Source: Escherichia phage JS10. From it: a stretch of 64,000 nt of DNA. Shown in pieces: positions 1 to 64,000 of this stretch. The notes under the pieces were generated by a model. That model saw only the letters and a program-made list of their open reading frames with translations, made no database searches and was not told the DNA's origin. Where the stretch lies: the sequence record EU863409; one strand, given 5' to 3'. The translations under genes and the position numbers were made by a program. How positions within the stretch are numbered: the first letter of the stretch is position 1; every line of letters begins with the position of its first letter.

Positions 1-14
1 AATATTTCCTTAGA

Positions 15-2225
15 TTAAGCCGCTTCCACGGCTTTCATGAATTTAACGATTTGAGCTACAGAAGCCTCGGTAATGGATGTTCCACGACGATACATGTAGT
101 CCGAAACTAAATGGTAATCAGATTCAAACTGTACAGTCATTTTATCATTGTTACTTGAAGCATTATTGGTTAACGTATTGAACGTAGTGTTACAGATTTT
201 CTTGATAACAGAAAGTTTGTCATCAGTTATATACCCATGGAAATTCATATAACGGAATATATCATAGAAATTGCTCAGACGAGTATATGCTTCAGACACC
301 GGCTTATCACTGAAATATTTAGTCATAAAACCAAGCTCAGGGAACTTAGCAATGATTTCAAGATAATACCTTGCACGGGTATTACTACCAATATAATCAT
401 CAATATCTACAGCATCTAATGCTTCAGCATAAGCTTCTAACGTGGTTTCCATCAAGCATTCACATTGGCCTAACTTTTTAATCTTTTTGGCAATCTGAGG
501 GCGAATGATATGGAATTCGGTAGCACCAATCAAATTAGCCATACGGCACATGGTAGTGGTGTTGATGTCAAAGATACCATAAGCTTCATCCATTCCCATG
601 ATATCAGAACGACTACCAAACAATACGTACCCTGTAATTTCTTCTGCTTCTGCAGCAGTTAAGTATAAGGTCTCTTGTTGCCAACGTCCATCTTTAATGA
701 ACCAACGATAAGCACTTGGTGTTTTAGGACGAGGTTCTGATGAACGGACAGTAACCGGAATCCATGGCTTAACAATTTTATTCAGTTCAGAGACTTTATA
801 AAAATGAATAGTATCACCTTTAAAAAGTTCTTTAACCTTTTCAAGTTGTTGCATTTGCAGCATTGAATTTGGGTCGACAAAAATAAGGTCAGTTCCGTAT
901 TTAGGAATATTGTTCTCTTTAACAATTTTCTTAGCCGAAGCACTGTTGTCCATTGCCAGAGCCCAAAGTCCTCGAACTAGTGGCACACGACCCTTTTCAT
1001 CATCATAAACAATATGGATTTCTTTATTATTAATGCCTAATAGGCTACTAAGTCCTGCCACCGAAGAAGTATTACCACTCGGCTTAATTCGTTTCAAACG
1101 TGGGTCTGAAACGATTTCGTAAACAACACCCAAATTAATAAGGTCGTTTTGAAGTGTATAACGTTGGTACAATTTCTCGTATGTCAATTTTTCTGTAGTA
1201 AACAGGCTAGTCCCACCTTTTTTGGTAAGATAGTCACGAGCACTGTAACCAAGGTTAGAAAGGTCGCGATAAACATGGCGTGGATTATCAGATTCAACCC
1301 ATTCTTGTGTATCGTTTTTAAAGACCACTGCATCCAGTGCTTCGATACGGGTTGCAATATTTTCCATCGTACGTTTATCAAGAGACAACACTTCACGAGA
1401 CGGAGCAATATCCAGCGAGCCCATAGGGAACTTAATATAAACTACATCATGGCGAGTACGCATCCATGTGCCTTTATTATAAGCAGAATCCAATGGATAA
1501 ACAATACCACCATAAACTGCATAAAGTCCTGAACGTTCGAAGCTGCCATAATTTGTAGTGGTTACAGGATAGTAGTCTTCAAATTCAGGGAAATAATCAA
1601 CTTCAACACCGTCAACATCGCCAAGTCCAATGAACGGACGCATGATATATCGAACTTCAGTTTCAAACTTACGGAAATCTTCTTCATCGACAGGAACCGT
1701 GATTTCGATACCTGTTTTATCACCTGGCTGCATAGGTTCTACGAAAGTAGGTTTAATCTGCGGCCCATCACCATCCATATAAGCTACATAACCGCGAACT
1801 TCGCCATTGTGCCATGAGGTAATATTAAACGTTTCGGTATAACTGAACGGAGATTTTGAACCAAGGCCAAAGCCACCGATGAAATCGTTAGAAGCGGTTT
1901 TGGATGATGCGAAATAAGAGTTATACAAACCGGTTTCGTTTTCATCGCCACGAATCTGGAAATCACTCATACCCGGACCGAAGTCACGGCACACAAAGCG
2001 AGGGTCGAGCTTACCAGGAACCTGTACTTTCCAACGTTCTTTATTACCATTCAGAATATGAGCATCAATCATGTTGGTAATTAGTTCACGAACTACGGCA
2101 CGTACCTTATTACTATAAAGGTCTGATGAAAGAATTTTAAAGACCTTAGGCGAGGCCTGGATGGTAAATCCTGTGGACTTAGAGCCGTTGCCAATGATTT
2201 GTTCTTTTTCGGTTTCAATAATCAT
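15..2225 (-). CDS. rIIA: rIIA protein
   Basis: 736-aa ORF; N-terminus MIIETEKEQIIGNGSKS and downstream blocks match T4 rIIA as I recall it; first gene of the T4-collinear block. Confidence 0.85.
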   Translation of the reverse strand: MIIETEKEQIIGNGSKSTGFTIQASPKVFKILSSDLYSNKVRAVVRELITNMIDAHILNGNKERWKVQVPGKLDPRFVCRDFGPGMSDFQIRGDENETGLYNSYFASSKTASNDFIGGFGLGSKSPFSYTETFNITSWHNGEVRGYVAYMDGDGPQIKPTFVEPMQPGDKTGIEITVPVDEEDFRKFETEVRYIMRPFIGLGDVDGVEVDYFPEFEDYYPVTTTNYGSFERSGLYAVYGGIVYPLDSAYNKGTWMRTRHDVVYIKFPMGSLDIAPSREVLSLDKRTMENIATRIEALDAVVFKNDTQEWVESDNPRHVYRDLSNLGYSARDYLTKKGGTSLFTTEKLTYEKLYQRYTLQNDLINLGVVYEIVSDPRLKRIKPSGNTSSVAGLSSLLGINNKEIHIVYDDEKGRVPLVRGLWALAMDNSASAKKIVKENNIPKYGTDLIFVDPNSMLQMQQLEKVKELFKGDTIHFYKVSELNKIVKPWIPVTVRSSEPRPKTPSAYRWFIKDGRWQQETLYLTAAEAEEITGYVLFGSRSDIMGMDEAYGIFDINTTTMCRMANLIGATEFHIIRPQIAKKIKKLGQCECLMETTLEAYAEALDAVDIDDYIGSNTRARYYLEIIAKFPELGFMTKYFSDKPVSEAYTRLSNFYDIFRYMNFHGYITDDKLSVIKKICNTTFNTLTNNASSNNDKMTVQFESDYHLVSDYMYRRGTSITEASVAQIVKFMKAVEAA

Positions 2226-2232
2226 ATTTTTC

Positions 2233-2436
2233 TCAATTCAGGTTACGTTTAAAAATATCTGCTACTTCAAGGAGCTCTTCCTTAGTAGCGATGTCGTTGA
2301 GTATTTTATATCTGATTTCTTTAAAGCGTTCTTTAAAATCTTCAGCTGCATTGATATCAAAAAATCTCTGGATTAGTCGGAATTCTTTGTGGACAGCTTT
2401 ATCAAACAAATCAATGTTGACTTTAAAGTTTGTCAT
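2233..2436 (-). CDS. hypothetical small protein (rIIA.1 position)
   Basis: 67-aa ORF tightly packed between rIIA and the upstream ORF. Confidence 0.4.
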   Translation of the reverse strand: MTNFKVNIDLFDKAVHKEFRLIQRFFDINAAEDFKERFKEIRYKILNDIATKEELLEVADIFKRNLN

Positions 2437-2746
2437 TTTTAACTACCTCATGTTGAACATATTCTCTGGTAGAACCCAGTTCAGCCAGAATTCTTCTCAT
2501 AGAACCCATCGTACTTTTGTGCTCTCTGTGACGATACAATATCTCTAGAACCTTTTCCTGGACAACAGGAGAGAGCGCCTGGTTATCTTTAATCTTTAAG
2601 GCAATAGATTTTACAGCCTTAAGATATTCTAGTCCCTTGCCGCTTGTAATCACTACTCCTTCGTCTTTACAATTACGAATTGCAGTCTCCATAAAAGACA
2701 AAGCCAAGTTATCAGTGTTCACTATACTATTATCTTGCATAATCAT
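2423..2746 (-). CDS. hypothetical protein
   Basis: 107-aa ORF; early-promoter-like element lies just upstream at 2765-2794. Confidence 0.45.
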   Translation of the reverse strand: MIMQDNSIVNTDNLALSFMETAIRNCKDEGVVITSGKGLEYLKAVKSIALKIKDNQALSPVVQEKVLEILYRHREHKSTMGSMRRILAELGSTREYVQHEVVKNDKL

Positions 2747-2764
2747 ATTCTCACCTCTTAGAGA

Positions 2765-2794
2765 ATCGTATCACACTTTTAATCTGTTGTAAAC
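2765..2794 (-). promoter_or_regulatory. early-promoter-like element
   Basis: minus strand reads GTTTAC, 18-nt spacer, TACGAT. Confidence 0.45.
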
Positions 2795-2796
2795 CC

Positions 2797-2820
2797 CGAA
2801 AAGGGCCTTGCGGCCCTTAA
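2797..2820 (-). terminator. intrinsic terminator-like hairpin
   Basis: GC stem agggcc/ggccct with 4-nt loop, U-run on minus-strand RNA; directly downstream of the 53-aa ORF. Confidence 0.5.
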
Positions 2821-2982
2821 TTAGTTGCTTGAATCGACTCTATAAACTTGACCACGGGTTTGGTAAACTTCGCCGTCCCATGTTTCAACTGTGATAGTAA
2901 CGTACTCGGCAAAAAGAGGACGTGTATCTGTCCAGAGATAACCATATTCACCTGTGACGAGCGTAACCCAGTACTTTCTCAT
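2821..2982 (-). CDS. small hypothetical protein (53 aa)
   Basis: ATG at 2980-2982 preceded by AAGGAG 5-6 nt upstream; stop at 2821-2823; below track cutoff. Confidence 0.45.
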   Translation of the reverse strand: MRKYWVTLVTGEYGYLWTDTRPLFAEYVTITVETWDGEVYQTRGQVYRVDSSN

Positions 2983-3024
2983 AAAGTCTCCTTTTATACG
3001 GTACTCATGTACCGTACGTATTTA

Positions 3025-4842
3025 TTATGACATCCAAGCCTTGCGCAGCTGTGGGTCGTTTCCAAGGAGCATTTCGAACTGGTCTTTCCAATCTTCAGGT
3101 AATTGAACTACATCGAATTTAGGGTCTTGAATCATTCGACGGTATTCAGCCTTCTCAAGAGAACCGAGACCTTTAATATAACGAATAGAATGTTTTGGTA
3201 GAGAGTCCTTAGCTTTGGTATAACTAGGTACATCATAGAACCATTCCTGTTCTTTACCAACCTGAGCAATGATTACAGGAGTCTTACAGAAACGAATTCG
3301 TCCCTGTTCAAACAATTCCGGCCACTGACTAAAGAAAGCTAATAACGAAGGATAAATCGAACCAGTACCATCCACATCGGCGTCAGTCATGATAGCGATA
3401 TTGCGATAGTTGGTTTTATCTGCAGGTTCACCAATAACCAGTCCAGTGATTGCACAGATATCAAACAATTCTTTGTTCTTCATGATATCGGCAGCAGTCA
3501 TACCCCAGGTATTCATAACCTTTCCGCGTAACGGATAACCACCTTGGAGGTCTTTATTACGAACTTCAATGAAAGGACCCATTGCAGAATCACCTTCCGT
3601 AAGGAATAAAGTCGTATCAGCATCTTTGCCATACATATTGGCTTTAATATGCTTATGGACCTTGGCTTTCAAAGCTTTCTTAGCAGCTTTTGTTTCGGCT
3701 GCTTTTTCAGCAGCGAGTTTACGTGCTAAAGCTGCTTCGACAATAGGCATAATCAACCCATCGACCTTAAGAATAGCCGTTGCAATTTTCTTAGCATCAA
3801 TTTGGATATGGTTACGAATCTCACCAAACGGAGAGGTCAATCGCTCTTTAGTCTGTGAATCAAAACGCATATTGCTCATATCACGAATGAACATGACCAT
3901 CGTAAGGCATTCTTTAACACGAGCCTTAGTTACTTCGATTCCTTTATATTTCTTTTTAATACCAGGCAGAAGGTGCTCACAGATATCGTCAAACACACAT
4001 TCAACGTGATGGCCGCCATTCTTAGTATGGATATTGTTTACATACGTCAGTTGACGGAACCCGTCCGGAGAAGGAGTAAATGCCATCGAAACATTATCAG
4101 TTTCTTGGATTACAAAGTCTTCACCAAATTGCTTAGCATACTTTTTAAAGTTGCCATCTACTTTTTTACCATTAAAAGTAAATTGGATATCCGGATAAAT
4201 TACGGCCAGTGTTTGAAGACGGTCTAATGTAATATCCAGATAAATTTGGGACAGACTATTTTCTTCGAAATGGTTAAAGTCTGGGGTGAATATAACCGAA
4301 GTACCCTTACCTTTAGATTTCTTAGTAGACCAACCTTTGTTTTCCATTCCATTGGAACAGTTAACAGTAATCTCATTCTCACCATCAGAGGTGATGCCTG
4401 TGAACAAAACAGAGAAGATATTAGTTAAACTACTACCAACACCGTTCATGCCGCCTGTCTTACGCTCAGCGTCATCTCCAAAGTTACCACCGGCTTTTGG
4501 AATAGTCCATGCAGCTACAGGACCCGGAATTTGTTCACCGTTTTGGTCAGTAACCATTGCTTGAGGAATACCACGGCCATTATCAGAAACTGAAACCTGA
4601 TTATTCTTAATTTGAACATCGATTTTATTTGCGAATTTAAAATTGGTACGAATAGCTTCATCGACAGAGTTATCAATGATTTCGTCAATTAATTTAACCA
4701 GTCCAGGAACATAGTTCACCTGGGTAAAATTACCAAACAGGAATCGACCGTGAGCTTCATTAGCACTTGAGCCAATATACATCCCACTACGTTTTTTGAT
4801 ATGTTCAATGTCGGACAGTACTTTAATTTCATTCTTAATCAT
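3025..4842 (-). CDS. 39: DNA topoisomerase II large (ATPase) subunit, fused 39/60 type
   Basis: 605 aa; GyrB-like ATPase N-terminus; T4 synteny upstream of rIIA. Confidence 0.85.
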   Translation of the reverse strand: MIKNEIKVLSDIEHIKKRSGMYIGSSANEAHGRFLFGNFTQVNYVPGLVKLIDEIIDNSVDEAIRTNFKFANKIDVQIKNNQVSVSDNGRGIPQAMVTDQNGEQIPGPVAAWTIPKAGGNFGDDAERKTGGMNGVGSSLTNIFSVLFTGITSDGENEITVNCSNGMENKGWSTKKSKGKGTSVIFTPDFNHFEENSLSQIYLDITLDRLQTLAVIYPDIQFTFNGKKVDGNFKKYAKQFGEDFVIQETDNVSMAFTPSPDGFRQLTYVNNIHTKNGGHHVECVFDDICEHLLPGIKKKYKGIEVTKARVKECLTMVMFIRDMSNMRFDSQTKERLTSPFGEIRNHIQIDAKKIATAILKVDGLIMPIVEAALARKLAAEKAAETKAAKKALKAKVHKHIKANMYGKDADTTLFLTEGDSAMGPFIEVRNKDLQGGYPLRGKVMNTWGMTAADIMKNKELFDICAITGLVIGEPADKTNYRNIAIMTDADVDGTGSIYPSLLAFFSQWPELFEQGRIRFCKTPVIIAQVGKEQEWFYDVPSYTKAKDSLPKHSIRYIKGLGSLEKAEYRRMIQDPKFDVVQLPEDWKDQFEMLLGNDPQLRKAWMS

Positions 4843-4891
4843 GTTATTTCCTCATGTAGTAGGAGAATATTATCCCATTTCACTTAAAGCA

Positions 4892-4912
4892 TAAAAGGGC
4901 CGAAGCCCTTAA
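4892..4912 (-). terminator. UUCG-loop hairpin
   Basis: agggc-cgaa-gccct with flanking A/T runs. Confidence 0.45.
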
Positions 4913-5169
4913 TCAAATCGAATGGTCGACTTTTTAAAGAATAACCCAGAACAAACTGTTCCTTCAACCCTTTTACCTGTCGGCCCTACAGCAATAAAAC
5001 CTGTACGCTGGAAATCATCTTCAGAACAACCAAATAGGTTGTATCCTGTGATTTGGATTTGTTCGTAGCCATTTGCATCCAATACACGGGTGGCATTATC
5101 AGCATCAGTACAACCAGCCAACGAAACTGCTAGTACAAGAGCCGCAATAGAACGATTAACATATTTCAT
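4909..5169 (-). CDS. putative lipoprotein
   Basis: 86 aa; signal peptide with lipobox LAGC. Confidence 0.55.
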   Translation of the reverse strand: MKYVNRSIAALVLAVSLAGCTDADNATRVLDANGYEQIQITGYNLFGCSEDDFQRTGFIAVGPTGKRVEGTVCSGLFFKKSTIRFD

Positions 5170-5175
5170 AATTTC

Positions 5176-5352
5176 TCACTTAGTTAGCAGGTCATAGAAC
5201 CCGCCGTTAACATGTTTAGGAGCTGAAACTAACCGAACAGCCAGCCGATGGCAATCAGGGCAAACATCATTATCTCTTTCAGAGATTTTCTTGATTTTTT
5301 CGTATTCTTTTGCACAGTCTTCGGATTGGCATTTGTAATCATAAAGTGGCAT
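5176..5352 (-). CDS. FmdB-like zinc-ribbon protein (58 aa)
   Basis: MPLYDYKCQSEDCAKEYE...CPDC; AAGGA RBS; below track cutoff. Confidence 0.5.
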   Translation of the reverse strand: MPLYDYKCQSEDCAKEYEKIKKISERDNDVCPDCHRLAVRLVSAPKHVNGGFYDLLTK

Positions 5353-5353
5353 A

Positions 5354-5725
5354 TTATTCCTTAAAGTGGGCTTTCAACATCTGGTAAACTGTCCAGGCTT
5401 CAGAATTATTAGAGATAGTGATTTTAGTCAAAGGGAAATCACTCGGTTCCGATGGGCCCACGTCTTCGCATTCATCTTCAGTATCGTCATCTTTTTCTTC
5501 TTCAAAGAAACGACGCTCATCTTTCTTTATGAATAGGCTCGTAAATTCACCAGTTGATAATTCCATTTTATACACATCACCATCTTCAATTCTGACTGGT
5601 CTAAATCCCTCGCCATTGATTATAGTATTGGCTATATTATCATTATCTGTACATAACAAACGGAATTTGCTTTCAGCATCATTATCTTTAAAATAATACC
5701 ACTTATCAGTTTCAAATTTGGTCAT
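5354..5725 (-). CDS. hypothetical acidic protein
   Basis: track ORF 5354..5818 trimmed to internal ATG at 5723-5725 (MTKFETDKWYYFK), which avoids a long overlap with the upstream ORF. Confidence 0.45.
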   Translation of the reverse strand: MTKFETDKWYYFKDNDAESKFRLLCTDNDNIANTIINGEGFRPVRIEDGDVYKMELSTGEFTSLFIKKDERRFFEEEKDDDTEDECEDVGPSEPSDFPLTKITISNNSEAWTVYQMLKAHFKE

Positions 5726-5936
5726 TATAAGTTTCCTTCCAGAAGTCGGTGCCTTCAGCAGTGATTTCACGGAACACTGCATAGATAGGGTTTTTATCAC
5801 CTTGATTTTCGTATACATAAACCGACGATAAATGAGAAAACGTATCAGAATGTTCCTTTTGAACCACGATTAAATCAGGGTTGAACAGAACATCTTCAAA
5901 TTCTTCACGAGTCGAGTTCACAGTAACTTTAGCCAT
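5712..5936 (-). CDS. hypothetical protein
   Basis: 74-aa ORF; promoter-like element at 5955-5996 upstream. Confidence 0.45.
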   Translation of the reverse strand: MAKVTVNSTREEFEDVLFNPDLIVVQKEHSDTFSHLSSVYVYENQGDKNPIYAVFREITAEGTDFWKETYNDQI

Positions 5937-5954
5937 TTTATTTTCCTCTCATTT

Positions 5955-5996
5955 GTTGATAGGGTAATAGTATCACTACCCTACCGTATTGTATAC
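5955..5996 (-). promoter_or_regulatory. early-promoter cassette (variant -35)
   Basis: gttgatagggtaatagta...gtatac; minus strand gives GTATAC-N17-TACTAT. Confidence 0.45.
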
Positions 5997-6009
5997 TGTT
6001 TTTTAAACT

Positions 6010-6573
6010 TTATGCACGGTGAATGTTAGCATATTCAACAATAAAGCTTTCAGGAACAACCTTAAAGGTTCCAAGGAACACGATGTTATAGAGCTTAACG
6101 CCACCTTCAACCCACTGGTCTGTGATGTAACCAGACATGCTACTGGTTTCGTAAGTACCAAAAGGTTCGTCAACATATTTGAACGGTTTAGGAGTATTAA
6201 AACACACTCCTCGACCTAATTTCCATTTGAAATCAACGCCGACATGAGATTGGTCAATAGTTTCAACGTCTTGAGCTACTACGCCACGGATATCATTGCT
6301 TTCACATACATACCCATCATGGGATTCAACTTCTTCAACCACTGGGGTATGAACAAGTTCAGGAACTATTGGACGCGCTTTCCATCCCTTGGGAACCAAA
6401 GTGACATAACGTTCTTTAACGTAACCTACAAAAGAAGAAACGAAACCACTGGAACGAAATGCCTGGACTTTAACAAGGCCACGAGAGAAATTGAATCCAA
6501 TAATAATACATTTTTTACCAGCAACTTTAGATTTAGAATCTTCGGAAACCGTTACGATATCACCAATTTTCAT
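6010..6573 (-). CDS. hypothetical protein, paralog A
   Basis: 187 aa; C-terminal about 40 aa resembles the next ORF (DQWVEGGVKLYNIV...VVP). Confidence 0.55.
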   Translation of the reverse strand: MKIGDIVTVSEDSKSKVAGKKCIIIGFNFSRGLVKVQAFRSSGFVSSFVGYVKERYVTLVPKGWKARPIVPELVHTPVVEEVESHDGYVCESNDIRGVVAQDVETIDQSHVGVDFKWKLGRGVCFNTPKPFKYVDEPFGTYETSSMSGYITDQWVEGGVKLYNIVFLGTFKVVPESFIVEYANIHRA

Positions 6574-6650
6574 AATATTACCTTTTGTTTAGGAATTAGG
6601 TTTATTCTCCATAAGAGCCATTATAACATGGCTCTCGATAAAGTAAACTA

Positions 6651-7199
6651 TTAATTCAATACGTTAACCACTGCACTACGAGGTACTACGCTAAAATCAC
6701 CAGCATGTACAACGTTCAGCAGTTCAACACCATCTTCAATCCACTGGTCTGTTACCCAACCACAGATAGGATTATCAAAAGGACGACGGATAGCCACAGC
6801 AGCACACAACAGGTCGGTAGGGTCTTGTTCTTCAACTTCTTGGAACAGGATGAACTCATCTTCATAAACCAGGTTTTTCTCTATTTTGTTATTATCTAAC
6901 CGGCGACCGTGGATGACGTAAGATTTGTCAAACCAGTCACTTTTGGCGAATTCTTCAACAATAAATTCGCCTTCGCCAAAAACATCAGTCAGAGTTTTAT
7001 AACCAGAAATCAAGGCCTTAATTTTAATTTCAGGTTCAACCAGTTTGTAGGTTTTGCCGATTTCGATAGTCTGAGTAGTCATAGTGGTTTCCTTAATTTC
7101 CAGTGGTTTAACAGGGCATACATAAGTGCTTAAAACATCAAAATCAATCAGTTTAGCTGCCGGATTCGGGGTGTATTTAGGGTTGTAATTAAATTTCAT
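6651..7199 (-). CDS. hypothetical protein, paralog B
   Basis: 182 aa; C-terminus DQWIEDGVELLNVV...VVP shared with 6010..6573. Confidence 0.55.
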   Translation of the reverse strand: MKFNYNPKYTPNPAAKLIDFDVLSTYVCPVKPLEIKETTMTTQTIEIGKTYKLVEPEIKIKALISGYKTLTDVFGEGEFIVEEFAKSDWFDKSYVIHGRRLDNNKIEKNLVYEDEFILFQEVEEQDPTDLLCAAVAIRRPFDNPICGWVTDQWIEDGVELLNVVHAGDFSVVPRSAVVNVLN

Positions 7200-7705
7200 A
7201 TTGTTCTCAATTCAATAAAATCTACGAGTTCGGCATAGGATTTGCGGAACATTACTTGGCGCCCACCGATGACAACCTCATCTTCAGGTATTTCGTAAAC
7301 AGCAAGATAGAATCCTTTAGAAGATAATTCTTCGCGCTCTTCACGAGTGAACCAGCGCATCATATCATACTCACTGGCAAAAGCAAAATGGTAGAGGTTA
7401 ACAAACCAGCCTGGAATATAATCATCACAGCCTTCATAATCAGGCTGGTTCCACTTAGTTCTAATGGTTTTATTAGAATTTTCCACCAACAACTTGTCTT
7501 GACCTGGTAGCGGAATATTTTTATTATTGGTATGGTGGTGTCTAAAATTAGGTTTGTCGAAACCTACTTCTAATAACCAACCTTCGCTCCATTCATCAAA
7601 CGAGCCTCTATATGGTGTTAATTGGCGGCACTGTTGGTGAGTGATTGCTATGACATCGCTGTTATCTAAGATACTGAACGATGACTCAACTCGATAAATT
7701 TTCAT
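7196..7705 (-). CDS. hypothetical protein
   Basis: 169-aa ORF; promoter cassette upstream. Confidence 0.5.
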   Translation of the reverse strand: MKIYRVESSFSILDNSDVIAITHQQCRQLTPYRGSFDEWSEGWLLEVGFDKPNFRHHHTNNKNIPLPGQDKLLVENSNKTIRTKWNQPDYEGCDDYIPGWFVNLYHFAFASEYDMMRWFTREEREELSSKGFYLAVYEIPEDEVVIGGRQVMFRKSYAELVDFIELRTI

Positions 7706-7719
7706 TTTGTTCTCCTCAT

Positions 7720-7761
7720 GTTGATAGGGTAGATAATATCATGTCATGAGGAGAAGTAAAC
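7720..7761 (-). promoter_or_regulatory. early-promoter cassette
   Basis: minus strand GTTTAC-N17-TATTAT, then conserved leader with GAGGAG RBS. Confidence 0.55.
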
Positions 7762-7765
7762 ACTT

Positions 7766-8440
7766 TTATCGATTTTTTATACTTAATGGGTCTGGGTTCT
7801 CAGGAACATCTTCCAGGTTTAAAGCATATCGTTGAGCATATTTCAGCATCAAGATATCCTTAGCACAGTCATGGATAGAGTCATGAGCAACAAAGCCATT
7901 CAAGGTTCCGTTAGGCAGAGGGCACATGCTCAATCCACGCGTCAGTGAATAGGCTTCAATGGCCGTACGGATATCGCGTTGGTTCCAGAATTTAACCGGT
8001 TCCAACTTAGTGGTATCGATTTCGTTCTCAGGAACACCTTCAGAACGATAAGCATCACGAATAAGGTCCACTAAGATTGGAAAGTCAAAGGACATTCCGC
8101 GGCACCACATCTGCGATTTCCATTGGTCCACTTCGTTTTTACGGCAGTATTCCAGGAAATTACCAATGCCGATAGAAGTACTCACATCAATTTCGGACGG
8201 AGCCAGGTTTTTACGTGCTTCAGGTCCTTGTTCTTTCCACCACTGCAATGTGCTTTTAGAGAACAGACGTTTATCGCGTTGAGAAGCCAAATCGAATTTA
8301 ATACGAAGGCCGCGTTGAGTAAGCTCTTCAAACGATTCTACTACTTCTGGATTGGGGTCATAAGCAATTACGGCGAGGTCAATAACCGCTGCATTTTGGG
8401 TAGTGGCAAAGGTTTCGAAGTCAATAATTATATCTTTCAT
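7766..8440 (-). CDS. dexA: exonuclease A (DnaQ-like 3'-5' exonuclease)
   Basis: 224 aa; N-terminal IIIDFET exonuclease motif; T4 synteny next to dda. Confidence 0.75.
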   Translation of the reverse strand: MKDIIIDFETFATTQNAAVIDLAVIAYDPNPEVVESFEELTQRGLRIKFDLASQRDKRLFSKSTLQWWKEQGPEARKNLAPSEIDVSTSIGIGNFLEYCRKNEVDQWKSQMWCRGMSFDFPILVDLIRDAYRSEGVPENEIDTTKLEPVKFWNQRDIRTAIEAYSLTRGLSMCPLPNGTLNGFVAHDSIHDCAKDILMLKYAQRYALNLEDVPENPDPLSIKNR

Positions 8441-8727
8441 TTAACGTACCTCATAAGGTCTCGGATTTGGCCGACCGTATAGTCTTCAATATAAACCGAA
8501 GAGATATTGTCGTCCATCAGTTTTTGCACTGCAATAAAATCACTTTCAATCTCTTTAAGTGAATGCAAGACCTTATGAGCCTTGCCACGGATATTTGTAT
8601 CGTCTGGGTTGACCTTAATAATATATTCCGTCTCGAATTTCAACTTATAAAACTGGTCTTTAGTTACTTTAATCATATTTTCCTCAAACATAATAGGCAT
8701 CAGTACGAGCACGGGTAATACTAACAT
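8437..8727 (-). CDS. hypothetical protein
   Basis: 96-aa ORF between dexA and dda. Confidence 0.45.
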   Translation of the reverse strand: MLVLPVLVLMPIMFEENMIKVTKDQFYKLKFETEYIIKVNPDDTNIRGKAHKVLHSLKEIESDFIAVQKLMDDNISSVYIEDYTVGQIRDLMRYVK

Positions 8728-10015
8728 AAGCCAGCTGTGAAGCTAAATTGGCATCTGCCATGTGCATGCACGGAGTATAGATGAAACTGTTTTGGACAGT
8801 AAGGCCTTGTGATTTATGAACAGTGCTCACCGGAAGAGCTCGAACCTTAGTGAACATTCGCTTAGCTTTCCAGAAATCAGCCCACTTAGGTTTCTTACCA
8901 GTTCCACGCATAGCCTTGTACTCAGTAGCCACCTTAGCCAAGAAATAATGGAACTTCTCAACTGAAGCCTCATCAATAACTTTCAAGTGTTCTACATAGT
9001 ACTCGTCATCCTCATCAACAGATTCAACCTGGAGGTCCCAGTAATTAATCATCTGGCGAGTGCCTACATCCTTGGCAGACAAGAACAATGAGGTGTGGTT
9101 CACATCTAAAATACGAACCATTTGTCCGTTATTAAAAATGGTTTCAGAGAATTTCTTACCGTCGTATTCAAGTTCCTTAATAAAAGGCTCTTGCATCACG
9201 AGGATTTCGCCTTTGATATAAGGCGCATCGGTTTCATAAAGCTTTTTACGAATAATGCTATTCAGTTTTTCAACTGATTTATTTGTATAAGCAAACATCC
9301 TATTCTCAAACAAGGCATCTGCATCTTTTACGATGGAAAAATAATTCATCATAAAATCTTTTAAAGCCGTTTGAGATTTAAAACCATGGACACCGTGACC
9401 TTCGAATATACAATCTCGGAACCATCCACCATTACGGATTTCAGTAGCAACCTCAATGATAGGAGCATTACTACGCATTACTTCAGTAAGGTGTAGCTGT
9501 TTAATTTTAGGATGAGTAAAGAATGGAGACAACTGAGGACTTCCATCACTTCCTGGTTCTACAGGTTGTAACTGTGCTCGGTCGCCAATCCCTAGTACAG
9601 TGCACCACGGCGGAACCGAAGCTTCGATAATCTTAAACAACTTACCGTCAATCATTGAGCCTTCGTCGACCACAAGAACATTACATTTGCTCAAATCAGG
9701 AGCTTCACGCTGTTCAAAAATATCCTGGTCTTCGTATGTAGTCGGGTTAATCTTTAAGATTCGGTGGATTGTCGATGCTTCTTGGCCTGCGAGTTTCGAC
9801 AATACCTTCTTGGCCGCGTGTGTAGGTGCGGTCAAAATAACTCCGAGTTCGCCATTCTTGACTAAGTGGTCAAGGATAAATTTAGTAAGGGTCGTTTTAC
9901 CTGTACCGGCAGGACCATTCAATGTAATCCATTCGCCCTTACGTCGTTTAATAGCTTCAATGATTTCTTTAAAGGCCGTCCGTTGCCCAATATTCAAGTC
10001 TTCAAATGTAATCAT
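8684..10015 (-). CDS. dda: Dda DNA helicase (SF1B)
   Basis: 443 aa; Walker A GPAGTGKTT; N-terminus similar to T4 Dda. Confidence 0.85.
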   Translation of the reverse strand: MITFEDLNIGQRTAFKEIIEAIKRRKGEWITLNGPAGTGKTTLTKFILDHLVKNGELGVILTAPTHAAKKVLSKLAGQEASTIHRILKINPTTYEDQDIFEQREAPDLSKCNVLVVDEGSMIDGKLFKIIEASVPPWCTVLGIGDRAQLQPVEPGSDGSPQLSPFFTHPKIKQLHLTEVMRSNAPIIEVATEIRNGGWFRDCIFEGHGVHGFKSQTALKDFMMNYFSIVKDADALFENRMFAYTNKSVEKLNSIIRKKLYETDAPYIKGEILVMQEPFIKELEYDGKKFSETIFNNGQMVRILDVNHTSLFLSAKDVGTRQMINYWDLQVESVDEDDEYYVEHLKVIDEASVEKFHYFLAKVATEYKAMRGTGKKPKWADFWKAKRMFTKVRALPVSTVHKSQGLTVQNSFIYTPCMHMADANLASQLAYVSITRARTDAYYV

Positions 10016-10311
10016 GCCAATTTTACTCGCTTAACATATAAAGTGTCTAAAATCAATTTTAATTCTCGAGCCCGTTCTTTGGTAGGAAAAACTGTTTTAG
10101 TTTCCCACTTATCAAACCACCATTTTCTTGGCGTGCACACTGTTTCAAGGCGTCCAAGCCGAAGATATCTTTTTGTTGAGATTTCATAAGCCTCTAAAGC
10201 AGTGTCGGCTCCAATCTTTGTCGAATACAAAGTCACTTCACCGGCATCTTCTAACGGAATTTCATACCCGTCTTTGTCCTTGTGAACCAATACGTATGCA
10301 TAGTACATCAC
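10012..10311 (-). CDS. hypothetical protein (dda.1 position)
   Basis: 99-aa ORF. Confidence 0.45.
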   Translation of the reverse strand: MMYYAYVLVHKDKDGYEIPLEDAGEVTLYSTKIGADTALEAYEISTKRYLRLGRLETVCTPRKWWFDKWETKTVFPTKERARELKLILDTLYVKRVKLA

Positions 10312-10312
10312 G

Positions 10313-11062
10313 TTAACCTCTAATCAGTGAAAAAATTGAAGCATTCAGCGGAAGACCTTTTTTCAACTTCAATTTGTCAATAAAAGAAAGGTGTTCTAAA
10401 CGCTCCAGACCTTGAATAATTTTATCATACATATCGTAACGCGTTTCTGCTTCAGACAATTTAAACTTAACACGCCAATCAGGTCCACCAATTAAAGATT
10501 TAAGACCTTTTTCCATAGTACCGATTGAAGCATTAGAACCGTGGATACGGGCCTTAACTGCGATAACAGAAGGAGTCTTATCAGTAGCTCCCGATTTAAT
10601 AAGGTCTTTAAGACGTTTTTCACGTTTTTTAAGACCTCTTTGGGTATCTTTTATATTTTTAACGATTTTACGGATTTTATAATAGTTGTCAGGAGTAACT
10701 TTAAAACTATTAGGCATTTTAGAACTACCTGAAATACGAACTGCTAAACGAGTCTGAGCACGTTTCAGTTCATCAAGGGACAAATCGGCACGTAAGCTGT
10801 TATACTTAACTTTAACTGGGATTACATTACCCTCAATATAGCCGATATCGTTGTTAAAACGTTCAAATGAAATCTTATCATTAACTGAATTTTCATCAAA
10901 GTACTCGCCTGAATAAGCGCACACTTTTTGTTCGAGAAGTCTACGAACATACTTACTAGACAGATTGAAGTCCTTACCACGTTTATAAGCAGAAGCTTTG
11001 GTGTGTTTGCGGCGGTTGTAAACCTTTAACTCAAATTCATCGTTAGTTTTAATAGTAGGCAT
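10313..11062 (-). CDS. Srd-like protein (by position and size)
   Basis: 249 aa, basic; sits in the T4 srd slot between dda and modA; no motif confirmation. Confidence 0.4.
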   Translation of the reverse strand: MPTIKTNDEFELKVYNRRKHTKASAYKRGKDFNLSSKYVRRLLEQKVCAYSGEYFDENSVNDKISFERFNNDIGYIEGNVIPVKVKYNSLRADLSLDELKRAQTRLAVRISGSSKMPNSFKVTPDNYYKIRKIVKNIKDTQRGLKKREKRLKDLIKSGATDKTPSVIAVKARIHGSNASIGTMEKGLKSLIGGPDWRVKFKLSEAETRYDMYDKIIQGLERLEHLSFIDKLKLKKGLPLNASIFSLIRG

Positions 11063-11089
11063 GATATTTTCTCATCTTACGGACGATTA

Positions 11090-11130
11090 GTTGATAGGTC
11101 TATAGTATCATGTTGCTTGATAAAGTAAAC
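11090..11130 (-). promoter_or_regulatory. early-promoter cassette
   Basis: gttgataggtctatagtatca...gtaaac; minus strand GTTTAC-N17-TACTAT. Confidence 0.6.
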
Positions 11131-11199
11131 ACTTTTTTGCTTTAAATTTTCAACGGTATAATGAATCAAGGACTTTGCCTTTCAATTAAACCGGGCGGT

Positions 11200-11814
11200 T
11201 CAGTAAGAAAGAACGGAAAGATTCCAAATGGTGTAATTATTCCATTTAGGATTTCTCTCAATAGAGTCTACGCGTAGCGTAGTTCCCGCAGGGAACATCA
11301 TCTCATCTTCATCATTAATTAATTGTAAGTTTGCTACACGTGTAGATTCAGGAAATGCGCCTGGGAACTCTTCAGGGGGCGCAGCACATAACATTTTAAA
11401 GATTTCTTCCTGATAATTGTACACAAATGGTGCATCATTAATACAAAAGATATTAAATGTGCCGTAGAAGTTATAAGATGCGAAATTCCTTGCTACGTTG
11501 AAGTCTTTAGAGAAGCTCATCACACGGTCGAATTCAATTACCGCACCCACACACATTGTGGACTCTAGATACTTCAGGGTCTTTTTAGATATACCGCGAT
11601 AGAGCTTATCAGGCACTACAGAAGTCAGGTTCTTACGAATAATTTTGTTCAGAGTTTCCTGGATAGAATCAGGTTTATTTTCCATACACTGCCAGAGCGT
11701 GCTCTGTTCTAAATCAGAATACACCTCATCAATTTCTATCTGGGTATTCTCACGGAAATCATCGCATTTGGCATTGTTGATAAATTCTGCTAATTTATGG
11801 CTTGGATATAACAT
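11200..11814 (-). CDS. modA: ADP-ribosyltransferase ModA-like
   Basis: 204 aa; LYRG motif; paralogous to next ORF; T4 order srd-modA-modB. Confidence 0.65.
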   Translation of the reverse strand: MLYPSHKLAEFINNAKCDDFRENTQIEIDEVYSDLEQSTLWQCMENKPDSIQETLNKIIRKNLTSVVPDKLYRGISKKTLKYLESTMCVGAVIEFDRVMSFSKDFNVARNFASYNFYGTFNIFCINDAPFVYNYQEEIFKMLCAAPPEEFPGAFPESTRVANLQLINDEDEMMFPAGTTLRVDSIERNPKWNNYTIWNLSVLSY

Positions 11815-11827
11815 ATTATTCTCCTCA

Positions 11828-11869
11828 GTTGATAGAAAGATAGTACCACAAGCTTCCTTGCCTGTAAAC
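11828..11869 (-). promoter_or_regulatory. early-promoter cassette
   Basis: gttgatagaaagatagta...gtaaac, overlapping the modB stop. Confidence 0.5.
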
Positions 11870-12438
11870 TAAAAATCCAACATTTTTAAATGAATTATTT
11901 TGTACTCGATTTCGTATGGGTCTCTTTTGATAGTTTCGATTTCCACAATCTCAAACCGTGATAGACTAGAGACCATGAACTCACATTCAGTTTCAACCAT
12001 ATCATAGAGGTCAATACGGGTTTCATCTATTTCAAGTTCGTCCACATTCCCTGCAAGAACAAGGTCGATAGCATGATTGTAGTAGTCAAAAATGAAGGGT
12101 GCATTCCTGAGACTTAAGATGGTTTTGGTTCCATATTCCCATGCCCCTGCGAACTGACGAGCCTGAGAGTATTGTGTACTAAAAGAAGTAACCCGACCAG
12201 GAGACCAGTGGCACCCTACTGAAAGGAGCTCTAATTGCTCAAGTTCTCTGGTGGTAATCCCACGATAAAGCTCTACCGGAACCACTGAAGTGACATGCTT
12301 ACGAACCAGTTTGTCTAGGTCGTAATGGAAGTTAGGGTCTTTTTTGGCATCCAGACATTTCTCTAACAACGCTTGTTCAGATTTTGAAAATTTGGAATTG
12401 ATTCGGTCTTGATAAAGACATTTTTGTTCGATGTTCAT
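11869..12438 (-). CDS. modB: ADP-ribosyltransferase ModB-like
   Basis: 189 aa; ELYRG motif; paralog of the modA ORF. Confidence 0.65.
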   Translation of the reverse strand: MNIEQKCLYQDRINSKFSKSEQALLEKCLDAKKDPNFHYDLDKLVRKHVTSVVPVELYRGITTRELEQLELLSVGCHWSPGRVTSFSTQYSQARQFAGAWEYGTKTILSLRNAPFIFDYYNHAIDLVLAGNVDELEIDETRIDLYDMVETECEFMVSSLSRFEIVEIETIKRDPYEIEYKIIHLKMLDF

Positions 12439-12440
12439 AT

Positions 12441-12462
12441 GACCTCCGGTGATTTAGAGGTC
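12441..12462 (-). promoter_or_regulatory. RBS-sequestering hairpin in modB leader
   Basis: inverted repeat gacctc/gaggtc (6 bp) with 10-nt loop; the GGAGG RBS lies in the 3' arm. Confidence 0.45.
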
Positions 12463-12491
12463 ATTATAACATGAAGGGAAGGGTTGTAAAA
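12463..12491 (-). promoter_or_regulatory. early-type promoter of modB
   Basis: minus strand TTTTAC-N17-TATAAT, directly abutting the hairpin. Confidence 0.5.
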
Positions 12492-12493
12492 CT

Positions 12494-12682
12494 TTATTTT
12501 ACCCAAGGAGCCCAGGGTGGAGGGTCTTGATAGTAAGAAGCAAGGTCACTAAGAACATCTTTAGGCAACTTAAAACCGTGCTTCTGTATAATCATATCAA
12601 GTTCATTGACAAGGTCAATAGGCGGCTCCTGAGTTGTTTCAGGCTCAGGGTCCGGAATGACGAACATATCAAATAAGTCCAT
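12494..12682 (-). CDS. hypothetical protein
   Basis: 62-aa acidic, Pro-rich ORF. Confidence 0.4.
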   Translation of the reverse strand: MDLFDMFVIPDPEPETTQEPPIDLVNELDMIIQKHGFKLPKDVLSDLASYYQDPPPWAPWVK

Positions 12683-13173
12683 TAGTAACCACCGATAGGA
12701 CCATAACCATACATACGAGCTCGTAACTTAGCATCACGAATAGCTTCTTCGGTCAGGGTAAAGCGCAAACCGATATCAAAGTGTTTCCAAATCTGACATT
12801 CTACTTCCGTCAGGTCTTCGACCGTAGAAATCAGATAAGTACGACCTTTAAGACGTTCATTAGCCATTTTATCTCTATCTTTATAGAAAATATCCGTTGT
12901 TCCTTCGGCATACGGGTCTGCCGGATAACGATAGCCTTTGATATGCAAGGCTTGAGCCACACTAAAAGGACACCCATCAGCAACATCAACGTTTTGATTA
13001 TGGCGTACTTTCATCATAACATTTTCAGGAAGCTTGATATCTTTTAAGCGCGTTTCTAACTGGGTGATAGAATTCATACCATTGTCAACAAGGATAAGAC
13101 TTGCTGTAGCATCATAAGGACTCGTTTGACCTGATGAATCACGCACATGGAATTCGAGTTCATAGACTTTCAT
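12682..13173 (-). CDS. hypothetical protein (T4 mrh position)
   Basis: 163-aa ORF; assigned by synteny only. Confidence 0.4.
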
Positions 13174-13323
13174 TATGTTTTCCTCTTTTTAGTTTACCTA
13201 CTAAAGGACCATCCGGAATTTTATTTTCCTGGATGTATTTCTCGTTTTCTTCCATCATTTTACTACCAATTTTAAGAAGCAAATCCATTGCCTCTTTAGT
13301 ACGTGCTTCAGCTTCTTCAATAG

Positions 13324-13524
13324 TCATGATTTATCCCCATAGATATCACGCATAATCCTAAGGGCCTCGCGTTCTAATTTCTTTTCGCGTTCGTCACGGA
13401 TGCCTTTAAGAATCCATTCCTCGGATTCACGCTTCATTTCTGCATTAGCTTGGTCTAACCAACCGTCATCAAGATAATCACCTGGGCGGTCCAGCCAATC
13501 TTTAAGCCATGATAAAGGTTTCAT
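13324..13524 (-). CDS. hypothetical protein
   Basis: 66-aa ORF. Confidence 0.35.
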
Positions 13525-13841
13525 TAATCACACGAGCTTGACGAAGAGTCACAGCTTCCCGAGTCAGAATAAGACGAATCGCCGGTCCAAGAACTAACGG
13601 CAGCCGCTACTACAATAGGAGTGGTATCAATATGGCTTGTTCGACTAGCTTCTAGATGTTCTTTAAACTTTTTAGAATTCAAAGGAAGGGCCTTGGCATC
13701 CACATTACCCGCCTTTTCAGGTTGACGGGTAACTTCTTCCATCATACCATCGCCTACATAAACATATTCCTTCGGGCCTGAGATAGGAACTACACCTTCA
13801 CCAGGAGTGGTCTTGAAAAAATTTTTAAGCCAACGAATCAT
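13524..13841 (-). CDS. hypothetical protein
   Basis: 105-aa ORF with Ser/Cys-rich C-terminus. Confidence 0.4.
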   Translation of the reverse strand: MIRWLKNFFKTTPGEGVVPISGPKEYVYVGDGMMEEVTRQPEKAGNVDAKALPLNSKKFKEHLEASRTSHIDTTPIVVAAAVSSWTGDSSYSDSGSCDSSSSSCD

Positions 13842-14047
13842 AGGAAACCTCGTTTAAATTCAACCTTATCAATATCATCAGTCTCGTGACGGATTTCGGC
13901 GTTAAATTCGATAGAACCGTCTTCATGCATCATAAATGAATGGACAATAACTTCGGTATACCAAGGAGTATAGAAGTACTTTTTCAATACGTGATTAGCG
14001 ATAATTTCATCCAAAGTTTTATTTGGTTTAATCCAACGATTTAACAT
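13838..14047 (-). CDS. hypothetical protein
   Basis: 69-aa ORF. Confidence 0.4.
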   Translation of the reverse strand: MLNRWIKPNKTLDEIIANHVLKKYFYTPWYTEVIVHSFMMHEDGSIEFNAEIRHETDDIDKVEFKRGFL

Positions 14048-14114
14048 AGTGTTCTCCTCTATAAGATACGTCTATCTTAACATGGTCTACTCGTAAAGTA
14101 AACTACTAAAACGA

Positions 14115-14143
14115 AAAAAGGAACCCGAAGGTTCCTTATAATT
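14115..14143 (-). terminator. UUCG-loop intrinsic terminator after soc
   Basis: aaaaaaggaacccgaaggttcctt: 7-bp stem, cgaa loop, U-run on minus RNA. Confidence 0.6.
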
Positions 14144-14149
14144 AATCTA

Positions 14150-14383
14150 TCATGCCGCTGGAGTTACTTTAAACAAGTCTTCGTTTGCCGTAATCCATGC
14201 CTCCCGGTCATCCTTCTCAAAAACGGTAGAATATGCTGCATCTTTAGAAGGGAAAGTCTGGTAATGAGAGCCCGCAATTTTGTGGACATCTGAATACAGA
14301 GTAAAATCAATGGAAATTTCTTTGCCTTCTACAGTACCACCGGTGACGTCACGGGTAGCTGTTTTGATATTAACATAAGCCAT
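14150..14383 (-). CDS. soc: small outer capsid protein Soc
   Basis: 77 aa; MAYVNIKT...GKEISIDFTLYSDVHKIAGSHYQTFPSKDAAYSTVFEKDD matches T4 Soc closely. Confidence 0.85.
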   Translation of the reverse strand: MAYVNIKTATRDVTGGTVEGKEISIDFTLYSDVHKIAGSHYQTFPSKDAAYSTVFEKDDREAWITANEDLFKVTPAA

Positions 14384-14413
14384 GCAATTCTCCTTTATGA
14401 TTAATTACAAATG

Positions 14414-14421
14414 TATTTATA
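14414..14421 (-). promoter_or_regulatory. late promoter TATAAATA for soc
   Basis: plus-strand tatttata; about 30 nt upstream of the soc ATG, with AAGGAG RBS in between. Confidence 0.6.
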
Positions 14422-14423
14422 CC

Positions 14424-14447
14424 AAAAAAGGAACCCGAAGGTTCCTG
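14424..14447 (-). terminator. UUCG-loop intrinsic terminator after soc paralog
   Basis: same aaaaaaggaacccgaaggttcct hairpin as at 14115. Confidence 0.6.
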
Positions 14448-14451
14448 GTAA

Positions 14452-14682
14452 TTAAAACATATCGTCGACAAACATTTTACTATTTAAAGCAATCCATTCC
14501 TCCCTTTGGTCTTCTTCAAAGACCGGAGTATAAATTGGTTTTTCAGTAATAGAAATTGTATAGTTTGCACCAGCAACACGGTTAACATTGGAATAAAGAT
14601 TAAAATTAACCGAAGCTTTTCTGTTACCAATAGTCATATCGCCGTCAACATGAACGAAGGTCTTGATGTTTACATAAGCCAT
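14452..14682 (-). CDS. Soc paralog (divergent second copy)
   Basis: starts MAYVNIKT at ATG 14680-14682 (track gives 14694); 76 aa, alignable along its whole length with the soc ORF. Confidence 0.7.
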   Translation of the reverse strand: MAYVNIKTFVHVDGDMTIGNRKASVNFNLYSNVNRVAGANYTISITEKPIYTPVFEEDQREEWIALNSKMFVDDMF

Positions 14683-14724
14683 GCAATTCTCCATTTTATT
14701 AATTACATGACTTATTTATTAGTA

Positions 14725-15246
14725 TTAATAACCTCGGTCTTGACGAGCAAAGTTCTCGGCATTTTTAAGATAATACAGTTTAAAGATTTCTTCAGCAGTC
14801 AGTCCAAGACCCTGGAACATATTCAGAACAAAGTGCAGAATATCAATCATTTCGAATTTAATTTCGAGCTGGTCTTCAGGAGACAAATCATTAATCAGGG
14901 TTTCGCGACGTTCAGCATGTTGAGCTTTCCAAGGCTTCCATACTGCAGATGCATCTTTTTCACCATTGCTCATACCACCAAGAGAAGTCAGAAGTTCACG
15001 GAATTCGTCATCAATATAATCTTTCTGGTTGCGAAGCCAATCGACAACTTCACCCGCAGTGGCCAAATCATCAGGATGACGATTATATTCAGGCTTATCT
15101 TTAGCTAAACGAACCTGTAATGATTTCTGCATATCAAGCATAACCTGCAGAGGGTCTTTATCTTCGTGAATCAGAGCATTAAAATAAGCTTCTTCAGCTT
15201 TATCGGCACCGGCAATCAGTTGAGAACATTCATTAAAATGAGCCAT
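14725..15246 (-). CDS. 56: dCTP pyrophosphatase (dCTPase)
   Basis: MAHFNECSQL... matches T4 gp56 start; MazG-like; track start 15264 trimmed to ATG at 15244-15246. Confidence 0.85.
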   Translation of the reverse strand: MAHFNECSQLIAGADKAEEAYFNALIHEDKDPLQVMLDMQKSLQVRLAKDKPEYNRHPDDLATAGEVVDWLRNQKDYIDDEFRELLTSLGGMSNGEKDASAVWKPWKAQHAERRETLINDLSPEDQLEIKFEMIDILHFVLNMFQGLGLTAEEIFKLYYLKNAENFARQDRGY

Positions 15247-15340
15247 TATATTTTTCCTTATCAATTCATTTGTTAGTAAGTGAGATAATTATAAACTGCT
15301 AGATTAAAGCGAATAAATATTAATTTAACAGGAGGATAAC

Positions 15341-15541
15341 ATGGGTAGTATCTTTTATCAAATTTGGAAATTGGCTGAAAAGAAAGACAAGAAAATGATG
15401 TTAGGTTTTCTTGCGCTGGACGTATTCCTTTGGAATCTTCTGGTAGTCCCTGTAGCCGCTAGCCAAGGGATAATTTTACCAGCGGTTACAATGGAGCACG
15501 TAATGAGCATTATAGGATTCTTTACCGGAATCCCTGCTTAA
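15341..15541 (+). CDS. small hydrophobic protein (66 aa), plus strand
   Basis: AGGAGG 5 nt upstream of ATG; two predicted hydrophobic segments; lies in the 56-61 intergenic space. Confidence 0.4.
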   Translation: MGSIFYQIWKLAEKKDKKMMLGFLALDVFLWNLLVVPVAASQGIILPAVTMEHVMSIIGFFTGIPA

Positions 15542-16566
15542 ATCTTGGAATATTTCGAAAGTCTCATTTTTGCCATTAAACCCTGGGCTATATTAGCTTT
15601 CATATATGCCAATACATCATTTATATCAGCTTTATCTTTCATAACCATATCATTTATATCTTTAGAAGGCCATGGAGCCTTGTCCCAGAATAGAACCCTT
15701 TCGCCGGCATCAACTAATCGTTGCATACGCTTAATTGTGTCAGGATGACGGGGTTCATTGTCCATTACCCAAGCACGAGTTTCTTTACATGGAACCATAG
15801 CCAAGTCCAACGACCCACCAGTAATTGCTATTGCATTAGGTACGAATAATGAATCAATAGGACCTTCCATTACCCACACCAATTGACGTTCGTCAACTGT
15901 ATCCATTCCATATATTTTTGTAGCTTGGTCGTGAGCTTTTATTGTAATATATTTTTGTGGAGCATCTTTACGTAAGGCTCGGCCCTGAAAACTTTCAATT
16001 TGTTTATTCTTATTGAAAATCGGAATAACCAAACGTGGTTCAGGCATTTCTTTGGAATAGGTCCCTGGATTAACAGAATTCACCAATGCAGGCCATTCTT
16101 TAGTAAACCATAACCGATTCCATTTATTTTCAGGAATGCACCGCAGAGTTACATACTTAATAATAGGATGGTCTTTCGGCATTCTATCTAATCGTTCACA
16201 GAAATTAAGCTTTTCAATGACAGGCATCTTAGCTTTAATTTTTTCAGATATCTCCACCTTAGGTGCAGCTTGTCTCCCGAACGATTGCTCTTTATGTTTC
16301 TCAAGAATATATTCGCGATATAAATCAGGCTCATATTCGTATAGGTACTTCTTAATTCCTGCTGAATAATCGCAGTTAAAACAGTGTAGCATTACAGAGC
16401 CGTCATTGGCCGGATAGGCCCAGAATCGAGCTTTGTTCTCATCCTTTTGGGAGTCGCCACATACACGACAACGACAGTTTAATTTAAAATCACTACCAGT
16501 TACTTGTCTGAATTTAGGTTGGTAATTCAAGGCACGTACAGCAAATTCTCTATCGACATATGACAT
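15538..16566 (-). CDS. 61: DNA primase
   Basis: 342 aa (same length as T4 gp61); N-terminal Cys4 zinc ribbon CRCRVCGDS...CFNC. Confidence 0.85.
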   Translation of the reverse strand: MSYVDREFAVRALNYQPKFRQVTGSDFKLNCRCRVCGDSQKDENKARFWAYPANDGSVMLHCFNCDYSAGIKKYLYEYEPDLYREYILEKHKEQSFGRQAAPKVEISEKIKAKMPVIEKLNFCERLDRMPKDHPIIKYVTLRCIPENKWNRLWFTKEWPALVNSVNPGTYSKEMPEPRLVIPIFNKNKQIESFQGRALRKDAPQKYITIKAHDQATKIYGMDTVDERQLVWVMEGPIDSLFVPNAIAITGGSLDLAMVPCKETRAWVMDNEPRHPDTIKRMQRLVDAGERVLFWDKAPWPSKDINDMVMKDKADINDVLAYMKANIAQGLMAKMRLSKYSKI

Positions 16567-16782
16567 TATTTTTCCTTGGGCTCTAAATTAATAGAGCCAT
16601 TATATCATTCGTTTTCGGATTTTTCTTTACGCTTTTTAGATGGGATTTGTTCAGGCCCTTTGTTGACGACTGCGCCTGAGGTAGTTCCGGAGGCAATATT
16701 AGATGGATTTCCACCAGCATCGCCTGCGACCATATCTTCGTTCATAACTTCTTTAAAAGATTTCATAGGCTCCTGGCCTTAT

Positions 16783-16974
16783 TTATATTACGAAAATAGC
16801 TTTATCACCATTTGCATCAGTGACTTCATATGTATCTTCGTGGTAAAGTGGGATAATCCAAGTTACGCCATCACCGGCAATAATATGGATAGCTTCTTGG
16901 TCTTTTGATACGATTTCATATTCTTCGAACAGTTCGAATACAGAAATCTTAGAGCCCGTACACATTGCAGTCAT
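16783..16974 (-). CDS. hypothetical protein
   Basis: 63-aa ORF. Confidence 0.4.
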   Translation of the reverse strand: MTAMCTGSKISVFELFEEYEIVSKDQEAIHIIAGDGVTWIIPLYHEDTYEVTDANGDKAIFVI

Positions 16975-16975
16975 A

Positions 16976-17416
16976 TTAACCTCGGTTCATAAAGGCATTA
17001 AAAATCTGGTCGTCAATTGAATAAACCGGAGCTTCCAGAATTTTCAACAGACTGTTTTTGATATACTTGCTAGGGATATCCATATTAACAGCATCATTCA
17101 ATTCGTTGTCCGGGAGGATGTCTTTAAATTCGAATCCATCAAACTCAACCTTGTCAGGAATACCTTCAGCGAAAAAATAAACCAATTGATGCATTGCATT
17201 ACACGAAAATAATTTAGACCTTACCGCAATAAGTTCTTGCCAATGGTTTAATTCTCTGTTAAGAAGTTTATGGGCCATTGTAATTCTATCATCACTATCA
17301 ACAAGAAAATAGCCCAGGTACTGGTGGTCGTCGCTCCAAAACATCCTGTATGCTTGTGCATTTGGATTTTTGCAACGGAGCTTTTTGATAACCAAATTTC
17401 TGTTAATCTTATTCAC
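16976..17416 (-). CDS. hypothetical protein
   Basis: 146-aa ORF. Confidence 0.5.
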   Translation of the reverse strand: MNKINRNLVIKKLRCKNPNAQAYRMFWSDDHQYLGYFLVDSDDRITMAHKLLNRELNHWQELIAVRSKLFSCNAMHQLVYFFAEGIPDKVEFDGFEFKDILPDNELNDAVNMDIPSKYIKNSLLKILEAPVYSIDDQIFNAFMNRG

Positions 17417-17702
17417 CTGTCACCTCTTTAACAATATTTTTGTTATCGAAATTAGCATCACAGTACAGAACATAGTTATACTGCATAACACCGCTGGAAG
17501 CCAATTGGTCGGATACTTCTTTAACCATATCAGGACGGTCCCGTTTAGTGATATTCATGATATCAGCGTAAATCTGATGTTCAACTGATTCTTGGTCTGC
17601 AGTCATAGACCATTCACAAAGGTCTTTATCCAATCCAGCCGTAACTGGAGCTGTACCACATGATGCTACTGTAAGGATTGCTGCGATTAATAACTTTTTC
17701 AT
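17409..17702 (-). CDS. secreted/periplasmic protein, Spackle-like by size and position
   Basis: 97 aa with N-terminal signal peptide MKKLLIAAILTVASCG; T4 sp is about 97 aa in the 61-41 interval. Confidence 0.45.
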   Translation of the reverse strand: MKKLLIAAILTVASCGTAPVTAGLDKDLCEWSMTADQESVEHQIYADIMNITKRDRPDMVKEVSDQLASSGVMQYNYVLYCDANFDNKNIVKEVTGE

Positions 17703-17718
17703 TTTTAACTCCTCATTA

Positions 17719-17760
17719 GTTGATAGGTCTATAGTACCACTACCATAGACCGATGTAAAC
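17719..17760 (-). promoter_or_regulatory. early-promoter cassette
   Basis: gttgataggtctatagtacca...gtaaac. Confidence 0.6.
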
Positions 17761-17761
17761 T

Positions 17762-18001
17762 TTATTTTAACGAATCTTCCAAATAAATTTTACGGAATTT
17801 ACGTTTTGTCTGACGAATCTGACGCTTAGTAGGCTTCACAGGAAATTCGAAGAACTCTACGTATTCTTGTTCATAATCGTTGTGGCCGACTGAAAGAACT
17901 AGTTCCCAGCTGCTTACGGTGCGTTGGATAAACATATTATGCTTACCAAAAGATTTATTCCAAAAAGAGCTAGGGGTTGGCTTCATTAATACAATATTCA
18001 T
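17762..18001 (-). CDS. hypothetical protein
   Basis: 79-aa ORF. Confidence 0.45.
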   Translation of the reverse strand: MNIVLMKPTPSSFWNKSFGKHNMFIQRTVSSWELVLSVGHNDYEQEYVEFFEFPVKPTKRQIRQTKRKFRKIYLEDSLK

Positions 18002-18142
18002 TTATTCCTCGTCTTCATGTTTATGAGCAATTTCTTCGTATTCGCTATCGCAGTCTAAACAAGTTGCGTTGTCCCAAGCATCAAATACTGCCTGGTCTTC
18101 ACATACCGAACAACCACATACTACACATTCAACCTCTTCCAT
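18002..18142 (-). CDS. small Cys-rich (zinc-ribbon-like) protein, about 41-46 aa
   Basis: CxxC...CxxC (CSVCEDQ...CLDCDSEYEE); exact start uncertain by a few nt; stop at 18002-18004. Confidence 0.3.
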   Translation of the reverse strand: MEEVECVVCGCSVCEDQAVFDAWDNATCLDCDSEYEEIAHKHEDEE

Positions 18143-18346
18143 TTAGATTTCCTCAATGCGGGCATCATATTCAAAAACTTTATTATCATTAACAAAGGCT
18201 TTCACCAGTGCATTATTCACTTCTGCATACTGCACTGTAACCCATTCAATCATTTTTTGGTCACTAACATCCAGCGCAGTTTCTTTGGTAAACATATTAC
18301 CATTTTCAAACCAACCAATAAACACTACGTTCTCTAATTTATACAT
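18143..18346 (-). CDS. hypothetical protein
   Basis: 67-aa ORF; start overlaps stop of upstream gene (TAAATG junction). Confidence 0.45.
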   Translation of the reverse strand: MYKLENVVFIGWFENGNMFTKETALDVSDQKMIEWVTVQYAEVNNALVKAFVNDNKVFEYDARIEEI

Positions 18347-18664
18347 TTAGATTTCCTCACAGAAGGCCCATTCAGCGTGATAAACCGTAGCGCCTTTGGT
18401 ATCATTTAAACAAACCACATCTACCGGAGCAATTACACGATAAAGACGAGGTTCTCCTCCCACCGAACGAGCAGCTCGTCCAGCATAAATCTTAGCCAAA
18501 CCGATATCTTCAGTAAAGAACACACGATTTAGGTTTTTCTTACGACCAGTTTCAGACAGAACTCCTGTTTCCTCAGGAGGACAAAGCATATTACCAATAT
18601 TAGCAACACTACAACTTCCATGGTAATACACTTTATATTCCGCTTTACAGTCGATGGTTTTCAT
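18347..18664 (-). CDS. hypothetical protein
   Basis: ATG at 18662-18664 (MKTIDCK); track start 18676 is a TTG inside the promoter leader. Confidence 0.5.
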   Translation of the reverse strand: MKTIDCKAEYKVYYHGSCSVANIGNMLCPPEETGVLSETGRKKNLNRVFFTEDIGLAKIYAGRAARSVGGEPRLYRVIAPVDVVCLNDTKGATVYHAEWAFCEEI

Positions 18665-18676
18665 TTTGTTCTCCAA

Positions 18677-18717
18677 GTTGATAGGTCTATAGTATCATGC
18701 CTACAGGAGAAGTAAAC
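18677..18717 (-). promoter_or_regulatory. early-promoter cassette
   Basis: minus strand GTTTAC-N17-TACTAT-AGACCTATCAACTTGGAGAAC-ATG. Confidence 0.6.
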
Positions 18718-18727
18718 CCTTAAAACA

Positions 18728-18748
18728 AAAAAGGAGCCGAAGCTCCTT
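18728..18748 (-). terminator. UUCG-loop hairpin after gene 41
   Basis: aaaaaaggagccgaagctcc. Confidence 0.55.
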
Positions 18749-20186
18749 AAAATTTGATAGATGCTGCTAAATCGTCTAAATCGCTTCTATTAACACGCGA
18801 CTGGCGATTGACCTCTGCTTGGCGGTTCATTTCACCTGTAGCCTCACGAACGGTGTTCACTGGGCCTGGGTTAGAATCGTCTTCAACTTCATACCAACGT
18901 TGGTTTCCTTTCTTAACACCAATCTTAAATTTGTTGTAGTAGCTCTTATCGCCATAACGAGATTTAAGCTGCTTGACCATCTGCATACCCATCTGAGCAA
19001 ACTCTTCTGTCTCGACCACGCCTAACATGAAGTCTGCAGTATGTGCAATACCAAAGGATTCAGCAATATCAGCCATATCGATTTCGGCTGCAACGTTCGC
19101 ACCACGAGTAGTCTGGGCTGCAGTCCACAACAATAATTTCTTCTCTACTGCAAGTCCGCGTAGTTCTTCGGCAACCATCTTAATCAATCCATAACTGTTT
19201 TCAGAGAAAACTTTCGTACGGGATGAAGCACAGATAGCCAAGTAGTCGACGATAACGACCTGTGGAACAAAGTTTTGTTTGAGCTTGTATTCGTTTAATA
19301 ATGCACGGAATGTATCGGCATTAGCACCACCGGTAGGATACTGTTTAATCTTTAAACGACCCAAAGTAGCAGTTGAACGCCACTTATCCATCTTAGCTTT
19401 ATATTCAGGCCATGAGACGTGACCATCATCAATATCATCCAGTGATACATCCAGAAGGTTGGCATCGATACGCTTAGCACATACTTCCTCTGCCATCTCC
19501 ATGGAGATATAAAGAACATCGTAACCGGATTGAAGGTAATCAGCAGCCAATGAACACAGACCCAGAGACTTACCTACGTTTGTTCCTGCCAACAATACGT
19601 TTTCAGTACCAAACTCAGCGCCACCCTTAGTAATCTTATTCAGAATATTAAGACGGAATGGAACCTTACGTGCTTTATCGGAATAACTTTTGAATCGTTC
19701 TTCATAGTCATCCATCCAGTCATGGCCTAATTCAGAATCGAAACAAATCGATAATGCATCACGCATGATATCTGGAATAGCACCAATACCTGGGAGTTTT
19801 CTATTTTGTTGCTCAACCGGAAGGTCGGCATTAGTTTGAATTTCAATAATTTTTGAAGTGGCATTATACATCGCTGCCTTCTGAACATATTTCTCTGTCT
19901 CTTTAACCAACCATTCTTGGTCTTCAGGGCCAGCGTTCAGTGAACTTAAAAGCTCTTTAGCTCCTTGATGTTCAACTTCTGAAAGGGTGCTGTTATCTAA
20001 TGCAATACTCAAAGCATTTTTAGAAGGCACCGCATTATATTCATTGACATGTTTTTTGATTTCTTTGAAAAGGGTCTTTGCTGGACCCTGGTCAAAATAA
20101 GAATCATTCATATAAGGCCAGACCTTAGTAAAATAATCACTATTGCCTAGCAGTTGAGCCAAAATAGTTTCTACCACTTCCACCAC
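18747..20186 (-). CDS. 41: replicative DNA helicase (DnaB-like)
   Basis: 479 aa; Walker A GTNVGKS; T4 synteny with 61 and uvsX. Confidence 0.85.
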   Translation of the reverse strand: MVEVVETILAQLLGNSDYFTKVWPYMNDSYFDQGPAKTLFKEIKKHVNEYNAVPSKNALSIALDNSTLSEVEHQGAKELLSSLNAGPEDQEWLVKETEKYVQKAAMYNATSKIIEIQTNADLPVEQQNRKLPGIGAIPDIMRDALSICFDSELGHDWMDDYEERFKSYSDKARKVPFRLNILNKITKGGAEFGTENVLLAGTNVGKSLGLCSLAADYLQSGYDVLYISMEMAEEVCAKRIDANLLDVSLDDIDDGHVSWPEYKAKMDKWRSTATLGRLKIKQYPTGGANADTFRALLNEYKLKQNFVPQVVIVDYLAICASSRTKVFSENSYGLIKMVAEELRGLAVEKKLLLWTAAQTTRGANVAAEIDMADIAESFGIAHTADFMLGVVETEEFAQMGMQMVKQLKSRYGDKSYYNKFKIGVKKGNQRWYEVEDDSNPGPVNTVREATGEMNRQAEVNRQSRVNRSDLDDLAASIKF

Positions 20187-20500
20187 CTCTTAGATTTAAT
20201 TTTATCCAGTTCTTCTTGTATTTGCATTGTAACACATTTTTCTACATGAAGCGCTAGCTCTTCTTTTCGGTCTTCGGAAGGCGTTCCGAAATCAACCGAC
20301 ACTTTTCCATCTTTCTCAATAACAATATTCATCACATAAACGATGTGAGCAGTGCCATCGGGTAATGTAAGCATAATTTCCTGCTTAACAGAACCCATTG
20401 ACTTACGGATTATATCTAACGATTTCTCATAATAACGAGGGTCACTAGGACCCTCTTCAGTATCTTTAACAAAATTATCTAAATCAGATAAATCAGTCAT
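20171..20500 (-). CDS. 40: gp40-like protein (by position)
   Basis: 109-aa ORF between uvsX and 41. Confidence 0.5.
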   Translation of the reverse strand: MTDLSDLDNFVKDTEEGPSDPRYYEKSLDIIRKSMGSVKQEIMLTLPDGTAHIVYVMNIVIEKDGKVSVDFGTPSEDRKEELALHVEKCVTMQIQEELDKIKSKRWWKW

Positions 20501-21665
20501 CTAAATCCATCTCTTCTAAATCGTTTTCGATATCAGCTGCGCTTTGAGTGTCGCCACTCAATTTAACTGCAACGTTCTTAGAGACACGAGAGTTAATAAG
20601 GTCGTTCACCGCATCATCGACTTCTTTAATAGAATTAATTGCACCGAGCTTATACTTATTCTCGATTGCTTCACGGAATGGAGCATGTTTAAACAGCGGT
20701 CCCCAGAACTCGACACAATCGGTAGCTTTAGCACGCCATGATTTTTCTTCTTGAACCATTTCACCCGTGGTTTCGTCAAGGAATGCACGATTATACCAAC
20801 CAGCTTTAGGTTTCACGACAAAGCCAATATCAGTAGCCATTTCGAGCAGACCACTAAATGGGTCGATACCACCTTCAAAGTTCACAGTAATTGGGAACGT
20901 TGATTTCTCTTTAACAGTACGAGATTTTTCGGCCTTCAGGGTGAAGTCATAACCAGTGAGCTCGGTACCATCTTTAACCTGACGTTTAGAGATAAAGAAT
21001 ACGGTAGAAGCAGAGTACAGAATACCAGTACCACCACCCATAATCTCTTTAGGATACATTCCACCAATTTCCATAGCCGTATGGTTAATTGCTACACAAG
21101 GAATATCCTTGATAGTCAGATAAGGTGTTACGATACGGAACAGAGATTTCAGAGACTTAGCACGAGTCATATCACCTACAACTTTCTCGTTCAACGCATC
21201 TTCGGTTTCTTTCTTAGAAGCAGTGTTACCGATGGAGTCGATAAAGATAATAACCTTTTCGCCACGAGTAATTTCTTCTAATTGGTTGGTCATGTCAACC
21301 TTCAGTTGTTCGACTGACTGGATTGGTGTATGAACCACACGTTCCAGGTCAACACCCATTGAACGGAAATAAGATTCTGAAGCACCGAACTCAGAGTCAT
21401 AGAACAAGCAAATTGCGTCTGGATATTTCTTCATATATGCCGCAACCATAGTTAATCCAAACAACGTTTTAAAGTGTTTAGACGGTGCAGCAAAGATTGT
21501 CAAACCTGATTGTAAGCCTGCATTCAACGCACCGCCCAATGCAATATTAAGCATAGGAATACGAGTAGGAACTTCGTCACGACCATTAAACAATTTAGAT
21601 TTGGTCAGGTCGGCAGTCATTTTAGAAGTAGAAGCTTTAATCAAACGGGATTTTAAATCAGACAT
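20493..21665 (-). CDS. uvsX: UvsX recombinase (RecA-like)
   Basis: 390 aa; RecA-fold ATPase; T4 UvsX is about 391 aa. Confidence 0.85.
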   Translation of the reverse strand: MSDLKSRLIKASTSKMTADLTKSKLFNGRDEVPTRIPMLNIALGGALNAGLQSGLTIFAAPSKHFKTLFGLTMVAAYMKKYPDAICLFYDSEFGASESYFRSMGVDLERVVHTPIQSVEQLKVDMTNQLEEITRGEKVIIFIDSIGNTASKKETEDALNEKVVGDMTRAKSLKSLFRIVTPYLTIKDIPCVAINHTAMEIGGMYPKEIMGGGTGILYSASTVFFISKRQVKDGTELTGYDFTLKAEKSRTVKEKSTFPITVNFEGGIDPFSGLLEMATDIGFVVKPKAGWYNRAFLDETTGEMVQEEKSWRAKATDCVEFWGPLFKHAPFREAIENKYKLGAINSIKEVDDAVNDLINSRVSKNVAVKLSGDTQSAADIENDLEEMDLDD

Positions 21666-21699
21666 TATATTTTTCCATAGGCATCATTATATTTTTCTC

Positions 21700-21745
21700 A
21701 CGTTTTAAGATAGGGTAATTATATCACTTCACAGTTACAGCATTA
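21700..21745 (-). promoter_or_regulatory. possible middle (MotA-type) promoter of uvsX
   Basis: minus strand AATGCTGTAA box 12 nt upstream of a perfect TATAAT. Confidence 0.3.
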
Positions 21746-21867
21746 CTTAATTCCTCGGTTGATAGCCTTATCGACTATCTTCCGAACTTCTCGTTTCTCG
21801 AGCCACCCTAATAATAGCAAGGCTCCGAAAGAGAATAATAACAAACCTATAAAAAGCAATAGAGGAC

Positions 21868-22761
21868 CTAGCATACTACGTCCTCATAACGTGGCATTTC
21901 GTATTCAGAATGAATATTGGCACCGAAATAAATGAATTCAGCCAGACCAGGATGGAATACTAAACCTGGGTTCTCATGATAAATGATATGTGGTCTTGAT
22001 TTCAGAATTTGATAATATTCAACCTTACTCGGTTTGAATTTAATAATCTCTACATCAGGACGATAGTCTTCGCGCTTAAATGAATCATTCGGGTCGGTGA
22101 TATAAAGACGAGCACCTTCAGCGGCAGCTTGGTCTACAACTCTTTCGAATTGATAGCACTTATCCGAAATACGGAATGGATGGAAAATACCATCAATTTT
22201 AATAGGCGCTAGACCTTCAGAGTAACGCTCAATTACTGCAGGATTAATTACCTTTTGGTCTACAAAAATCTTATCAGAGGATGCACCTCGTGACACCAGG
22301 ACGTCTTTCTGGCATTGATTCAGGACTGTAGTATAAAGTGAACGTTCAACCGAAGCCACATCAATATCAATGAACTCGTCGATATAATAACGAGGAACTT
22401 CAGGGTCCATTGTGATATTAAAGTTGAATTGTACAGTGTGAGCACCATCATAACCGGTGATATCGGTTACCAGTCCTGAGCAATCGTAGTATTCGATTAG
22501 TGAATCGACTACAAACTCATTTTCAGACCAGAAATGTTTACGGGTTTCATAAGCATTTTCTTTATACCAAAGTGGTACGAAATTCAGTTCTGGGAATAAT
22601 TCAATGCATTCTTTGATATCGCTCGAATTTCTAGGATAAGCCAGATAATCACCTGGACGAGCACGATTTAAATGGAGTTGAAAATTACCGTCCTTAAGGA
22701 CGGCATATTCACCTGTTTCGTAACTACGCATACTGAAAATAGGAACGATAAACAAACTCAT
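21868..22761 (-). CDS. hypothetical protein at the T4 beta-glucosyltransferase locus; candidate DNA-sugar transferase
   Basis: 297 aa; sits between uvsX and gene 42 where T4 has bgt, but does not resemble T4 bgt. Confidence 0.5.
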   Translation of the reverse strand: MSLFIVPIFSMRSYETGEYAVLKDGNFQLHLNRARPGDYLAYPRNSSDIKECIELFPELNFVPLWYKENAYETRKHFWSENEFVVDSLIEYYDCSGLVTDITGYDGAHTVQFNFNITMDPEVPRYYIDEFIDIDVASVERSLYTTVLNQCQKDVLVSRGASSDKIFVDQKVINPAVIERYSEGLAPIKIDGIFHPFRISDKCYQFERVVDQAAAEGARLYITDPNDSFKREDYRPDVEIIKFKPSKVEYYQILKSRPHIIYHENPGLVFHPGLAEFIYFGANIHSEYEMPRYEDVVC

Positions 22762-23456
22762 TTCAGGAAACCTCGGACGTAGTCAAAATCACGTTCAAAC
22801 ACGTGTGCACTTACCATGGTGTGAGAATATGTACCTAAACCGACACCACACTGTTCAGCAATAAATGCCATCAGTTTACCCTGCAGATAGAAATCCAGCT
22901 GCATAACAACAGCACAGTTTTGTGAACGCATATGGGTGTGTGCATACAAACGTCCGTCACGAATATAATACGTTACCGAATCGGTGCACGGATATTCTAA
23001 GGATTCGTCAGAATCAAGGAGGGCTTGGTCTTGTTCTTGGAGAATCTGGAACACAACTCTTCGCGAGTTAGCCTTTTCTTTAAGCTCTTTAAGTAGGGCT
23101 GGGAGTTGGGCCACAATTCGAGGTCCATAGAAAGTGTTGAAGTTTGCAGGCAATACGTCACTTTTCGGCTTATCAATGAACTTAGCAACATTAGGATATT
23201 CCTTAAATGCTTCGGCGGCGTCAGTACCACCAGAAATCATAAATTTCCAAAAGGATTCGGCATATTCATAACTAATACGATTGATACGTGGGTCGGTGAA
23301 TTTATAGGTGCTTGCATCCAGTACTTCTACAGAAGCAGAACCAATTTCATAACAACGTCCGATACGAGAATCAACTGCAAACTGTGGAGCTTCCAGGATT
23401 TCTTCGTTCATTTGTTTAAATGCATTTTCAAAACTAACAGCGGTAATGTGTTTCAT
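22758..23456 (-). CDS. 42: dCMP hydroxymethylase (thymidylate-synthase fold)
   Basis: 232 aa; NSRRVVFQ...THMRSQNCAVVMQLDFY...HVFERDF align with T4 gp42 blocks. Confidence 0.8.
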   Translation of the reverse strand: MKHITAVSFENAFKQMNEEILEAPQFAVDSRIGRCYEIGSASVEVLDASTYKFTDPRINRISYEYAESFWKFMISGGTDAAEAFKEYPNVAKFIDKPKSDVLPANFNTFYGPRIVAQLPALLKELKEKANSRRVVFQILQEQDQALLDSDESLEYPCTDSVTYYIRDGRLYAHTHMRSQNCAVVMQLDFYLQGKLMAFIAEQCGVGLGTYSHTMVSAHVFERDFDYVRGFLK

Positions 23457-23989
23457 TTATTCACCTTATTTTCAATATATTCGTTCAGACGTTTTAATTC
23501 TACCATATCAACATTAAGCAAATTATTATGGCCGTCATGATTTAAGATTTTAAACACGTTTTCAAAACATGTTTCGTATTGCCGGATAGTTAGGTTGAAC
23601 TCATCTTTGGTTAATTTAATAAGGTCGTCTTCGAAGTCTTCGTCTAATGGATTACGAGTTAAAATAACCTCGATAACGTTAAATTCGGATTTAAACCCTT
23701 TCCAATCTTCCAGTTCTACATAAGGGTCCATTTCACCACGAAGGAATCCTGAGTAAACAATATTACTTGGATAACCACGGTCAAGGATATAAACGAAATT
23801 AGGGTCTAAAAACTTATACAGAGTTTCAACTAAAGCCTTATCGTTATCGGTTCCTAATGAAATACACTTGCCATTAATCTTTTTAGGAAAATCAATAAGG
23901 CGGTATTTCTTATTGGATAACAGATTTTTAATTAAAGTGGACTTCCCGGAATTATCCGGGCCGTCTATAACAATGATTTTTGGATTCAT
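23453..23989 (-). CDS. P-loop kinase, thymidylate-kinase-like
   Basis: 178 aa; Walker A IVIDGPDNSGKST typical of Tmk/dNK-type kinases. Confidence 0.55.
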   Translation of the reverse strand: MNPKIIVIDGPDNSGKSTLIKNLLSNKKYRLIDFPKKINGKCISLGTDNDKALVETLYKFLDPNFVYILDRGYPSNIVYSGFLRGEMDPYVELEDWKGFKSEFNVIEVILTRNPLDEDFEDDLIKLTKDEFNLTIRQYETCFENVFKILNHDGHNNLLNVDMVELKRLNEYIENKVNK

Positions 23990-24384
23990 GGATGATAGGC
24001 CTTATAACTATCAAGAGTTCCTTCACGAACCATTTCTTTAAAGTGGTCAGGACGGATTGCTCGGTCATCGATGATAAAAGTATAACTCGGCTTGTGTGTA
24101 AGCAAATTGTGATATTTCAATCCAATTTTTTCAAGGTTCTTAACCAATGCAGGAACTACTTCAACCAAGATTCGACCTGGGCCACATGAAGTCATGCCAC
24201 GGGCGGTGAACAATGTAATCTCGTACCCTTCATCATAAAGCTTATTAATCATGGACACCATTTCGGTGTCCGGTTTAAAGTTCTCATAATCACGGTCATG
24301 GTTCCAAATCGTGATTGTGTTATCGATATCAAAACATAAGTGTGGCTTATTTTCTACTCGATGCGACATTAAATTTTCTTCCAT
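23986..24384 (-). CDS. HAD-superfamily phosphatase
   Basis: 132 aa; motif I CFDIDNTIT (DxDxT). Confidence 0.6.
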   Translation of the reverse strand: MEENLMSHRVENKPHLCFDIDNTITIWNHDRDYENFKPDTEMVSMINKLYDEGYEITLFTARGMTSCGPGRILVEVVPALVKNLEKIGLKYHNLLTHKPSYTFIIDDRAIRPDHFKEMVREGTLDSYKAYHP

Positions 24385-26042
24385 TGTTTGTGGAGTTCAG
24401 TAGAACCTGTAGGTTTATATTTTACACCAGTTTCCTGGTCAAGCAAAACCCACTTATCAGGACAACGAGTAATAATTTGGGCCGTAATAGGGTCACGAAC
24501 TTCATCGACAAATTCACCTGTAATAAGCTTACGCTTACGAGGATGCCGCTTCAGCAGCACACTCAGTTGGTACAAACCGTTATAATAAGCACCCAGAGCT
24601 TTCAGAGGGTTATTCTTAAAGTAACCTGCCAGAGCCATCCAAATAACAGCAATCCAGAGCTTGTGCTTAAATGTGCACATAGGGATATCGTCTAAAGGCA
24701 TAACCTTTTCGATATCAACGAATACACGAGTTCCGTTACGAGTTAATCCACCCCATAGAGGGTCTGAGTTAAATTTGTCATAGCCATCGATAGAATAAAG
24801 CACCTTAGCTTCATCATAAATCGCAGGGCCTTTAGAACTATTACCGAAATAACCGCGTGGGTCGATGATTTTAATATCACCTTCGTCCGACAGCATAATA
24901 TTACTGTAGTGCGGGTCACCATGAATAAGTTGGTACGGTTCTTTATGTTCAGACAGAATTTCTAGTGCATGGCGGAGAAGTTTTTCAGGGTCGCCTACTT
25001 TGAAATCGTTAACATGGGTAATGCCTTGTGGAGCAAAGCCTTCAATCAATCCGGCAATAGAAGCATTACGAATAAGGACCTTGTCCAATACTTCTTTCTT
25101 AACATCAGAATACCATTGCTCATCGGACGGGTTATCGATAGTTCCACCGAATGAACGTAATGCACTAATGACCTTATAAACCATGAGGACTTTAGTTTCT
25201 TTGGACATAAACCGGTAGGCATCTGCCATGGTCCGACCAAAGATACGTTCCATTTTAATGAATTCGCCTGGAGAAAAGTCTACAATGCTAGGAACGAATT
25301 CAGAATCAATAGAATTATACCAATTGATTTCTTTAGATTGAATTTCTTTACCTAAATCGTTAGTTGGTACTTTAATAGCCAGATTCTCGGTGAATTCTAA
25401 TTTATTAAATTCACGGTTAATTTCAGATTCTTCATGGGCCTTAGCCAGTTTCAATTTGTCACCGACATCAACTACAAAGTCCAGTTTACGTTCAGTCAAA
25501 TAGACCATTGAATCCAGGTTATCAGCAAGGTCTTCACCGTAATTAGAACGGTCGAAACCTGTCCAATTAGCCACCTGATACAAACCAACTACACCGCCAC
25601 CGGTACCAATTTCACGTAAGTACGGTTCTTCAAATGTAAAACGACAATCGGTTCCATAAGTATAGCAGTAGTCGTTACCCCACTCAACTTTATGACCTTC
25701 AGGAATGATGTCACACCAGTTAAACAAGACATTATGACCAATGATATCTTCGGCAATGCAATCGATAGCATGAGCTGAACCATTAGCAACATCAACGTTA
25801 CGAATAGTGAATTTAGGCTTATCACCAGTAATCATGTTAATGGATTTAATATAGCCTTTAACGAGGTCGTTAAATTTGCTGTGAATAACCAGAATAATTT
25901 CATCTGATTGGTTACTATACAAATCATACAAATGCTTTAATACTGTATGTTGTTTGTAGTTAACCAATACCTTCGGGATTTCGTTAGTAATTGGGTACAA
26001 ACGTGAGCCAAGACCTGCGCCTAAAATAACAACCTTTTTCAT
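24369..26042 (-). CDS. bifunctional sugar-1-phosphate nucleotidyltransferase / APH-fold sugar kinase
   Basis: N-terminus VVILGAGLGSRL (NTP-transferase G-x-G-x-R); C-terminus HGDPHYSNIML...IIDPRGYFG (APH/choline-kinase catalytic loop); start trimmed to ATG 26040-26042 with GAGGAA RBS. Confidence 0.65.
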   Translation of the reverse strand: MKKVVILGAGLGSRLYPITNEIPKVLVNYKQHTVLKHLYDLYSNQSDEIILVIHSKFNDLVKGYIKSINMITGDKPKFTIRNVDVANGSAHAIDCIAEDIIGHNVLFNWCDIIPEGHKVEWGNDYCYTYGTDCRFTFEEPYLREIGTGGGVVGLYQVANWTGFDRSNYGEDLADNLDSMVYLTERKLDFVVDVGDKLKLAKAHEESEINREFNKLEFTENLAIKVPTNDLGKEIQSKEINWYNSIDSEFVPSIVDFSPGEFIKMERIFGRTMADAYRFMSKETKVLMVYKVISALRSFGGTIDNPSDEQWYSDVKKEVLDKVLIRNASIAGLIEGFAPQGITHVNDFKVGDPEKLLRHALEILSEHKEPYQLIHGDPHYSNIMLSDEGDIKIIDPRGYFGNSSKGPAIYDEAKVLYSIDGYDKFNSDPLWGGLTRNGTRVFVDIEKVMPLDDIPMCTFKHKLWIAVIWMALAGYFKNNPLKALGAYYNGLYQLSVLLKRHPRKRKLITGEFVDEVRDPITAQIITRCPDKWVLLDQETGVKYKPTGSTELHKQWKKI

Positions 26043-26102
26043 TATCTGTTCCTCAAGTGAATGTAGGTACATTATACACTATTTTTAATAAATTTCTATT
26101 GC

Positions 26103-26603
26103 TTAAATCTTATCTTTACCGTATTCCATGCACTGTTCTACTGCAGCAGGCACTTTGGACTTAAGCTTGTTGATTTGTTTCTTATAATCACGAGCCTTAT
26201 CGAAGCTCTCGGTTTCAAGCATTTCGTAATAACGGGCCTCGTGGACGGAAATCTGTAGATTGATATGGTTTACACACATAGAATACAGTTTCTGCTTTTT
26301 GTACAAATCATCTTGGCGCTTCATTTCTGCCTGGTGTTTGGCTAGTACCGCTTCACGCTTAGACTCTTGTTCACGTTGGAATTCGATTTCCCTTTGAGCA
26401 TATTTTGCACAGTTATTACCGCATTGATTATTAGCTCGGGTATACACAAGTCCAGAACCAGCACGGAATTTCATTTCGCCGTCGAATTGTTTCTGTTCAG
26501 CTGCGATACGAGCTTTACCAACTTCATCAGCAGAAACTGCATCACCGTATTGGACTGCGCAACCTGATAGGAGCATACTCATTGCGATAATTAACTTTTT
26601 CAT
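26103..26603 (-). CDS. putative lipoprotein
   Basis: 166 aa; signal peptide with lipobox LSGC. Confidence 0.55.
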   Translation of the reverse strand: MKKLIIAMSMLLSGCAVQYGDAVSADEVGKARIAAEQKQFDGEMKFRAGSGLVYTRANNQCGNNCAKYAQREIEFQREQESKREAVLAKHQAEMKRQDDLYKKQKLYSMCVNHINLQISVHEARYYEMLETESFDKARDYKKQINKLKSKVPAAVEQCMEYGKDKI

Positions 26604-26610
26604 AATATCC

Positions 26611-26748
26611 TCAATTAAAACAGTTATACTTAATTTGTGCTATAAGAATAATCCATCCCATGATTAATGTTGGAATCATTGGAGGAATTGCCACTGCCCA
26701 ATAAACAGTAAAGGCGGCCATTATAAGAAATAAAATAATTATCTTCAT
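26611..26748 (-). CDS. small membrane protein (45 aa)
   Basis: MKIIILFLIMAAFTVYWAVAIPP...; ATGA start/stop overlap with next gene; below track cutoff. Confidence 0.4.
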   Translation of the reverse strand: MKIIILFLIMAAFTVYWAVAIPPMIPTLIMGWIILIAQIKYNCFN

Positions 26749-26981
26749 TGTTTAACGATAATGATTTGTGCGTTTGATTTACGTTCAGCGACGATAGCCC
26801 AGATTAAAGCCACTACCCAACCAATCATCGTCCACCCTAACAGGAGATTAAGGAAGAAGATTCCGACATTGCTACGAGTGCCTCGCAGAAGAGCCAGAAT
26901 CCATGGTAAAAAGTAACCAATGAACATAATAACCAGAGAACCGAATCCTAAAACACCAGCACTAACGATTAAAGCTTCCAT
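26745..26981 (-). CDS. membrane protein, Imm-like by position
   Basis: 78 aa, two hydrophobic helices; T4 imm lies between 42 and 43. Confidence 0.45.
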   Translation of the reverse strand: MEALIVSAGVLGFGSLVIMFIGYFLPWILALLRGTRSNVGIFFLNLLLGWTMIGWVVALIWAIVAERKSNAQIIIVKQ

Positions 26982-26998
26982 TATAATTTCCTCATGTA

Positions 26999-27041
26999 GT
27001 TGATAGGAAGAATAATACCACGTTCCATGTGGTATGTAAAC
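26999..27041 (-). promoter_or_regulatory. early-promoter cassette
   Basis: gttgataggaagaataata...gtaaac. Confidence 0.5.
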
Positions 27042-27043
27042 AC

Positions 27044-29755
27044 TTAAAAGTCGAACATGTCAAATAATGTTGCTTTTTTCTCGTAGTCGATTTTAGCAGA
27101 CTCAGTAAAACCAGTCAGTGGTTTGATAAAGGTCTTTTGGAACAGTACGTTGTAGTCCATCCAACGGAGGACTTGGTCACGAATCTGAATCGGAAGTTCA
27201 ATACCTGACGGCCATGCCATACAAGCTTCACCGAACGGGTTGCCTTCTTTAAGTGGCAGTACATATACCTTTTCACCATCAACGATACGAGGCATAGTCA
27301 AATCACCAGCAGAAGCACGCATGTAAGCTAAGCAACCTTTGATGTGGTACGGGCATTTAGAACCAGGGAAACCGCCTTCATTATATTTCTCAATGTTGTT
27401 AGCACTGGATACTGCAGCAATGCTTACATAGTCTAGTTCGTTAAATTCCTTATTAAACTGTTTGAAATATTCTTGCAAAGAAGCCTCGCCTTCTTGAAGC
27501 ATACGACGGATACATTCTTTCAGTGCTTTCTGAACCGCTTTAGGCGTACTTGATTTCTGGGTTTCGAGACCCATGATTTTCAAGTGTGGTTCGGCATAAC
27601 GAGTACCTTCCATGTCCCAAACGTTCAGTGCGTAACGTTTCTTGCCTGTCCAGAATCCACCAAGACCTTTAGAACCAAGTGGAGGACCAGCGATAGCTTC
27701 TCGGTCCATGAACATCAAGTGCTGTTTATTGTTCATGTATTCACACATCTCACGGAAGCCTGCATCAATAGCTGGTTCCATACGTTCACGTGCAAATTTA
27801 TCTAAGAAGTCAACCCAGTGGTTAGTATCACGGAATTTGTCTTCGCCTACTTTATTGATGATTGCATCAGCCTTAACATAAATGGAGTCGGTATCACCAT
27901 AGAGCACGAACTTCTGGTTTTCAGTCTTGCACACGCCATTCAGATATTCGTTAACCTTACGTTCAATCCATTGGAGGGCCATTTGACCAAACAATGTGAT
28001 TGCAGTTGCGTTCCTGAGGTCATAGTAACGGAACCATACGTTACCAAGTGCACCATAAAGGGAGTTGATAAGCAACTTACGGTTAATCTGAGCAGTCATA
28101 CCTGCGACTTCAGTGCGTTCGGCTTTGAACAACATTTCTTTTAAAGAAGATGCTGACAATTTTTTAATCTGAGCTTTGATTTCGTCAGAGAAGTCGAAAC
28201 GATAATCGATATCCAGTGGACTATCAACAGACAGATTAGGATTTTCTAATGCTTCTTTAATTAACTCACCATTACGTTGAGCTGCAAGCATATAACCTTT
28301 ATGTTCTTTACGCTGTAAGAACACCTTCGTGATTTCTGTAGGAATCACACCATCACGGTCTTTATAGTACATCATGCCGTTAGGAGAGCAACTGTAGGTG
28401 TCGCTAGGACGCGGAGCAGTTCCGGCAATATATTCATGTATCGGTGCGTTGGCGAATGTCCCTGCGATGGTCTCTGGGCTTATATTCACTTGACGAATGA
28501 TACTCGGGTACAGAGATGTAAGGTCGAAACTCATTACATATTTGTACGCGTTAGGAATAGGTTCCTTAACGAAAGCACCCGGATAAGGTTGAACCGCATG
28601 CGATTTGGCCTGAGGAATAACTTTACCCTGTTCTTTAAGGCTATTAAAGATAATAGCGTCCCAAGTCTTAATTGGACTGAACACCGACTGAATCTGCATC
28701 TTGGCATAGTAACCCATGTCCAGACTAAGAAGAATGAACTGGCGTTTCATATCAATCTGCACAACACGATATACGTCGATAATGTTATAGGAAATATATC
28801 GTTGGTGGTTCGTCTCACGTAACTTGGAGATAGGACCATCATATTTCAACTTACCTACTTTCAATTCATATTCAGAAACATAATCCAGAGAATAAGAAGG
28901 CTGGTTGGTAAAGCTGAATTTTTTATAAAGGTCGATATAATCCAGAACAGAAATGCCGAACAGTGTAATAATTTCACGAACACCGTACATATTCTCGATA
29001 ACTTTAACACGAGTCTTACGATGTGGGCTTAATCGCTTAGCAGTGTTCTCACCAAACAGATTTTTCAGACGGTTATAAACGTATGGCACGTCAAATGATT
29101 CAACGTTCCATCCAGTCAAAATCACAGGAGTTTTCTGTTGCCAGAAATTCAGATACTCAAGCATCATTTCTTCTTCAGAATTAAACGGAAGATAAACGAT
29201 TTTGTCAATGATTTCTTGTGGAACTTCGTCACCACCTTCGTCTTGGAGTTTCTCAGCGATTTTAATCGACCACTCTTCGACCGTACCATAAGGTGAAACT
29301 AAAAGGTCAAATACATAGAATTTATCATCAATCGAGTCGTAGTGAGTAATGGCATCGATAGGATGTTTAGCCTGGGCAGGTTCAGGGAATCCATCAGGAG
29401 ATGTTACCTCGATGTCGAAGTTAGCAATACGAATCTTGGAAGAATCATACTTGATTTCTTTACGATAGGTATCAGACAAATAGGCTAATTTATAGTCGTC
29501 CATACCAAGGGCTTCGAGACCCATATCGTCCATGCGCTTCATCCACTGAGAAGCATCGCGCATTGAATCGAATTCTTTCTTAACACAGCCCTTACCGTAG
29601 ATGTCAATATATTTTACGGCTTGCTCTGGGTTGGCATGCATAAACATTGTAGGCTTGTAAGGAACTTCACGACTACGTTCTTTACCATTTTTATCGATGT
29701 AACGTTCGAGAATATTATCACCGATTTGTTCGACTGTCAAATAGAATTCTTGCAT
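27044..29755 (-). CDS. 43: DNA polymerase (family B)
   Basis: starts MQEFYLTVEQIGDN as T4 gp43; YGDTDS motif; track start 29815 trimmed to ATG 29753-29755. Confidence 0.9.
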   Translation of the reverse strand: MQEFYLTVEQIGDNILERYIDKNGKERSREVPYKPTMFMHANPEQAVKYIDIYGKGCVKKEFDSMRDASQWMKRMDDMGLEALGMDDYKLAYLSDTYRKEIKYDSSKIRIANFDIEVTSPDGFPEPAQAKHPIDAITHYDSIDDKFYVFDLLVSPYGTVEEWSIKIAEKLQDEGGDEVPQEIIDKIVYLPFNSEEEMMLEYLNFWQQKTPVILTGWNVESFDVPYVYNRLKNLFGENTAKRLSPHRKTRVKVIENMYGVREIITLFGISVLDYIDLYKKFSFTNQPSYSLDYVSEYELKVGKLKYDGPISKLRETNHQRYISYNIIDVYRVVQIDMKRQFILLSLDMGYYAKMQIQSVFSPIKTWDAIIFNSLKEQGKVIPQAKSHAVQPYPGAFVKEPIPNAYKYVMSFDLTSLYPSIIRQVNISPETIAGTFANAPIHEYIAGTAPRPSDTYSCSPNGMMYYKDRDGVIPTEITKVFLQRKEHKGYMLAAQRNGELIKEALENPNLSVDSPLDIDYRFDFSDEIKAQIKKLSASSLKEMLFKAERTEVAGMTAQINRKLLINSLYGALGNVWFRYYDLRNATAITLFGQMALQWIERKVNEYLNGVCKTENQKFVLYGDTDSIYVKADAIINKVGEDKFRDTNHWVDFLDKFARERMEPAIDAGFREMCEYMNNKQHLMFMDREAIAGPPLGSKGLGGFWTGKKRYALNVWDMEGTRYAEPHLKIMGLETQKSSTPKAVQKALKECIRRMLQEGEASLQEYFKQFNKEFNELDYVSIAAVSSANNIEKYNEGGFPGSKCPYHIKGCLAYMRASAGDLTMPRIVDGEKVYVLPLKEGNPFGEACMAWPSGIELPIQIRDQVLRWMDYNVLFQKTFIKPLTGFTESAKIDYEKKATLFDMFDF

Positions 29756-29812
29756 TTCATTTCCTTTATAGACGAGTGATTGTCTTTTGTTTGTTGATGA
29801 ATAATTATACTC

Positions 29813-29836
29813 CAAAAAGGGACCGAAGTCCCTTTG
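29813..29836 (-). terminator. UUCG-loop hairpin upstream of gene 43 leader
   Basis: aaaaagggaccgaagtccctttgc. Confidence 0.5.
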
Positions 29837-29837
29837 C

Positions 29838-30053
29838 TTAAATTTCTATTGTCAAGCGTTTAATAGTCGGATTGCCATCTTCGCCTTTAGTTCTAATCAT
29901 AGCCTGGAAGACTTGCTGACCTGGATGTAGTAACTTATGGAGGTCCTTTTGAAATTCTATTTGGAGCTCTTCGGAAAGGTCAAAAACAGTTTGAGTTGGT
30001 GAAAGCCCGTACACCTCTTTAAGACGTTCACACGTTTCAATTTCAAGAATCAT
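29838..30053 (-). CDS. small hypothetical protein (about 71 aa)
   Basis: internal ATG (MILEIETCE) just after the regA stop; the longer track form overlaps regA. Confidence 0.3.
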   Translation of the reverse strand: MILEIETCERLKEVYGLSPTQTVFDLSEELQIEFQKDLHKLLHPGQQVFQAMIRTKGEDGNPTIKRLTIEI

Positions 30054-30054
30054 A

Positions 30055-30417
30055 TTAATTACCAATGGTATACTTAGACAATAGTTCCCAGTCATTTTTC
30101 TGTTTAAAGGAAATGACACGGAAATTATTAGTAATTTCGAACAATTCAGAATCGTCTACAATATCAATAAGTCCCCAATCCTTAAGAAGCTGGGCGATAG
30201 AATCACGGCGTTGGTAGTCTTCACCATCGATATCTACCTGGCGACCGTCCATACGCAACATCTCTTTAAAGTGGACAATATAATATCGTCCTTGCTTTTG
30301 CAAAATGTGACAGGATTGATATAGTTTCTTTTCTTTATTATTAGCGATACCCATACGAGTTAGGGTCTCTTTCACTTTCAAGAAGTCTTCAGGTTGTTTC
30401 AGAGTAATTTCAATCAT
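30055..30417 (-). CDS. regA: translational repressor RegA
   Basis: 120 aa; MIEITLKQPEDFLKVKETLTRMGIANNK... near-identical to T4 RegA over the N-terminal half. Confidence 0.9.
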   Translation of the reverse strand: MIEITLKQPEDFLKVKETLTRMGIANNKEKKLYQSCHILQKQGRYYIVHFKEMLRMDGRQVDIDGEDYQRRDSIAQLLKDWGLIDIVDDSELFEITNNFRVISFKQKNDWELLSKYTIGN

Positions 30418-30423
30418 TTTAAT

Positions 30424-30996
30424 TTACCATTCCAATGCTTTCTTTTTCAAGTCTTTTTGTTCTTTCACATTTTTAGTTACGGATTTCAGGAACTCGTCCG
30501 TAACCAACCCTTTCATCTTCTTAAGCATTGCCGGAAGATGGCCTTTAATTTTATAAGTCTCGAGATAACGATAAGCGTCATCATTATTAATTGAATGGTA
30601 TTTCATCAATAAACGAGTAATAAAAACTACACTAACTTCATCATCATGGGCCTTAGCCCATTTACCAAATCTCTTACCCTTAGGAACAGCATGTAAAAGA
30701 TAATTGAAGTGACTTTGGTCGTCAAGTTTAAGACAGTTAACCATCGCGGCTTGCATAATGCAATCTACGTGTTGGCTCAAACTATTATCTAGCCAAAATT
30801 GATTATAGTTTTCTGATTGAGCCAAGTTACGTTGTTTTTTACCGTATGTGATATCGTTCATAATGGCAAACAATTCGTTTTCAGCCTTTTCTTTAAATGA
30901 ATCGGCCAAGGCTTGAATAGCAGCGTCGTTACGTTGTTTCCAAGCAACTTCATGTTCATTCAGTTCAACGTCATCATCAAAAAGACTTATAGCCAT
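30424..30996 (-). CDS. 62: clamp-loader small subunit
   Basis: 190 aa; T4 synteny between regA and 44. Confidence 0.8.
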   Translation of the reverse strand: MAISLFDDDVELNEHEVAWKQRNDAAIQALADSFKEKAENELFAIMNDITYGKKQRNLAQSENYNQFWLDNSLSQHVDCIMQAAMVNCLKLDDQSHFNYLLHAVPKGKRFGKWAKAHDDEVSVVFITRLLMKYHSINNDDAYRYLETYKIKGHLPAMLKKMKGLVTDEFLKSVTKNVKEQKDLKKKALEW

Positions 30997-31946
30997 TGGA
31001 GCTCCAGAGCAAGTTGGATAAACAGATAAGTCAGGTGAATTTCTGGGTTAGCAGCAATACCATGGTATTGGTTATTTTCACCGACGATTTCATACATTCT
31101 AACAATGCTCGGCCCAGGCAATTTACCATAGAGTTCGTTAGCCAATGCCATAATAAAGTTGGCATAATCATTGACATGACGTGGAGCTAATGCACGGAGT
31201 TCTTTAAAGTTTTTATCTTTCAGTGCAGCCACTACTTCATCAATAGGCGAATTGGTATTCATTACAATACTCAAAATGCCTGCATCGATTTTACCACTTG
31301 AGGAATAACGGTCCAGTTGGTTAACTGTTTTACGGAAGTCAGGGAAGTTTTGTTTAACTAAAGCAGCAATAACTTTAAGGTCTTCGACTTCGATATTTTC
31401 GTTTTTACAAATTGCTACGGCACGATGAATCATTTCTTTCATCATGGCTGTTTGGTCAGCTGGAGTGGCTTCACCAAATTTAATTACACGACAACGGGAT
31501 TGAAGTGGACCGATGATACCATCAATATTGTTTGCTGTAATAATTACAGAACAGTTTGAGGAATAGGCCTCTAAGAATGAACGAAGGTGGCGTTGAGCTT
31601 CAGCAACACCAGCACGGTCGAATTCGTCAATAACAATTACCTTACGTTTACCTTCGATAGATTTAGAAGATGCAAAACGAGTAAGTTCGTTACGAACGAA
31701 ATCAATACGGCAGTCAGAACCGTTAACAAACAACATTTCTGAATTTGTATCAGCACACAATGCTTTAGCTACGGTAGTTTTACCTGTGCCTGGTGAAGCA
31801 GAGACTAGGATAATGTTAGGGATTAGGCCCTTATTAACAATGGCTTGGAGAGTTTCTTTATCATGAGCAGGCAGAATACATTCAGATAAAGTACCTGGAC
31901 GATATTTCTGTTCGAACATGAATTCATTATTATTTACTGTAAGCAT
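30987..31946 (-). CDS. 44: clamp-loader ATPase (AAA+)
   Basis: 319 aa; Walker A SPGTGKTT. Confidence 0.85.
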   Translation of the reverse strand: MLTVNNNEFMFEQKYRPGTLSECILPAHDKETLQAIVNKGLIPNIILVSASPGTGKTTVAKALCADTNSEMLFVNGSDCRIDFVRNELTRFASSKSIEGKRKVIVIDEFDRAGVAEAQRHLRSFLEAYSSNCSVIITANNIDGIIGPLQSRCRVIKFGEATPADQTAMMKEMIHRAVAICKNENIEVEDLKVIAALVKQNFPDFRKTVNQLDRYSSSGKIDAGILSIVMNTNSPIDEVVAALKDKNFKELRALAPRHVNDYANFIMALANELYGKLPGPSIVRMYEIVGENNQYHGIAANPEIHLTYLFIQLALELQWL

Positions 31947-32007
31947 ATTAATTTCCTCAGGTTTGTTTTTACATTATACTCCAAGGGAGGAATTTCCTCC
32001 CTATGCT

Positions 32008-32706
32008 TTAGAACGAGTGGCTTGAGCCTGCTTCCATAGCTAATACGTAAGAAGCTTGTGTACCTTCAAACTTAGCTGCAAATCGAGCATCCTGACCTTC
32101 ACCGCGTGCCCATAACAACACATGATAATCGGCAGGCATCATTTTCATATTGGTTTTGTTAATGATGAACTTAAAGTCAGGACCATCATGGTCAGCCACG
32201 ACCAGAGAATACAGTGGACGAGTTAATTCTTTATCGTCGACTTGTTTATAACCGTTGATAACAATTTTACCATCGTCTACAGTGATTGCAAATGTATCAA
32301 TACTCAGACCAGAGGACACACGCATCAACTGTTGATAATCTTCGGCTTTCAGGTCGAAAATAACTTCGGCCACAGGGAACGGAATAGCTTTACTTGGGAA
32401 TGCGATTGTGCTTGGGTCGGCAATAGGCCACTTAATTGTTGAACGTTGGTCTTTAATAATTAATGTTGTTTGGTCTTCACTTACCGAAACTTCAGCACTT
32501 TCCGATACCAAAGACAGAATACTTAAGAAGCCATTCAAATCATAGATTGCTGCTTCGATATCGAAGGTATCACTTACAGTAGCTTCACCATAACTTGCAC
32601 CGGTAACAGATCGGGTCAGAATGGTGTTACCTGGTTTAAGCATAATGCCTGGGTTAATACCGGAGAAGTTTTTAAGAATGTTCAGGGTTTCTTTAGAGAA
32701 TTTCAT
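32008..32706 (-). CDS. 45: sliding clamp
   Basis: 232 aa; alignable with T4 gp45 along its length. Confidence 0.9.
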   Translation of the reverse strand: MKFSKETLNILKNFSGINPGIMLKPGNTILTRSVTGASYGEATVSDTFDIEAAIYDLNGFLSILSLVSESAEVSVSEDQTTLIIKDQRSTIKWPIADPSTIAFPSKAIPFPVAEVIFDLKAEDYQQLMRVSSGLSIDTFAITVDDGKIVINGYKQVDDKELTRPLYSLVVADHDGPDFKFIINKTNMKMMPADYHVLLWARGEGQDARFAAKFEGTQASYVLAMEAGSSHSF

Positions 32707-32731
32707 AATGTTTCCTTATCAAGTCAAATTA

Positions 32732-33166
32732 TTAAGCAATTACGATCATTTGTTTACGGATTGATTCAGGCAGAGATTCAATATACTCTGGAATCTTGGA
32801 AGCAATAATAGAACCGGCTTCAAGCAACTGCTCATCAGGGTCGACGCAATAATCATCTTCTAAACGTTCAGAACCGTCGCGGTCGATAACAAGTTTAGCA
32901 CCTGCAGCCAAAGAATCTTTAAAGTGTTTACGCATGATTTCAATCCACTTATCAGATACATCATTATCGATGATACTGTACAGCATAAACTTGGTTTCTT
33001 GTGGAAGAGACTGCAATCGGCGTGCAGAGTCGGTATCAATATTCAGTACCCATGATTTACGGATACGGTTCTGATTATGTGGGTTGGAATCAGTACGGAT
33101 GGTTTTAACTTGGATATCTTTAACGGTAACGCCATTAGAAGTAGCAAACATAATATTTTCTCTCAT
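32732..33166 (-). CDS. RpbA-like protein (by position)
   Basis: 144-aa ORF between 45 and 46. Confidence 0.45.
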   Translation of the reverse strand: MRENIMFATSNGVTVKDIQVKTIRTDSNPHNQNRIRKSWVLNIDTDSARRLQSLPQETKFMLYSIIDNDVSDKWIEIMRKHFKDSLAAGAKLVIDRDGSERLEDDYCVDPDEQLLEAGSIIASKIPEYIESLPESIRKQMIVIA

Positions 33167-33207
33167 TTAGTTGGTAAATGTATTATAAATCAATATTTTA
33201 AAGCAAT

Positions 33208-33399
33208 TTAATCAAAGTACTCATAGACAAACCATGCTGGATTTCTATTTGACATGATTGTAACATATTCTGACTTAAAAGCATTTTGGAGATAATCTTC
33301 AGTAACAAGATGTTCGTCTCCAGAGAAGTTGTTAACTAAAACATATCTCTTTATTTCTGGAACGGCCAACAAATGCTGGCCTGTTATAAAATCACTCAT
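33208..33399 (-). CDS. hypothetical protein
   Basis: 63-aa ORF. Confidence 0.45.
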   Translation of the reverse strand: MSDFITGQHLLAVPEIKRYVLVNNFSGDEHLVTEDYLQNAFKSEYVTIMSNRNPAWFVYEYFD

Positions 33400-35078
33400 T
33401 CTAACACCGTGAATCGCCCAACTTTCTTCATTTGAAGATGTTGGCCATAAGCTTGTGGGTCATGGTCTCGGTGAGAGATAATGAACACGTTCGTATCCTC
33501 AAGGCTATTCAAGATGGTTGCAATGCTCTTAACGCCTTCAGAATCCGTGGCACTATCAAAAACTTCATCAAGAATTAACGTGCTGATATTAACACCTGAT
33601 ACCTTAGAAGCAATATCACGCCATGTAAAAAGAAGTGCGATATCAATACGTGCTTTCTCACCCTGTGAAAATGAAGCATAACTAAAGTCTTCACGTCCAC
33701 GTGATTTAATCGTCTCATTGAATTCTTCGTCTAGGGTAAAGACGTAGTCCGCTTCCATAATCTTCAAATAAGAATTAATCTGCTTATTAAAGATAGGAAT
33801 GTATTTCTTAATAATGGAACCTTTAATACCAGTATCCTTCAACATTTCTGTCAGAATTCCACGATGATATTTTTCCATTACCAAGGACGATTTGGTAGAG
33901 ACGATTTTATCAAGCTCTGCTTGAAGCGCAGCAATCTCTTCGGCATTACTTACGAACTCAGCTGCTGCCTGGTCAATTAATACCTTAACCTTTTTGGCTT
34001 TCTCTACGGCAGTAATGGCTTGCTGCTTATGAGTAGCTATCTGAGATTTAATAGCCAACGCTTTATTGCGTTGTTCGGTTACTTGGTCTTTAATGAGCTT
34101 GAGCTCTTGGTATTGCTCATTAATCTTATCCAAAGATTTTTGAAGCTCAAAGTTTTTATCCTTAATTTTAGTAAGGATATTACCATGCTCTTCTAACCCT
34201 TGCATACACGTAGGGCAGTGACCACCAGTTTCGTATAACTTAACCACCTTTGTAAAGGTTGCCATATCATTTTTGATTGCAAATCCTTTATTACTCAGGT
34301 CACTCATGGAGTCGCTAGGGTCATCATCTACGATAACATTGAGTAATTCATCAGTCAGGGATTCTATGCTCGCCTTCGCAGTCCTGGCTTCTTTAACGAG
34401 CTCATCATACATTAATTGTAGGCGGGCGGCGTTCTCGCCGGATAATTTACGTTGACGTTCTTCGTTGTCATTATAAATTTTAATTTGTTGGGTAATAGAA
34501 TCTTGCTTAACGTCTATTACTTGGATTTGGCTATTAGTCTCACGAATTAAAGATTTGTTCAACTTATCCATATCCGCTAATACAGAAACCTCTAAGAGGT
34601 CTTCGACGAGTTTTCTTCTTGCAGGAGTGGATAGGCCCATAAAAGGGGTATATCCAGCTGTGCCGAGTACGACAATTTGTTTGAAGCTTGCATAGGACAT
34701 TCCGATAAGCTGTTCAAATTCCGCTTGGAAGTCTTTACTGCTGGCAGATTCATCAAGACGTTCACCGTCACAAGAGATTTCAAAAACGTTGGGTTTTTGC
34801 CCGCGTTTGATATAGTATTCTTTGCCATCATATTCCATCCACAGTTCGACCAAAAGGTCTTTCTTGTTACTTGAGTTAATCAACTGCCCTTTCTTAACAT
34901 CACGAAAAGGCTTACCGAACAGAGCAAATGTTACAGCTTCAAGGAATGTTGATTTCCCTGCACCATTTTTACCAGTGACTAAGGTCTTTTGGACCTTATC
35001 AAGTTGGATTGTAATAGGCTGCTGCCCTACCGACATAATATTTTTATACGTTACTTTTTTTAACTTAAAAGTCTTCAT
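33396..35078 (-). CDS. 46: recombination nuclease ATPase subunit (Rad50/SbcC-like)
   Basis: 560 aa from ATG 35076-35078 (MKTFKLKKV); Walker A GKNGAGKST; closely matches T4 gp46. Confidence 0.9.
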   Translation of the reverse strand: MKTFKLKKVTYKNIMSVGQQPITIQLDKVQKTLVTGKNGAGKSTFLEAVTFALFGKPFRDVKKGQLINSSNKKDLLVELWMEYDGKEYYIKRGQKPNVFEISCDGERLDESASSKDFQAEFEQLIGMSYASFKQIVVLGTAGYTPFMGLSTPARRKLVEDLLEVSVLADMDKLNKSLIRETNSQIQVIDVKQDSITQQIKIYNDNEERQRKLSGENAARLQLMYDELVKEARTAKASIESLTDELLNVIVDDDPSDSMSDLSNKGFAIKNDMATFTKVVKLYETGGHCPTCMQGLEEHGNILTKIKDKNFELQKSLDKINEQYQELKLIKDQVTEQRNKALAIKSQIATHKQQAITAVEKAKKVKVLIDQAAAEFVSNAEEIAALQAELDKIVSTKSSLVMEKYHRGILTEMLKDTGIKGSIIKKYIPIFNKQINSYLKIMEADYVFTLDEEFNETIKSRGREDFSYASFSQGEKARIDIALLFTWRDIASKVSGVNISTLILDEVFDSATDSEGVKSIATILNSLEDTNVFIISHRDHDPQAYGQHLQMKKVGRFTVLE

Positions 35079-35328
35079 CGTTATAAGCATCCTTGATGCA
35101 TGATTCAGCCATATGAATTAATGTTTCTGGAGTATCATCTACCATTACATTAAAGCTAAATTCCACAGCCCAATCGGTAGCAACATAAACTTTAATAAGC
35201 TCGCCGGTATCACGAGTGCTCACGGCTTCAAACCAGAACTTAATTGTACTAGGTTGTCCATCATCATCAATAACTATACAGTCGTGTTCCAGTTCAAGTC
35301 CCGATTTTTTGAATTCATCTAAAGTCAT
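35065..35328 (-). CDS. hypothetical protein (46.1 position)
   Basis: 87-aa ORF. Confidence 0.5.
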   Translation of the reverse strand: MTLDEFKKSGLELEHDCIVIDDDGQPSTIKFWFEAVSTRDTGELIKVYVATDWAVEFSFNVMVDDTPETLIHMAESCIKDAYNDEDF

Positions 35329-36347
35329 CGTGTAACCTCATTATAAAGTTGTGCGGCCATAGTCTTAAGGGCTTTAACGTCTTCTTCAGTGTGGCCATCA
35401 GGAAGGGCGTCGATATAATCATACATCATATCCAAGAGGGATTTAACTTCATCTTCCTCTTCAGAATCATCGATATCAACACTATTATCTACCTTAGACA
35501 CAATACGTAAAGAGTGAACAACCTTTTCAAGCTCTGATTCGAACTTAGTAAGACCGTCATCAATTTTATCGACTATAACACGAACTGCGATATTTGTAAA
35601 ATCTTTGTAATCGATAGTCGCGTTAGGATAATGAATCTTACGGTGCCAACAGGTTTCATTAATGATGAAATCCATTTTATGAGTTTCGGTATCGAAAATC
35701 CAGAAACCACGAGGGTCGTTCTCATCGCCTGCAGTAAGGGTCCATGGAGTACCAATGTACTTGACGTTTGCTGCATCAGAAATAGTATGGAAGTGGCCTG
35801 ACCAAACTTGCTTATACTTTTTAAGGAAATCAGGTTCTAAACCGTGAGATTTCATTCCTTTATAGAAATAGAAACCATTTAATTCCCAATGACCAATACA
35901 GAAATCTGCTGTGGTATTTTTGATATGGTCCATGATATCGGTCGTGTTTTCTTCACACATCCATGGAATCAAATCAATTTCGGTGCCATCAAAGTTAACC
36001 GTAGTAGGTTTTTCAATAACCTTGATATGGTCATATTTACCGAGAACTTCAGAAGCAGCATTAGGAGTCAAGGTATTTTTGTAGTGCATATCATGATTAC
36101 CAACAATGGTATACATGGTAATGCCATTAGCTTTAAGCAAATCAGAGATTTCGCGAGCGAATTCCATACACTTATGGGTAATTGCTTTACGAACGTCAAA
36201 GATATCACCGTATTGAATCCATACGGTAATACCATTTGCTTTAGAATAATCAATAGCGTCTTGGATACCTTGACGTTGGATATTTTGTACCCACACATCA
36301 TCGGCCTTCACTCCAAGGTGCCAGTCACCTGTGTTTAATATTTTCAT
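35325..36347 (-). CDS. 47: recombination nuclease subunit (Mre11/SbcD-like)
   Basis: starts MKILNTGDWHLG as T4 gp47; track start 36374 trimmed to ATG 36345-36347. Confidence 0.9.
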   Translation of the reverse strand: MKILNTGDWHLGVKADDVWVQNIQRQGIQDAIDYSKANGITVWIQYGDIFDVRKAITHKCMEFAREISDLLKANGITMYTIVGNHDMHYKNTLTPNAASEVLGKYDHIKVIEKPTTVNFDGTEIDLIPWMCEENTTDIMDHIKNTTADFCIGHWELNGFYFYKGMKSHGLEPDFLKKYKQVWSGHFHTISDAANVKYIGTPWTLTAGDENDPRGFWIFDTETHKMDFIINETCWHRKIHYPNATIDYKDFTNIAVRVIVDKIDDGLTKFESELEKVVHSLRIVSKVDNSVDIDDSEEEDEVKSLLDMMYDYIDALPDGHTEEDVKALKTMAAQLYNEVTR

Positions 36348-36487
36348 AAGCCGAGCACCGTTATCGCAATGCAAAATAAAATTATTGAGATGAACCCATC
36401 AGGAGTAGAAAAGAATCCTATCCAACAGGCTCGTGTGAATGTGTAGAATGCCATGAATAACACGACATATCCTAAAAGTAATTCCAT
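36344..36487 (-). CDS. small membrane protein (47 aa)
   Basis: MELLLGYVVLFMAFYTF...; GAGGAG RBS; ATGA overlap with gene 47 start. Confidence 0.4.
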   Translation of the reverse strand: MELLLGYVVLFMAFYTFTRACWIGFFSTPDGFISIILFCIAITVLGL

Positions 36488-36530
36488 ATGTTCTCCTCAG
36501 TTGGTTCATTTTATCATCCGAATATAAAGC

Positions 36531-36550
36531 AAAAAAGGAGCCTAAGCTCC
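36531..36550 (-). terminator. intrinsic terminator-like hairpin
   Basis: aaaaaaggagcctaagctcc. Confidence 0.45.
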
Positions 36551-36804
36551 TTTACCAATTAATACCCCGTACAGAGGTTCATGAGAAGACCTGAACTTGA
36601 TAGGCTTATAGGTAATAGTACCTTCATTTTCCGCTTTAATACGAGCAGCTTCAAATTTAAGTATCATCTCATTTTTGTCAGATTTAATCTTATCAAAATC
36701 CATCGAATTCGTCATTCATATAACCTCTTAAACTTTTTCGTATTCGTCATTCATAAGCTTAAAAATCCGGATGTTCATCTTTCATTAGCCACCTGTCCAC
36801 GTTA

Positions 36805-37089
36805 TCATCGTTGCCACCATTTCTTAAGTTGGTGTGAATCCACCCAAACCTTGGCTACAGGCTCAATCCGAAAAATTTCATCGGAATATTGACCCACCAT
36901 TTTGTATTCGGTTTCAGTCTGCTTAATACAAATATTACCGTATGAGCGAAGTCTGAAGGCGGCTCCAATAAGAAGCCGTTTAAAGGGTTTATTTACTAGC
37001 GCCATTGATAATTTCCCAAATCTGTTTACGCGTAGTTTCCCACATAACTCTAACGATTTCGTCAGTAGTTGGTTGACGGTAAATACCAC
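36805..37089 (-). CDS. hypothetical protein
   Basis: 94-aa ORF; real start probably internal because of overlap with next ORF. Confidence 0.35.
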   Translation of the reverse strand: MVFTVNQLLTKSLELCGKLRVNRFGKLSMALVNKPFKRLLIGAAFRLRSYGNICIKQTETEYKMVGQYSDEIFRIEPVAKVWVDSHQLKKWWQR

Positions 37090-37300
37090 GTAATTTAATT
37101 ATAGCATATTTGTAAGCTTCGAAATTGTTTTCGAGAACAGCGCCCTGAGCATGTGTATTAAGACGCTTAATTTCACGGGCATTCTTTTTAAGAATTTTGG
37201 CAGCTTGGGAAGCGGCTTCTTTAGCATTATTCTCTTCTAAACGCTTCTGGGCTTCTTCAATTTGCTCTTCGGTCAATTGAGAAATGTCGGTGCTTTGCAT
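36989..37300 (-). CDS. hypothetical protein
   Basis: 103-aa ORF. Confidence 0.45.
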   Translation of the reverse strand: MQSTDISQLTEEQIEEAQKRLEENNAKEAASQAAKILKKNAREIKRLNTHAQGAVLENNFEAYKYAIIKLRGIYRQPTTDEIVRVMWETTRKQIWEIINGASK

Positions 37301-37301
37301 A

Positions 37302-37550
37302 TTAATCCTTGTAATTCAGTTTTATATAAAAATCTTCGTCGGTAACGTGATAGTTATAAGTTAATGTTCCTTTTTCAGCTTTAATTTCTACCGAATCAGG
37401 GTGTTTTGGGTCTATTACAATAGGAAGCTTGGCAATATCCTTAAGATACATTTTAAGAACATAAGGAATTGCCGAATACTCTCCATCTACTTCTTCTAAA
37501 AGGCCTACCAGGTTAATCTTGAGTTCCATATAAAAAATCCAGCTCACCAA
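37302..37550 (-). CDS. hypothetical protein
   Basis: 82-aa ORF. Confidence 0.45.
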
Positions 37551-38070
37551 CTTTAGATTCGGCGCTCTTATCAGACCCTGGCGCTTTAACTAAAGAGGTT
37601 TCATACTGAGTCATTTTGTCGTAAATATCCTGGATAAAAGTTTCATCTGCGATACCTACCATGTCGTCGTCATTGGCGTCATAAACGTTATGGACGAAGT
37701 AGCTGTATTTCTTTGCCATTTCTTTACGTTCTTTCTTGATACGCTGAACAAAGGCATTAAAACAAGCCATAGTGATATATGCATGTGGGTTGTCGTATTT
37801 TGTTTCGTCGAAGTTATGAAGACCTTTAATAGAGGCTTCGATTCCATCAGCAATCATTTCTTGCTTCCAAGATTGGGTATATCCGGAGAAGTTGAAACGC
37901 TTAGAAAGGCCTTCAGCAATGAGCATAATAGCCAAGCCGATAACGTCGTTCTGACGAACTATTTTATTAGGGTCGGTATTTTCTCGGAGTTCCGTTTTCC
38001 ACTGGGTAATGGCTTTCAGAAGCTCCTTATTATTTACATAGTTATTTTTAGTCAGTTTAATTTCGGTCAT
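37513..38070 (-). CDS. 55: late-transcription sigma factor
   Basis: 185 aa; long blocks near-identical to T4 gp55 ([52 protein letters not shown]). Confidence 0.9.
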
Positions 38071-38136
38071 TGTTACCTCAGATAACTCAAATCATAGGTC
38101 TATTATATCATAGTATTTGGAGACCCGTTTAAAGCA

Positions 38137-38400
38137 TCAACGGAGTAAGCAATAAGCCTGAAATACTGTTTCAAGGATTTGTATGAACTCGGGATAAGAA
38201 ATTGTATCAGTACATCCATGTTCGGACATATATCCGCAAAATTCTTTAAAAAGTTCCGGATAATCCCGATGGTTGTATTTGGAAATATGAGACTTCCATA
38301 CTAAAGAAGTCTCACCACAAACAAACTCAACATCCATACAGTTATCTATTAAGAAAAATCCGAGACCTTCATAAGCGAGGGTGGTGGATATGGGTTTCAT
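38137..38400 (-). CDS. hypothetical protein
   Basis: 87-aa ORF. Confidence 0.45.
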   Translation of the reverse strand: MKPISTTLAYEGLGFFLIDNCMDVEFVCGETSLVWKSHISKYNHRDYPELFKEFCGYMSEHGCTDTISYPEFIQILETVFQAYCLLR

Positions 38401-38663
38401 TGTAGGAATCGAGCTCCTTCTAATGCATCATCAAGATTATCAAACTCATCGACGTAATCAATACCGCCAACTTCATCTTTAGCGTATAGCCAGTACCGTT
38501 TAAATTCATATTCGATAATAAAGTGGTCACCTTCAATCTGGAGAGCCCCATCACCATTAAATTGGACTGCATAACCTGTAAAGCGGACATCATTCAGGAG
38601 TTCTTCTTTCATAGCAATCATTTCCAAGTTTTTATCGTAATTAGAGAGTTTTATTTTAATCAT
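38397..38663 (-). CDS. hypothetical protein
   Basis: 88-aa ORF. Confidence 0.45.
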   Translation of the reverse strand: MIKIKLSNYDKNLEMIAMKEELLNDVRFTGYAVQFNGDGALQIEGDHFIIEYEFKRYWLYAKDEVGGIDYVDEFDNLDDALEGARFLQ

Positions 38664-39031
38664 TTCGCAGCCTTAACAATTTTCAGGTCAACGAATTTTT
38701 TCTTACGCTGGTTCTTCATACGACGGATGGTTTTGTCTGTGATTTCACCCGGATGCCAAGCTTTAGATTCAACACCGAAGGCAGCAACATCAAACTCATC
38801 AAGAATATATTGAACCAGGATTTCACGAATACCATTCTTACCGATTTTTTGGTCTTTAGAATGCATAATTGGTAACAGTTCAGCAACCCATTGGTCAAGA
38901 ACCTGAGGAGTTACAAAGCCAGTTTTCATCAGTTCATTAACTTTATCGAAAGCGAAAGAGTTCAGTACGTTTTTAATAGCTTGTGACATAATAATTTCCT
39001 CAGTTTTAAAATTTATAATCCGTAGGACCAT
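38660..39031 (-). CDS. hypothetical protein
   Basis: 123-aa ORF; may start at internal MSQAIKNV. Confidence 0.45.
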   Translation of the reverse strand: MVLRIINFKTEEIIMSQAIKNVLNSFAFDKVNELMKTGFVTPQVLDQWVAELLPIMHSKDQKIGKNGIREILVQYILDEFDVAAFGVESKAWHPGEITDKTIRRMKNQRKKKFVDLKIVKAAK

Positions 39032-39058
39032 TATACTCTGGTCCCAAGAGTTTGTAAA

Positions 39059-39259
39059 CTATTTTTGTGCTAATGCACCTTTCCAACCTTCATACATCAT
39101 TGCGGCTGATATTAATATTGCTCCTGCGCATTTTGAATATTTGTTATTCCAAAACCAGTTTAGAAAAACTTCGTCATCAATACCTTGAGCTATCATATTT
39201 TCAAAGAATTGACGACGGGCTTCAGCAATTCGTTGTGATAATTTAGATTCAGGATTCAT
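39059..39259 (-). CDS. hypothetical protein
   Basis: 66-aa ORF. Confidence 0.4.
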   Translation of the reverse strand: MNPESKLSQRIAEARRQFFENMIAQGIDDEVFLNWFWNNKYSKCAGAILISAAMMYEGWKGALAQK

Positions 39260-39398
39260 TTAAATTTTCCAGTTGCCGTTTTCATCAATAAATTTAATCC
39301 AGTCATTTACTGACCACTTAGTCGTATCGCCTTTTGGAGCAACATTTAAGGTGTATAATCCTTGTTTAAAAAGCATACGTTTGATATTCATATTTTCC

Positions 39399-39692
39399 TC
39401 AGCTGTAACGATAGCACTCGTTTGATTTACGTTTTGCAACTCGATGAGAAGTATTGTAATCAGGTTCATCGTCGTTGTAAACATCTTTTTTCAGCTTTCT
39501 CACTTCTTTACGAAGTTGGCGATTCATTTCATTCTTAACTTCAGAATCAACGCCACGCATACGTTTCCACTTGTCAGAACGGAAGATATTTTCATTCAAA
39601 GTTTCTTCCGATACGCCATCAGGTGCTTTACGTCTAGCAATGCAATTAAAATCTCTAGATGGCAATTCTTTACGACGGATAGTTTTACCCAT
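39399..39692 (-). CDS. hypothetical basic protein
   Basis: 97-aa ORF, Lys/Arg-rich. Confidence 0.45.
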   Translation of the reverse strand: MGKTIRRKELPSRDFNCIARRKAPDGVSEETLNENIFRSDKWKRMRGVDSEVKNEMNRQLRKEVRKLKKDVYNDDEPDYNTSHRVAKRKSNECYRYS

Positions 39693-39694
39693 AG

Positions 39695-39949
39695 TTACCT
39701 CAACAGTTTGTATCCAATAAGGTTTTTAATGTACTGGATGTCTTTGATATCCAAATCCAACTTAAGGTCTTTCAGACGGTCGGCCAGGGTCAAAAAGGTT
39801 ACATGCTTCCAATTCTTCACTGGGCAGCAATAAGTTTTCGGGCCGTTGGCGATTTCAATATTCTTATCAGTGACGGTAAGAAAAATTAGGCGCTCATCAT
39901 CCAGATTAAGGGTGATGACATTTTTCATTGAATGCAATTTCAGGCTCAT
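39695..39949 (-). CDS. hypothetical protein
   Basis: 84-aa ORF. Confidence 0.45.
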   Translation of the reverse strand: MSLKLHSMKNVITLNLDDERLIFLTVTDKNIEIANGPKTYCCPVKNWKHVTFLTLADRLKDLKLDLDIKDIQYIKNLIGYKLLR

Positions 39950-40138
39950 AATTTAATTTCCTTAGCTATCGAACAAAATACACCACGGTCACAAATCATT
40001 TTAATATTAAGGTCAATTATGGTATACCACACATCCAGGCTAGATATTTCAGTTACTAGAACAGCTTTGCCGTTGATTGAATAATACTGGTTGACTTTAA
40101 TTTCTTTATCTTGGATAGTCATAATGTTCTCCTCGTGT

Positions 40139-40180
40139 GTTGATAGGATAGACTATAACACGTGAGGAGAGGAAGTAAAC
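40139..40180 (-). promoter_or_regulatory. early-promoter cassette
   Basis: gttgataggatagactata...gtaaac. Confidence 0.5.
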
Positions 40181-40181
40181 A

Positions 40182-40499
40182 CTAATCTTCAATTAAATCT
40201 CGGTCATAGCCAAGCTCAATCAAAAGGGATTTGAAGGCAGGAATATTTTCTATTTTCTTATTATCAACAAAGATTACAGGATAGCGTATAGCTAAGCTCT
40301 TGAAGCCAGCACGTTTGGCCAATGATACTATAAGAGGCTTATCATATACTGCGCCTGACGGTGTCTGGTTAATCACAGGATAGAAAGTATATTGGATAGA
40401 AAGGGAATTTAGGAGCGATAGAACTGCAATGCACCCTGGACAGCGCATGACCGTCTCAGGGATACCGTAAATCTCAATTTTAGTTAACTTTTGGTCCAC
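40182..40499 (-). CDS. glutaredoxin/NrdH-like redoxin
   Basis: CPGC active-site motif after KIEIYGIPET; probable GTG start at 40497-40499 with AAGGAG 9 nt upstream; the longer track ORF overlaps its neighbour. Confidence 0.45.
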   Translation of the reverse strand: MDQKLTKIEIYGIPETVMRCPGCIAVLSLLNSLSIQYTFYPVINQTPSGAVYDKPLIVSLAKRAGFKSLAIRYPVIFVDNKKIENIPAFKSLLIELGYDRDLIED

Positions 40500-40776
40500 A
40501 GGAAATAACTCCTTGGTAGTCCCAAGTTTTGATAACTTCGTCTTCATTAGTTCCATATGGGATGTAAATCTGGATAAGGAACCCAGTATCATCAAAAGAG
40601 AAGTAGACGGTAGGTTTAATACCATGAATCTCTGACAGAGCATAGATATCTTTAAGGTCTTCTTCCTTATCTTTAAAGAATTCTGGGTTCAGGTCACAGT
40701 CATGGAAGTACCATTCTTGGCCAAACTTGTCCCAAGCAGCCCAATCAGTAGCTACATACTCTTCAAAACGTTTCAT
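40480..40776 (-). CDS. hypothetical protein
   Basis: 98-aa ORF. Confidence 0.45.
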   Translation of the reverse strand: MKRFEEYVATDWAAWDKFGQEWYFHDCDLNPEFFKDKEEDLKDIYALSEIHGIKPTVYFSFDDTGFLIQIYIPYGTNEDEVIKTWDYQGVISCGPKVN

Positions 40777-41000
40777 TCTTTCACCTTCATCATTTTAGAA
40801 ATAACACTATGAACAGACTGGATTCGTTTTTCGAACTCAGAATCTTCAAGACCCTTTTCAGTACTCAGCGCACCAATCATCACAAACAGCAATCCAAATG
40901 GGATAACCAGGATTAAAAGGCACACAATAAACAGGACAAATGTAATATTGGCCAGGATATCAGAAACAGCATTACGAAATTTATTCATACGATAGTCCAT
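40773..41000 (-). CDS. small membrane protein
   Basis: 75 aa with a central hydrophobic helix. Confidence 0.45.
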   Translation of the reverse strand: MDYRMNKFRNAVSDILANITFVLFIVCLLILVIPFGLLFVMIGALSTEKGLEDSEFEKRIQSVHSVISKMMKVKE

Positions 41001-41094
41001 GTATTAGTTACAACAAATAACCATTGAGCAGGATACTCAACACCCATGCGCCGGATAATATCATTCATAGATTCGGTTAAGGCATAAAAATTAA

Positions 41095-41568
41095 TCATTT
41101 AAGCGATTTCCTCAGTTGTTTTTTAAATGAATCGACCATTTGTTTCTTTGTGTCAGATTCATTATAAGTCATTCCATGTGAAAGCATTTCAGCAATCATT
41201 TCTTCCTTACCTAATCTACTGAACTCTTTGGTTTTATCAGGAACGAAATTAGGATGGATATTGTTTTCAGTATAATCAGATTTCAGATAGACCAGCAAAT
41301 TCTCTAACCATTCGAGGTAGTCAACATTTTGACCTTTAAGACCAGAACGGTTGAACTTATGCTTCATTTGTCCTTCTGCAGCATTGCACAGGTTACATAG
41401 TAAACCACGAACCTTACCAGCTTTTGGCCCGCTCAATTCATGGTCGTGGTCAAGGTGGTTACTTTGAACATCAGGGTTTAATTCACGTTTACAAATCAAA
41501 CACTTACCACATTGTGCATCATAAAGTTTTTGTTTTTCTTCTTTGTATAATTTGCCGGTCAACAACAT
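41095..41568 (-). CDS. 49: endonuclease VII (Holliday-junction resolvase)
   Basis: 157 aa; MLLTGKLYKEEKQK...NHLDHDHEL...GLLCNLCNAAEG near-identical to T4 gp49. Confidence 0.9.
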   Translation of the reverse strand: MLLTGKLYKEEKQKLYDAQCGKCLICKRELNPDVQSNHLDHDHELSGPKAGKVRGLLCNLCNAAEGQMKHKFNRSGLKGQNVDYLEWLENLLVYLKSDYTENNIHPNFVPDKTKEFSRLGKEEMIAEMLSHGMTYNESDTKKQMVDSFKKQLRKSLK

Positions 41569-41603
41569 AATAAACCCTTACCATTATTAGATAAGGGTAT
41601 TTA

Positions 41604-41789
41604 TTATTTTTCAAATGTGCTATAGAACGAACGGTGCAACCGTTTAAATTGACGAATCATCTTTTTGGTAGGACGAGTATACAATCCCACACAGGTGGCC
41701 ATAAACTGGTCAGTAGGGCTTCCTTTGATAAGAAGTTTCCAGACCTTGTCACCGTTTAACTTTTCGGTATAGACTAATGCAGTTTTCAT
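41604..41789 (-). CDS. hypothetical protein
   Basis: 61-aa ORF. Confidence 0.4.
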   Translation of the reverse strand: MKTALVYTEKLNGDKVWKLLIKGSPTDQFMATCVGLYTRPTKKMIRQFKRLHRSFYSTFEK

Positions 41790-42088
41790 GCGACCTCAAA
41801 TTCATTATCATCGTTAGTCCAAAAACACCAGAATGAAGCTTTAGTATCTTCAAACATTTCTTTAGTGTATTCGTATACCTTACCATTGAATTCGATAGCA
41901 GTTACGCCAATGATTCCAGGATTGCCCCATGGAGAAATCTCCACCTTCAAGATTTTAACTTCAGCACCTTCACAGAGCTCGCCTGACTCAAAACCGCGAT
42001 TGCCGTTTAATTCAGGCCAGTCAACATAATGGTCGACATCTTCTTCAGTAATACGAACAGTTTTACCTTCAAATTCAAATAAATTCAT
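41786..42088 (-). CDS. hypothetical protein
   Basis: 100-aa ORF. Confidence 0.45.
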   Translation of the reverse strand: MNLFEFEGKTVRITEEDVDHYVDWPELNGNRGFESGELCEGAEVKILKVEISPWGNPGIIGVTAIEFNGKVYEYTKEMFEDTKASFWCFWTNDDNEFEVA

Positions 42089-42377
42089 CAGAAGGCCTCA
42101 TCAGAAAAGCGGAGTTGAGCTTCAAGCCAATGAATATAATCCGCTGCGGCAAAAATTAAAGCAGATTCTTCATCGGGTAACTTACGAGAATCCGACAATT
42201 CATAAAGCGAATGTTCAATCAGACGGCCTTTATGACGGCCAACTTCAATTTTGGTACTCATATCCAAACTCCATATCGATTAAATCATTGTTTGAAGGTT
42301 CATTATACTCTATTTCGGAATCGTTGTAAACCGGTTCCTCTGGCTCGGTAGTTTCCCACCGAGCGACATACCACGGC

Positions 42378-42686
42378 TTAACGGTCACACCACCAACTAC
42401 TTACTTCAAAATCAGGCTCGCCGTCTTCCCAATACCAAGGGCCGATTGGATGCCAATCACCATGCTCATCTTCTTCAAATTCTTCGGATTCGAGCCCAAC
42501 GTATTGCCATTGGACTTCATAAGCAATGTCACCGATTACAACGGTGTTCTCGCCATATGGGTGAGCTACAACAAAGTCTATACCTTCTGCTTTAGCCAGC
42601 CAAACCATATATTCGTATAGTTTATATTCTAGGTCATCTTCGGTGCCATCACCTAGAAAAATGGTCTGTTCATTTAATTCAATCAT
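42378..42686 (-). CDS. hypothetical acidic protein
   Basis: 102-aa ORF. Confidence 0.45.
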   Translation of the reverse strand: MIELNEQTIFLGDGTEDDLEYKLYEYMVWLAKAEGIDFVVAHPYGENTVVIGDIAYEVQWQYVGLESEEFEEDEHGDWHPIGPWYWEDGEPDFEVSSWWCDR

Positions 42687-42946
42687 TTAAAATATGCTCG
42701 CAGTTGGTCAAAGCCGCCAATAGAAGTTCCATCAGGAGCAAATACCTGAGGCATAGTCAAACCTACTTGAGATTCACGACCAAGAGCAGCCAGGAGTTCA
42801 GCAATCTTCTCATCATCAAATACGCCTTTTTCCGGCATAACGTTAATGAATTCGTAAGGTTGTTTCTTAACATCAAGTAGACGTTTGGCATTATCACAGA
42901 AAACACAACGGTGAATATTTGAATCGTAACCATAAACTTTAAACAT
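42683..42946 (-). CDS. nrdC: thioredoxin (glutaredoxin-like)
   Basis: 87 aa; MFKVYGYDSNIH-CV-CDNAKRLL... near-identical to T4 NrdC. Confidence 0.9.
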   Translation of the reverse strand: MFKVYGYDSNIHRCVFCDNAKRLLDVKKQPYEFINVMPEKGVFDDEKIAELLAALGRESQVGLTMPQVFAPDGTSIGGFDQLRAYFK

Positions 42947-42947
42947 T

Positions 42948-43190
42948 TTAAATTCCTAATACTTGTTTGAATGCTTCAGAACGGTCAAGTTCTGTTCCAT
43001 ATTTTTCTAGGTGTTCGTATTTTAAATCATACACATCAGATAGTATATTATTATACGAACGAGTTAAAGCAGATTTCAATACTGAATAACTGTCCGGGAA
43101 TTTACCATGCTCTTTATAATAAGCCAGAGTAAGTTCGCGGACTGCCTTATCGGCAGCCTCTACATATTCTTTACGCTTTGCCATTTTCAT
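42948..43190 (-). CDS. hypothetical protein
   Basis: track ORF 42948..43367 trimmed to an internal Met to limit overlap with the zinc-ribbon ORF. Confidence 0.35.
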
Positions 43191-43392
43191 CTCGCTCAAA
43201 TCGGTGTTTACAATGGCGGCATTTATACTGAAGCGGATTATGACGCCATTGAACCAACTGGACCTGTTCAGTTCCACATTCAGGACAATTTGGAACATTC
43301 TTAGAAGCTTTTTCACGACGTTCGACAATTTTAATAATTTGATTCCAATCAGGAATAGTTTGGTCAATATCGTCAGCTAATTGGTATTTCAT
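43171..43392 (-). CDS. zinc-ribbon protein
   Basis: 73 aa; CPECG...CRHC. Confidence 0.45.
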
Positions 43393-44399
43393 TTCAACAG
43401 CTCCAGAGCCTGTTCAAGACGGTCTAAACGATTGGTAGACTCTTCCCAAAGTTTCTTGGCAGCAGTATATTGTCCGGTCAGTTTTTTGTTGATAGCAAGG
43501 GCATCTTTATACGCTTTTTCTAAGGCAACGATTTCCGGTAACTTGGATTTAGTAATTGGTGTATGGGCCATGATAGGGCTGTTCAAGTCGTTAATCAAGT
43601 CTTCTAATGTAGCAGGCTCTTTATCAGTGTTCACAATTTCCTCACATTTTTCTTGGTAAATTTCAGCATCAGTTTTTGGAACAGGGCATTTGATTTCGCG
43701 AACTGTTACTAAAACTTCATATCCTTTCCATCCTAAGTGGTGTTTAACTTCTTGGGTCTCATATTTCTCTACTGTATCCATCAAAGCTAAGGCTTGTTCG
43801 ATAGTATTCAAGGTATCGTAAGCAATATCTTGATACTTTACAACTTCCGCATCATCTTTGGGTTTCCTATTTGGTGACCAGATAACAGAAATAAGCACCT
43901 TTCCTTTATAGCCGTTTGTTTTAATCATGCAATTTGCCATAGGATGAATGGTGCGGCTATCACCGGCAACTACTGTTTTAGTGGCGGCTTTGAGGATTAA
44001 TGCAGAGTTAGCCTTGAATTCAGCGGCCCAACGTTGTGGAAATAAACTACTAGGGTCCATACCTTTAATTTTGACATAACCTTTTATGGTATCACCAAAC
44101 CATTTGTAGCTAACAACATGGCTAGAACCTGGGTGTTTCTCTTTGCCAAACTCTGAAAGGATATCCTTATTAACCAACCGCGAAAGCAGTCGAGAACCTT
44201 TAAATGTATCTACGATATCAGGAATAAACAAGCGGCCCGCGATCTTTTCGATTTCAGCTTTGAAACAGCGCGATAATGCATCATCAATTTGGTCTACCCA
44301 TTTATTGATATTAGAAACTATTACCACATATGGGGTTAATGGAGGGGTATTGGCAGTGATATACGTAGTAAAGGCATTGATGTATTCAGTACGAGTCAT
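43389..44399 (-). CDS. hypothetical protein
   Basis: about 336 aa from ATG 44397-44399 (MTRTEY), downstream of the promoter at 44416-44457. Confidence 0.5.
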   Translation of the reverse strand: MTRTEYINAFTTYITANTPPLTPYVVIVSNINKWVDQIDDALSRCFKAEIEKIAGRLFIPDIVDTFKGSRLLSRLVNKDILSEFGKEKHPGSSHVVSYKWFGDTIKGYVKIKGMDPSSLFPQRWAAEFKANSALILKAATKTVVAGDSRTIHPMANCMIKTNGYKGKVLISVIWSPNRKPKDDAEVVKYQDIAYDTLNTIEQALALMDTVEKYETQEVKHHLGWKGYEVLVTVREIKCPVPKTDAEIYQEKCEEIVNTDKEPATLEDLINDLNSPIMAHTPITKSKLPEIVALEKAYKDALAINKKLTGQYTAAKKLWEESTNRLDRLEQALELLK

Positions 44400-44415
44400 G
44401 ATATTCTCCTCAGTA

Positions 44416-44457
44416 GTTGATAAAAGGATTATACTCCATCCATCCTTGGATGTAAAC
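44416..44457 (-). promoter_or_regulatory. early-promoter cassette
   Basis: minus strand GTTTAC-N17-TATAAT (perfect -10), GAGGAG RBS in leader. Confidence 0.6.
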
Positions 44458-44458
44458 A

Positions 44459-45364
44459 TTATTTTAGAGCTAATAGTGCCGCACTGAGCTTGTCACGCTG
44501 GTTTTCCATATTCTTGATGCGGGTCAATACGTCTTGAATACTCTTTTTCTCATCTTCAATCTGACCATTTAAACGGTGGATTGATTCCTGAATGCTATCT
44601 GCATAATAGGTCTCAATAGGTTTCATCGTAGGGTTAGTAACAACCAAAGAATTATCAGGTTTAATTTTCCAATGATACGGTTCGGAATTGAATGGACTAG
44701 GCACAGCAGTGGTTTTGAATTTGTCATAGGCTGCATACTGGCCTACGCTGTCACATGATACTGTAGAGGTAGCGATAGATATACGACGTTCCATTTGTGG
44801 GTCCTTTTGTTGAGATTGATAAGGGGTATAAGACAAAAGATATTCACGAGTTAGTTTAACATTAAAATACACTGCATCGGCTCGCCCAGAACAATCAGCA
44901 TATTCATCGGTTGTAACCTTATATGATTCTACAGCCTTAATACGAGTCATTGCTTCTCTGAATAAGGTTTCGAATGCTTCACGAAGGGCCTTATTACCTT
45001 TTGAGGTAGGACGGAAACGAACTTGAATACCGTCAGCCAGAATATTAATGACTAGGTTACGAGCCGTAAAATTAATATTCTTGATATTAACAGGAACCGT
45101 AGAAATACGTCCTGCAGTGGCCAAGAGGTCTTTGATATTAGCTCGCAATGTTGCACCAAACAGGTGGGCTGGGCAACGGCAATAATCGTTCAAAGAACCA
45201 ATATAAGTTCCTTTACGACCTACACCATAAGTATAATTACCATTACAAATATGACCAAAGTCGGCCAGCCGATCGATAGCGATACGACGAGTCGTGTCAT
45301 GGTCGTATATAGAGTATTCTTTACGTGTTTTAATGTTCATATTAAAGTCCAAATAATTTTTCAT
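44459..45364 (-). CDS. hypothetical protein
   Basis: 301-aa ORF. Confidence 0.5.
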   Translation of the reverse strand: MKNYLDFNMNIKTRKEYSIYDHDTTRRIAIDRLADFGHICNGNYTYGVGRKGTYIGSLNDYCRCPAHLFGATLRANIKDLLATAGRISTVPVNIKNINFTARNLVINILADGIQVRFRPTSKGNKALREAFETLFREAMTRIKAVESYKVTTDEYADCSGRADAVYFNVKLTREYLLSYTPYQSQQKDPQMERRISIATSTVSCDSVGQYAAYDKFKTTAVPSPFNSEPYHWKIKPDNSLVVTNPTMKPIETYYADSIQESIHRLNGQIEDEKKSIQDVLTRIKNMENQRDKLSAALLALK

Positions 45365-45557
45365 AAAATTTAGCGAAAGGCCATGCGATACACATTATAA
45401 TGCCCACTATCCAGAATATAGGCCATACTAGTGTAATGAATACTGCATCATAGCTTGATTCAATTTCGATTGGATTCCAATCACCCGATTTATGAATGAT
45501 AAAGGTCGTCATAAATCCTAGCACAAAGTAAAGGAGAATAAAACCTAAGATTTCCAT
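45342..45557 (-). CDS. small membrane protein
   Basis: 71 aa, two hydrophobic helices. Confidence 0.45.
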   Translation of the reverse strand: MEILGFILLYFVLGFMTTFIIHKSGDWNPIEIESSYDAVFITLVWPIFWIVGIIMCIAWPFAKFYEKLFGL

Positions 45558-45641
45558 ATTAACCTATAATGTTTGAGAAAATTAGCCACAGAATACCTGT
45601 GGCTATGATTACATAACCAAGAACAGCGAGCCATTCCATAA

Positions 45642-46484
45642 TTAATCCTTAAGAAGATTTAGGATATCGATATATTTCTGGCGTTCAGCCTTAGCTTTGG
45701 CATTCAGGCCAGAGAGTCGGAAAATCTCATCATCTTGTTGTTGGATTGTAACATTCAAGCAAGTAAGCAAATTGCTAAAATACTCGATTTGGGCTTGATG
45801 TTTCTCATTGCTGCGCACTGGCACAGGTTCTGGTTTAGGAGCTTCTGAATGCTCTTCAGCCAGGTCTTTAATTTTATAAAGTTTAATACGTTGGCCTACT
45901 CCAGTTTCAGCATCACCAAAACTAAGAACACCGTGTTGTTCTAATTCAGACAGGGCCAAGCGCAGATGGAACTTCCAGTTGTCATATTGACAACCACTAA
46001 AAGTTGAAATGGTATACTCATTTTCATTTCCAGGGTGGTTAACAATATTAAAGATAATCCAATCACCTGAACCGTTAGTCTTAAATGTCATTTGTTTATC
46101 AAGACCTTTTGCAAGGCGAGCACCAAGAGCCAGTAGACGTCGTTGGTTGGCATGAAGGTCTTGAACAACTTCGCCAAATGACATCGCCGGGATTAAACGA
46201 CCGTAGAGGTCGTAGCCTTTGTTATAATTTTTAAGAATAATTTTGGCATTAGCACGAGACAACATACCTGTTTTACGAAGAGTTTTCATGACCCGGTCTT
46301 CTAAGGTAAACAACCCTTTGGTCTTGTCAAAGATTTTAGTGAAGTCATCTTTAACAGTACAAACATTGAACTTGTCCCACATCATATATAGGACCTTTTC
46401 AACCACTTCTTTAGAACTCGGAATACGACCAAATTTAACAACTTTTTTAACTTCAGAACGAATTTGATTAATTGCTTGTGACAT
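45642..46484 (-). CDS. hypothetical protein
   Basis: 280-aa ORF. Confidence 0.5.
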   Translation of the reverse strand: MSQAINQIRSEVKKVVKFGRIPSSKEVVEKVLYMMWDKFNVCTVKDDFTKIFDKTKGLFTLEDRVMKTLRKTGMLSRANAKIILKNYNKGYDLYGRLIPAMSFGEVVQDLHANQRRLLALGARLAKGLDKQMTFKTNGSGDWIIFNIVNHPGNENEYTISTFSGCQYDNWKFHLRLALSELEQHGVLSFGDAETGVGQRIKLYKIKDLAEEHSEAPKPEPVPVRSNEKHQAQIEYFSNLLTCLNVTIQQQDDEIFRLSGLNAKAKAERQKYIDILNLLKD

Positions 46485-46547
46485 AATAATTTCCTCAGTA
46501 AGTAATTAAGAACCTAGAACCATTATACCATCCTTGGTATAAAGCGT

Positions 46548-47072
46548 TTATGCGAGAACCGTCTTTAAACGCTCTTCAAATTTCTGAAGCAGAGCTTGGC
46601 GTTCAGCTCGTTGTGATTTGTACTGCTCGATACGACCTGAAGTGAGGGCGTACTGTTCGTTTACTGATTCCCGCATGAATTCAGGAATCTCTTTACAAGC
46701 TTTGATTTCGTCAAACTTATCAATAACCGCTTGTTGTTCGGCAATCAAGTTATCAAAATAAGCGATATCTGATTTAACGTTTGCCAGGTCAGATTCGGTA
46801 GGCATTAAACGTTTATTACGCTCAGCTTGATAAGCTTGGTTGGTTTCACGACTCCAGTGAAGAGTACGTTTTTTGTTGGTGTTTTTATAGAGCTCTACAA
46901 TACCAACTGAATCGATGATAGCAATCCAGTTCCAACGGTTTTTGTAAATCTCTCCTCCAGATACGGTAATCTCATTACCACAAGCAACATCATTAAAGAA
47001 CTTGCTTTGTTTTTCAGATTTGAAATTACCATTGTTAAAATTAATCAGTGAAAAAATATCTTTAGCGTTCAT
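46548..47072 (-). CDS. hypothetical protein
   Basis: 174-aa ORF. Confidence 0.5.
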   Translation of the reverse strand: MNAKDIFSLINFNNGNFKSEKQSKFFNDVACGNEITVSGGEIYKNRWNWIAIIDSVGIVELYKNTNKKRTLHWSRETNQAYQAERNKRLMPTESDLANVKSDIAYFDNLIAEQQAVIDKFDEIKACKEIPEFMRESVNEQYALTSGRIEQYKSQRAERQALLQKFEERLKTVLA

Positions 47073-47086
47073 GATAACCTCCAGTA

Positions 47087-47127
47087 GTTGATAGGTCTAT
47101 AGTATCATGTCTAATGGAGATGTAAAC
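47087..47127 (-). promoter_or_regulatory. early-promoter cassette
   Basis: gttgataggtctatagtatcatg...gtaaac. Confidence 0.6.
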
Positions 47128-47129
47128 AA

Positions 47130-47471
47130 CTAATAGAAACTTTTTTCACCGGCTTGCCCACTAAACCAGGCGGATTGTGTGTTCTCTTTCCGTTGGTGTT
47201 TAATACGAATAAGGTATTCGTTCCTGATGGCGCAGAGTTCATCTCTGAAGTCGCCTGCCAACTTAACCTGCTTACGGTCTAGATTTATTAAGGCTTGGGT
47301 CTTCGCGGCCAAGCGCAACCTCTTGAAGTCTCCTCCTTCACAACCGGTTTTATAAACCTTCTCAGCGAATTTGTGTTTAGATTCATTATCATAGTCTTCA
47401 ATAGACTGTTTCATGGCATTAGAGTATTTCAACTCTGCTTTTACAAGGTCATAACTAAATTGTTCGAACAT
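47130..47471 (-). CDS. hypothetical protein
   Basis: 113-aa ORF. Confidence 0.5.
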   Translation of the reverse strand: MFEQFSYDLVKAELKYSNAMKQSIEDYDNESKHKFAEKVYKTGCEGGDFKRLRLAAKTQALINLDRKQVKLAGDFRDELCAIRNEYLIRIKHQRKENTQSAWFSGQAGEKSFY

Positions 47472-47481
47472 AATTTCACCT

Positions 47482-48462
47482 TTATTTCAGAAGGGTAACT
47501 TCGGCGATTTCGCTCCAGTCATTTTTATCGGTGGCAATGAAGTCCGCCAGATAAAGAGCTGTACGTAATGATACGTTACGAAGACGAGATACATTGGCCT
47601 TCATCCATGCTAGAGCTTGATAAGTCTCGGCATCAGTCAGACCTCGGTTTTGCATCATATCGGTGGACAGGATAACGTCTTCAACACGAACCATAATCTC
47701 TTCGTTCGAGTGAACTCCGAGGTCTAAGTAAACTGAACGAGATACTAAAGCCTGGAGGTGTGGAGCAAGTTTAGTGCCACGTTCTAATTCACGGTCAATA
47801 TCAACGTTGGTGATGAATACGATGGTGCCTTCATATTCGAATTCTTTATCGATATTTTTATCATCGAGATAAGAACTTGAAGTGCTCCAGCACACCTTAC
47901 GTTTCTCACCGGTATCCAATGCGGCTTTCAGAAGGTTCAGGATATCCATGTCAGAGAATACATCAACATCATCAATAAGAAGAACACTATTAGGGCCGCG
48001 GTTATTCCAAAGTTGCTCGTAAAGACCGATTCCACTAATCTTTCCGTTGATTGATTTATATTCGATAGTTTCATTTTCGTGGGCATTTTGTAATGCTTTA
48101 TCCAAAGAGTATGTTTTACCAATACCTGCGGCACCAGAGATGATAAGGGAACGAATTTTACCATCAATGATTCCGTTAGTCATCATGTTCATTACTTTAA
48201 AACGTTTGTTGATGCGATGTTTCATTTCTTCAGCAGATTCAGTAACCATTGCAGGAGCTTCAGCACCTTCCATTTCAACGTCACATTTGAACACCCATAC
48301 ACCACGTTCAACACCATCAATCTGTACAAATACCTTGCCATCACCGAGGTGAGCTTCAGATTCATGAATTTTATTAGGGAACCAGGTTTTACCTGAACTC
48401 ATGAACGTACCAGAGATTTCATTACCGCGATAGATACCTTTGTTGATTTTGATAGTTAACAT
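47482..48462 (-). CDS. AAA-type ATPase
   Basis: Walker A GAAGIGKT and Walker B VLLIDDVD; ATG at 48460-48462 with AAGGAG RBS (track start is an upstream GTG). Confidence 0.6.
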   Translation of the reverse strand: MLTIKINKGIYRGNEISGTFMSSGKTWFPNKIHESEAHLGDGKVFVQIDGVERGVWVFKCDVEMEGAEAPAMVTESAEEMKHRINKRFKVMNMMTNGIIDGKIRSLIISGAAGIGKTYSLDKALQNAHENETIEYKSINGKISGIGLYEQLWNNRGPNSVLLIDDVDVFSDMDILNLLKAALDTGEKRKVCWSTSSSYLDDKNIDKEFEYEGTIVFITNVDIDRELERGTKLAPHLQALVSRSVYLDLGVHSNEEIMVRVEDVILSTDMMQNRGLTDAETYQALAWMKANVSRLRNVSLRTALYLADFIATDKNDWSEIAEVTLLK

Positions 48463-48485
48463 TTTATTCTCCTTCACTCAGTAGA

Positions 48486-48526
48486 TTTGATAGGTCTATA
48501 ATAACATGTTTAAAGCAGATGTACAC
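48486..48526 (-). promoter_or_regulatory. early-promoter cassette, copy 1 of a duplicated pair
   Basis: gataggtctataataacatgtttaaagcagatgtacac; same 38-nt string recurs at 48797-48838. Confidence 0.5.
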
Positions 48527-48528
48527 AC

Positions 48529-48759
48529 TTATTTTGCAATAATTTCACAGAAGCCATCTTTATAGCGGGCCCATGTTTCACCATTTACTGTATAAAGAGC
48601 AGCTTTACGACCATTAGGCATAACAACTTGTTTACCTTTGTTTTTAGTTACAGCTTCAATAATTTCGTATTCTTCAGCACGATCAGCTTTAAAGGTATCT
48701 TCCAGAGCGATCAAGTTAGTAGTGTAAGAACCGTATTTGTAATTTTTGATAGCGTACAT
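48529..48759 (-). CDS. hypothetical protein
   Basis: 76-aa ORF flanked by two identical promoter cassettes. Confidence 0.5.
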   Translation of the reverse strand: MYAIKNYKYGSYTTNLIALEDTFKADRAEEYEIIEAVTKNKGKQVVMPNGRKAALYTVNGETWARYKDGFCEIIAK

Positions 48760-48796
48760 TTTTATATCTCCGTTTGGTTTAAGTTTTCAGCTCTTT

Positions 48797-48838
48797 AGCT
48801 GATAGGTCTATAATAACATGTTTAAAGCAGATGTACAC
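48797..48838 (-). promoter_or_regulatory. early-promoter cassette, copy 2
   Basis: identical core to 48486-48526. Confidence 0.5.
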
Positions 48839-48858
48839 TACTTTTTTGCACTAAACCC

Positions 48859-48882
48859 AAAAAAGGCCCGAAGGCCTTTTAT
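48859..48882 (-). terminator. UUCG-loop terminator
   Basis: aaaaaaggcccgaaggcctttt. Confidence 0.55.
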
Positions 48883-49892
48883 CATTTATAATACGAGTTA
48901 TGGTTTTCTAGGTAAACCTGCTCAACGAACTTGTCCCAGAACTTCATGTCCACCTTCGCAGGCATACCATTCTTAGCTGCCCAGATGGCATTGGTTTCGA
49001 CTTCATCAACTATAGCTTCGAGCTCAGCCTGTACATCTTTAAAAGCATGTAGCCCTTGTTTGATTTCAAGGATAAATGGTGCTGTTCGTAAAGGATATTG
49101 AAGGTCGCCGGTCATATAGATTTCCTTCAACTGATATCCAGCACGATAAGCATGGCTCAGAGCTTTCCAATCAATGCCTTCATTAGCTTCGGCCTTACGA
49201 GCACGTTCACCATATTCAGCATCAAGTTTATTCAGAGATTGCTTAAGCTCGATTAATGACAAAGTAGTTTGGTACTTACGTCCGAGGACAGTATAGAACG
49301 TTTGAGGACCTGTTTTCTCATGGTTATGAAATACCCATTCACAGAACTCGTTTTCAGGAAGTCGATGTTTGATATCTTCTACCTTAGTGCGACGTTGCTT
49401 AGTAGAACCATCTTCTTGATAATCAACCCACTGTTCAGGAATCTGGTTAACGATAGCCAGTACACCACGCAGAGCAGCCAGACGAGAACCCTTAACACCA
49501 TATTTAGAAGCTTGCTTACGGACGTACCCTAAATAGGCTTTCATGTTAGTTGTATAGAAACGCGAACGGTTATCTTGGATAAATTTCCATACATCAGGTA
49601 AATCAGATTTAACCACCATTTCGGGTGGAGTGTGGAGCATATCCAGAGCAACGGTTTCGCCATCAGCAGCCAGTTTAAAGAAATATTTCAGGCTGTAAAG
49701 CTCATGGTCAACATCATCTTTAGTGTTTTTGGAAGCAGTGTTATTCGTGTTCAGGTTGGTATGGTTCATTGCCGTACCTAACAGAATATCACGCGGATGT
49801 GGAACAAAGATTTCTTTAAAATCGACATCAGATTCCGGAGTACTTGTTCCATAAAGATGGCTACCGAAGTAGCCTTTCATAACTGTTCTCAT
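48882..49892 (-). CDS. nucleotidyltransferase-fold protein (Pol-beta-like)
   Basis: GYFGSHLYGTSTPESDVDFKEIF (hG[GS]...D-x-D); start placed at ATG 49890-49892 forming ATGA overlap with upstream gene. Confidence 0.5.
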   Translation of the reverse strand: MRTVMKGYFGSHLYGTSTPESDVDFKEIFVPHPRDILLGTAMNHTNLNTNNTASKNTKDDVDHELYSLKYFFKLAADGETVALDMLHTPPEMVVKSDLPDVWKFIQDNRSRFYTTNMKAYLGYVRKQASKYGVKGSRLAALRGVLAIVNQIPEQWVDYQEDGSTKQRRTKVEDIKHRLPENEFCEWVFHNHEKTGPQTFYTVLGRKYQTTLSLIELKQSLNKLDAEYGERARKAEANEGIDWKALSHAYRAGYQLKEIYMTGDLQYPLRTAPFILEIKQGLHAFKDVQAELEAIVDEVETNAIWAAKNGMPAKVDMKFWDKFVEQVYLENHNSYYK

Positions 49893-50341
49893 TCTTTGTT
49901 CTCGAAGTGAATTACAGGACACATCTTAGATTTACGAGCTTTAATGTATTGGACGACGATATTTTCTTTAGTTTCTCGGCCTTCACGCTCAGCTTGAATA
50001 CGTTGCCATTCCTTTTCTTCTCTACGTGCATCATACCACGCGTGTAAATTCATCGCACCTAATGCCAAACCAATGGATAGAGCAATAATAAGAGCTATTG
50101 CAATCAACCCTAAAACAAACCCTAGACTCAACAGAACAGGAGTACTTAATACAAAGAAATGCTCTAATACACCAGCTCCTGCAACAGTTAATCCAAAAAG
50201 CGTACTACCTGCAACAACAGCACAAGCAAAACAAGCCCAAACCATTTTCCAGAAATAAGCACACAAAGAGTGTGGTCGAGAATGACGGTCATAAAAACGG
50301 TCGTGTAATTTAACGTGCCAAGAGTTTGAATTGATAATCAT
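49889..50341 (-). CDS. membrane protein
   Basis: 150 aa with several hydrophobic helices. Confidence 0.5.
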   Translation of the reverse strand: MIINSNSWHVKLHDRFYDRHSRPHSLCAYFWKMVWACFACAVVAGSTLFGLTVAGAGVLEHFFVLSTPVLLSLGFVLGLIAIALIIALSIGLALGAMNLHAWYDARREEKEWQRIQAEREGRETKENIVVQYIKARKSKMCPVIHFENKE

Positions 50342-50351
50342 AATATTTTCC

Positions 50352-50912
50352 TTAAGGGTTCATAGTTGGGATAACAGAGTTCAGATAAGAGACTAAAACT
50401 TTTAGCTCGTCTTTAGTAAATACCACTTCATTTTCACCGTCGTGTCTTTGGGTCAAGGATAGCAAATCACGACCCTGGTGTTGATACACGGATAATTCGG
50501 TATCATAATCCAGTTCTTCTTCATCACCTTCAAATGTTTCACTAGAACGAATCACCGCATCTTGACCTGGAACTTTCCATTCAACTTCAGGCTTGCATTC
50601 TTCCTGGAACAGTTTAAAAATACATTTAAAGAAATTACTAGAATTCCTAATGCTTAGACATTCAGTATCAGTTTCGATATTAAATCCGTCTTCATTTTTA
50701 TAAATTTGGGCCCATACATCGTCGTTAATATCAAACGATGCTCTATGGCGTCCATCAAGATACCCATCTTTATCCAAAACCTTTAAATCATAAAGTGGTT
50801 TAATATCTTGGATAGTTAGTACGATTTTATCGTCTTCTTGTGAAAGCACAATTGCATTATCAACTACTTCAGCGGTCAGTTCACCAAACAATTCAGTTGT
50901 TTCAATAATCAT
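50352..50912 (-). CDS. hypothetical acidic protein
   Basis: 186-aa ORF. Confidence 0.5.
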   Translation of the reverse strand: MIIETTELFGELTAEVVDNAIVLSQEDDKIVLTIQDIKPLYDLKVLDKDGYLDGRHRASFDINDDVWAQIYKNEDGFNIETDTECLSIRNSSNFFKCIFKLFQEECKPEVEWKVPGQDAVIRSSETFEGDEEELDYDTELSVYQHQGRDLLSLTQRHDGENEVVFTKDELKVLVSYLNSVIPTMNP

Positions 50913-50922
50913 TTTCTGTTCC

Positions 50923-51195
50923 TCAACGGTTATGTTTTAAAATACTATAAAGTTCTTCGACTTGGCTTGCATTCAGACAAATCATATCATTTTCTTGTTG
51001 GAGCGTGATTCCGCCTTTTTCTTCCCAATCTTTAACAAAGATGTCATCGTCAGACTCTTCAACATCTGCCAAAAGGACAATAATACCGTCTTCAGAATTA
51101 CCACTTGGGTCGTATAACATTACAGTTTCCTCGCTAGCCATGAAAAGAATAAACCTATTAAAACTGGACCAATAAGCATTGTAAGCCAAGCCCAA
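50923..51195 (-). CDS. hypothetical protein
   Basis: 90-aa ORF. Confidence 0.45.
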   Translation of the reverse strand: MGLAYNAYWSSFNRFILFMASEETVMLYDPSGNSEDGIIVLLADVEESDDDIFVKDWEEKGGITLQQENDMICLNASQVEELYSILKHNR

Positions 51196-51211
51196 GGTTC
51201 AAGATAGTAAA

Positions 51212-51469
51212 TCATCTCATGCTCCTGTGCCAACAGTTACGTGGCTCACGTTTAAAAATTTCATCATGCATTGACTGACAACCTATACAATATATCACAC
51301 CTTTGATAGCTTGACGTCGTGCTTCAGGAATCTCTTCATCACAATCAAAACAATATTTAGCCGATTCACGTTCAACTGCTACTTGCTTACGGGCGTGTAC
51401 TATAGCGGCCTGAACGACCGCTTCCATTTCGAGCTGTTCAGCTCCGTCCTTAGCAAATCCAACAGCCAT
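51212..51469 (-). CDS. DksA/TraR-family C4 zinc-finger protein
   Basis: CFDCDEEIPEARR...CIGCQ (C-x2-C-x16-C-x2-C with the IPxxRR signature). Confidence 0.55.
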   Translation of the reverse strand: MAVGFAKDGAEQLEMEAVVQAAIVHARKQVAVERESAKYCFDCDEEIPEARRQAIKGVIYCIGCQSMHDEIFKREPRNCWHRSMR

Positions 51470-51651
51470 TATGCTTTCAACTCATTAAGATACTCAACCA
51501 ATGCTGCTTTAGAGTTAGTCAAATCTCTTTTACACTGCTCTATTCCAGAATATGAATAACCTTCGCAATATTCAACAGCTAGGTCATTGGAGGCGTTTTC
51601 AATATGCTGGGCGAGTTTAATAATTTTCTCAATCTGTTCGGTAGTTAACAT
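51469..51651 (-). CDS. hypothetical protein
   Basis: 60-aa ORF. Confidence 0.4.
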   Translation of the reverse strand: MLTTEQIEKIIKLAQHIENASNDLAVEYCEGYSYSGIEQCKRDLTNSKAALVEYLNELKA

Positions 51652-51655
51652 AATA

Positions 51656-51892
51656 TCACCAGTATTTGTTGATAGTAGAAATTAATTCTTGGGCCTGGGT
51701 AGTCTTCAGTTTACATCCACAACCCTTTAATGTGTCTTTAAGGAGCCATGGTTCCTTGAGCTCGTCCTTTTCTAGACGAATTCTGTATCCTCGATAATCG
51801 GCAAAGATACTTCGGTCGTCGAATATCTTAATCTCAAGGATACGACCGTTGATTTCATATTCTAATGAAACCGTAGTACTTGTAAGTTTCAT
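51656..51892 (-). CDS. hypothetical protein
   Basis: 78-aa ORF downstream of a promoter cassette. Confidence 0.45.
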   Translation of the reverse strand: MKLTSTTVSLEYEINGRILEIKIFDDRSIFADYRGYRIRLEKDELKEPWLLKDTLKGCGCKLKTTQAQELISTINKYW

Positions 51893-51908
51893 ACTGTTCT
51901 CCTCATTA

Positions 51909-51949
51909 GTTGATAGGTCTATAGTATCACGTTCCTAGAGGATGTAAAC
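51909..51949 (-). promoter_or_regulatory. early-promoter cassette
   Basis: gttgataggtctatagtatcacg...gtaaac. Confidence 0.6.
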
Positions 51950-51960
51950 ACTAAAACGAA

Positions 51961-51986
51961 AAAAGGTCCCACCGAAGTGGGACCTT
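51961..51986 (-). terminator. hairpin terminator
   Basis: aaaaaggtcccaccgaagtgggaccttt. Confidence 0.5.
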
Positions 51987-51989
51987 TGA

Positions 51990-52376
51990 TTATTCTAACG
52001 TTAACAAATACTTAGTCTGGTAAAAGACACCAGTGATGTCGTCCAAAGTCGATTGGATGGCCTTAGGAAGATTTTTGTAGATTTTATCAGACGCTTTAAT
52101 AAGTTCATCAAGAAAATCTATGGGGTCTTTAGGCAGTTCTGAAGCAGATGGTAGTGATGCTTTATATTCTTTGCCACTAAATCCTAAATACTGTTCACTG
52201 AACTGGTCTAGTGGTCCTTGAACTTCTGTATAATAGAAGTCATATGCTTTGTGTCTTGCATAGCTTTTGGTTTCCAAATGGGCTGACTTAAAATAGGCTA
52301 AAGAAACCAACAGCCAACCAATATAAGAATCTACTTCAGTCCCTCGACTAAGTACGAAATCATTGAATTTCATCAT
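51990..52376 (-). CDS. hypothetical protein
   Basis: 128-aa ORF. Confidence 0.5.
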   Translation of the reverse strand: MMKFNDFVLSRGTEVDSYIGWLLVSLAYFKSAHLETKSYARHKAYDFYYTEVQGPLDQFSEQYLGFSGKEYKASLPSASELPKDPIDFLDELIKASDKIYKNLPKAIQSTLDDITGVFYQTKYLLTLE

Positions 52377-52653
52377 CTACCTTCATTAGTTTAGCGTATC
52401 GTTCTCCGATAGCCCGACCTTCAATCGAGCAAGACTCTATTGTATTGCAATTTGAAATTTTCCAAGAAGCAGTTACATAAGCCCAGTAGTCTTCGGAGGC
52501 CTTTACACTAGGTTTACTCATTTGCGCATAAACTGGCATCGCACTACTAGCAAAGGCGTCCATCAATTTAGGGTCGGATTTGTTTGCTAGTGAAGATGTT
52601 GGGCTTAAACATCCAATCATAAGGATACAAGCCACTGTACGGAAAATACCCAT
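52360..52653 (-). CDS. rI: lysis-inhibition regulator rI (periplasmic antiholin)
   Basis: 97 aa with signal-anchor N-terminus; resembles T4 rI in size and C-terminal Cys-containing region; correct position upstream of tk. Confidence 0.6.
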   Translation of the reverse strand: MGIFRTVACILMIGCLSPTSSLANKSDPKLMDAFASSAMPVYAQMSKPSVKASEDYWAYVTASWKISNCNTIESCSIEGRAIGERYAKLMKVDDEIQ

Positions 52654-52746
52654 ACAAAAGTCCTTTGTTATTTTATACGAATTTGCCTTTCGGCCTTAAC
52701 CGATAGCGATTACCAAAAGCTAAAGCTCTACGGTTAGTATTACTAT

Positions 52747-53025
52747 TTATAGCTTTTTAAGCTTACGACAATACGAATAGAACACGTCGTTAAAATTATA
52801 TTCAACCCAATTCCTCTGTATAGGCGAGGTAATGGAAAGCATATAATGCGCTTTAATTAAATCCATCCCATTTTTATTAGGGCATTCTTTATTATTAGCA
52901 TTATACGTCGCTGCTACAACTTCTATCTCTCTTTTGTAAGCCGCATCATCCATGATGGGCGAAAGAACAATATAAGAGATGGCCACAGCGAACGCTAGAA
53001 TTAAAATCTTTGAATTTAGGTCCAT
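52747..53025 (-). CDS. small membrane/secreted protein
   Basis: 92 aa with hydrophobic N-terminus. Confidence 0.45.
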   Translation of the reverse strand: MDLNSKILILAFAVAISYIVLSPIMDDAAYKREIEVVAATYNANNKECPNKNGMDLIKAHYMLSITSPIQRNWVEYNFNDVFYSYCRKLKKL

Positions 53026-53032
53026 AGTACCC

Positions 53033-53605
53033 TCAACTCGTTATTTCTATCCAGTGCTTCCTGCACAATGACACGTAAGAATCGTTGCCACCTATAGAAA
53101 CTTGGGCTCCGTCCTTAATTGCGACACCATCTTGGACCCTAGCAGTCATAGTAGCTTTACGGCCGCAATGGCACACACCTTTGTACTCAACGAGTTTATC
53201 TGCCGTAGCGAGTAATTCAGCAGAACCAGGAAACAGTTTACCCTGAAAATCAGTTCTTAGCCCGTAACACATAACTGGAACATTATAATTGTCTACTATC
53301 TTTGCCAGTTGTTTTATCTGTGCAGGTTCTAAGAACTGTGCTTCATCCACAAACACACAGTGGATATCTTTTTGAGATTCAGCCCAACGATAGAACTCGT
53401 ATAGGTCCATATCCGGAGTCACTGCATTAGCCTCTTGACTAATCCCTATACGAGACGAAATGGTATGGCTTGATTCTCTATTGTCTATCGCAGGCTTTAA
53501 AAGGAGCACGCCCATACCACGTTCTTTGTAGTTATGAGCTGCCGTTAGCAATGAAGCGGTCTTACCTGAGTTCATTGCCGCATAATGAAAATAAAGTTGA
53601 GCCAT
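53033..53605 (-). CDS. tk: thymidine kinase
   Basis: 190 aa; Walker A NSGKT, C-terminal zinc-binding Cys pairs (CHCGRKA...CRKH). Confidence 0.85.
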   Translation of the reverse strand: MAQLYFHYAAMNSGKTASLLTAAHNYKERGMGVLLLKPAIDNRESSHTISSRIGISQEANAVTPDMDLYEFYRWAESQKDIHCVFVDEAQFLEPAQIKQLAKIVDNYNVPVMCYGLRTDFQGKLFPGSAELLATADKLVEYKGVCHCGRKATMTARVQDGVAIKDGAQVSIGGNDSYVSLCRKHWIEITS

Positions 53606-53614
53606 ATTACCTTC

Positions 53615-53800
53615 TTAAAGCGTATTCACATAAGCTATTAATTCGTTTTCTTTCTCATCAAACCGATCAGCAAATTCTTCTTGCTGTTCGGGAGATAGCG
53701 GGCCATATTCATCGTAAAAAGCGTTTGCTTCTGTATGCTCATCCAAAAGCTCATGGATAAGCTCAAACAATCTACTTTTCTGACTAATACTTAAACTCAT
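53615..53800 (-). CDS. hypothetical acidic protein
   Basis: 61-aa ORF. Confidence 0.4.
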   Translation of the reverse strand: MSLSISQKSRLFELIHELLDEHTEANAFYDEYGPLSPEQQEEFADRFDEKENELIAYVNTL

Positions 53801-54024
53801 TTAGGTTCACCATATCGCACAAATTTAGGATGTTCGCAATAACCGGAATGAAAACCTTCACCCTTATGATTAGAACATCCTTTATTAGAACAGTACCACC
53901 AGTAATCAAATTCACATTCCATTTCATCGTTGCATAAAGCTGCGATTACCGGCCATTCACATTTTTCGCATTTAGCAGTTTTAAGAATTCGGGCTTGGCT
54001 CATAACCATTGCACCTTTAAGCAA
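53797..54024 (-). CDS. Cys-rich small protein
   Basis: 75 aa with multiple CxxC pairs. Confidence 0.45.
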   Translation of the reverse strand: MLKGAMVMSQARILKTAKCEKCEWPVIAALCNDEMECEFDYWWYCSNKGCSNHKGEGFHSGYCEHPKFVRYGEPK

Positions 54025-54212
54025 TATTCTTCTACATGCTGTTTACGTTTATTTTTATCTATAAAAGTATATTCAACGTATTCACCAATATACCATTTAT
54101 CGGTGTTATGCTGACTTTTTATAGGGCATTTAGTTACTCGGGTTTCGGTCCAGCGCCGAATAATTTCCGCTTTGTTTTTAGGGTCAAACGGATGCGGATA
54201 ATGGGCTTTCAT
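54000..54212 (-). CDS. hypothetical protein
   Basis: 70-aa ORF. Confidence 0.4.
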   Translation of the reverse strand: MKAHYPHPFDPKNKAEIIRRWTETRVTKCPIKSQHNTDKWYIGEYVEYTFIDKNKRKQHVEEYCLKVQWL

Positions 54213-54651
54213 AATCTACCACCACTAAATTAACATCAGGAGTAAACAAATTAATCAATTGATAAACCTTGTCCCAATCACCACCAGCAATACCACAACC
54301 AATGCGAGGAATATAAATTCTTGGTTTAAACAAAAGACCTTTTGCTTGTTGATTTAATTCTATCATACAGTTTACTAAAGCACCATAATCAAGATTAGGG
54401 CCTGGTTCGTATTGGGTGTATAAATTATAGCAAATTTGTCCATTATTACCTGTGGCTTGGGTATATGTTCCAAGTTTTGCTATATCACCTAAATAAGTGG
54501 TTTTATCGATAGCAAGAATAGGTGGATAAGCCTTAGCCAATTGTCCAGCTACACCTGAACCCATTGTGTGAAAGCAGTTACACCCGTGTGCAACATTATT
54601 GCCTTGAAGAAACAGGGCGACGATATCGCCCTTAATATAATCAATAATCAT
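54184..54651 (-). CDS. macro-domain-like protein
   Basis: 155 aa; VAHGCNCFHTMGSGVAGQLA resembles the macro-domain N-x-x-N...G-x-G-V-A-G ADP-ribose pocket. Confidence 0.5.
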   Translation of the reverse strand: MIIDYIKGDIVALFLQGNNVAHGCNCFHTMGSGVAGQLAKAYPPILAIDKTTYLGDIAKLGTYTQATGNNGQICYNLYTQYEPGPNLDYGALVNCMIELNQQAKGLLFKPRIYIPRIGCGIAGGDWDKVYQLINLFTPDVNLVVVDYESPLSASV

Positions 54652-55004
54652 TTAGAGTTTAGCCCTCGGTTGTAAGAGTCAACGAGTCTGTCTACCATAG
54701 ACGCGCACATTTCTTTGTACTTTTTATCAGATGGAACACATTCAGTAACGTTTAGACGTTGCTCGTATCTTTTAGAAAGAGTTTTCTCTTTCATTCGGCG
54801 ATGCTCGACGTCGTTCTGTCCATCTTTAAAAGCAGCTGTTATTTTTGAACTGAATTCAATAACACATTCAGTATTACTCGGATGACAATAATCTTTTGCT
54901 GTACGGGTGGCATACTCGACAATTGAATTATTTGTATCATCAACCTGTGATGCTAATACTCCCGGAGCAATCAACATAAGCGCTATAGTCATCTGTTTAA
55001 TCAT
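54648..55004 (-). CDS. secreted/periplasmic protein
   Basis: 118 aa with signal peptide. Confidence 0.5.
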   Translation of the reverse strand: MIKQMTIALMLIAPGVLASQVDDTNNSIVEYATRTAKDYCHPSNTECVIEFSSKITAAFKDGQNDVEHRRMKEKTLSKRYEQRLNVTECVPSDKKYKEMCASMVDRLVDSYNRGLNSK

Positions 55005-55544
55005 TTAATATACCGCCTCAAACATCTTTTTAGATTTTAGGTAATTGGCCTTTTCTAGAACTTCGGAAGCATATTTACTGCCTGCTTTGACATTCCAGCC
55101 CGCATTATAAGAAGCAATCGCTTTTCTCAGGTCACCTTTGTGAACATCAATCCAATAAGACAGTTCAATGTAGGCCCAAGAGGCACTGTTCTGTCGTTTT
55201 TGGACCATACGGATTATTTCTTTGTCTGTCATCTTCCAACCTACCTGTTTAACACGACTTCTTAACGTAGGCAAGTAATTTTGGAACATGCCATAAGCAT
55301 GGTGCTTATCTTTATTTAAACCCTGATTAATTCCGGCGGATGATTCTTGCCATAGTAATCCGGCCATGATATATCCTAATCCTTTTTGATTAGGGTTTTC
55401 TTTGAACTTTCCCGACTTTTGGTATTGTTCACCGAAAGCATACGCATAATGTAAATTATCGAGTTGTTCATTACTGAAAGTAGGCTCTACGCTATAGGCA
55501 GACATACTAACTGTCAATAGTAAAGTGGCTAATACTTTTTTCAT
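55005..55544 (-). CDS. secreted lytic-transglycosylase-like protein
   Basis: 179 aa; signal peptide; LLWQESSAG and AYGMFQ resemble the SLT-domain E-S and GLMQ motifs. Confidence 0.5.
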   Translation of the reverse strand: MKKVLATLLLTVSMSAYSVEPTFSNEQLDNLHYAYAFGEQYQKSGKFKENPNQKGLGYIMAGLLWQESSAGINQGLNKDKHHAYGMFQNYLPTLRSRVKQVGWKMTDKEIIRMVQKRQNSASWAYIELSYWIDVHKGDLRKAIASYNAGWNVKAGSKYASEVLEKANYLKSKKMFEAVY

Positions 55545-55556
55545 GAGACCTCATTA

Positions 55557-56015
55557 TTAAAGATAGATTACTTTCGTGCTGGTTTTACCTTCTAAACGTT
55601 TAGAGTTAACAAATGCCATACGACATTTTAATGAATACCCTTTATCAGGATGTTTACGATCTACGGTCATACCCAACCATAAGGTTTTATCGGTAATCTC
55701 GAGACGCAGTGGACGATACACTTTACCTGGGACAATTTCAGATTCTACGTCAGGAAGAGGCTCCTGGATTAAAAATTCATGGATTTCTTTAACATGATTG
55801 TGGAGCTTCTTGAACAAAGAGAAAACATATTTTTCGTCAATTTCACGTTGGATAGCACGGTCCAACAAGTGATTAGAGTACTTAATAAAGAAAGCTGGGA
55901 CACCGCTCTTAATGGCGGCTTTTTTGATGGACGCGTTAAGTTCACGAAATTCGGTTTCGAACTGACGACGTAATTTGTTGCGGCGGATGAATACTTCTGA
56001 ATTAATTTCTGACAT
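55557..56015 (-). CDS. regB: RegB endoribonuclease
   Basis: 152 aa; EVFIRRNKLRR-FE-EFR... and HLLDRAIQREID... blocks match T4 RegB. Confidence 0.85.
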   Translation of the reverse strand: MSEINSEVFIRRNKLRRQFETEFRELNASIKKAAIKSGVPAFFIKYSNHLLDRAIQREIDEKYVFSLFKKLHNHVKEIHEFLIQEPLPDVESEIVPGKVYRPLRLEITDKTLWLGMTVDRKHPDKGYSLKCRMAFVNSKRLEGKTSTKVIYL

Positions 56016-56031
56016 TTTGTAATCTCCTGTA

Positions 56032-56072
56032 GTTGATAGGTCTATAGTACCACGTCTACAGGAGATGTAAAC
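56032..56072 (-). promoter_or_regulatory. early-promoter cassette
   Basis: gttgataggtctatagtacca...gtaaac. Confidence 0.6.
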
Positions 56073-56077
56073 TGCTT

Positions 56078-56356
56078 TTAGTATTTTTCTTCAGGTTGGA
56101 AAACGGAACGACAGGCCCACATGGATGCTTCTTTCAAGCGTTCGATTGCCGTACGAATCTGGGCGAGACGTTCATGAGTGAGGTCGAATTCTTCATCACT
56201 CATTTTATCAACACCCGAGCATGTAAAGGCTTCAACATATTCTTCTTCTAGTGCTTTAAAGATTAAGCCTAATCGAACTTCAGCATCTTTAATGGCATTC
56301 ACTTTACTGATTTTATCGTCGGTATGTGGCTTGTAACCTTTGATATCTTCAATCAT
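56078..56356 (-). CDS. hypothetical protein
   Basis: 92-aa ORF. Confidence 0.45.
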   Translation of the reverse strand: MIEDIKGYKPHTDDKISKVNAIKDAEVRLGLIFKALEEEYVEAFTCSGVDKMSDEEFDLTHERLAQIRTAIERLKEASMWACRSVFQPEEKY

Positions 56357-56571
56357 TTCACTTCCTCATCAGATGCAATATCATATTCTACAAAACGAAG
56401 GCCGTCATATCCACCACTAACAGAGATATACGTAGTCGGGTAAACAGTTTCTTTACCATTCCATTGGCCACCGTCCCAACATTCCATAAAGCCTTGTTCG
56501 CCCTGTTCGTGGAACCAGTCAACAAACATCTTCAGAGCTTCATCAGAGCCTTCAATTGTCAATTTAGACAT
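56353..56571 (-). CDS. hypothetical protein
   Basis: 72-aa ORF. Confidence 0.45.
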   Translation of the reverse strand: MSKLTIEGSDEALKMFVDWFHEQGEQGFMECWDGGQWNGKETVYPTTYISVSGGYDGLRFVEYDIASDEEVK

Positions 56572-56860
56572 ATTTTTTCCAGTCAGAAATCATATGAATC
56601 TCTTGGTCATACGTCAAGAGACTACGAGTTATAATACCCTTACAAGGCCCTGAGATGAACTCGAGGGTGAAGTAAGGAACCTGTTTCATTAATCGGATAC
56701 TAGGAGCGTGGCATCTAAAACGAGAGCCCTTAAAGGGCCCTGACATGAATACATATTCTAATGGATAGAAATAAGCATGCTCAAAGTTTGTAGTAAGGTC
56801 CTCTCTTCGAACCTTACGTGAGAAATAACAGAACTCAAAAAGTTCTTCATCGGTCATCAT
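56564..56860 (-). CDS. hypothetical protein
   Basis: 98-aa ORF. Confidence 0.45.
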   Translation of the reverse strand: MMTDEELFEFCYFSRKVRREDLTTNFEHAYFYPLEYVFMSGPFKGSRFRCHAPSIRLMKQVPYFTLEFISGPCKGIITRSLLTYDQEIHMISDWKKYV

Positions 56861-57384
56861 TGCATTCCTATCACAAAGAACAGTGGCAGAGGTTTAGAAC
56901 CCTGGCACATAAATTTGTTAATCATTACCTGGTAAGCTTCATAGAACTTATCCATCGATGGAAGGCGCATTGGCTCTTCGATAATAATCAATAATCGAGT
57001 AACTGATAGACCACGATACTTATGGAAGTTATCTTCGTCTAAAAATGAACGCACGGTATCATATACAACAAATCCAGGACCTTCTACTTGAAGGTGTGGT
57101 TGGGCCTTAGAAACCCTTTTTATTATATTACAGATTTCTCGTGAGCGATGCGAAGAACTTGACATAACAATCACATCATTACCCTTGGAAACCCAATCAG
57201 CTGCGAACTGAGCAAGGGCACTTGTTTTACCTGTTTGACGCCCGCCGTCAAGTCGAAGAGTACCAAATTCTTGCATTCTTGAAGTGGGTTCGTACCAGGT
57301 ATATTGGTCTGAGTCTAAACGTTCAATGGCGCGTTCAGCGAAGGCGTGCATTAAGGTTAGATAAATGGGAGTTAAAAATTTCAT
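56857..57384 (-). CDS. P-loop NTPase
   Basis: 175 aa; Walker A GGRQTGKTS. Confidence 0.5.
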   Translation of the reverse strand: MKFLTPIYLTLMHAFAERAIERLDSDQYTWYEPTSRMQEFGTLRLDGGRQTGKTSALAQFAADWVSKGNDVIVMSSSSHRSREICNIIKRVSKAQPHLQVEGPGFVVYDTVRSFLDEDNFHKYRGLSVTRLLIIIEEPMRLPSMDKFYEAYQVMINKFMCQGSKPLPLFFVIGMQ

Positions 57385-57544
57385 AATGGTCTCTTAGTTG
57401 TGGGGCCGTTCCTTGGCACATAATTCATCCATGTATCCGTATGTAAACCCTTTACCGCACTTGGGCTCGACCTTATTACAGGTAGGGAAAGGTCCATCAC
57501 TCAGAGGACGCGACGTTCATGAGGAGAGGGCCGGCTTGCCTTTA

Positions 57545-57844
57545 TTAGAAAGAACCAGAACCTTTAATTGTATTCTGGCGACCTTTATTTTCTAATTCAG
57601 AGTGGTCGATTTCGTATGCTTGGGCTACACCAAAGGCCTTTTTAACTTTAGCTAAAGAGCCTTTAGATGTAACAATATTAAAAGTATTACCTTTAGTAAA
57701 ATCAACCAAATCCACTTGTACGCCCTGTTTACCGAGGCTTGCTACAATAGCATCAACATATTCTTGGTCTAAGGTGCCTTGGACACCTATTTGGAATGCT
57801 TTAGGAGCTTTGGCTTCTGTAATAAATTCTTGATAGGTTTTCAT
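57545..57844 (-). CDS. internal protein (capsid-targeted), IP family
   Basis: 99 aa; N-terminal capsid-targeting sequence MKTYQEFITEA as in T4 IPs. Confidence 0.65.
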   Translation of the reverse strand: MKTYQEFITEAKAPKAFQIGVQGTLDQEYVDAIVASLGKQGVQVDLVDFTKGNTFNIVTSKGSLAKVKKAFGVAQAYEIDHSELENKGRQNTIKGSGSF

Positions 57845-57856
57845 ATTATTCCTTAA

Positions 57857-57898
57857 GTTGATAGAAGTATTCTATCACGGATTTAATTAAGCGTAAAT
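57857..57898 (-). promoter_or_regulatory. early-promoter cassette (variant -35)
   Basis: gttgatagaagtattcta...gtaaat. Confidence 0.45.
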
Positions 57899-58303
57899 AG
57901 CCTTGCCATAGTGTTTGTACCAGGTAGGGCGTTGTGCAATTTTTTCGTCCAAACGGGCTTGTGAAATAGCGATAGAAGCTTCGTGAGGAACATAATCACC
58001 ACGGAATTCCTGAGGAATATCACTAATGTCCTGGACTGTAGTATCCTTGATATTAAAGCCACGTTTTAAACATTCGGCTATAAGCTCGATTTGACGCTTA
58101 CGTAAAAATTCAAGCTTATCATAAAAGAATGTAACGTGGCCTGTACCAAGGATAAAAGTAGGGCTGATTTTAAAATCACGAACACGTTTACCGTTAGCAA
58201 CATGCTTACGAACTGCACCGAAAACACGTGGTAATTCACGATATTCAGCCATTAAGTGTTGGTCAGCCAATTCAGATACTAAGGTAAGGTTGATACGAGT
58301 CAT
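57887..58303 (-). CDS. denV: endonuclease V (pyrimidine-dimer DNA glycosylase)
   Basis: 138 aa; essentially identical to T4 DenV ([34 protein letters not shown]...). Confidence 0.95.
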
Positions 58304-58318
58304 TTTTAATCTCCTGTA

Positions 58319-58359
58319 GTTGATAGGTCTATAGTATCATGCCTACAGGAGAAGTAAAC
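58319..58359 (-). promoter_or_regulatory. early-promoter cassette
   Basis: gttgataggtctatagtatcatg...gtaaac. Confidence 0.6.
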
Positions 58360-58758
58360 TTATTTGTAAGTTTTCATCCAATTCTTGAACAGAGCTGCAA
58401 CGTCTTTCTCTTTAACGTTCAATTTAACGTCCAGCATTTTGCCACCAGCGGCACGTGTCTGACGAATCTTAGCCGTACCGGTTTCGCCATTCCACTCAAC
58501 ATAATACTGCCCGGTGTTCATAGCGATACCATCGCCATAGTCTTCGTTCTTAGAAGTAGTGAATGCCAACTTCATGGTCTTAGAGACACGGGCCTGCATG
58601 CCTGTCTGCAGAGCGTTACGAACGCGAATAACCTGAGGAGTGGCCTGGGTCAGGTTCTCGTTCAGTTCTTCGGTGAACTCTTCTGATTCAAACATTGCCA
58701 AAAGTTCAGCGGGCGCCGGGATTACAGCTTCGGCGATAAATTCATTGTAAGTTTTCAT
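58360..58758 (-). CDS. internal protein (capsid-targeted), IP family
   Basis: 132 aa; N-terminus MKTYNEFIAEA. Confidence 0.6.
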   Translation of the reverse strand: MKTYNEFIAEAVIPAPAELLAMFESEEFTEELNENLTQATPQVIRVRNALQTGMQARVSKTMKLAFTTSKNEDYGDGIAMNTGQYYVEWNGETGTAKIRQTRAAGGKMLDVKLNVKEKDVAALFKNWMKTYK

Positions 58759-58799
58759 ATAGGTCCTTTAAAGGTAAATGTGTTTAAGTATAGGCTTTA

Positions 58800-59396
58800 T
58801 TAATTACCACGGGCTGCATTAGCAACGGCGTAAGCGTACTGAATATTAGCGTCTTTAAACGTACCTTTAGAGGTATCTAGCTCTGCCTTAAAGCCGGCTT
58901 TAGTCATAACATCGGCAAATTCTTTACGGAAAGCCATTGTATCAAGACCTTTCCATGCTGATTTATGCTTGGCAAATTCAAGACCAGCGAAGTTGACTGC
59001 TTTAGCCAATTTATTATCAATAGTCCATTTACCTGCTTTAGGCACAAATATCGGACCTTTCTGTTTAGAGAATAGTTTTAAATTCCAGCGACGAAGGTCG
59101 CCGTCGGCTTTAACAAAAGCTGCGTCCAAGTTACTAGCAACAACATCTTGAATATGGCCAAATTTAAGCCCATCAGCTTCAATATTTAGGTCGTTACGCC
59201 AGCGAAGTCCTTCCCAGGCGAAAGCTTTAAAGTCGGAAGCTTTTGTAGCTAAATACCGTTCAATAGGAGCTGTTTTAGCGTCAAAGCCGTTTCCTGGGTT
59301 GTCAACGCCGTTTCCTCGGTAGGTCCACTCATCTTTATTAATGCCTTTGACCTTTCCTGCAGTAGCTTCGGTGATAAATTCTTTATACGTTTTCAT
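58800..59396 (-). CDS. internal protein (capsid-targeted), IPIII-like
   Basis: 198 aa; N-terminus MKTYKEFITEA; basic. Confidence 0.6.
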   Translation of the reverse strand: MKTYKEFITEATAGKVKGINKDEWTYRGNGVDNPGNGFDAKTAPIERYLATKASDFKAFAWEGLRWRNDLNIEADGLKFGHIQDVVASNLDAAFVKADGDLRRWNLKLFSKQKGPIFVPKAGKWTIDNKLAKAVNFAGLEFAKHKSAWKGLDTMAFRKEFADVMTKAGFKAELDTSKGTFKDANIQYAYAVANAARGN

Positions 59397-59434
59397 ACGG
59401 GTCCTTCAAATGTAAATTTAATTAGTCTGTTCAA

Positions 59435-59475
59435 GTAACTGTAGATATACTATCACAATTCTAGGAGATGTAAAC
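59435..59475 (-). promoter_or_regulatory. early-promoter cassette (degenerate)
   Basis: gtagatatactatcac...gtaaac. Confidence 0.4.
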
Positions 59476-59480
59476 TGCTT

Positions 59481-59969
59481 TTATCTATAAGCAGCCCAAG
59501 TACCTGTTTTAAAGGTGGCGATAACACGCTTGGCACGATTCGGGGTTTGCTTGTACCAACGAGACTGCGCCAGGTTAACTGCCGCATCGTCCCAACGTTT
59601 CTGTTGGAGCATACGTAAAGAGTTAGTGAACCCTGCCACACCTGCTTCACCCATTTGGAAGACCATATTAATCAATGCGCAACGACGAACTTCGTCCAAC
59701 ACATCATAAACCGGTTTCAATTTAGGATTGCGCATTATAGCTCTACGAGCATTTTCCACTGAACGATTAAAGAGTTGTTCAGCTTCAGCCATAGTAATAC
59801 GACCATTACAAACTCGACCCATAAGCTTATCAAGTTCAGCGCGAGCAACATCTTTAGATGGGTTCTTGGTAACTAACTGGCCAATACCAATAGTCCAATA
59901 ACCTTCGGTGTCTTTATAAAGGTTTAAATCAAGACCTTCGTCTTGACGTAACATATCAAAAATATCCAT
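59481..59969 (-). CDS. e: endolysin (T4 lysozyme)
   Basis: 162 aa; long identical blocks with T4 lysozyme ([62 protein letters not shown]). Confidence 0.95.
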
Positions 59970-59974
59970 AATTA

Positions 59975-59992
59975 CCTCCTGATTATAGGAGG
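59975..59992 (-). promoter_or_regulatory. RBS-sequestering hairpin of gene e
   Basis: inverted repeat cctcct/aggagg around a 6-nt loop; the AGGAGG RBS is in the 3' arm. Confidence 0.6.
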
Positions 59993-60000
59993 TATTTATA
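59993..60000 (-). promoter_or_regulatory. late promoter TATAAATA of gene e
   Basis: plus-strand tatttata immediately upstream of the hairpin. Confidence 0.6.
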
Positions 60001-60450
60001 TCAAAAGAGTGAATCTAAAACCTTAAACATCGACGGGCCCATGACATATTCCCATTGCGGACGTTTAATCAAAGCGAAAGCGTCGAATTCCGGAATCGTA
60101 CGACCATCAGGGAACGTATGGTAAGCTGTACATTTGCAATTCTTGAACTGCTCGTGTTCGACAGGCACAGTATATAAGAACAGGTGTAGATTCTTATTGC
60201 TTGAATATTTGAACTCACCTAGGTCTTTCAGGAACGCAGGGTCATATGCTGTGAATCCAATCTCTTCTTCGGTTTCACGCATTGCCGCTTGAATAGGCTC
60301 TTCACCCGGTTCGACATGACCTTTAGGGATGTCCCATTTATGACGCATGTTCTCTGGATTACGAGAGCCTGTTACACGACCCATAACCAATTCTTTATCG
60401 GCGGTCATGAACAAAATACCAGCGGATAATTCTTTCGCTTTCTTACTCAT
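60001..60450 (-). CDS. nudE: Nudix hydrolase
   Basis: Nudix box [22 protein letters not shown]; start trimmed to internal MSKKAKEL to about 149 aa, near the T4 NudE size. Confidence 0.75.
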
Positions 60451-60679
60451 CGTCTCGTTCCCATGATTGTTTAAAGATATCTCGTATAATAATTTCAACA
60501 CACGTTTCTGTTGACGGACTTTCACTATCAGACACTTGAATCATATAATCAGAAATAGGTCGGAACATATCCAAGTCGCTTTCTAAATCTTCTTTGATTT
60601 TCTCTTCTGATGTTCCTGTGTCATAGGAATACAGATAAGAATCGCATGACTCGGATTTAATATAAATCGCAATACTCAT
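60443..60679 (-). CDS. hypothetical acidic protein
   Basis: 78-aa ORF. Confidence 0.4.
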   Translation of the reverse strand: MSIAIYIKSESCDSYLYSYDTGTSEEKIKEDLESDLDMFRPISDYMIQVSDSESPSTETCVEIIIRDIFKQSWERDDE

Positions 60680-61263
60680 TTACGGCATTCCTCAATAAAA
60701 GAATTTAATGTATTTTTCTTAGTGATATCGTCATACACCTTTTTAACTTTAGAAATACGAAAAGGTACTTCAATAACTGCAGTCCATAAAAATGATGCGA
60801 TAAGTCCTAAGATGGCCGCAGACATCGCTGAAGCGAATACACTAATGGGTAAGTCATTATCTGTTGTCAGGAAAAACCCTAGGAGTGGGAAAAATAATAT
60901 CCCCATCCAAACATAGAACCTAGAACTCACTAATTTGTCGTATTCATCACTCCATGTACGGAAGCCGTATTTTTTACTATAACAAATCAATGGGTCTGGT
61001 GTCTGTTCTTTATGGGGTTCTGGTTGCCAACCATTTACGATATAGCCCATTTTATATTCCTCAATTAAAAGTTGTTTCATTTCAGCAGTACAACCCGACC
61101 AATCTATTGTACTGGCTGAAATTCCTTCATCACCATCATCAATATTTCGCCAGGACTTTTTAATAATCATATTCTCACCACTTGGGATAATGATTCCGGC
61201 ATTTTCTGACCGACGGATGAAGTTTACATCAACACCCATGCAACCAGGTTCATAAAGGGCCAT
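60676..61263 (-). CDS. membrane protein
   Basis: 195 aa with C-terminal hydrophobic helices. Confidence 0.5.
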   Translation of the reverse strand: MALYEPGCMGVDVNFIRRSENAGIIIPSGENMIIKKSWRNIDDGDEGISASTIDWSGCTAEMKQLLIEEYKMGYIVNGWQPEPHKEQTPDPLICYSKKYGFRTWSDEYDKLVSSRFYVWMGILFFPLLGFFLTTDNDLPISVFASAMSAAILGLIASFLWTAVIEVPFRISKVKKVYDDITKKNTLNSFIEECRK

Positions 61264-61949
61264 TACCAGCCCTCCATAGGAAATTCCAGATATACTTGAG
61301 CATTAACACGGATTTCATTAGTAATCTTTTTAACACGGTCAGTATTACGAGAGACACGACCAAACCAGCGCCAACCGTTACTTACCGCACGAGAACCCGT
61401 ATGCCATGTCTGCCAATCAAACTGGAGCAATGTGCGGTCAGGAGCATCCCACTTGGTTAATTCATTGGACTCAATTTTTTCCAGAACTTCTTTATGCCAC
61501 TGGCGATAGATAAGTTCGCCTTCAGGAATCTGACTAAATTGCGCAGTTCCGGTTGCAAAATAAGTAGGACACACATCAGCGTTAACAAGACCAAGAATAT
61601 GTTCAGAATGGTATCGAGGATTATCATAATCAGGTTGGCCTGCGGTAATAAAGTGTTGACCCACCGGAATATCCGGACGTGGTACATCATCATGGTGATA
61701 ACCTGGGATAGCAGGATACCAACCAGGCATAAGCATATGAACTCGGGAATCAAATACAACCTGGTCGGTGTTCCACTCATCTGGCAGGTTCATAATGAAG
61801 CTGCGAGTAATAGGGCCACCATTATCAAAAGCGAAAGCCAATGAGCTGTTGAAGAACATAGTTTCGTTTTTGATTTTATCGTTAGAAATTTTACCGGCAA
61901 AACTACCCACTGCACGAGCTTGAGAATTAAAAGTTTTCGGGCTGTTCAT
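61263..61949 (-). CDS. hypothetical protein
   Basis: 228-aa ORF, His/Asp-rich. Confidence 0.5.
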   Translation of the reverse strand: MNSPKTFNSQARAVGSFAGKISNDKIKNETMFFNSSLAFAFDNGGPITRSFIMNLPDEWNTDQVVFDSRVHMLMPGWYPAIPGYHHDDVPRPDIPVGQHFITAGQPDYDNPRYHSEHILGLVNADVCPTYFATGTAQFSQIPEGELIYRQWHKEVLEKIESNELTKWDAPDRTLLQFDWQTWHTGSRAVSNGWRWFGRVSRNTDRVKKITNEIRVNAQVYLEFPMEGW

Positions 61950-61963
61950 AATATTTTCCTCAA

Positions 61964-62188
61964 TTACTTTTTGTTGAAAAAGTACATTTTACCTTTAGGG
62001 GATAAGGATACACGAAGTGCGTTACCGATACCAACTGAACATTTAACCAGGTCAGCAGATTTCAATTCACCAAATGCTTGACGAAGGTCACCGTCACGAG
62101 TGTTAACCATCAGACATTTAGCACCAGCTGCACGAACTTCATTTAACATGTTGATTGCTTGGTTAGAAAGTTTCATTTTATTCTCCAT
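61964..62188 (-). CDS. hypothetical protein
   Basis: ATG at 62186-62188 or 62174-62176 (MENKMKLSN), downstream of the promoter cassette; track start 62254 lies upstream of that promoter. Confidence 0.45.
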   Translation of the reverse strand: MENKMKLSNQAINMLNEVRAAGAKCLMVNTRDGDLRQAFGELKSADLVKCSVGIGNALRVSLSPKGKMYFFNKK

Positions 62189-62202
62189 TTCACTCTGTTG
62201 TT

Positions 62203-62242
62203 TTGATAGGTCTATAGTATCACACCTATAGACCTTGTATAC
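62203..62242 (-). promoter_or_regulatory. early-promoter cassette (variant -35)
   Basis: ttgataggtctatagtatcac...gtatac. Confidence 0.5.
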
Positions 62243-62254
62243 TGTTTTATGCAA

Positions 62255-63214
62255 TTATTTTTCGAAAGGACGAATTAAATGTTGGTTAGCCTTGAAACGA
62301 TTAACATAGTCTTCGCGACCCAGGGTGTTATACATATTAACCACAGCTTGGTAGTTTTCCCAGGCATACTCACGGAACCATCCAGAAGTAATGGAGGTAC
62401 AGACTTTTTCCAGAGCAACATGGAAGCTCACGGATGGAGAGATATTGAACTCATTAGGAACCTGCGAACGCTCTAGAGCAAGTACACATGCTTCTTCATA
62501 TACGCCAGCCAGTTTAATAGCTTCAGGCAAAGCTTCAAACTTCTCACGTGAGGTCATGACTTCAGAACCATCTTTCATATAAAAGGTATACGCTGGGCGT
62601 CCAGCCAATGCCACAGCTTCATGGATAGAGTCATGGTCTAATGTATAAATGGTATCATTAAAGAACGATGATTTGTTTACATCCAATTTAGGATGAGAAT
62701 AGCTCAACGTTTCTTTCTGGCGTTGCAGCATGATTTCTTGGAGCTCTTCATTCAAGGTTACACCTTTATTACGAAGATATTTGATGTGGGACATCGTCTT
62801 CAAAAAGAACGGGTTGTTCTTCAAATAACGATGGCTCATTTTGATAGCCAGACAGATATCAGGCGTGGCCCAATAGAAACCAGTAAGACGATCCTTTTTA
62901 ATATGATTTTCAGCATATTTCAGGAGACGATAACTTGAGGTGAAATCTTCGTCCTGAAGCTCACCGGTAATTTCTCGTACGTTAGTCAGAGCACGGACAA
63001 TATAAGCTTCAAAATAGGTTTCTTTACCATTGTACATACATTTAAAGGCCTGGACATCTGGATTATCCACAGGGACATGGGCGCCGAACATCCGGGCTTT
63101 AAATTGATTCCATGAGCCTTGGTCGGCAATAAAATCCCAATCAGAATTTTCAATATACTTACTTTCAATCAGACCAGCGTGGTGCAGTGCACGAGAACCA
63201 ATAACTAGCATCAT
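62255..63214 (-). CDS. hypothetical protein, possible nucleotidyltransferase fold
   Basis: 319 aa; N-terminal VIGSRALHH...SDWDFIAD resembles the G-S...D-x-D NTase signature. Confidence 0.4.
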   Translation of the reverse strand: MMLVIGSRALHHAGLIESKYIENSDWDFIADQGSWNQFKARMFGAHVPVDNPDVQAFKCMYNGKETYFEAYIVRALTNVREITGELQDEDFTSSYRLLKYAENHIKKDRLTGFYWATPDICLAIKMSHRYLKNNPFFLKTMSHIKYLRNKGVTLNEELQEIMLQRQKETLSYSHPKLDVNKSSFFNDTIYTLDHDSIHEAVALAGRPAYTFYMKDGSEVMTSREKFEALPEAIKLAGVYEEACVLALERSQVPNEFNISPSVSFHVALEKVCTSITSGWFREYAWENYQAVVNMYNTLGREDYVNRFKANQHLIRPFEK

Positions 63215-63415
63215 AATATTTTCCTCATTAATAAAGACGAGTTACTTCATATTTACCCAGTTCAGATTTTTTGCTTCAATACGCGTTGCGGCTAGATTAG
63301 CAGCCTCTAGTGAAGAAAATTGAACCACTTGGGAAGTATTCTGCCTTACGCCACCTTGTGGGTGAGTAACAAAAACAATAAGAACATTATACATAATATT
63401 TTCCTCAGAGTAAAC

Positions 63416-63664
63416 TTAAATTTCAGCAACGTAATCGTTATGCAATTCCCACATATTATCAGAATTATTCTTAACGATAGGAATTATCTCATTAGAGATT
63501 TCTTCTGCATAAGGGTCATTGATACAGTGAGCATCTTCAAAACGAACACCGTAATCAGACTTCTTATAGGCAAAGCCATAAATCTTTTTAAACTTAGCAC
63601 GACTAATTCGTACCGGCTCATCAGACTTATCAGACTTATCAGACAGCGGAGAGTAATACCACAT
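63416..63664 (-). CDS. hypothetical protein
   Basis: 82-aa ORF containing a short SDKSDKSDE repeat. Confidence 0.45.
   Translation of the reverse strand: MWYYSPLSDKSDKSDEPVRISRAKFKKIYGFAYKKSDYGVRFEDAHCINDPYAEEISNEIIPIVKNNSDNMWELHNDYVAEI
63622..63644. repeat. 9-bp tandem repeat (cagacttat x2.5)
   Basis: tcagacttatcagacttatcagac read directly. Confidence 0.7.
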
Positions 63665-63708
63665 AATGTTCTCCTCATGTTGGTGTACGGTAATAGTAAC
63701 ACGGTTTT

Positions 63709-63984
63709 CTAGAGTTGTACATCACTTCTACAATATTCTAAAAATAATTTATCGTTGTCTACTGTATCCCAACGTCGCCAAGATGGATTCCAGACCAAAG
63801 CGTTGTCACCACAATCATTGAGCTTAAAATGGTCATAGTACATGGCTATGTGTCTAGTCTCGTCACCAGAGAACCCTAGTATAGGCTCGCCGTGGGTATG
63901 ATACATATGGTGATGCATTGAGAGGTCGCATTTATAAAACATCTCACGTTTACCACGAATGAACAAGAAAGCTTGTCCATTCAT
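63709..63984 (-). CDS. hypothetical His/Cys-rich protein
   Basis: 91-aa ORF near the window edge. Confidence 0.4.
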   Translation of the reverse strand: MNGQAFLFIRGKREMFYKCDLSMHHHMYHTHGEPILGFSGDETRHIAMYYDHFKLNDCGDNALVWNPSWRRWDTVDNDKLFLEYCRSDVQL

Positions 63985-64000
63985 ATAGAATTCTTTATCC

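Follow-up and report, generated by a model that had tools for sequence, protein, structure and literature searches.

The window, a stretch of 64,000 nucleotides of Escherichia phage JS10 (EU863409), carries on its minus strand at 51212-51469 a gene for an 85-amino-acid zinc-finger protein of the DksA/TraR family, which is equivalent to orf95 of phage JS98 and is YbiI-like. The start codon ATG lies at 51469-51467 and the stop codon TGA, which is included in the span, at 51214-51212. The translation (MAVGFAKDGAEQLEMEAVVQAAIVHARKQVAVERESAKYCFDCDEEIPEARRQAIKGVIYCIGCQSMHDEIFKREPRNCWHRSMR) was 100% identical to the counterpart in phage MN04 and contains CFDCDEEIPEARR...CIGCQ, with the four cysteines C40, C43, C61 and C64 arranged as CxxC-17-CxxC. 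An open reading frame with this C4-finger string had been placed at exactly this span in the preliminary description, which gave no strand, and is present there. The ATG start was confirmed by the N-terminus MAVGFAKDGAEQ, which was invariant in all the full-length homologues read. The gene is known already, being annotated as 'ybiI' in UP19, as 'C-4 type zinc finger protein' in dhaeg and dhabil and as a hypothetical protein in JS98, and the homologue in Citrobacter phage Moon was called a DksA/TraR zinc-finger protein in the genome note of that phage (2015).

The gene is located in the variable nrdC-tk region between a mobD.3 homologue and orf94/mobD.1, and over the surrounding 2.4 kb the identity to the Escherichia phages MN04, JS98 and UP19 (Dhakavirus, Tevenvirinae) was 98%. 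The window is accordingly that of a Dhakavirus, a JS98-like and T4-like coliphage. It is the third gene of a minus-strand unit that begins with a 78-aa ORF (51656-51892; phrog_10363, E=5.6e-54, function unknown) and continues through the mobD.3 homologue (51469-51651, 60 aa, phrog_653), the zinc-finger gene, a 31-aa hydrophobic ORF (MIYYLEPWAWLTMLIGPVLIGLFFSWLARKL, 51120-51215), which matched phrog_12165 over its full length (E=1e-23), and the JS98 orf94 homologue (50923-51120, 65 aa, phrog_4844). Overlaps link each gene in the series from mobD.3 to orf94 with the next: the mobD.3 stop overlaps the zinc-finger start (TAATG), the start of the 31-aa ORF overlaps the zinc-finger stop (ATGA) and the stop of the 31-aa ORF overlaps the start of the next gene (TAATG). 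The 78-aa ORF has a strong Shine-Dalgarno sequence (GAGGAG) and is annotated in UP19 and not in JS98; the 31-aa ORF is annotated in Mosigvirus DCP548 and unannotated in JS98 and UP19.

The nearest upstream promoter-like site, at 51921-51948 on the minus strand (GTTTACA-16 nt-TGaTACTAT), is T4-early-like and would serve the unit as its promoter. A motif search found neither a MotA box nor a late TATAAATA motif between this site and the zinc-finger gene, and the early-type site together with the lack of these motifs in the interval makes early expression likely. At 51962-51987 (minus strand) an 11-bp GC-rich hairpin followed by a T-run is terminator-like and stands at the end of the preceding rI.-1 unit; as it looks like the rI.-1 terminator, it would mark the boundary of the unit with the zinc-finger gene. 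This hairpin and another at 48861-48880, both perfect and GC-rich, can be read as terminators on both strands and bracket a unit running from the 78-aa ORF to nrdC.11. Directly upstream of the zinc-finger unit is a homologue of rI.-1/MobD.6 (51990-52376, minus strand, phrog_858). The database label of this homologue, 'starvation-inducible transcriptional regulator', looks unverified, and its position adjoining a putative stringent-response mimic may be coincidence. A conserved partner gene, sought by analogy with QisA of phage VP882, was not found, the neighbours being different in the window, CC31, JD18, DP45 and PBECO4.

Membership of the DksA/TraR C4 zinc-finger family, which had been proposed from the sequence alone, was upheld by the Pfam model PF01258 (zf-dskA_traR), which matched residues 38-66 above its curated gathering threshold (38.1 bits, with the gathering score at 24.9, E=1.6e-9). 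PHROG 54, 'DksA-like zinc-finger protein', was matched as well (E=4.6e-20). Among solved structures the sequence matched YbiI (2KGO, E=3.6e-9) and TraR (5W1S/6N57, E of about 2e-4). None of the NCBIfam subfamily or equivalog cut-offs for YbiI, TIGR02419, TraR and DksA was reached: the protein scored 76 bits against a cut-off of 96 with the YbiI equivalog NF008243, over profile positions 1-70 of 88 only, 51.5 bits against 59.7 with TIGR02419 (the phage/plasmid TraR subfamily), 29.2 bits against 108 with the F TraR model NF010268 and 13.4 bits against 105 with the DksA model NF033459. By sequence comparison, the protein is nearest the YbiI branch without qualifying as YbiI. DksA proper was ruled out by the length of 85 aa, the single-helix architecture and the NF033459 score, and an F TraR orthologue by the NF010268 score and the missing D3. 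PADLOC returned no match among anti-phage defence families.

In an exhaustive HMMER search over 1.84 billion representatives the entire clade fell into one 50%-identity cluster (P0037). The full-length clade comprised 42 protein clusters at 60-94% identity and of 84-87 residues each (one extended to 145 aa), and the carriers with a long sequence on record were either T4-like, with genomes of some 170 kb, or jumbo phages of the Asteriusvirus PBECO4 type, with some 350 kb. As these jumbo phages are unrelated to the T4-like ones, a protein clade common to both implies horizontal exchange. The Moon 'zinc finger protein' was 76% identical with the RNCWHRSMR tail kept. In PBECO4 (L008, NC_027364) an 85-aa homologue with 67% identity lies at 2501-2758, in a gap of the RefSeq annotation between gp253 and gp252. 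More distant are CC31 gp107, JD18 gp090 and Acinetobacter DP45 gp123, which are YbiI-type proteins of about 45-48% identity; their genes have a comparable place in the genome, with rI upstream and a membrane-protein gene downstream, and in DP45 a nucleotidyltransferase gene also follows the homologue. Four T4-like genera have a homologue in this place. There was no copy in T4, where tblastn of the protein against the matching region gave no match and mobD.2a and mobD.2 are located instead. The named hosts of the homologue-carrying phages were all Proteobacteria, the phylum with RNAP Si1 and Si3.

Relative to the PBECO4 copy (63% nucleotide identity) the gene had synonymous differences in 34 codons and non-synonymous differences in 28. 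Within codons 1-12 all eight differences were synonymous, and so were all five within codons 76-85, one of these five being an AGC-to-TCT serine switch. Judged from these substitutions, the gene is real, conserved and under purifying selection, strongest at both ends. A decaying or non-functional ORF of the hyperplastic region might have been expected given that the region is variable, that T4 is missing the gene and that in Mosigviruses just some 28 residues of the C-terminus are left, as a chimeric remnant. This explanation is extremely improbable, however, as the full-length protein is kept throughout the 42 clusters from T4-like and jumbo phages, the differences against PBECO4 favour synonymous codons and are exclusively so at the termini, and translation of the gene is coupled to that of the genes on either side. 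On the pattern of selection, decay can effectively be dismissed.

The Mosigvirus remnants are themselves chimeric ORFs of 54-64 aa (phrog_25948), found in DCP548 (L003, 2459-2626) and in the proteins P0044, P0048, P0063 and P0065. The N-terminal 25 or so residues of the DCP548, P0044, P0063 and P0065 chimeras copy the start of an orf94-like gene (MLYD..SEDG..), and P0048 has a different N-terminus. All of the chimeras end in the last 28 or so residues of the zinc-finger protein (IYCVGCQSMHDEIFKREPRNCWHRSMR), with the second CxxC and the tail as the only survivors, and the homology of DCP548 DNA to the window starts at 51298. Such an ORF is a recombination scar, yet one that has persisted within its lineage (P0063 has 22 member sequences).

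An AlphaFold model of the protein (pLDDT 71.8) contained helices at residues 7-29, 49-54 and 62-71 and a disordered tail; the confidence of the model was moderate, the tip and tail being below pLDDT 50 in places (about 47-57 in the tail). The model superposed on RNAP-bound TraR, with a TM score of 0.70 and an rmsd of 2.8 A for 6N57_M and 0.72 and 2.3 A for 5W1S_M, and the next structural matches were RNAP-bound DksA chains (7KHI, 5VSW). The predicted model has the three-part architecture of TraR, in which an N-helix, a zinc globular domain and a C-terminal helix are fitted into about 73 residues, and the length of 85 aa is explained by extensions of two residues at the N-terminus and about 12 at the C-terminus. 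A profile of 73 homologues aligned with TraR at 98.5% probability, with residues 21-72 placed on TraR 18-70.

Across these 73 homologues C40, C43, I47, P48, R51, R52, C61 and C64 were invariant and D8, A10, E49, G57 and Q65 were at least 90% conserved. The C4 zinc ribbon (CxxC-17-CxxC, codons 40-64, 51278-51352 on the minus strand) includes I47-P48-E49-x-R51-R52, which corresponds to I44-P45-E46-x-R48-R49 of TraR, and G57 and Q65 correspond to TraR G54 and Q62. The Arg-Arg pair within IPExRR (TraR R48/R49) is thus present as the invariant R51/R52. TraR uses R48 to bind the rim helices and E46 and R49 to contact beta-prime Si3, and its P45A variant is defective for RNAP binding. The position equivalent to TraR P43 was not conserved in the clade, which counts against a TraR-like reading.

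The N-terminal tip (codons 1-12, MAVGFAKDGAEQ, 51434-51469 on the minus strand) was invariant, and the DxxDxA motif of TraR (D3-x-x-D6-x-A8) is incomplete within it. The tip reads F5-A-K-D8-G-A10, with the first Asp replaced by Phe in the whole clade and by Trp in YbiI, and two additional residues precede the motif relative to TraR. Neither MAFFT, phmmer nor hhalign produced an alignment of the N-terminal 20 residues with TraR. The equivalence of D8 with TraR D6 and of A10 with A8, and the placing of F5 at the D3 position, follow instead from the cysteine spacing and the predicted helix boundaries: the tip Asp and first Cys are 31 residues apart in YbiI and TraR and 32 in the zinc-finger protein, where the extra residue falls in the loop after the helix. 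TraR needs both D3 and D6, and lambda Orf73 loses most of its activity with either D3N or D6N (PMC9239242). An N-terminal extension has been suggested as weakening the activity of VHML Orf8 (PMC9239242). Among the 149 relatives classified (the best 148 new matches and P0037), 65 had a G-[WFY]-x-x-D-x-A tip and 29 had DxxDxA.

These features bear on whether the protein would bind the RNAP channel without acting as TraR does, the Phe tip mainly plugging the channel or competing for it, or having some other tip-specific effect on catalysis. In the competitor version, DksA/ppGpp and GreA/GreB would be excluded and phage transcription shielded from the host stringent response. In its favour, the residues that touch the rim helices have been kept whereas the tip motif for the catalytic site has changed; DksA itself needs the aspartates of its tip to function but not to bind, and Rnk offers an example of a channel binder whose only action is competition. 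A distinct selected tip chemistry is also suggested by the 65 of 149 relatives with the aromatic tip, in the strictly conserved form G-[FW]-x-x-D-G-A, against the 29 with DxxDxA. On the other side, X. bovienii Gp34 has no D3 and yet is an RNAP binder and an inhibitor of rrnB P1, although its IC50 is as high as 415 nM (PMC9239242), and YbiI has been reported to complement dksA, which would be unexpected of a pure competitor. A channel binder of this kind is on balance unlikely.

The C-terminal tail (codons 72-85, FKREPRNCWHRSMR, 51215-51256 on the minus strand) is clade-specific, extends past the end of TraR and is predicted to be disordered, and its last residues are invariant. The clade ends in RNCWHRSMR (PRNCWHRSMR), also invariant, which replaces the YbiI tail YNRRGSKDSQLR. 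It looks like a diverged YbiI tail rather than a new module, as the representative P0082 carries the intermediate NRKVWHRSMR. Conservation through the nucleotide overlap with the next start codon was rejected, because of the five synonymous changes relative to PBECO4 and the different downstream gene in that phage, and the constraint on the tail therefore acts on the protein. A second metal site formed by H68, C79 and H81 was also considered and dropped, as H68 is not invariant (N or Y in P0017 and P0030). The homologues of CC31 (L005), JD18 (L006) and DP45 (L007) keep the bacterial YbiI tail YNRRGSKDSQLR nearly letter for letter despite strong divergence elsewhere, with tips of GWGPSDDGF in CC31 and JD18 and GWGPNDPVF in DP45. 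A tail kept in both bacterial YbiI and the phage copies suggests that its binding target is conserved between them.

The tail raises the alternative that the protein has no action on RNAP and that the phage has borrowed a function of the YbiI branch, with the basic tail binding a protein or nucleic acid, or with a role in stress or metal metabolism. In its favour, strong conservation marks the tail of the YbiI branch (YNRRGSKDSQLR, or RNCWHRSMR in the clade), which TraR is without, and the tail is invariant despite many synonymous changes. The E. coli ybiI gene is sigma-S dependent (PMC4447067) and has been described as clustered within an iron-metabolism operon (PMC2613031). Gourse and colleagues noted that the C4 zinc-finger members of the DksA/TraR family are not all DksA-like in action, some members of intermediate length being among those that differ in function, and the TraR homologue of VP882 acts in complex with another phage protein. 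Opposed to this are the predicted fold, which is that of RNAP-bound TraR, the invariance of the RNAP-contacting IPExRR residues, the rescue of dksA by YbiI and the lack of any adjoining partner gene conserved across CC31, JD18, DP45, PBECO4 and the window. A function away from RNAP is accordingly a doubtful reading.

More speculative is the proposal that the YbiI-like branch constitutes a class of secondary-channel factors in its own right and not a set of weak TraRs, with an aromatic-x-x-Asp-Gly-Ala tip and a basic tail as its hallmarks. The clade would be the RNCWHRSMR tail variant of this class. In virulent T4-like and jumbo phages a factor of this class might block the access of DksA/ppGpp and Gre factors or might have a new action at the active site, with the result that phage transcription would escape the host stringent response; another possibility is that the tail brings in a second target. 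We regard this proposal as a tentative one of rather low probability.

Our preferred reading, to which we assign a probability of roughly 0.55, is that the zinc-finger protein is an early, accessory and ppGpp-independent RNAP secondary-channel factor that diverts polymerase from ribosome synthesis. The gene would be transcribed early from the T4-early-type sigma-70 promoter as the third cistron in a series of translationally coupled small genes. By homology, the product would bind host RNAP and not DNA. Its single N-terminal helix (residues 7-29 or so) would enter the secondary channel, so that D8 and A10 of the acidic tip come close to the active site, the globular domain of the zinc ribbon, with IPExRR, would rest on the beta-prime rim helices and Si3, and the C-terminal helix (62-71) would face the beta-lobe/Si1. 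Open complexes at the kinetically fragile rRNA and r-protein promoters would then be destabilised without ppGpp, as with TraR and lambda Orf73, and the polymerase set free would be available to phage promoters. The benefit to the phage would be that of an accessory fitness factor and not of an essential takeover function. This reading is favoured by the family matches, the TraR-like predicted fold, the conserved contact residues, the precedents of YbiI and the phage TraR homologues, the proteobacterial hosts, the early-type promoter, the selection on both termini and the recurrent genomic position. Against it stand the NCBIfam scores below their cut-offs, the Phe at the D3 position, the two additional N-terminal residues, the variable P43 equivalent, the N-terminus that did not align with TraR, the moderate confidence of the model and the success of T4 without the gene.

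All five of the phage TraR homologues that have been tested, including the one without D3, occupy the DksA site of RNAP and act as inhibitors of rrnB P1 without ppGpp (PMC9239242). Phage TraR homologues inhibit rRNA and r-protein promoters without ppGpp, and lambda Orf73 raises the burst size about fourfold. The suggestion in the preliminary description that the protein may contribute to a takeover of host transcription was overstated, since the phage homologues characterised so far are accessory and non-essential and lower rRNA and r-protein transcription, and since T4 is without the gene. That T4 does well without it makes a core takeover function impossible.

This is an ordinary accessory gene that was annotated already, and the gain from its analysis is incremental. 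Some modest interest attaches to its variant tip, to its tail and to its occurrence in a virulent phage, and a role at RNAP appears plausible. The TraR-family phage proteins characterised so far all come from temperate phages or conjugative plasmids. If the protein is TraR-like, the ppGpp-independent reprogramming of RNAP would extend to strictly virulent T4-like phages and to jumbo phages, and would add one further layer to the crowded set of RNAP modifiers of T4-type phages. If it differs through its variant tip or tail, it would instead offer a handle on the function of E. coli YbiI.

Relative to the known systems, the protein shares with DksA the C4 zinc-finger domain and the Asp-x-Ala element of the tip. 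DksA has 151 aa and a two-helix coiled coil, whereas the zinc-finger protein has 85 aa and a single N-helix, and the ppGpp-contacting part of DksA has no corresponding region in it. The likeness to TraR (5W1S, 6N57) is closer and consists of the three-part architecture and the conserved equivalents of R48, R49, E46, P45, Q62, D6 and A8. TraR and its phage homologues are likewise encoded on mobile elements of proteobacterial hosts, and lambda Orf73 and P2 Orf82 are among the early genes, as the zinc-finger gene probably is. It differs from TraR in the Phe at the D3 position, the two further N-terminal residues and a tail that is about 12 residues longer. The TraR-type phage homologues characterised (lambda Orf73, P2 Orf82, VP882 Orf61, VHML Orf8 and X. 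bovienii Gp34) are all from temperate phages, in contrast to the zinc-finger protein of a strictly virulent T4-like phage.

The top sequence match with a solved structure was YbiI (2KGO, NF008243), with 41% identity over residues 1-69. No functional work on YbiI or on a homologue from a T4-like phage turned up in literature searches, nor did any published YbiI-type biochemistry; the sole piece of functional evidence on YbiI is a remark, given as 'data not shown', that its over-expression rescues the auxotrophy of a dksA mutant (PMC2613031). YbiI, with 88 aa, is in the same length class as the zinc-finger protein with 85 aa. The two tips, MASGWANDDA in YbiI and MAVGFAKDGA in the zinc-finger protein, have M-A-x-G-[WF]-A-x-D-x-A in common, and both proteins have the CxxC-17-CxxC arrangement, IPxARR and a conserved extension past the C-helix. 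YbiI is chromosomally encoded, whereas the zinc-finger protein is that of a virulent phage.

Follow-up and report, generated by a model that had tools for sequence, protein, structure and literature searches.

A widespread defence against phages is the ADP-ribosylation of DNA by DarT toxins, and the erasers carried by phages decide which of them infect DarTG-carrying strains. In the DarTG2 system, the toxin DarT2 is countered by DarG (Thermus aquaticus, PDB 5M31/5M3E; M. tuberculosis, 5M3I), a protein of about 330-360 amino acids that is encoded beside darT and carries a C-terminal DarT-binding domain. SCO6735 of Streptomyces coelicolor (5E3B), which is induced by DNA damage and linked to antibiotic production, cleaves DarT-made dT-ADPr on ssDNA and shields cells from DarT; its Q85A and Q85E mutants are inactive, N27S is almost inactive and G128E has a much reduced activity, with part of the proposed mechanism derived from molecular dynamics, and human TARG1 cleaves dT-ADPr too (PMC9411070).

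Phage-encoded erasers have also been described. PhiKZ gp104, also named AdfM, is a stand-alone phage macrodomain which defeats DarTG2, removes DarT2-made ADP-ribose from DNA in vitro, and is imported into the phage nucleus (PMC13309987). T4 AdfN (gp30.3, NADAR), of unrelated fold, erases ADP-ribosylation of DNA in the manner of an orphan antitoxin; it acts specifically on guanine-linked ADPr (DarT1) and does not affect DarTG2. Because T4 remained resistant to DarTG2 even without adfA and adfN, a further factor was suspected. In a 2025 preprint, in which the evidence is genetic only, transposon screening of T4 on a DarTG2 host yielded tk.4 as the single significant gene, and a clean tk.4 knockout rendered T4 sensitive to DarTG2; the gene was named AdfM, for 'anti-DarT factor macrodomain', and the DarTG1 result given there concerns another gene (bioRxiv 10.1101/2025.11.20.689424). 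The Tk.4 protein has been found in T2-infected cells.

The locus described here lies in a window of 64,000 nucleotides (the whole stretch of DNA that was analysed) that belongs to a JS98-like (Dhakavirus) T4-type phage and shares 98% DNA identity with phages UP19 and JS98. The ORF 54184..54651, on the minus strand and exactly where an earlier note had placed it, starts with ATG and encodes a free-standing product of 155 amino acids, whose identity was established from the ORF list, Pfam Macro, PHROG 335, identity to T4 Tk.4, and the AlphaFold2 fold. In UP19 and JS98 the counterpart gene is labelled tk.4, 'phosphatase' or 'macro domain protein'. The product was 54% identical to T4 Tk.4 over its full length (residues 1-155, E 2e-64) and 77% identical to JS98 Tk.4. 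When T4 Tk.4 was used as a tblastn query, this ORF was the sole match in the window, and a tblastn search with the window protein returned T4 among its matches, at the tk.4 position. The gene order regB, vs.1, vs, tk.4, tk.3, (an ORF), tk.2, tk is the same in the window, JS98, and T4. Located between vs and tk.3 in synteny with T4, the gene is the tk.4 ortholog of Dhakavirus (the JS98 group).

The genes regB, vs.1, vs, tk.4, and tk.3 overlap or are tightly packed on the minus strand. The translation start context of tk.4 (54648..54667, minus strand), as read from the sequence and the ORF coordinates, comprises a GAGGG Shine-Dalgarno sequence (54663..54667) and an ATGA overlap (54648..54651) in which the stop codon of vs meets the start codon of tk.4. 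Between 52500 and 58500, neither promoter-like sites (18 versus 16.4 expected from shuffles) nor terminator-like sites (6 versus 4.1 expected) were enriched, and no promoter is claimed for tk.4.

The 155-aa protein is confirmed as a macrodomain; profile, fold, and motif all agree with the earlier proposal of a macro-domain-like protein. Pfam Macro (PF01661) matched residues 22-132 over model positions 2-117 of 118, with 32.8 bits (E 7.5e-08) against a curated gathering cut-off of 22 bits, and PHROG 335, labelled 'phosphatase', matched at 1.6e-67. The AlphaFold2 model was confident (mean pLDDT 95.0, pTM 0.89), and the three-layer alpha/beta/alpha macro fold, whose absence would have spoken against the proposal, was present in the model and recovered by Foldseek: each of the 50 PDB matches listed was a macrodomain or a protein designed on the basis of one, with a probability of 1.00. 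The top solved structures were TARG1 (E 2e-9, TM 0.75-0.83), Poa1p (E 3e-9), BT1257, DarG, and SCO6735. A profile search against the PDB gave 72.8 bits for BT1257, 69.1 for TARG1, 64.2 for SCO6735, 54.9 for Poa1p (its sequence match being limited to the N-terminal half, residues 3-89), and 44.8 and 41.1 for DarG, with only 20 bits for coronavirus Mac1. By profile and by fold, with the Foldseek ranking in agreement, the nearest solved relatives belong to the ALC1/TARG1-like class (TARG1, DarG, SCO6735, BT1257, Poa1p).

Both ADP-ribose-binding loops, N-x(5-6)-G-x-G-[VI]-A and the G-x-G phosphate loop, are present, and their residues (N25, G31-S-G33-V-A35, and G118-C-G120) are invariant or nearly so among homologs. 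Loop 1 (residues 20-39, VAHGCNCFHTMGSGVAGQLA; 54535..54594, minus strand), delineated by alignment, includes H22 (54586..54588), N25 (54577..54579), and the G31-x-G33-V-A35 turn. The earlier note had read this segment as the macrodomain ADP-ribose binding loop, and the reading was borne out by the N...GxG[VI]A pattern and by H22, G23, N25, G33, and A35, which were invariant in a 46-sequence alignment; in a larger set, H22, G23, and N25 were carried by all 119 aligned homologs. The phosphate-binding loop (residues 115-126, PRIGCGIAGGDW; 54274..54309, minus strand), also delineated by alignment, includes G120 (54292..54294), with P115, G118, and G120 invariant in the homolog alignments. The position of the catalytic lysine is occupied by Q80 (54412..54414), within the NLYTQ motif (residues 76-80; 54412..54426, minus strand). 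The column of Q80, which was kept in 120 of 120 homologs, corresponds to K84 of TARG1, K80 of DarG, K78 of PhiKZ gp104, and Gln85 of SCO6735, as obtained by profile alignment to TARG1/BT1257, hhalign to PhiKZ gp104, and homolog alignment.

H22, N25, Q80, and G120 align with H24, N27, Q85, and G128 of SCO6735 and were invariant across 117-120 homologs. SCO6735 and BT1257 (Bacteroides, 2AFC/2FG1) were among the best sequence matches of solved structures and resemble the window protein in their Gln at the catalytic-Lys position, their H-x-C-N motif, and their stand-alone organization (about 150-180 amino acids). The motif GCG[IL]AGGxW in the phosphate-binding loop is common to all three proteins and not found in DarG. 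However, SCO6735 and BT1257 are bacterial chromosomal genes with only 26-28% identity to the phage protein, and their 'mobile loop' after the Gln is longer and contains lysines which the phage protein does not have. On alignment, the active site is assigned to the SCO6735/BT1257 type (His22, Asn25, Gln80, Gly120), without a catalytic lysine, and not to the lysine type of DarG and TARG1. The SCO6735 type is defined by such a Gln, held by the Asn of loop 1, together with the His and the phosphate-loop Gly. With the lysine missing from such a site, catalysis would probably proceed through substrate positioning by Gln80 and an activated water, as proposed for SCO6735. The Gln-type assignment predicts that Q80, N25, H22, and G120 should be the informative residues.

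TARG1/OARD1 (4J5R/4J5S) was the best structural match but relies on a Lys84/Asp125 dyad, whereas the phage protein has Gln80 at the first of these positions and A122 at that of the catalytic D125. DarG shares the macro fold (Foldseek E 3e-7, TM about 0.7), the conserved loop 1 Asn, and the proposed target, DarT2, but has a catalytic Lys80 in FPTK, the corresponding residue of the phage protein being Gln80 in NLYTQ, and VNTVN in place of AHGCN. Membership in DarG was rejected: the protein scored 20.8 bits with the NCBIfam DarG equivalog NF048014 (cut-off 250), matching only positions 3-141 of the 338-position model, it lacks both the C-terminal domain and the lysine used in catalysis, and no darT lies beside its gene, with no DarT2-like sequence found in the window. 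With the PADLOC DarG model, the window protein scored 24.5 bits and PhiKZ gp104 132.9; DarG-based HMMs under-detect counter-defence of the Gln type.

PhiKZ gp104 differs from the window protein by its Lys in FPTK and its match to M. tuberculosis DarG (9e-25), and shows 18% identity to the Tk.4 profile (hhalign). Judged by these alignments, it appears to be of a different lineage, and the name AdfM would cover two independently recruited enzymes. AdfN, which resembles the proposed enzyme as an antitoxin-like eraser from the same phage group, is not encoded in the window. In JS98, no 61.2 (T4 gene 61.2 being AdfA) is annotated near gene 61.

The window protein and T4 Tk.4 have the same HGCNC and NLYTQ motifs and the same vs/tk.3 position, but differ in the phosphate-binding loop (IGAGIGKGNW in T4, IGCGIAGGDW in the window protein) and in the middle third of the protein, which is divergent. 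The anti-DarTG2 phenotype belongs to T4 tk.4; from orthology, at 54% identity, we infer that the window protein shares its activity and role. We consider it likely, with a probability of about 0.72, that tk.4/adfM encodes a free-standing macrodomain ADP-ribosylglycohydrolase that removes host-added ADP-ribose from phage DNA and so defeats DarTG2. Upon infection, the host DarTG2 system would free the DarT2 toxin, which would ADP-ribosylate thymidines of single-stranded phage DNA and block replication. The macrodomain cleft of the phage enzyme would bind the ADP-ribose and hydrolyse the ribose-thymine N-glycosidic bond, giving back normal DNA and free ADP-ribose; the protein would thus act like an orphan DarG antitoxin, without the toxin-binding C-terminal domain. 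Undoing the DNA ADP-ribosylation caused by DarT-like host toxins was the first function suggested in the earlier note, and the T4 genetics agree with it. The Tk.4-type macrodomain family is already described, and its JS98-group copy confirms the same counter-defence in that group, as read through orthology. Eraser content matters when therapeutic T4-like phages are picked.

A more far-reaching proposal, which is rather doubtful, is that Tk.4-type AdfM forms a separate lysine-less (Gln-type) lineage, recruited by phages from widespread bacterial SCO6735/BT1257-like stand-alone macrodomains independently of PhiKZ AdfM, which would derive from DarG. Its members would be writer-independent erasers of thymidine-linked, and possibly other, ADP-ribosylation, and might bind DarT2, with a variable patch at residues ~44-75 tuning the contact.

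Tk.4-like macrodomains were found in 2737 phage records, including phages of Pseudomonas, Vibrio, Acinetobacter, and Aeromonas as well as 85-93 kb phages of Escherichia, Salmonella, and Shigella. ModB-like genes were found in 1067, and among the matches listed almost all were T4-like enterobacterial phages of about 165-175 kb; phage genomes with the macrodomain outnumber those with ModB-like genes about 2.5-fold. The family comprised 1314 clusters at E<=1e-30 and 9721 at 1e-10. Around 80 bacterial homologs, a tblastn search with a single P. aeruginosa DarT2 query (E<=10), which very divergent DarTs could escape, detected no DarT within 6 kb. ARH and NADAR neighbours were sporadic (four loci each), and no neighbour was shared by more than seven loci, the most widely shared being housekeeping genes of related taxa. 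Some family members were fused to NADAR+DUF4326 and others to NUDIX; the fused or adjacent partners NADAR, ARH, and NUDIX all have functions in ADP-ribose removal or clean-up, which speaks for the eraser reading. One fused relative gave a weak ThsA_Macro match.

Other substrates, namely protein Glu/Asp-ADPr, RNA-ADPr, Appr1p, and O-acetyl-ADPr, are conceivable for the window protein. Its main or additional task could be to remove the protein (Glu/Asp) or RNA ADP-ribose added by other host ADP-ribosyltransferases, with DarT2 being one writer among several. SCO6735 and TARG1 accept Glu/Asp-linked protein ADPr as well as dT-ADPr (PMC9411070), the family is very large and spans many phage groups, no DarT was detected beside the 80 bacterial members examined, which suggests a writer-independent role, and an eraser acting independently of toxin structure has been argued for AdfN. 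However, the relevant preprint passage reports a tk.4 effect on the DarTG2 host only (bioRxiv 10.1101/2025.11.20.689424), and T-even phages are still sensitive to the mRNA ADP-ribosyltransferase system CmdTAC (PMC11618068, abstract), so this RNA mark, at least, persists. We regard such a broader role as decidedly unlikely.

Small-molecule ADP-ribose metabolism was also considered, with the protein acting as an ADP-ribose-1''-phosphate phosphatase or an O-acetyl-ADP-ribose deacetylase, or breaking down NAD-derived immune signals. Iyer et al. argued that soluble ADPr derivatives are the main targets of Macro domains in phages (PMC9503650), and the weak ThsA_Macro match of the fused relative also counts for such a role. 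JGI calls several homologs 'O-acetyl-ADP-ribose deacetylase', PHROG 335 is labelled 'phosphatase', and yeast Poa1p, an Appr1p phosphatase, was among the best structural matches. However, these labels are not experimental but transferred from the general macrodomain family, and we did not take 'phosphatase' (PHROG 335, RefSeq) as evidence; the sequence match to Poa1p covers residues 3-89 only. To our knowledge, T4 RNA repair (Pnk/Rnl1) leaves no 2'-phosphate and yields no Appr1p. For the T4 ortholog, the one known phenotype involves a DNA-modifying toxin (bioRxiv 10.1101/2025.11.20.689424). A role in small-molecule metabolism appears very unlikely, and the processing of NAD-derived signals, raised in the earlier note, found no support.

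The earlier note had also stated that the phage encodes ModA and ModB ADP-ribosyltransferases, and this proved correct: ModA (11200..11814, minus strand) and ModB (11869..12438, minus strand) both matched PHROG 832, 'RNA polymerase ADP-ribosylase' (1.5e-44 and 4.9e-38, respectively), at the JS98 modA and modB positions. With both writers in the same window, and one-genome writer/eraser pairs being common in toxin-antitoxin systems, the macrodomain could be imagined to undo the ADP-ribosylation of host proteins by the phage's Alt, ModA, and ModB, or their RNAylation by ModB. Such a role is highly improbable. The tk.4 gene lies about 42 kb from modA/modB in another gene cluster, and the macrodomain occurs in many phages outside the Mod-carrying groups (2737 versus 1067 records), a distribution that does not support the link implied by the title of the note. 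The residue that Alt, ModA, and ModB modify is arginine, from which ADPr is taken off by ARH/DraG-type enzymes; no macrodomain of the TARG1/DarG class is known to do so. Functional coupling with ModA/ModB was rejected on distribution and bond chemistry, and the suggested erasure of the phage's own marks was left without support. Moreover, the tk.4 defect is reported on a DarTG2 host only in the relevant preprint passage (bioRxiv 10.1101/2025.11.20.689424).

Nucleotide and protein comparison with JS98 revealed a mosaic, fast-diverging patch in tk.4 (54400..54560, minus strand; roughly residues 31-84, mostly 44-75), in which nucleotide identity fell to only 42-72%, compared with 98-100% in the flanks. 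In the homolog alignment, this patch was the least conserved portion of the Tk.4 family, and the allele in the window was the common form among related phages, that of JS98 being the outlier. The least probable reading, in which the protein neutralises DarT2 mainly by stoichiometric binding, with residues ~44-75 as the contact surface and hydrolysis as a secondary activity, could draw on this localized patch between otherwise 98-100% identical phages and on the inhibition of DarT in vitro by catalytically dead SCO6735, DarG, and TARG1, of which SCO6735 is the strongest (PMC9411070), but the protein has only 155 amino acids and no DarT-binding C-terminal domain as in DarG, the active-site residues are invariant in 120 homologs, which argues for selection on catalysis, and, as the window allele is common and JS98 the outlier, diversifying selection is not demonstrated.

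Finally, the scan picked out a terminator-like structure inside the coding sequence, a GC-rich RNA hairpin (GGGCGAU-AUC-GUCGCCC) with a U-rich run after it, at codons 7-13 of tk.4 (54614..54632, minus strand). It is a tentative candidate for a regulatory element of tk.4. The hairpin was stronger than 98-99.5% of synonymous-codon resamples, and its z-score against dinucleotide shuffles was only -1.8 to -2.2. It was absent from five other genera compared and was kept in T4, JS98, sb3, Delraymugoa, and YN3, the last of which exhibited a two-sided change from C-G to A-U.

The ORF at 54184..54651 (minus strand) starts with an ATG and encodes a protein of 155 aa, in which residues 20-39 correspond to the peptide VAHGCNCFHTMGSGVAGQLA, quoted in the earlier note as fitting a macro-domain ADP-ribose binding loop. 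The protein matched the Pfam Macro model PF01661 with 32.8 bits over residues 22-132 (curated threshold, 22 bits), as well as PHROG 335 (1.6e-67). The AlphaFold2 model, built from an alignment of 46 homologs, had a mean pLDDT of 95.0 and a pTM of 0.89, and its top Foldseek matches among solved structures, all with a probability of 1.00, were the macrodomains TARG1, Poa1p, BT1257, DarG, and SCO6735. The macro-domain call is upheld by the Pfam score and by a confidently predicted fold; the absence of a macro fold, named in the note as counter-evidence, was not what we found, because the best matches of the model were macrodomains. ModA (11200..11814) and ModB (11869..12438), which the note had attributed to this phage, were both located in the window.

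At the DNA level, the tk.4 region was 98% identical to that of Escherichia phages UP19 and JS98 (genus Dhakavirus, Tevenvirinae). The gene is annotated as 'tk.4' in JS98, 'phosphatase' in RefSeq, and 'macro domain protein' in phage CLB_P2; the macro-domain annotation is already public in the records of near-identical phages. The labels 'phosphatase' and 'O-acetyl-ADP-ribose deacetylase' are annotations carried over by transfer; sequence similarity to Poa1p extended over the N-terminal half only. The gene order on the minus strand, regB - vs.1 - vs - tk.4 - tk.3 - orf - tk.2 - tk, was the same in JS98 and T4. The protein shared 54% identity with T4 Tk.4 over all 155 residues, with no second match elsewhere in the 64-kb window, and the gene is orthologous to a counter-defence gene that has been described before. 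The stop codon of vs overlaps the tk.4 start (ATGA), which is preceded by GAGGG, an arrangement consistent with co-translation of closely packed genes. When the surroundings of tk.4 were scanned for consensus promoters, the result did not exceed chance.

In the HIDEN-SEQ preprint of November 2025, in which a T4 transposon library was screened on a DarTG2-expressing host, tk.4 was the sole significant hit, and its clean deletion rendered T4 DarTG2-sensitive; the gene was named adfM and its structure described by the authors as resembling M. tuberculosis DarG (bioRxiv 10.1101/2025.11.20.689424). Of the functions listed in the earlier note, the deletion phenotype supports the first, namely the reversal of ADP-ribosylation by DarT-like host toxins. 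It also closes a gap left by earlier work, in which T4 without adfA and adfN (gene 30.3, whose NADAR product acts specifically on guanine-linked ADP-ribose) was still DarTG2-resistant. The Tk.4 protein has been detected in T2-infected cells, and literature searches turned up no Tk.4-type protein that had been assayed in vitro. A 2026 preprint calls T2 tk.4 a 'putative thymidine kinase', a mislabel derived from the gene name.

When the family profile was compared with solved structures, the closest relatives were BT1257 (72.8 bits), TARG1 (69.1 bits), SCO6735 (64.2 bits), and Poa1p (54.9 bits), rather than the two DarG entries (44.8 and 41.1 bits). The DarG equivalog model gave 20.8 bits, below its cut-off of 250 bits, and matched in its macrodomain part only. 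Gln80, within the motif NLYTQ, aligns with the catalytic lysine of TARG1 (K84) and DarG (K80), and Ala122 aligns with TARG1 Asp125. SCO6735 (Gln85) and BT1257 likewise have Gln in the lysine column, and share with the window protein an H-x-C-N motif and a GCG[IL]AGGxW phosphate loop. SCO6735 removes the ADP-ribose that DarT attaches to thymidine in ssDNA and shields cells from DarT; its activity is abolished by Q85A or Q85E, almost abolished by N27S, and reduced by G128E (PMC9411070). Among the 120 homologs retrieved, the equivalents of its key residues, Q80, N25, H22, and G120, were invariant in 117-120. From this mutagenesis and the invariance of the equivalent residues, we infer by analogy that the phage protein is probably active and hydrolyses thymidine-linked ADP-ribose in the lysine-independent manner of SCO6735; it would act on phage DNA as an orphan antitoxin-like eraser.

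A substrate range wider than thymidine-linked ADP-ribose, or direct binding of DarT, is possible as well, because both are documented for SCO6735. Removal of the phage's own marks, also proposed in the earlier note, is unlikely, even with ModA and ModB encoded in the window: 2737 phage records from many groups carry the macrodomain, versus 1067 with ModB-like genes, tk.4 lies 42 kb from modA/modB, and Alt, ModA, and ModB form arginine-linked ADP-ribose, a bond outside the known activity of this macrodomain class.

PhiKZ gp104 was independently named AdfM in 2026 and shown to remove DarT2 marks in vitro (PMC13309987). By sequence, gp104 is a true DarG-type macrodomain: it matched M. tuberculosis DarG at 9e-25, scored 132.9 bits with the PADLOC DarG model (the window protein and T4 Tk.4 reached 24.5 and 36 bits, respectively), and possesses the FPTK lysine, whereas T4 Tk.4 is Gln-type and SCO6735-like; identity to the Tk.4 profile was only 18%. 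[quoted passage not shown] What we add is modest: the Gln-type active-site assignment, and the distinction of T4-type and PhiKZ-type AdfM as separate lineages.

Clustered at 50% identity, the family comprised 1314 clusters at E<=1e-30 and 9721 when the cut-off was relaxed to 1e-10; the majority of its members are stand-alone proteins of 145-190 aa. In a scan of one genome per species, at least 435 bacterial relatives from many phyla were confirmed (33-43% identity), and 80 loci were kept for neighbourhood analysis. By tblastn with a single P. aeruginosa DarT2 query, a DarT2-like gene was detected within 6 kb in none of the 80, and no neighbour recurred except housekeeping genes common to related taxa; an ARH-type ADP-ribosylglycohydrolase gene adjoined the relative in 4 loci and a NADAR gene in 4. 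Relatives also occurred as fusions, P0242 (472 aa) to NADAR+DUF4326 and P0116 (247 aa) to a NUDIX hydrolase. In the Macro-NADAR fusion, a single polypeptide would unite the DNA ADP-ribose erasers for thymine and for guanine. These neighbours and fusions place the family among functions that remove or clean up ADP-ribose, and the neighbourhood and fusion evidence argues against capture from a DarTG operon.

Within tk.4, a mosaic patch at 54400..54560 (residues about 31-84) was only 42-72% identical to JS98 DNA, with a 12-nt length difference, versus 98-100% in both flanks, so that the two proteins are only 77% identical. The window allele is the common one, also found in UP19, WG01, AnYang, and VR5, with JS98 as the outlier; across the family, too, conservation is lowest in this patch. 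At 54614..54632 (minus strand, codons 7-13), this AT-rich genome has a GC-rich hairpin, GGGCGAU-AUC-GUCGCCC, with a U-rich run after it. It was present in five E. coli/Shigella phages of at least four lineages (T4, JS98, sb3, Delraymugoa, and YN3), with U-G changed to U-A in the Krischvirus Delraymugoa and a compensatory, two-sided C-G to A-U change in the 137-kb YN3. In the phages of Enterobacter, Cronobacter, Klebsiella, Acinetobacter, and Aeromonas that were compared, tk.4 lacked the hairpin. Of 5000 synonymous-codon resamples, only 24-92 reached its folding energy (stronger than 98-99.5%). Possible roles are attenuation or termination of transcription after vs, or control of mRNA stability.

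No NADAR (AdfN-like) or DarT-like sequence was found anywhere in the 64-kb window, and no homolog of T4 gene 61.2 (AdfA, an anti-DarT1 factor) is annotated in JS98 between gene 61 and sp, an interval (16600-17900; about 16600-17850 in the window) that holds three unnamed ORFs, orf28-30. Just upstream of tk.4, Vs (54648..55004, minus strand) has a signal-peptide-like hydrophobic N-terminus, MIKQMTIALMLIAPGVLASQ, as do Vs.1 (55005..55544, minus strand; MKKVLATLLLTVSMSAYS) and T4 Vs (L001:2657-3004, in the T4 comparison locus; MTKILVLCIGLISFSASASA). Such a putative export signal is odd on a protein named 'valyl-tRNA synthetase modifier'. Vs.1 matched the SLT transglycosylase model below threshold (17.1 versus 21.3 bits). 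Downstream of tk, two small ORFs at 52360..52653 and 52747..53025 (both minus strand), annotated in JS98 as hypothetical only (orf98 and orf99), start with segments that resemble the N-termini of membrane proteins or lipoproteins: MGIFRTVACILMIGCLSPTSS, in which LMIGC may be a lipobox, and MDLNSKILILAFAVAISYIVL.

Follow-up and report, generated by a model that had tools for sequence, protein, structure and literature searches.

The 160-bp gap at positions 57385-57544 of the window (the whole 64,000-nucleotide stretch of DNA analysed here) very probably encodes one intact copy of a conserved structured RNA on the minus strand, which is the sense strand of the flanking early genes. The gap lies in the genome of a Dhakavirus-like T-even phage, between a gene for an internal head protein, whose stop codon borders it, and a homologue of vs.8, which encodes a P-loop protein. 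The RNA consists of a 5-bp hairpin (P1) followed directly by a three-way junction (P2/P3/P4) with approximately 25 near-invariant bases, and of an H-type pseudoknot that joins the 5′ portion of the P1 loop to the 3′ tail following P2 (Table 1). This RNA family is new in that it is in neither Rfam 15 nor any paper that we found, and its T4 copy (64848-64941) is mis-annotated as the N-terminus (the first ~40 codons) of Vs.8. As an overall explanation of these observations we favor, on balance, a conserved structured RNA that acts as an autonomous, factor-binding module.

Composition and fold of the gap

An earlier note, made from the sequence alone, had described the gap between the P-loop and internal-protein genes as G/C-rich with short GC palindromes, and both descriptions hold: its G+C content is 50.6% compared to a window mean of 39.1% (sd 4.0 across 160-nt windows), a value equalled or exceeded in only 0.31% of 160-nt windows, and GGCCGG and GGGGCCG are located at 57529 and 57402, respectively. 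The note had also proposed an alignment with relatives; the 160 bases of the segment were matched in 1020 phage records by blastn, so the segment is conserved far beyond what a chance blip in composition would give. Its suggestion that the gap might encode a small structured RNA is now strongly supported, as all helices covary over many phage lineages and an independent covariance model picks out this segment on its minus strand. This model, R1, was built solely from non-T-even phages, and across the 64-kb window it returned a single, full-length hit at 57546-57439 on the minus strand (48.1 bits, E = 1.5e-8). The family features that such a model scores are P1, P2 with its bulged G, P3 in the form ACCU-GURNNA-AGGU, P4 in the form C..GC/GC..G and the GUAA junction. 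Elsewhere each locus gave R1 a single hit, with a weak second copy added in locus L040, and three chance loci gave none; among vs.8 loci it found the element upstream of the gene in six out of six, four of which had been missed by earlier DNA-pattern scans. The core of this phage is identical to that of T4 at 38 of 40 positions, and their Vs.8 proteins are only 40% identical.

Table 1. Features of the gap and its flanks, in window coordinates
Feature	Position	Strand	Details
Internal head protein gene, 99 aa	57545-57844	minus	PHROG 2667
RNA core (P1, P2, P3, P4, both pseudoknot strands)	57439-57546	minus	covariance model R1, full model 1-80
P1 5′ strand AAAGG	57539-57543	minus	pairs with CCUUU 57488-57492; conserved CA next
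Pseudoknot 5′ strand, CCG within CAAGCCGG	57532-57534	minus	pairs with CGG 57437-57439
P1-loop insertion P1a	57493-57530	minus	clade-specific; CUCA/UGAG closing a small hairpin, pyrimidine-rich CCCUCUCCUC
P1 3′ strand CCUUU	57488-57492	minus	compensatory variants within the T-evens
P2 5′ strand CCCU	57484-57487	minus	closes three-way junction; all 4 P2 pairs change on both sides
P3 hairpin ACCU-GUAAUA-AGGU	57470-57483	minus	near-invariant
P4 hairpin	57456-57469	minus	C57469-G57456, bulge G57468 A57467, G57466-C57457, C57465-G57458, loop 57459-57464
Junction strand GUAA, P4 to P2	57452-57455	minus	
P2 3′ strand A[G]GGU	57447-57451	minus	near-invariant bulged G at 57450
Pseudoknot 3′ strand CGG	57437-57439	minus	after linker UUACAUA (57440-57446)
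Sigma-70/T4-early-like hexamers TTTACA-16 nt-AATTAT	57420-57447	minus	in linker and 3′ extension; 9/12 consensus matches
3′ extension	57397-57436	minus	T-even phages; partial counterpart in rV5-like phages
Shine-Dalgarno-like AAGAGA (57390-57395) and vs.8 homologue ATG (57382-57384)	57382-57395	minus	
Mechanical 39-aa ORF, GTG start	57381-57500	minus	stop overlaps vs.8 ATG (ATGA); not a gene
P-loop protein gene, 175 aa, Vs.8 family (vs.8 homologue)	56857-57384	minus	PHROG 1488; ATG at 57384

The evidence for the fold is comparative, and no stability signal emerged when the segment was folded as a single sequence (minus strand, z = -0.3; plus strand, z = -0.1). Over 68 distinct cores, 96.3% of cells are paired, compared to at most 43.6% when the 3′ partners are slid, and two-sided changes, with virtually no cell left unpaired, are seen at each of the four P2 pairs, at the first pair of P3 and at one pair of P4. 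The observed covariation score was reached by none of 500 shuffles, in agreement with an earlier set of 41 cores, bearing in mind that shuffle-based statistics are inflated by related sequences. At the innermost P2 pair, AU is found in 37 cores, UA in 12, CG in 9, UG in 8 and GC in 2; the next P2 pair is CG (47), GC (9), UA (7), AU (4) or GU (1), the first P3 pair is A-U (65) or G-C (3), and the P4 pair C57465-G57458 is CG (59), UA (7) or GC (2), with no unpaired core at any of these positions. G-U pairs are common, the outer P2 pair being G-U in 16 of the 68 cores, and because the other strand would have A-C mismatches in their place, the fold belongs to the minus strand. RNAalifold recovered P1 and P3 unaided. 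Its alternative pairing for P4, GCC/GGU, involves invariant bases only and thus carries no covariation information, and the pairing first drawn for this helix, CGAGC/GUGCG, was replaced after divergent members showed C18-G25 covariation.

P1, whose 5′ strand begins directly after the tandem stop codons UAAUAA of the upstream gene, occurs in 16 different complementary versions across lineages. Compensatory variants within the T-evens are AAAGC/GCUUU, AAAGA/UCUUU, GGGAA/UUCCC and GGGAG/CUCCC, and an upstream complement is present for 12 of the 16 anchored P1 5-mers versus 8% in shuffled controls; P1 counts taken from the model-fitted alignment A5, in which this helix is misaligned in ~9 T-even rows, are slightly inflated. 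At the position of the P1a insertion, T4 has CCUCAU/AUGAGG, L061 has CCUUAU/AUAAGG and L015 has one base fewer per strand, and short forms of the element (Pylas-like and EcoPhCCP1-like) are missing it altogether.

In the window, the putative pseudoknot comprises only 3 bp, CCG/CGG (-4.5 kcal/mol), and relatives form 5-7 bp at the same positions, for example CGCCGA/UCGGUG, CUCCGG/CCGGAG, GUGAGGG/CCCUUAC and GGGAG/CUCCC, and divergent members keep the pseudoknot with different sequences. The mean duplex energy is -6.6 kcal/mol when each sequence is given its own partner, compared to -4.7 kcal/mol with the partner of another sequence, and the mean energy was reached in none of 2000 permutations.

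The near-invariance of the junction has to be read with its sampling in mind. Most family sequences were retrieved by DNA patterns that fix many core positions, and core invariance is overstated as a result: GGTAA is invariant in alignment A7 but was fixed there by the retrieval patterns, and GAUAA occurs in one copy (L087) among loci retrieved via the vs.8 protein. At the bulged position of P2 (column 43), over 90% of the 68 distinct cores have G. As a separate observation, positions 2-4 of the P3 loop read UAA, UAG or UGA in all copies but one; this likeness to stop codons is not significant, since only single transitions from UAA are seen, and we note it as a lead only.

Distribution and genomic context

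The motif is present in approximately 1000 T-even genomes, and also in rV5-like phages, the N4-like phage Pylas, siphophages and many uncultivated phage contigs. In T-evens the element is nearly always found just upstream of vs.8, with no tRNA array. The gene preceding it there varies, being either denV or one of the internal-protein genes, and the stop codon of that gene, whichever it is, is embedded in the 5′ edge of the element (UAAUAAAGG). Outside the T-evens, the motif usually resides inside or beside tRNA gene arrays and on the same strand, and the element and the nearest tRNA genes are co-stranded in 23 of 23 tRNA-bearing loci. It follows a tRNA by 3, 15 and 20 nt in L145, L074 and L105, respectively, it sits between tRNAs in six further loci (L056, L137, L114, L128, L130 and L140), and tandem copies occur in L040, L084 and L129. 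What lies downstream is variable outside the vs.8 arrangement and includes an internal-protein gene (KPV15), a sigma-70 promoter (rV5, EcoPhCCP1), tRNA genes and other structured modules (Pylas). No promoter or terminator of the element's own is evident, and the gap contains no terminator-like site or T-run terminator.

Searches of existing collections found no prior description of this RNA. Rfam 15 cmscan with 4227 families, including hammerhead, twister, pistol, hatchet and HDV-like ribozymes, riboswitches and sRNAs, reported nothing overlapping the element in the window at E up to 10. The same models left the element unmatched in the rV5-like, RB33, Pylas, EcoPhCCP1 and phiC120 loci and, at E up to 5, in divergent members, nine related loci in all. 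The covariance-model search proposed in the earlier note therefore returned no match on the element, which we attribute to the absence of the family from Rfam and not to an absence of structure. ARAGORN detected no tRNA or tmRNA gene in the window and none on the Pylas element, hits of the Rfam tRNA model (RF00005) in related loci never overlap the element, and the tmRNA models were likewise silent. Our literature search found no paper describing the motif, and the main text of a catalogue of 10,006 phage and virus RNA candidates contains no discussion of it (PMC10690425).

The element also appears to be confined to phages within the genomes that we searched. The segment had no blastn match in 5,426 E. 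coli genomes, and none of 185,579 bacterial and archaeal genomes matched an exact degenerate pattern; when the pattern was relaxed, this set yielded 5 hits compared to an estimated ~9 expected by chance, with 0 matches to the full model. Some variants of the motif bear a likeness to 16S rRNA positions 1497-1506 (GUAACAAGGU) and to the 530 loop (GCGGUAAU). We rejected mimicry of host rRNA as a candidate: R1 scored at best 5.7 bits on the rrnH operon, and local alignment scores against E. coli 16S and 23S rRNA fall within the shuffled null, with 16-98% of shuffles scoring at least as high.

Function and competing readings

A compact, pseudoknotted fold of ~80 nt with a near-invariant junction, its breadth over T-even, rV5-like, N4-like and other virulent phages, its embedding in tRNA arrays and its absence from the 185,579 bacterial and archaeal genomes together point to an RNA with a specific and important partner. 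We find it plausible, with a confidence just short of even, that the RNA is autonomous and stable and binds a factor, as opposed to being a ribozyme or a cis-regulator, 'stable' and 'factor-binding' being drawn from its genomic context. As envisaged here, the motif would work as an RNA in the form of an autonomous, compact and probably stable module, carried on, or processed from, a polycistronic transcript running from the internal-protein gene to vs.8. Its invariant junction would be the surface that a conserved partner recognises. The most plausible candidates for this partner are a host or phage factor involved in tRNA or translation biology and a defence directed against such a factor; that the RNA is tied to tRNA or translation biology is our best guess. 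In T-evens, the module would have come to sit directly behind the stop codon of the preceding gene and would have acquired, upstream of the vs.8 ribosome-binding site, a 3′ extension containing two GGA motifs. More tentatively, the family may represent a new functional RNA class, either a processing or self-cleaving ribozyme that matures tRNA-array and early transcripts, or a decoy or adaptor for a host tRNA or translation component or for a tRNA-targeting defence. If such an activity of its own were true, an RNA class would have been hidden in T4 within a mis-annotated ORF.

Cleavage of polycistronic transcripts, by a putative self-cleaving ribozyme or at a dedicated RNase target, is an unlikely function for the element, yet one with several points in its favor. 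Cutting would free tRNA 3′ trailers in the arrays and, in T-evens, split the internal-protein or denV message from that of vs.8. In its size, its compact pseudoknotted fold and its ~25 near-invariant bases at the junction, the element is typical of small ribozymes. It lies between genes in a strand-specific position, none of the protein genes beside it is constant, tandem copies exist, and the strand order (P1 5′, pseudoknot 5′, optional hairpin, P1 3′, domain, pseudoknot 3′) mirrors that of HDV-like ribozymes. In L145, L074 and L105 the element lies directly downstream of tRNAs, much as theta ribozymes have been described adjacent to viral tRNAs (PMC10879173). However, none of the Rfam ribozyme families matched a variant of the motif, even with E-values of up to 5 or 10 allowed. 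The spacing between the element and the upstream tRNA ranges from 3 nt to over 400 nt, the conserved bases fall in a domain that HDV ribozymes can do without, and the short forms are without the P3/L3 hairpin that HDV-like ribozymes need. For this last reason we rejected an HDV-like fold as such, although the strand order is compatible with it.

Control of the translation of vs.8 and downstream genes by a cis-regulatory leader, whether riboswitch-like or protein-binding, is an improbable explanation. In T-evens, the element is upstream in all six vs.8 loci scanned, in keeping with the 1020 matching records, its invariant junction and pseudoknot resemble an aptamer, and its fold is conserved through covariation in P1-P4 and the pseudoknot. 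The T-even 3′ extension is conserved as RNA in all versions and in no single reading frame, and it ends 10-25 nt before the ribosome-binding site. In the window it carries AUGGAU (GGA at 57428-57430) and a hairpin, GCC(57415-57417)-AAGGAAC-GGC(57405-57407), with a second GGA in its loop; this pair of GGA motifs, ~21 nt apart, may resemble CsrA-type sites. By contrast, neither a terminator nor an alternative pairing that involves the ribosome-binding site was found, the downstream feature is inconstant (vs.8, an internal-protein gene, a promoter, tRNAs or other RNA modules), and tandem copies and embedding in tRNA arrays are unfit for a leader of a single gene.

A role at the level of DNA, as a cassette of early promoter and stem-loop or as a recombination hotspot that shuffles internal-protein genes, is very improbable. 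The element does lie at the boundary of a variable upstream gene whose stop codon falls inside its 5′ edge, and its tail in the window contains the promoter-like hexamers TTTACA and AATTAT at a spacing of 16 nt. T4 is without these hexamers (GGGTAAATACAG...), which makes them at most a clade-specific extra. Moreover, many covarying G-U pairs and a strand-specific pseudoknot indicate RNA rather than duplex or cruciform DNA, and the module is also found inside the tRNA arrays of unrelated phages.

That the region codes for protein, either as the N-terminal extension of Vs.8 annotated in T4 or as a 39-aa gene translationally coupled through the ATGA overlap, is scarcely credible. The T4 annotation reads MRDSRQPVIRSSPSAV... 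through the core, and the 39-aa ORF of the window shares PVIRSSPSAV with it and ends in ATGA. But T4 fuses this frame to vs.8, whereas the frames annotated in RB33 and IME281 are different ones; a stop codon immediately precedes the core in Pylas, in-frame stops occur in L018 and L046, and the core of L088 carries a 1-nt deletion. Variation falls at codon positions 1 and 2 of that frame instead of the third, and the same core occurs in tRNA arrays. The 177-position Vs.8 profile (PHROG 1488) matches the short protein end to end (residues 1-175), so the ATG in the window is the usual start of the family. The 39-aa ORF is thus mechanical and unconserved as an ORF, as is a 65-aa ORF on the plus strand of the segment, and the judgement of the earlier note that the minus strand has no convincing ORF stands. 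The note's other suggestion, a functionless remnant of horizontally acquired G+C-rich DNA, can be dismissed almost outright: the G+C content is 11 points over the genome mean and a ~40-nt core is common to unrelated phage families, but the element is far better conserved than the neighbouring proteins, and compensatory substitutions in the flanks together with ~1000 genomes in which it is intact indicate selection rather than decay.

The structured RNA that we favor has several consequences. It occurs in T4, the best-studied virulent phage, where it has been annotated as protein or left as an unremarked gap. It would make a new Rfam family, and it corrects the models of the vs.8 start in hundreds of deposited genomes. 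Phage tRNA arrays are now being reinterpreted as counter-defence and takeover modules, and an RNA that travels with them offers a direct experimental handle on this role.

Comparison with known systems

Promoter-early stem-loop (PeSL) cassettes of the hyperplastic regions of T4-type phages consist of a terminator-like stem-loop followed by a conserved early promoter. Like them, the motif is found at boundaries of shuffled small genes in a variable T-even region, with promoter-like sequence in the tail of the window copy, but it differs in its multi-helix pseudoknotted fold, its invariant core and its occurrence in non-T4 phages, and conservation does not extend to the hexamers. Riboswitch aptamers that combine a three-way junction with a pseudoknot are similar in size, share an invariant junction and, as the motif does in T-evens, lie 5′ of a gene. 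The motif has no Rfam match, constant downstream gene or recognisable expression platform, however, and many of its copies are between tRNA genes.

Pseudoknotted tRNA-like structures, of which the TYMV TLS is an example, offer a different parallel, in that an H-type pseudoknot, when stacked on a hairpin, might imitate an acceptor/T-arm helix, and the motif has a link to tRNA biology. The motif lacks a CCA end, a T-loop and a D-loop, and it is missed by ARAGORN and by the Rfam tRNA and tmRNA models.

HDV-like ribozymes have the strand order hairpin strand, pseudoknot strand, hairpin strand, domain, pseudoknot strand, and their hallmarks are a nested double pseudoknot, a P3/L3 hairpin, P1.1 and a catalytic C in J4/2. 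Theta ribozymes, which are HDV-like and have been described adjacent to viral tRNAs (PMC10879173), share with the motif this strand order, its small size, its pseudoknot and its position by viral tRNAs. They differ in that no Rfam HDV model matches the motif, in that its short forms (Pylas, EcoPhCCP1 and L074) have neither a hairpin between the pseudoknot strand and the P1 3′ strand nor a linker before the pseudoknot 3′ strand, and in that its conservation centres on the three-way junction, the counterpart of P4, a dispensable element in HDV ribozymes.

The T4 tRNA cluster itself contains rnaC and rnaD (the species 1 and 2 RNAs). The T4 motif is situated ~6 kb from them, and R1 run with filters off over T4 69500-74000 scored no higher than 10.4 bits, and that on the opposite strand, with no similarity in sequence or structure. 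What they share with it is their setting: rnaC and rnaD are small stable phage RNAs of unassigned function that are co-oriented with adjoining tRNA genes, and this is the commonest context of the motif outside the T-evens.

Conservation and fold of the minus-strand element

The non-coding gap that separates the Vs.8 homologue from the internal head protein gene lies in a T-even phage of the genus Dhakavirus (best matches IME281, UP19 and SP18, 97-99% identity), and all surrounding genes are on the minus strand. The G+C richness described in the earlier note holds, at 50.6% against a mean of 39.1% and with only 0.31% of 160-nt windows equally rich, and both short palindromes quoted there are present. 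Alignment with relatives, which that note had proposed as a check, gave blastn matches to the gap in 1020 phage records. Distant genera of T-even phages (Tequatrovirus with T4 and T2, Mosigvirus, and the T4-likes of Klebsiella and Enterobacter) retain 80-140 nt of it. Over a core of ~40 nt, identity is 92-95% in Vequintavirinae of the rV5 type, in Pylas, an N4-like Klebsiella phage, and in the 44-kb siphophage EcoPhCCP1. This phage and T4 share 38 of 40 core bases, whereas their Vs.8 proteins are merely 40% identical; by sequence comparison, the gap is much better conserved than what lies beside it.

Genes around the gap and parts of the RNA fold, in window positions
Feature	Position	Strand	Detail
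Lysozyme e	59481-59969	minus	
Internal-protein-like gene	58800-59396	minus	
Internal-protein-like gene	58360-58758	minus	
denV	57887-58303	minus	
Internal head protein	57545-57844	minus	99 aa
Gap	57385-57544		between internal head protein gene and Vs.8 homologue
Vs.8 homologue	56857-57384	minus	P-loop protein, 175 aa
P1	57543-57539 with 57492-57488	minus	
P2	57487-57484 with 57451 and 57449-57447	minus	G57450 bulged
P3	57483-57470	minus	ACCU-GUAAUA-AGGU
P4	C57469-G57456, G57466-C57457, C57465-G57458	minus	2-nt bulge after first pair
Junction strand	57455-57452	minus	GUAA
Pseudoknot	57534-57532 with 57439-57437	minus	P1 loop start with tail after P2

The fold was derived by eye from sequence comparison and then from anchored, ungapped alignments. 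Pattern scans and then the model extended the distribution to many uncultivated phage contigs with divergent copies. In 68 distinct cores (an earlier covariation set held 41), most of them found through DNA patterns in which many core bases are preset, 96.3% of cells are paired; sliding the 3' partners by one to three columns lowers this to 43.6% at most. Both sides change in all four P2 pairs, the innermost being AU in 37 cores, UA in 12, CG in 9, UG in 8 and GC in 2, and unpaired in none; the first P3 pair is AU in 65 and GC in 3, and the P4 pair is CG in 59, UA in 7 and GC in 2, again never unpaired. The P3 and P4 covariation came from the divergent members of tandem pairs, one canonical and one divergent copy, found in three loci (L040, 5085-5261; L084, 1267-1444; L129, 797-970) that represent some T4-like phages and one 44.6-kb contig. 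None of 500 shuffles reached the observed covariation score, such shuffle statistics being inflated by the relatedness of the sequences.

P1 occurs in 16 complementary versions: 12 of the 16 distinct cases have an upstream complement for the 5-mer at a fixed position 5' of P2 (8% for shuffled 5-mers), and the remaining four are 4-bp versions with a one-base shift; in the model-fitted alignment A5, P1 is mis-aligned in ~9 T-even rows. The pseudoknot partners likewise co-vary (CGCCGA/UCGGUG, CUCCGG/CCGGAG, GUGAGGG/CCCUUAC, GCCAGC/GCUGGU, CACAC/GUGUG, GGGAG/CUCCC, GGGUA/UACCC, GCCUA/UAGGU), with a mean duplex energy of -6.6 kcal/mol for a sequence's own partner versus -4.7 kcal/mol for another's, and 0 of 2000 permutations were as good. 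The window's own pseudoknot has 3 bp only, and single-sequence folding of its element gave no signal; RNAalifold independently recovered P1 and P3.

Covariance model R1, for which nine sequences were used with T-even phages excluded (Pylas-like loci, L072 and L074), yielded exactly one match on the 64-kb window, at 57546-57439 of the minus strand (48.1 bits, E = 1.5e-8), absorbing the extra 40 nt of the T-even form as an insertion in a loop. Over the scanned loci it matched once in each, with a further weak copy in L040, and three chance loci had no match. Extra loci were retrieved through the Vs.8 protein instead of the DNA motif; six were scanned, four of which earlier DNA-pattern scans had missed, and the element lay upstream of vs.8 in all six. 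The small structured RNA suggested in the earlier note is thus borne out by covarying helices, the pseudoknot and this match, and we consider the element very probably a genuine structured RNA family.

Positions 2-4 of the P3 loop (57474-57479) read UAA, UAG or UGA in every family copy but one (CAA) and never UGG, a stop-like pattern without statistical significance, since the variants are all single transitions away from UAA. In T-even phages the 3' extension carries two invariant GGA motifs ~21 nt apart (57405-57430: AUACAUGGAUGA and AAGGAAC, the latter the loop of a GCC/GGC hairpin), a pair that we take to resemble CsrA-type sites. AUGGAC recurs in a hairpin loop after the pseudoknot of an unrelated contig (L134). 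In Citrobacter phage CF1 and a related T4-like phage, a 34-nt insertion, AAGGCAAGGAGCCCAAUUCGAUUCUAGGAAGGAA, follows the 3' strand of the pseudoknot and precedes AUGGAC, so the extension tolerates insertions while retaining both conserved blocks.

Genomic surroundings

In T-even phages the element starts at the stop codon of the upstream gene (UAAUAAAGG...), whether that is an internal-protein gene or denV. In rV5 it is flanked by ORF75 and by P74, an annotated promoter, a few hundred bases upstream of the tRNA cluster; in EcoPhCCP1 and two further loci (L065, L072) it lies directly 3' of an endolysin gene. Most other lineages carry it inside or next to tRNA arrays: 3 nt past tRNA-Ser (L145), 15 nt past a tRNA (L074) or 20 nt past tRNA-Glu (L105), with tRNAs on both sides in six loci (L056, L114, L128, L130, L137, L140), and with tRNAs 100-500 nt away in L119, L120, L126, L127 and the Pylas-like and rV5-like loci. 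In all 23 loci that have tRNAs, the nearest ones are on the same strand as the element. ARAGORN found no tRNA gene in the entire window (1-64000); the T4 tRNA cluster lies ~6 kb from the equivalent position.

The start MKTY(Q/N/K)EFI(T/A)EA, an internal-protein leader, is present in all three paralogous internal-protein genes of the window, and relatives differ in the number and kind of such genes at these positions, which marks a cassette-shuffling region with the RNA motif as its downstream boundary. Pylas (L032, ~1335-2290) has ~1 kb of unannotated sequence downstream of its tRNA cluster, as do L036, L038, L041, L043, L051 and L071 in similar form; there the motif is flanked by repeated cassettes with long closing stems (CACAACACACAACAGGUAAGAGCAUUG ... 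CAGUGCUCUUUCCGUUGUGG) and variable inserts, one with a T-arm-like GCGGUUCGAUUCCGC, and positions 1917-2052 give weak, below-threshold tmRNA-like Rfam matches (33.7 and 20.8 bits). This region may be an array of further RNAs. In rV5-like phages (L004, L075) a repeat CCC(C)nUAGAGGGCUUGAUAGUGCAC stands upstream of the motif and a similar CCCAUAGAGGGACUUGAAAGUGCUGG downstream, as on both sides in L039, L053 and L059; each consists of a small hairpin with CUUGAnAGUGC after it, possibly a signal for regulation or processing that is specific to phages. In EcoPhCCP1 (L033, 1553-1660) a strong sigma-70-like promoter, TTGACA-17 nt-GATACT, lies immediately 3' of the motif and an intrinsic terminator (CCCGGCCCUGACCCAGCCGGG, then a nine-T run) ~50 nt past it, an arrangement resembling a small RNA gene in its own right.

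Function and competing readings

What emerges is an RNA of modular build with a pseudoknotted three-way junction, strand-specific and under strong purifying selection; it was found only in records and contigs of phages, usually near tRNA genes. Among 185,579 bacterial and archaeal genomes, none matched the exact degenerate pattern; the relaxed pattern gave five matches against ~9 estimated by chance, with a full model match in none, and 5,426 E. coli genomes were without a blastn match. From selection, phage-only distribution and tRNA co-location we infer that the element is an RNA module acting autonomously, and that a conserved partner would recognise its invariant junction. Such a module would most likely be stable, carried on or processed from polycistronic transcripts along with tRNAs, and might act in tRNA or translation biology or counter defences that target it; this is our leading reading, held tentatively.

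That the element is a new processing ribozyme is unlikely: its strand order resembles that of HDV-like ribozymes, but the P3/L3 hairpin is missing from its short forms and its conservation is concentrated in the domain dispensable in HDV ribozymes. Less probable still is a cis-leader for vs.8 in T-even phages, consistent with the conserved GGA-bearing extension ahead of the ribosome-binding site; the gene downstream in these phages is vs.8 or, in KPV15, another internal-protein gene. G-U pairs are frequent in the fold, which therefore belongs to the minus strand, the one transcribed with the genes, and a promoter or recombination cassette acting as DNA is a very improbable reading.

A coding function is scarcely credible. 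The predicted T4 Vs.8 N-terminus (MRDSRQPVIRSSPSAV...) is a translation of the core, and the window has a distinct ORF of 39 aa in the same frame as T4, but frames differ among phages (those annotated for vs.8 in RB33 and IME281 depart from T4's), Pylas has a stop codon immediately 5' of the core, in-frame stops occur in L018 and L046, and L088 has a 1-nt core deletion. Read in the T4 frame, the variable core positions are codon positions one and two, and in other phages the small 'MD...' ORF of the 3' extension either shifts frame or ends after two codons. Annotated vs.8 starts are inconsistent, giving 219 aa in T4 (L006 3754-4413, NC_000866 64253-64912), 195 aa in RB33 (L005 943-1530), 187 aa in IME281 (L001 1558-2121) and 175 aa in MX01 and UP19, and the long versions cross the motif in three different frames; the short start fits the 177-position profile PHROG 1488, which matches residues 1-175 of the protein starting at 57384. 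A functionless remnant can be practically dismissed.

Comparison with known RNAs

The Rfam search proposed in the earlier note returned no Rfam 15 family for any variant of the element at permissive thresholds, the structured RNA itself being supported by covariation. A tRNA or tmRNA identity was ruled out, T4 rnaC and rnaD are unrelated, and a resemblance to the 16S rRNA 3' end was not above chance. Literature searches found no description of the element; the main text of a large catalogue of candidate phage RNAs does not mention it, and the catalogue may include it unnamed (PMC10690425). The element, more interesting than the earlier note supposed, qualifies as a candidate for a new RNA family and occurs even in phage T4 (64848-64941, minus strand) beneath a mis-annotated ORF, the annotated 5' end of vs.8.
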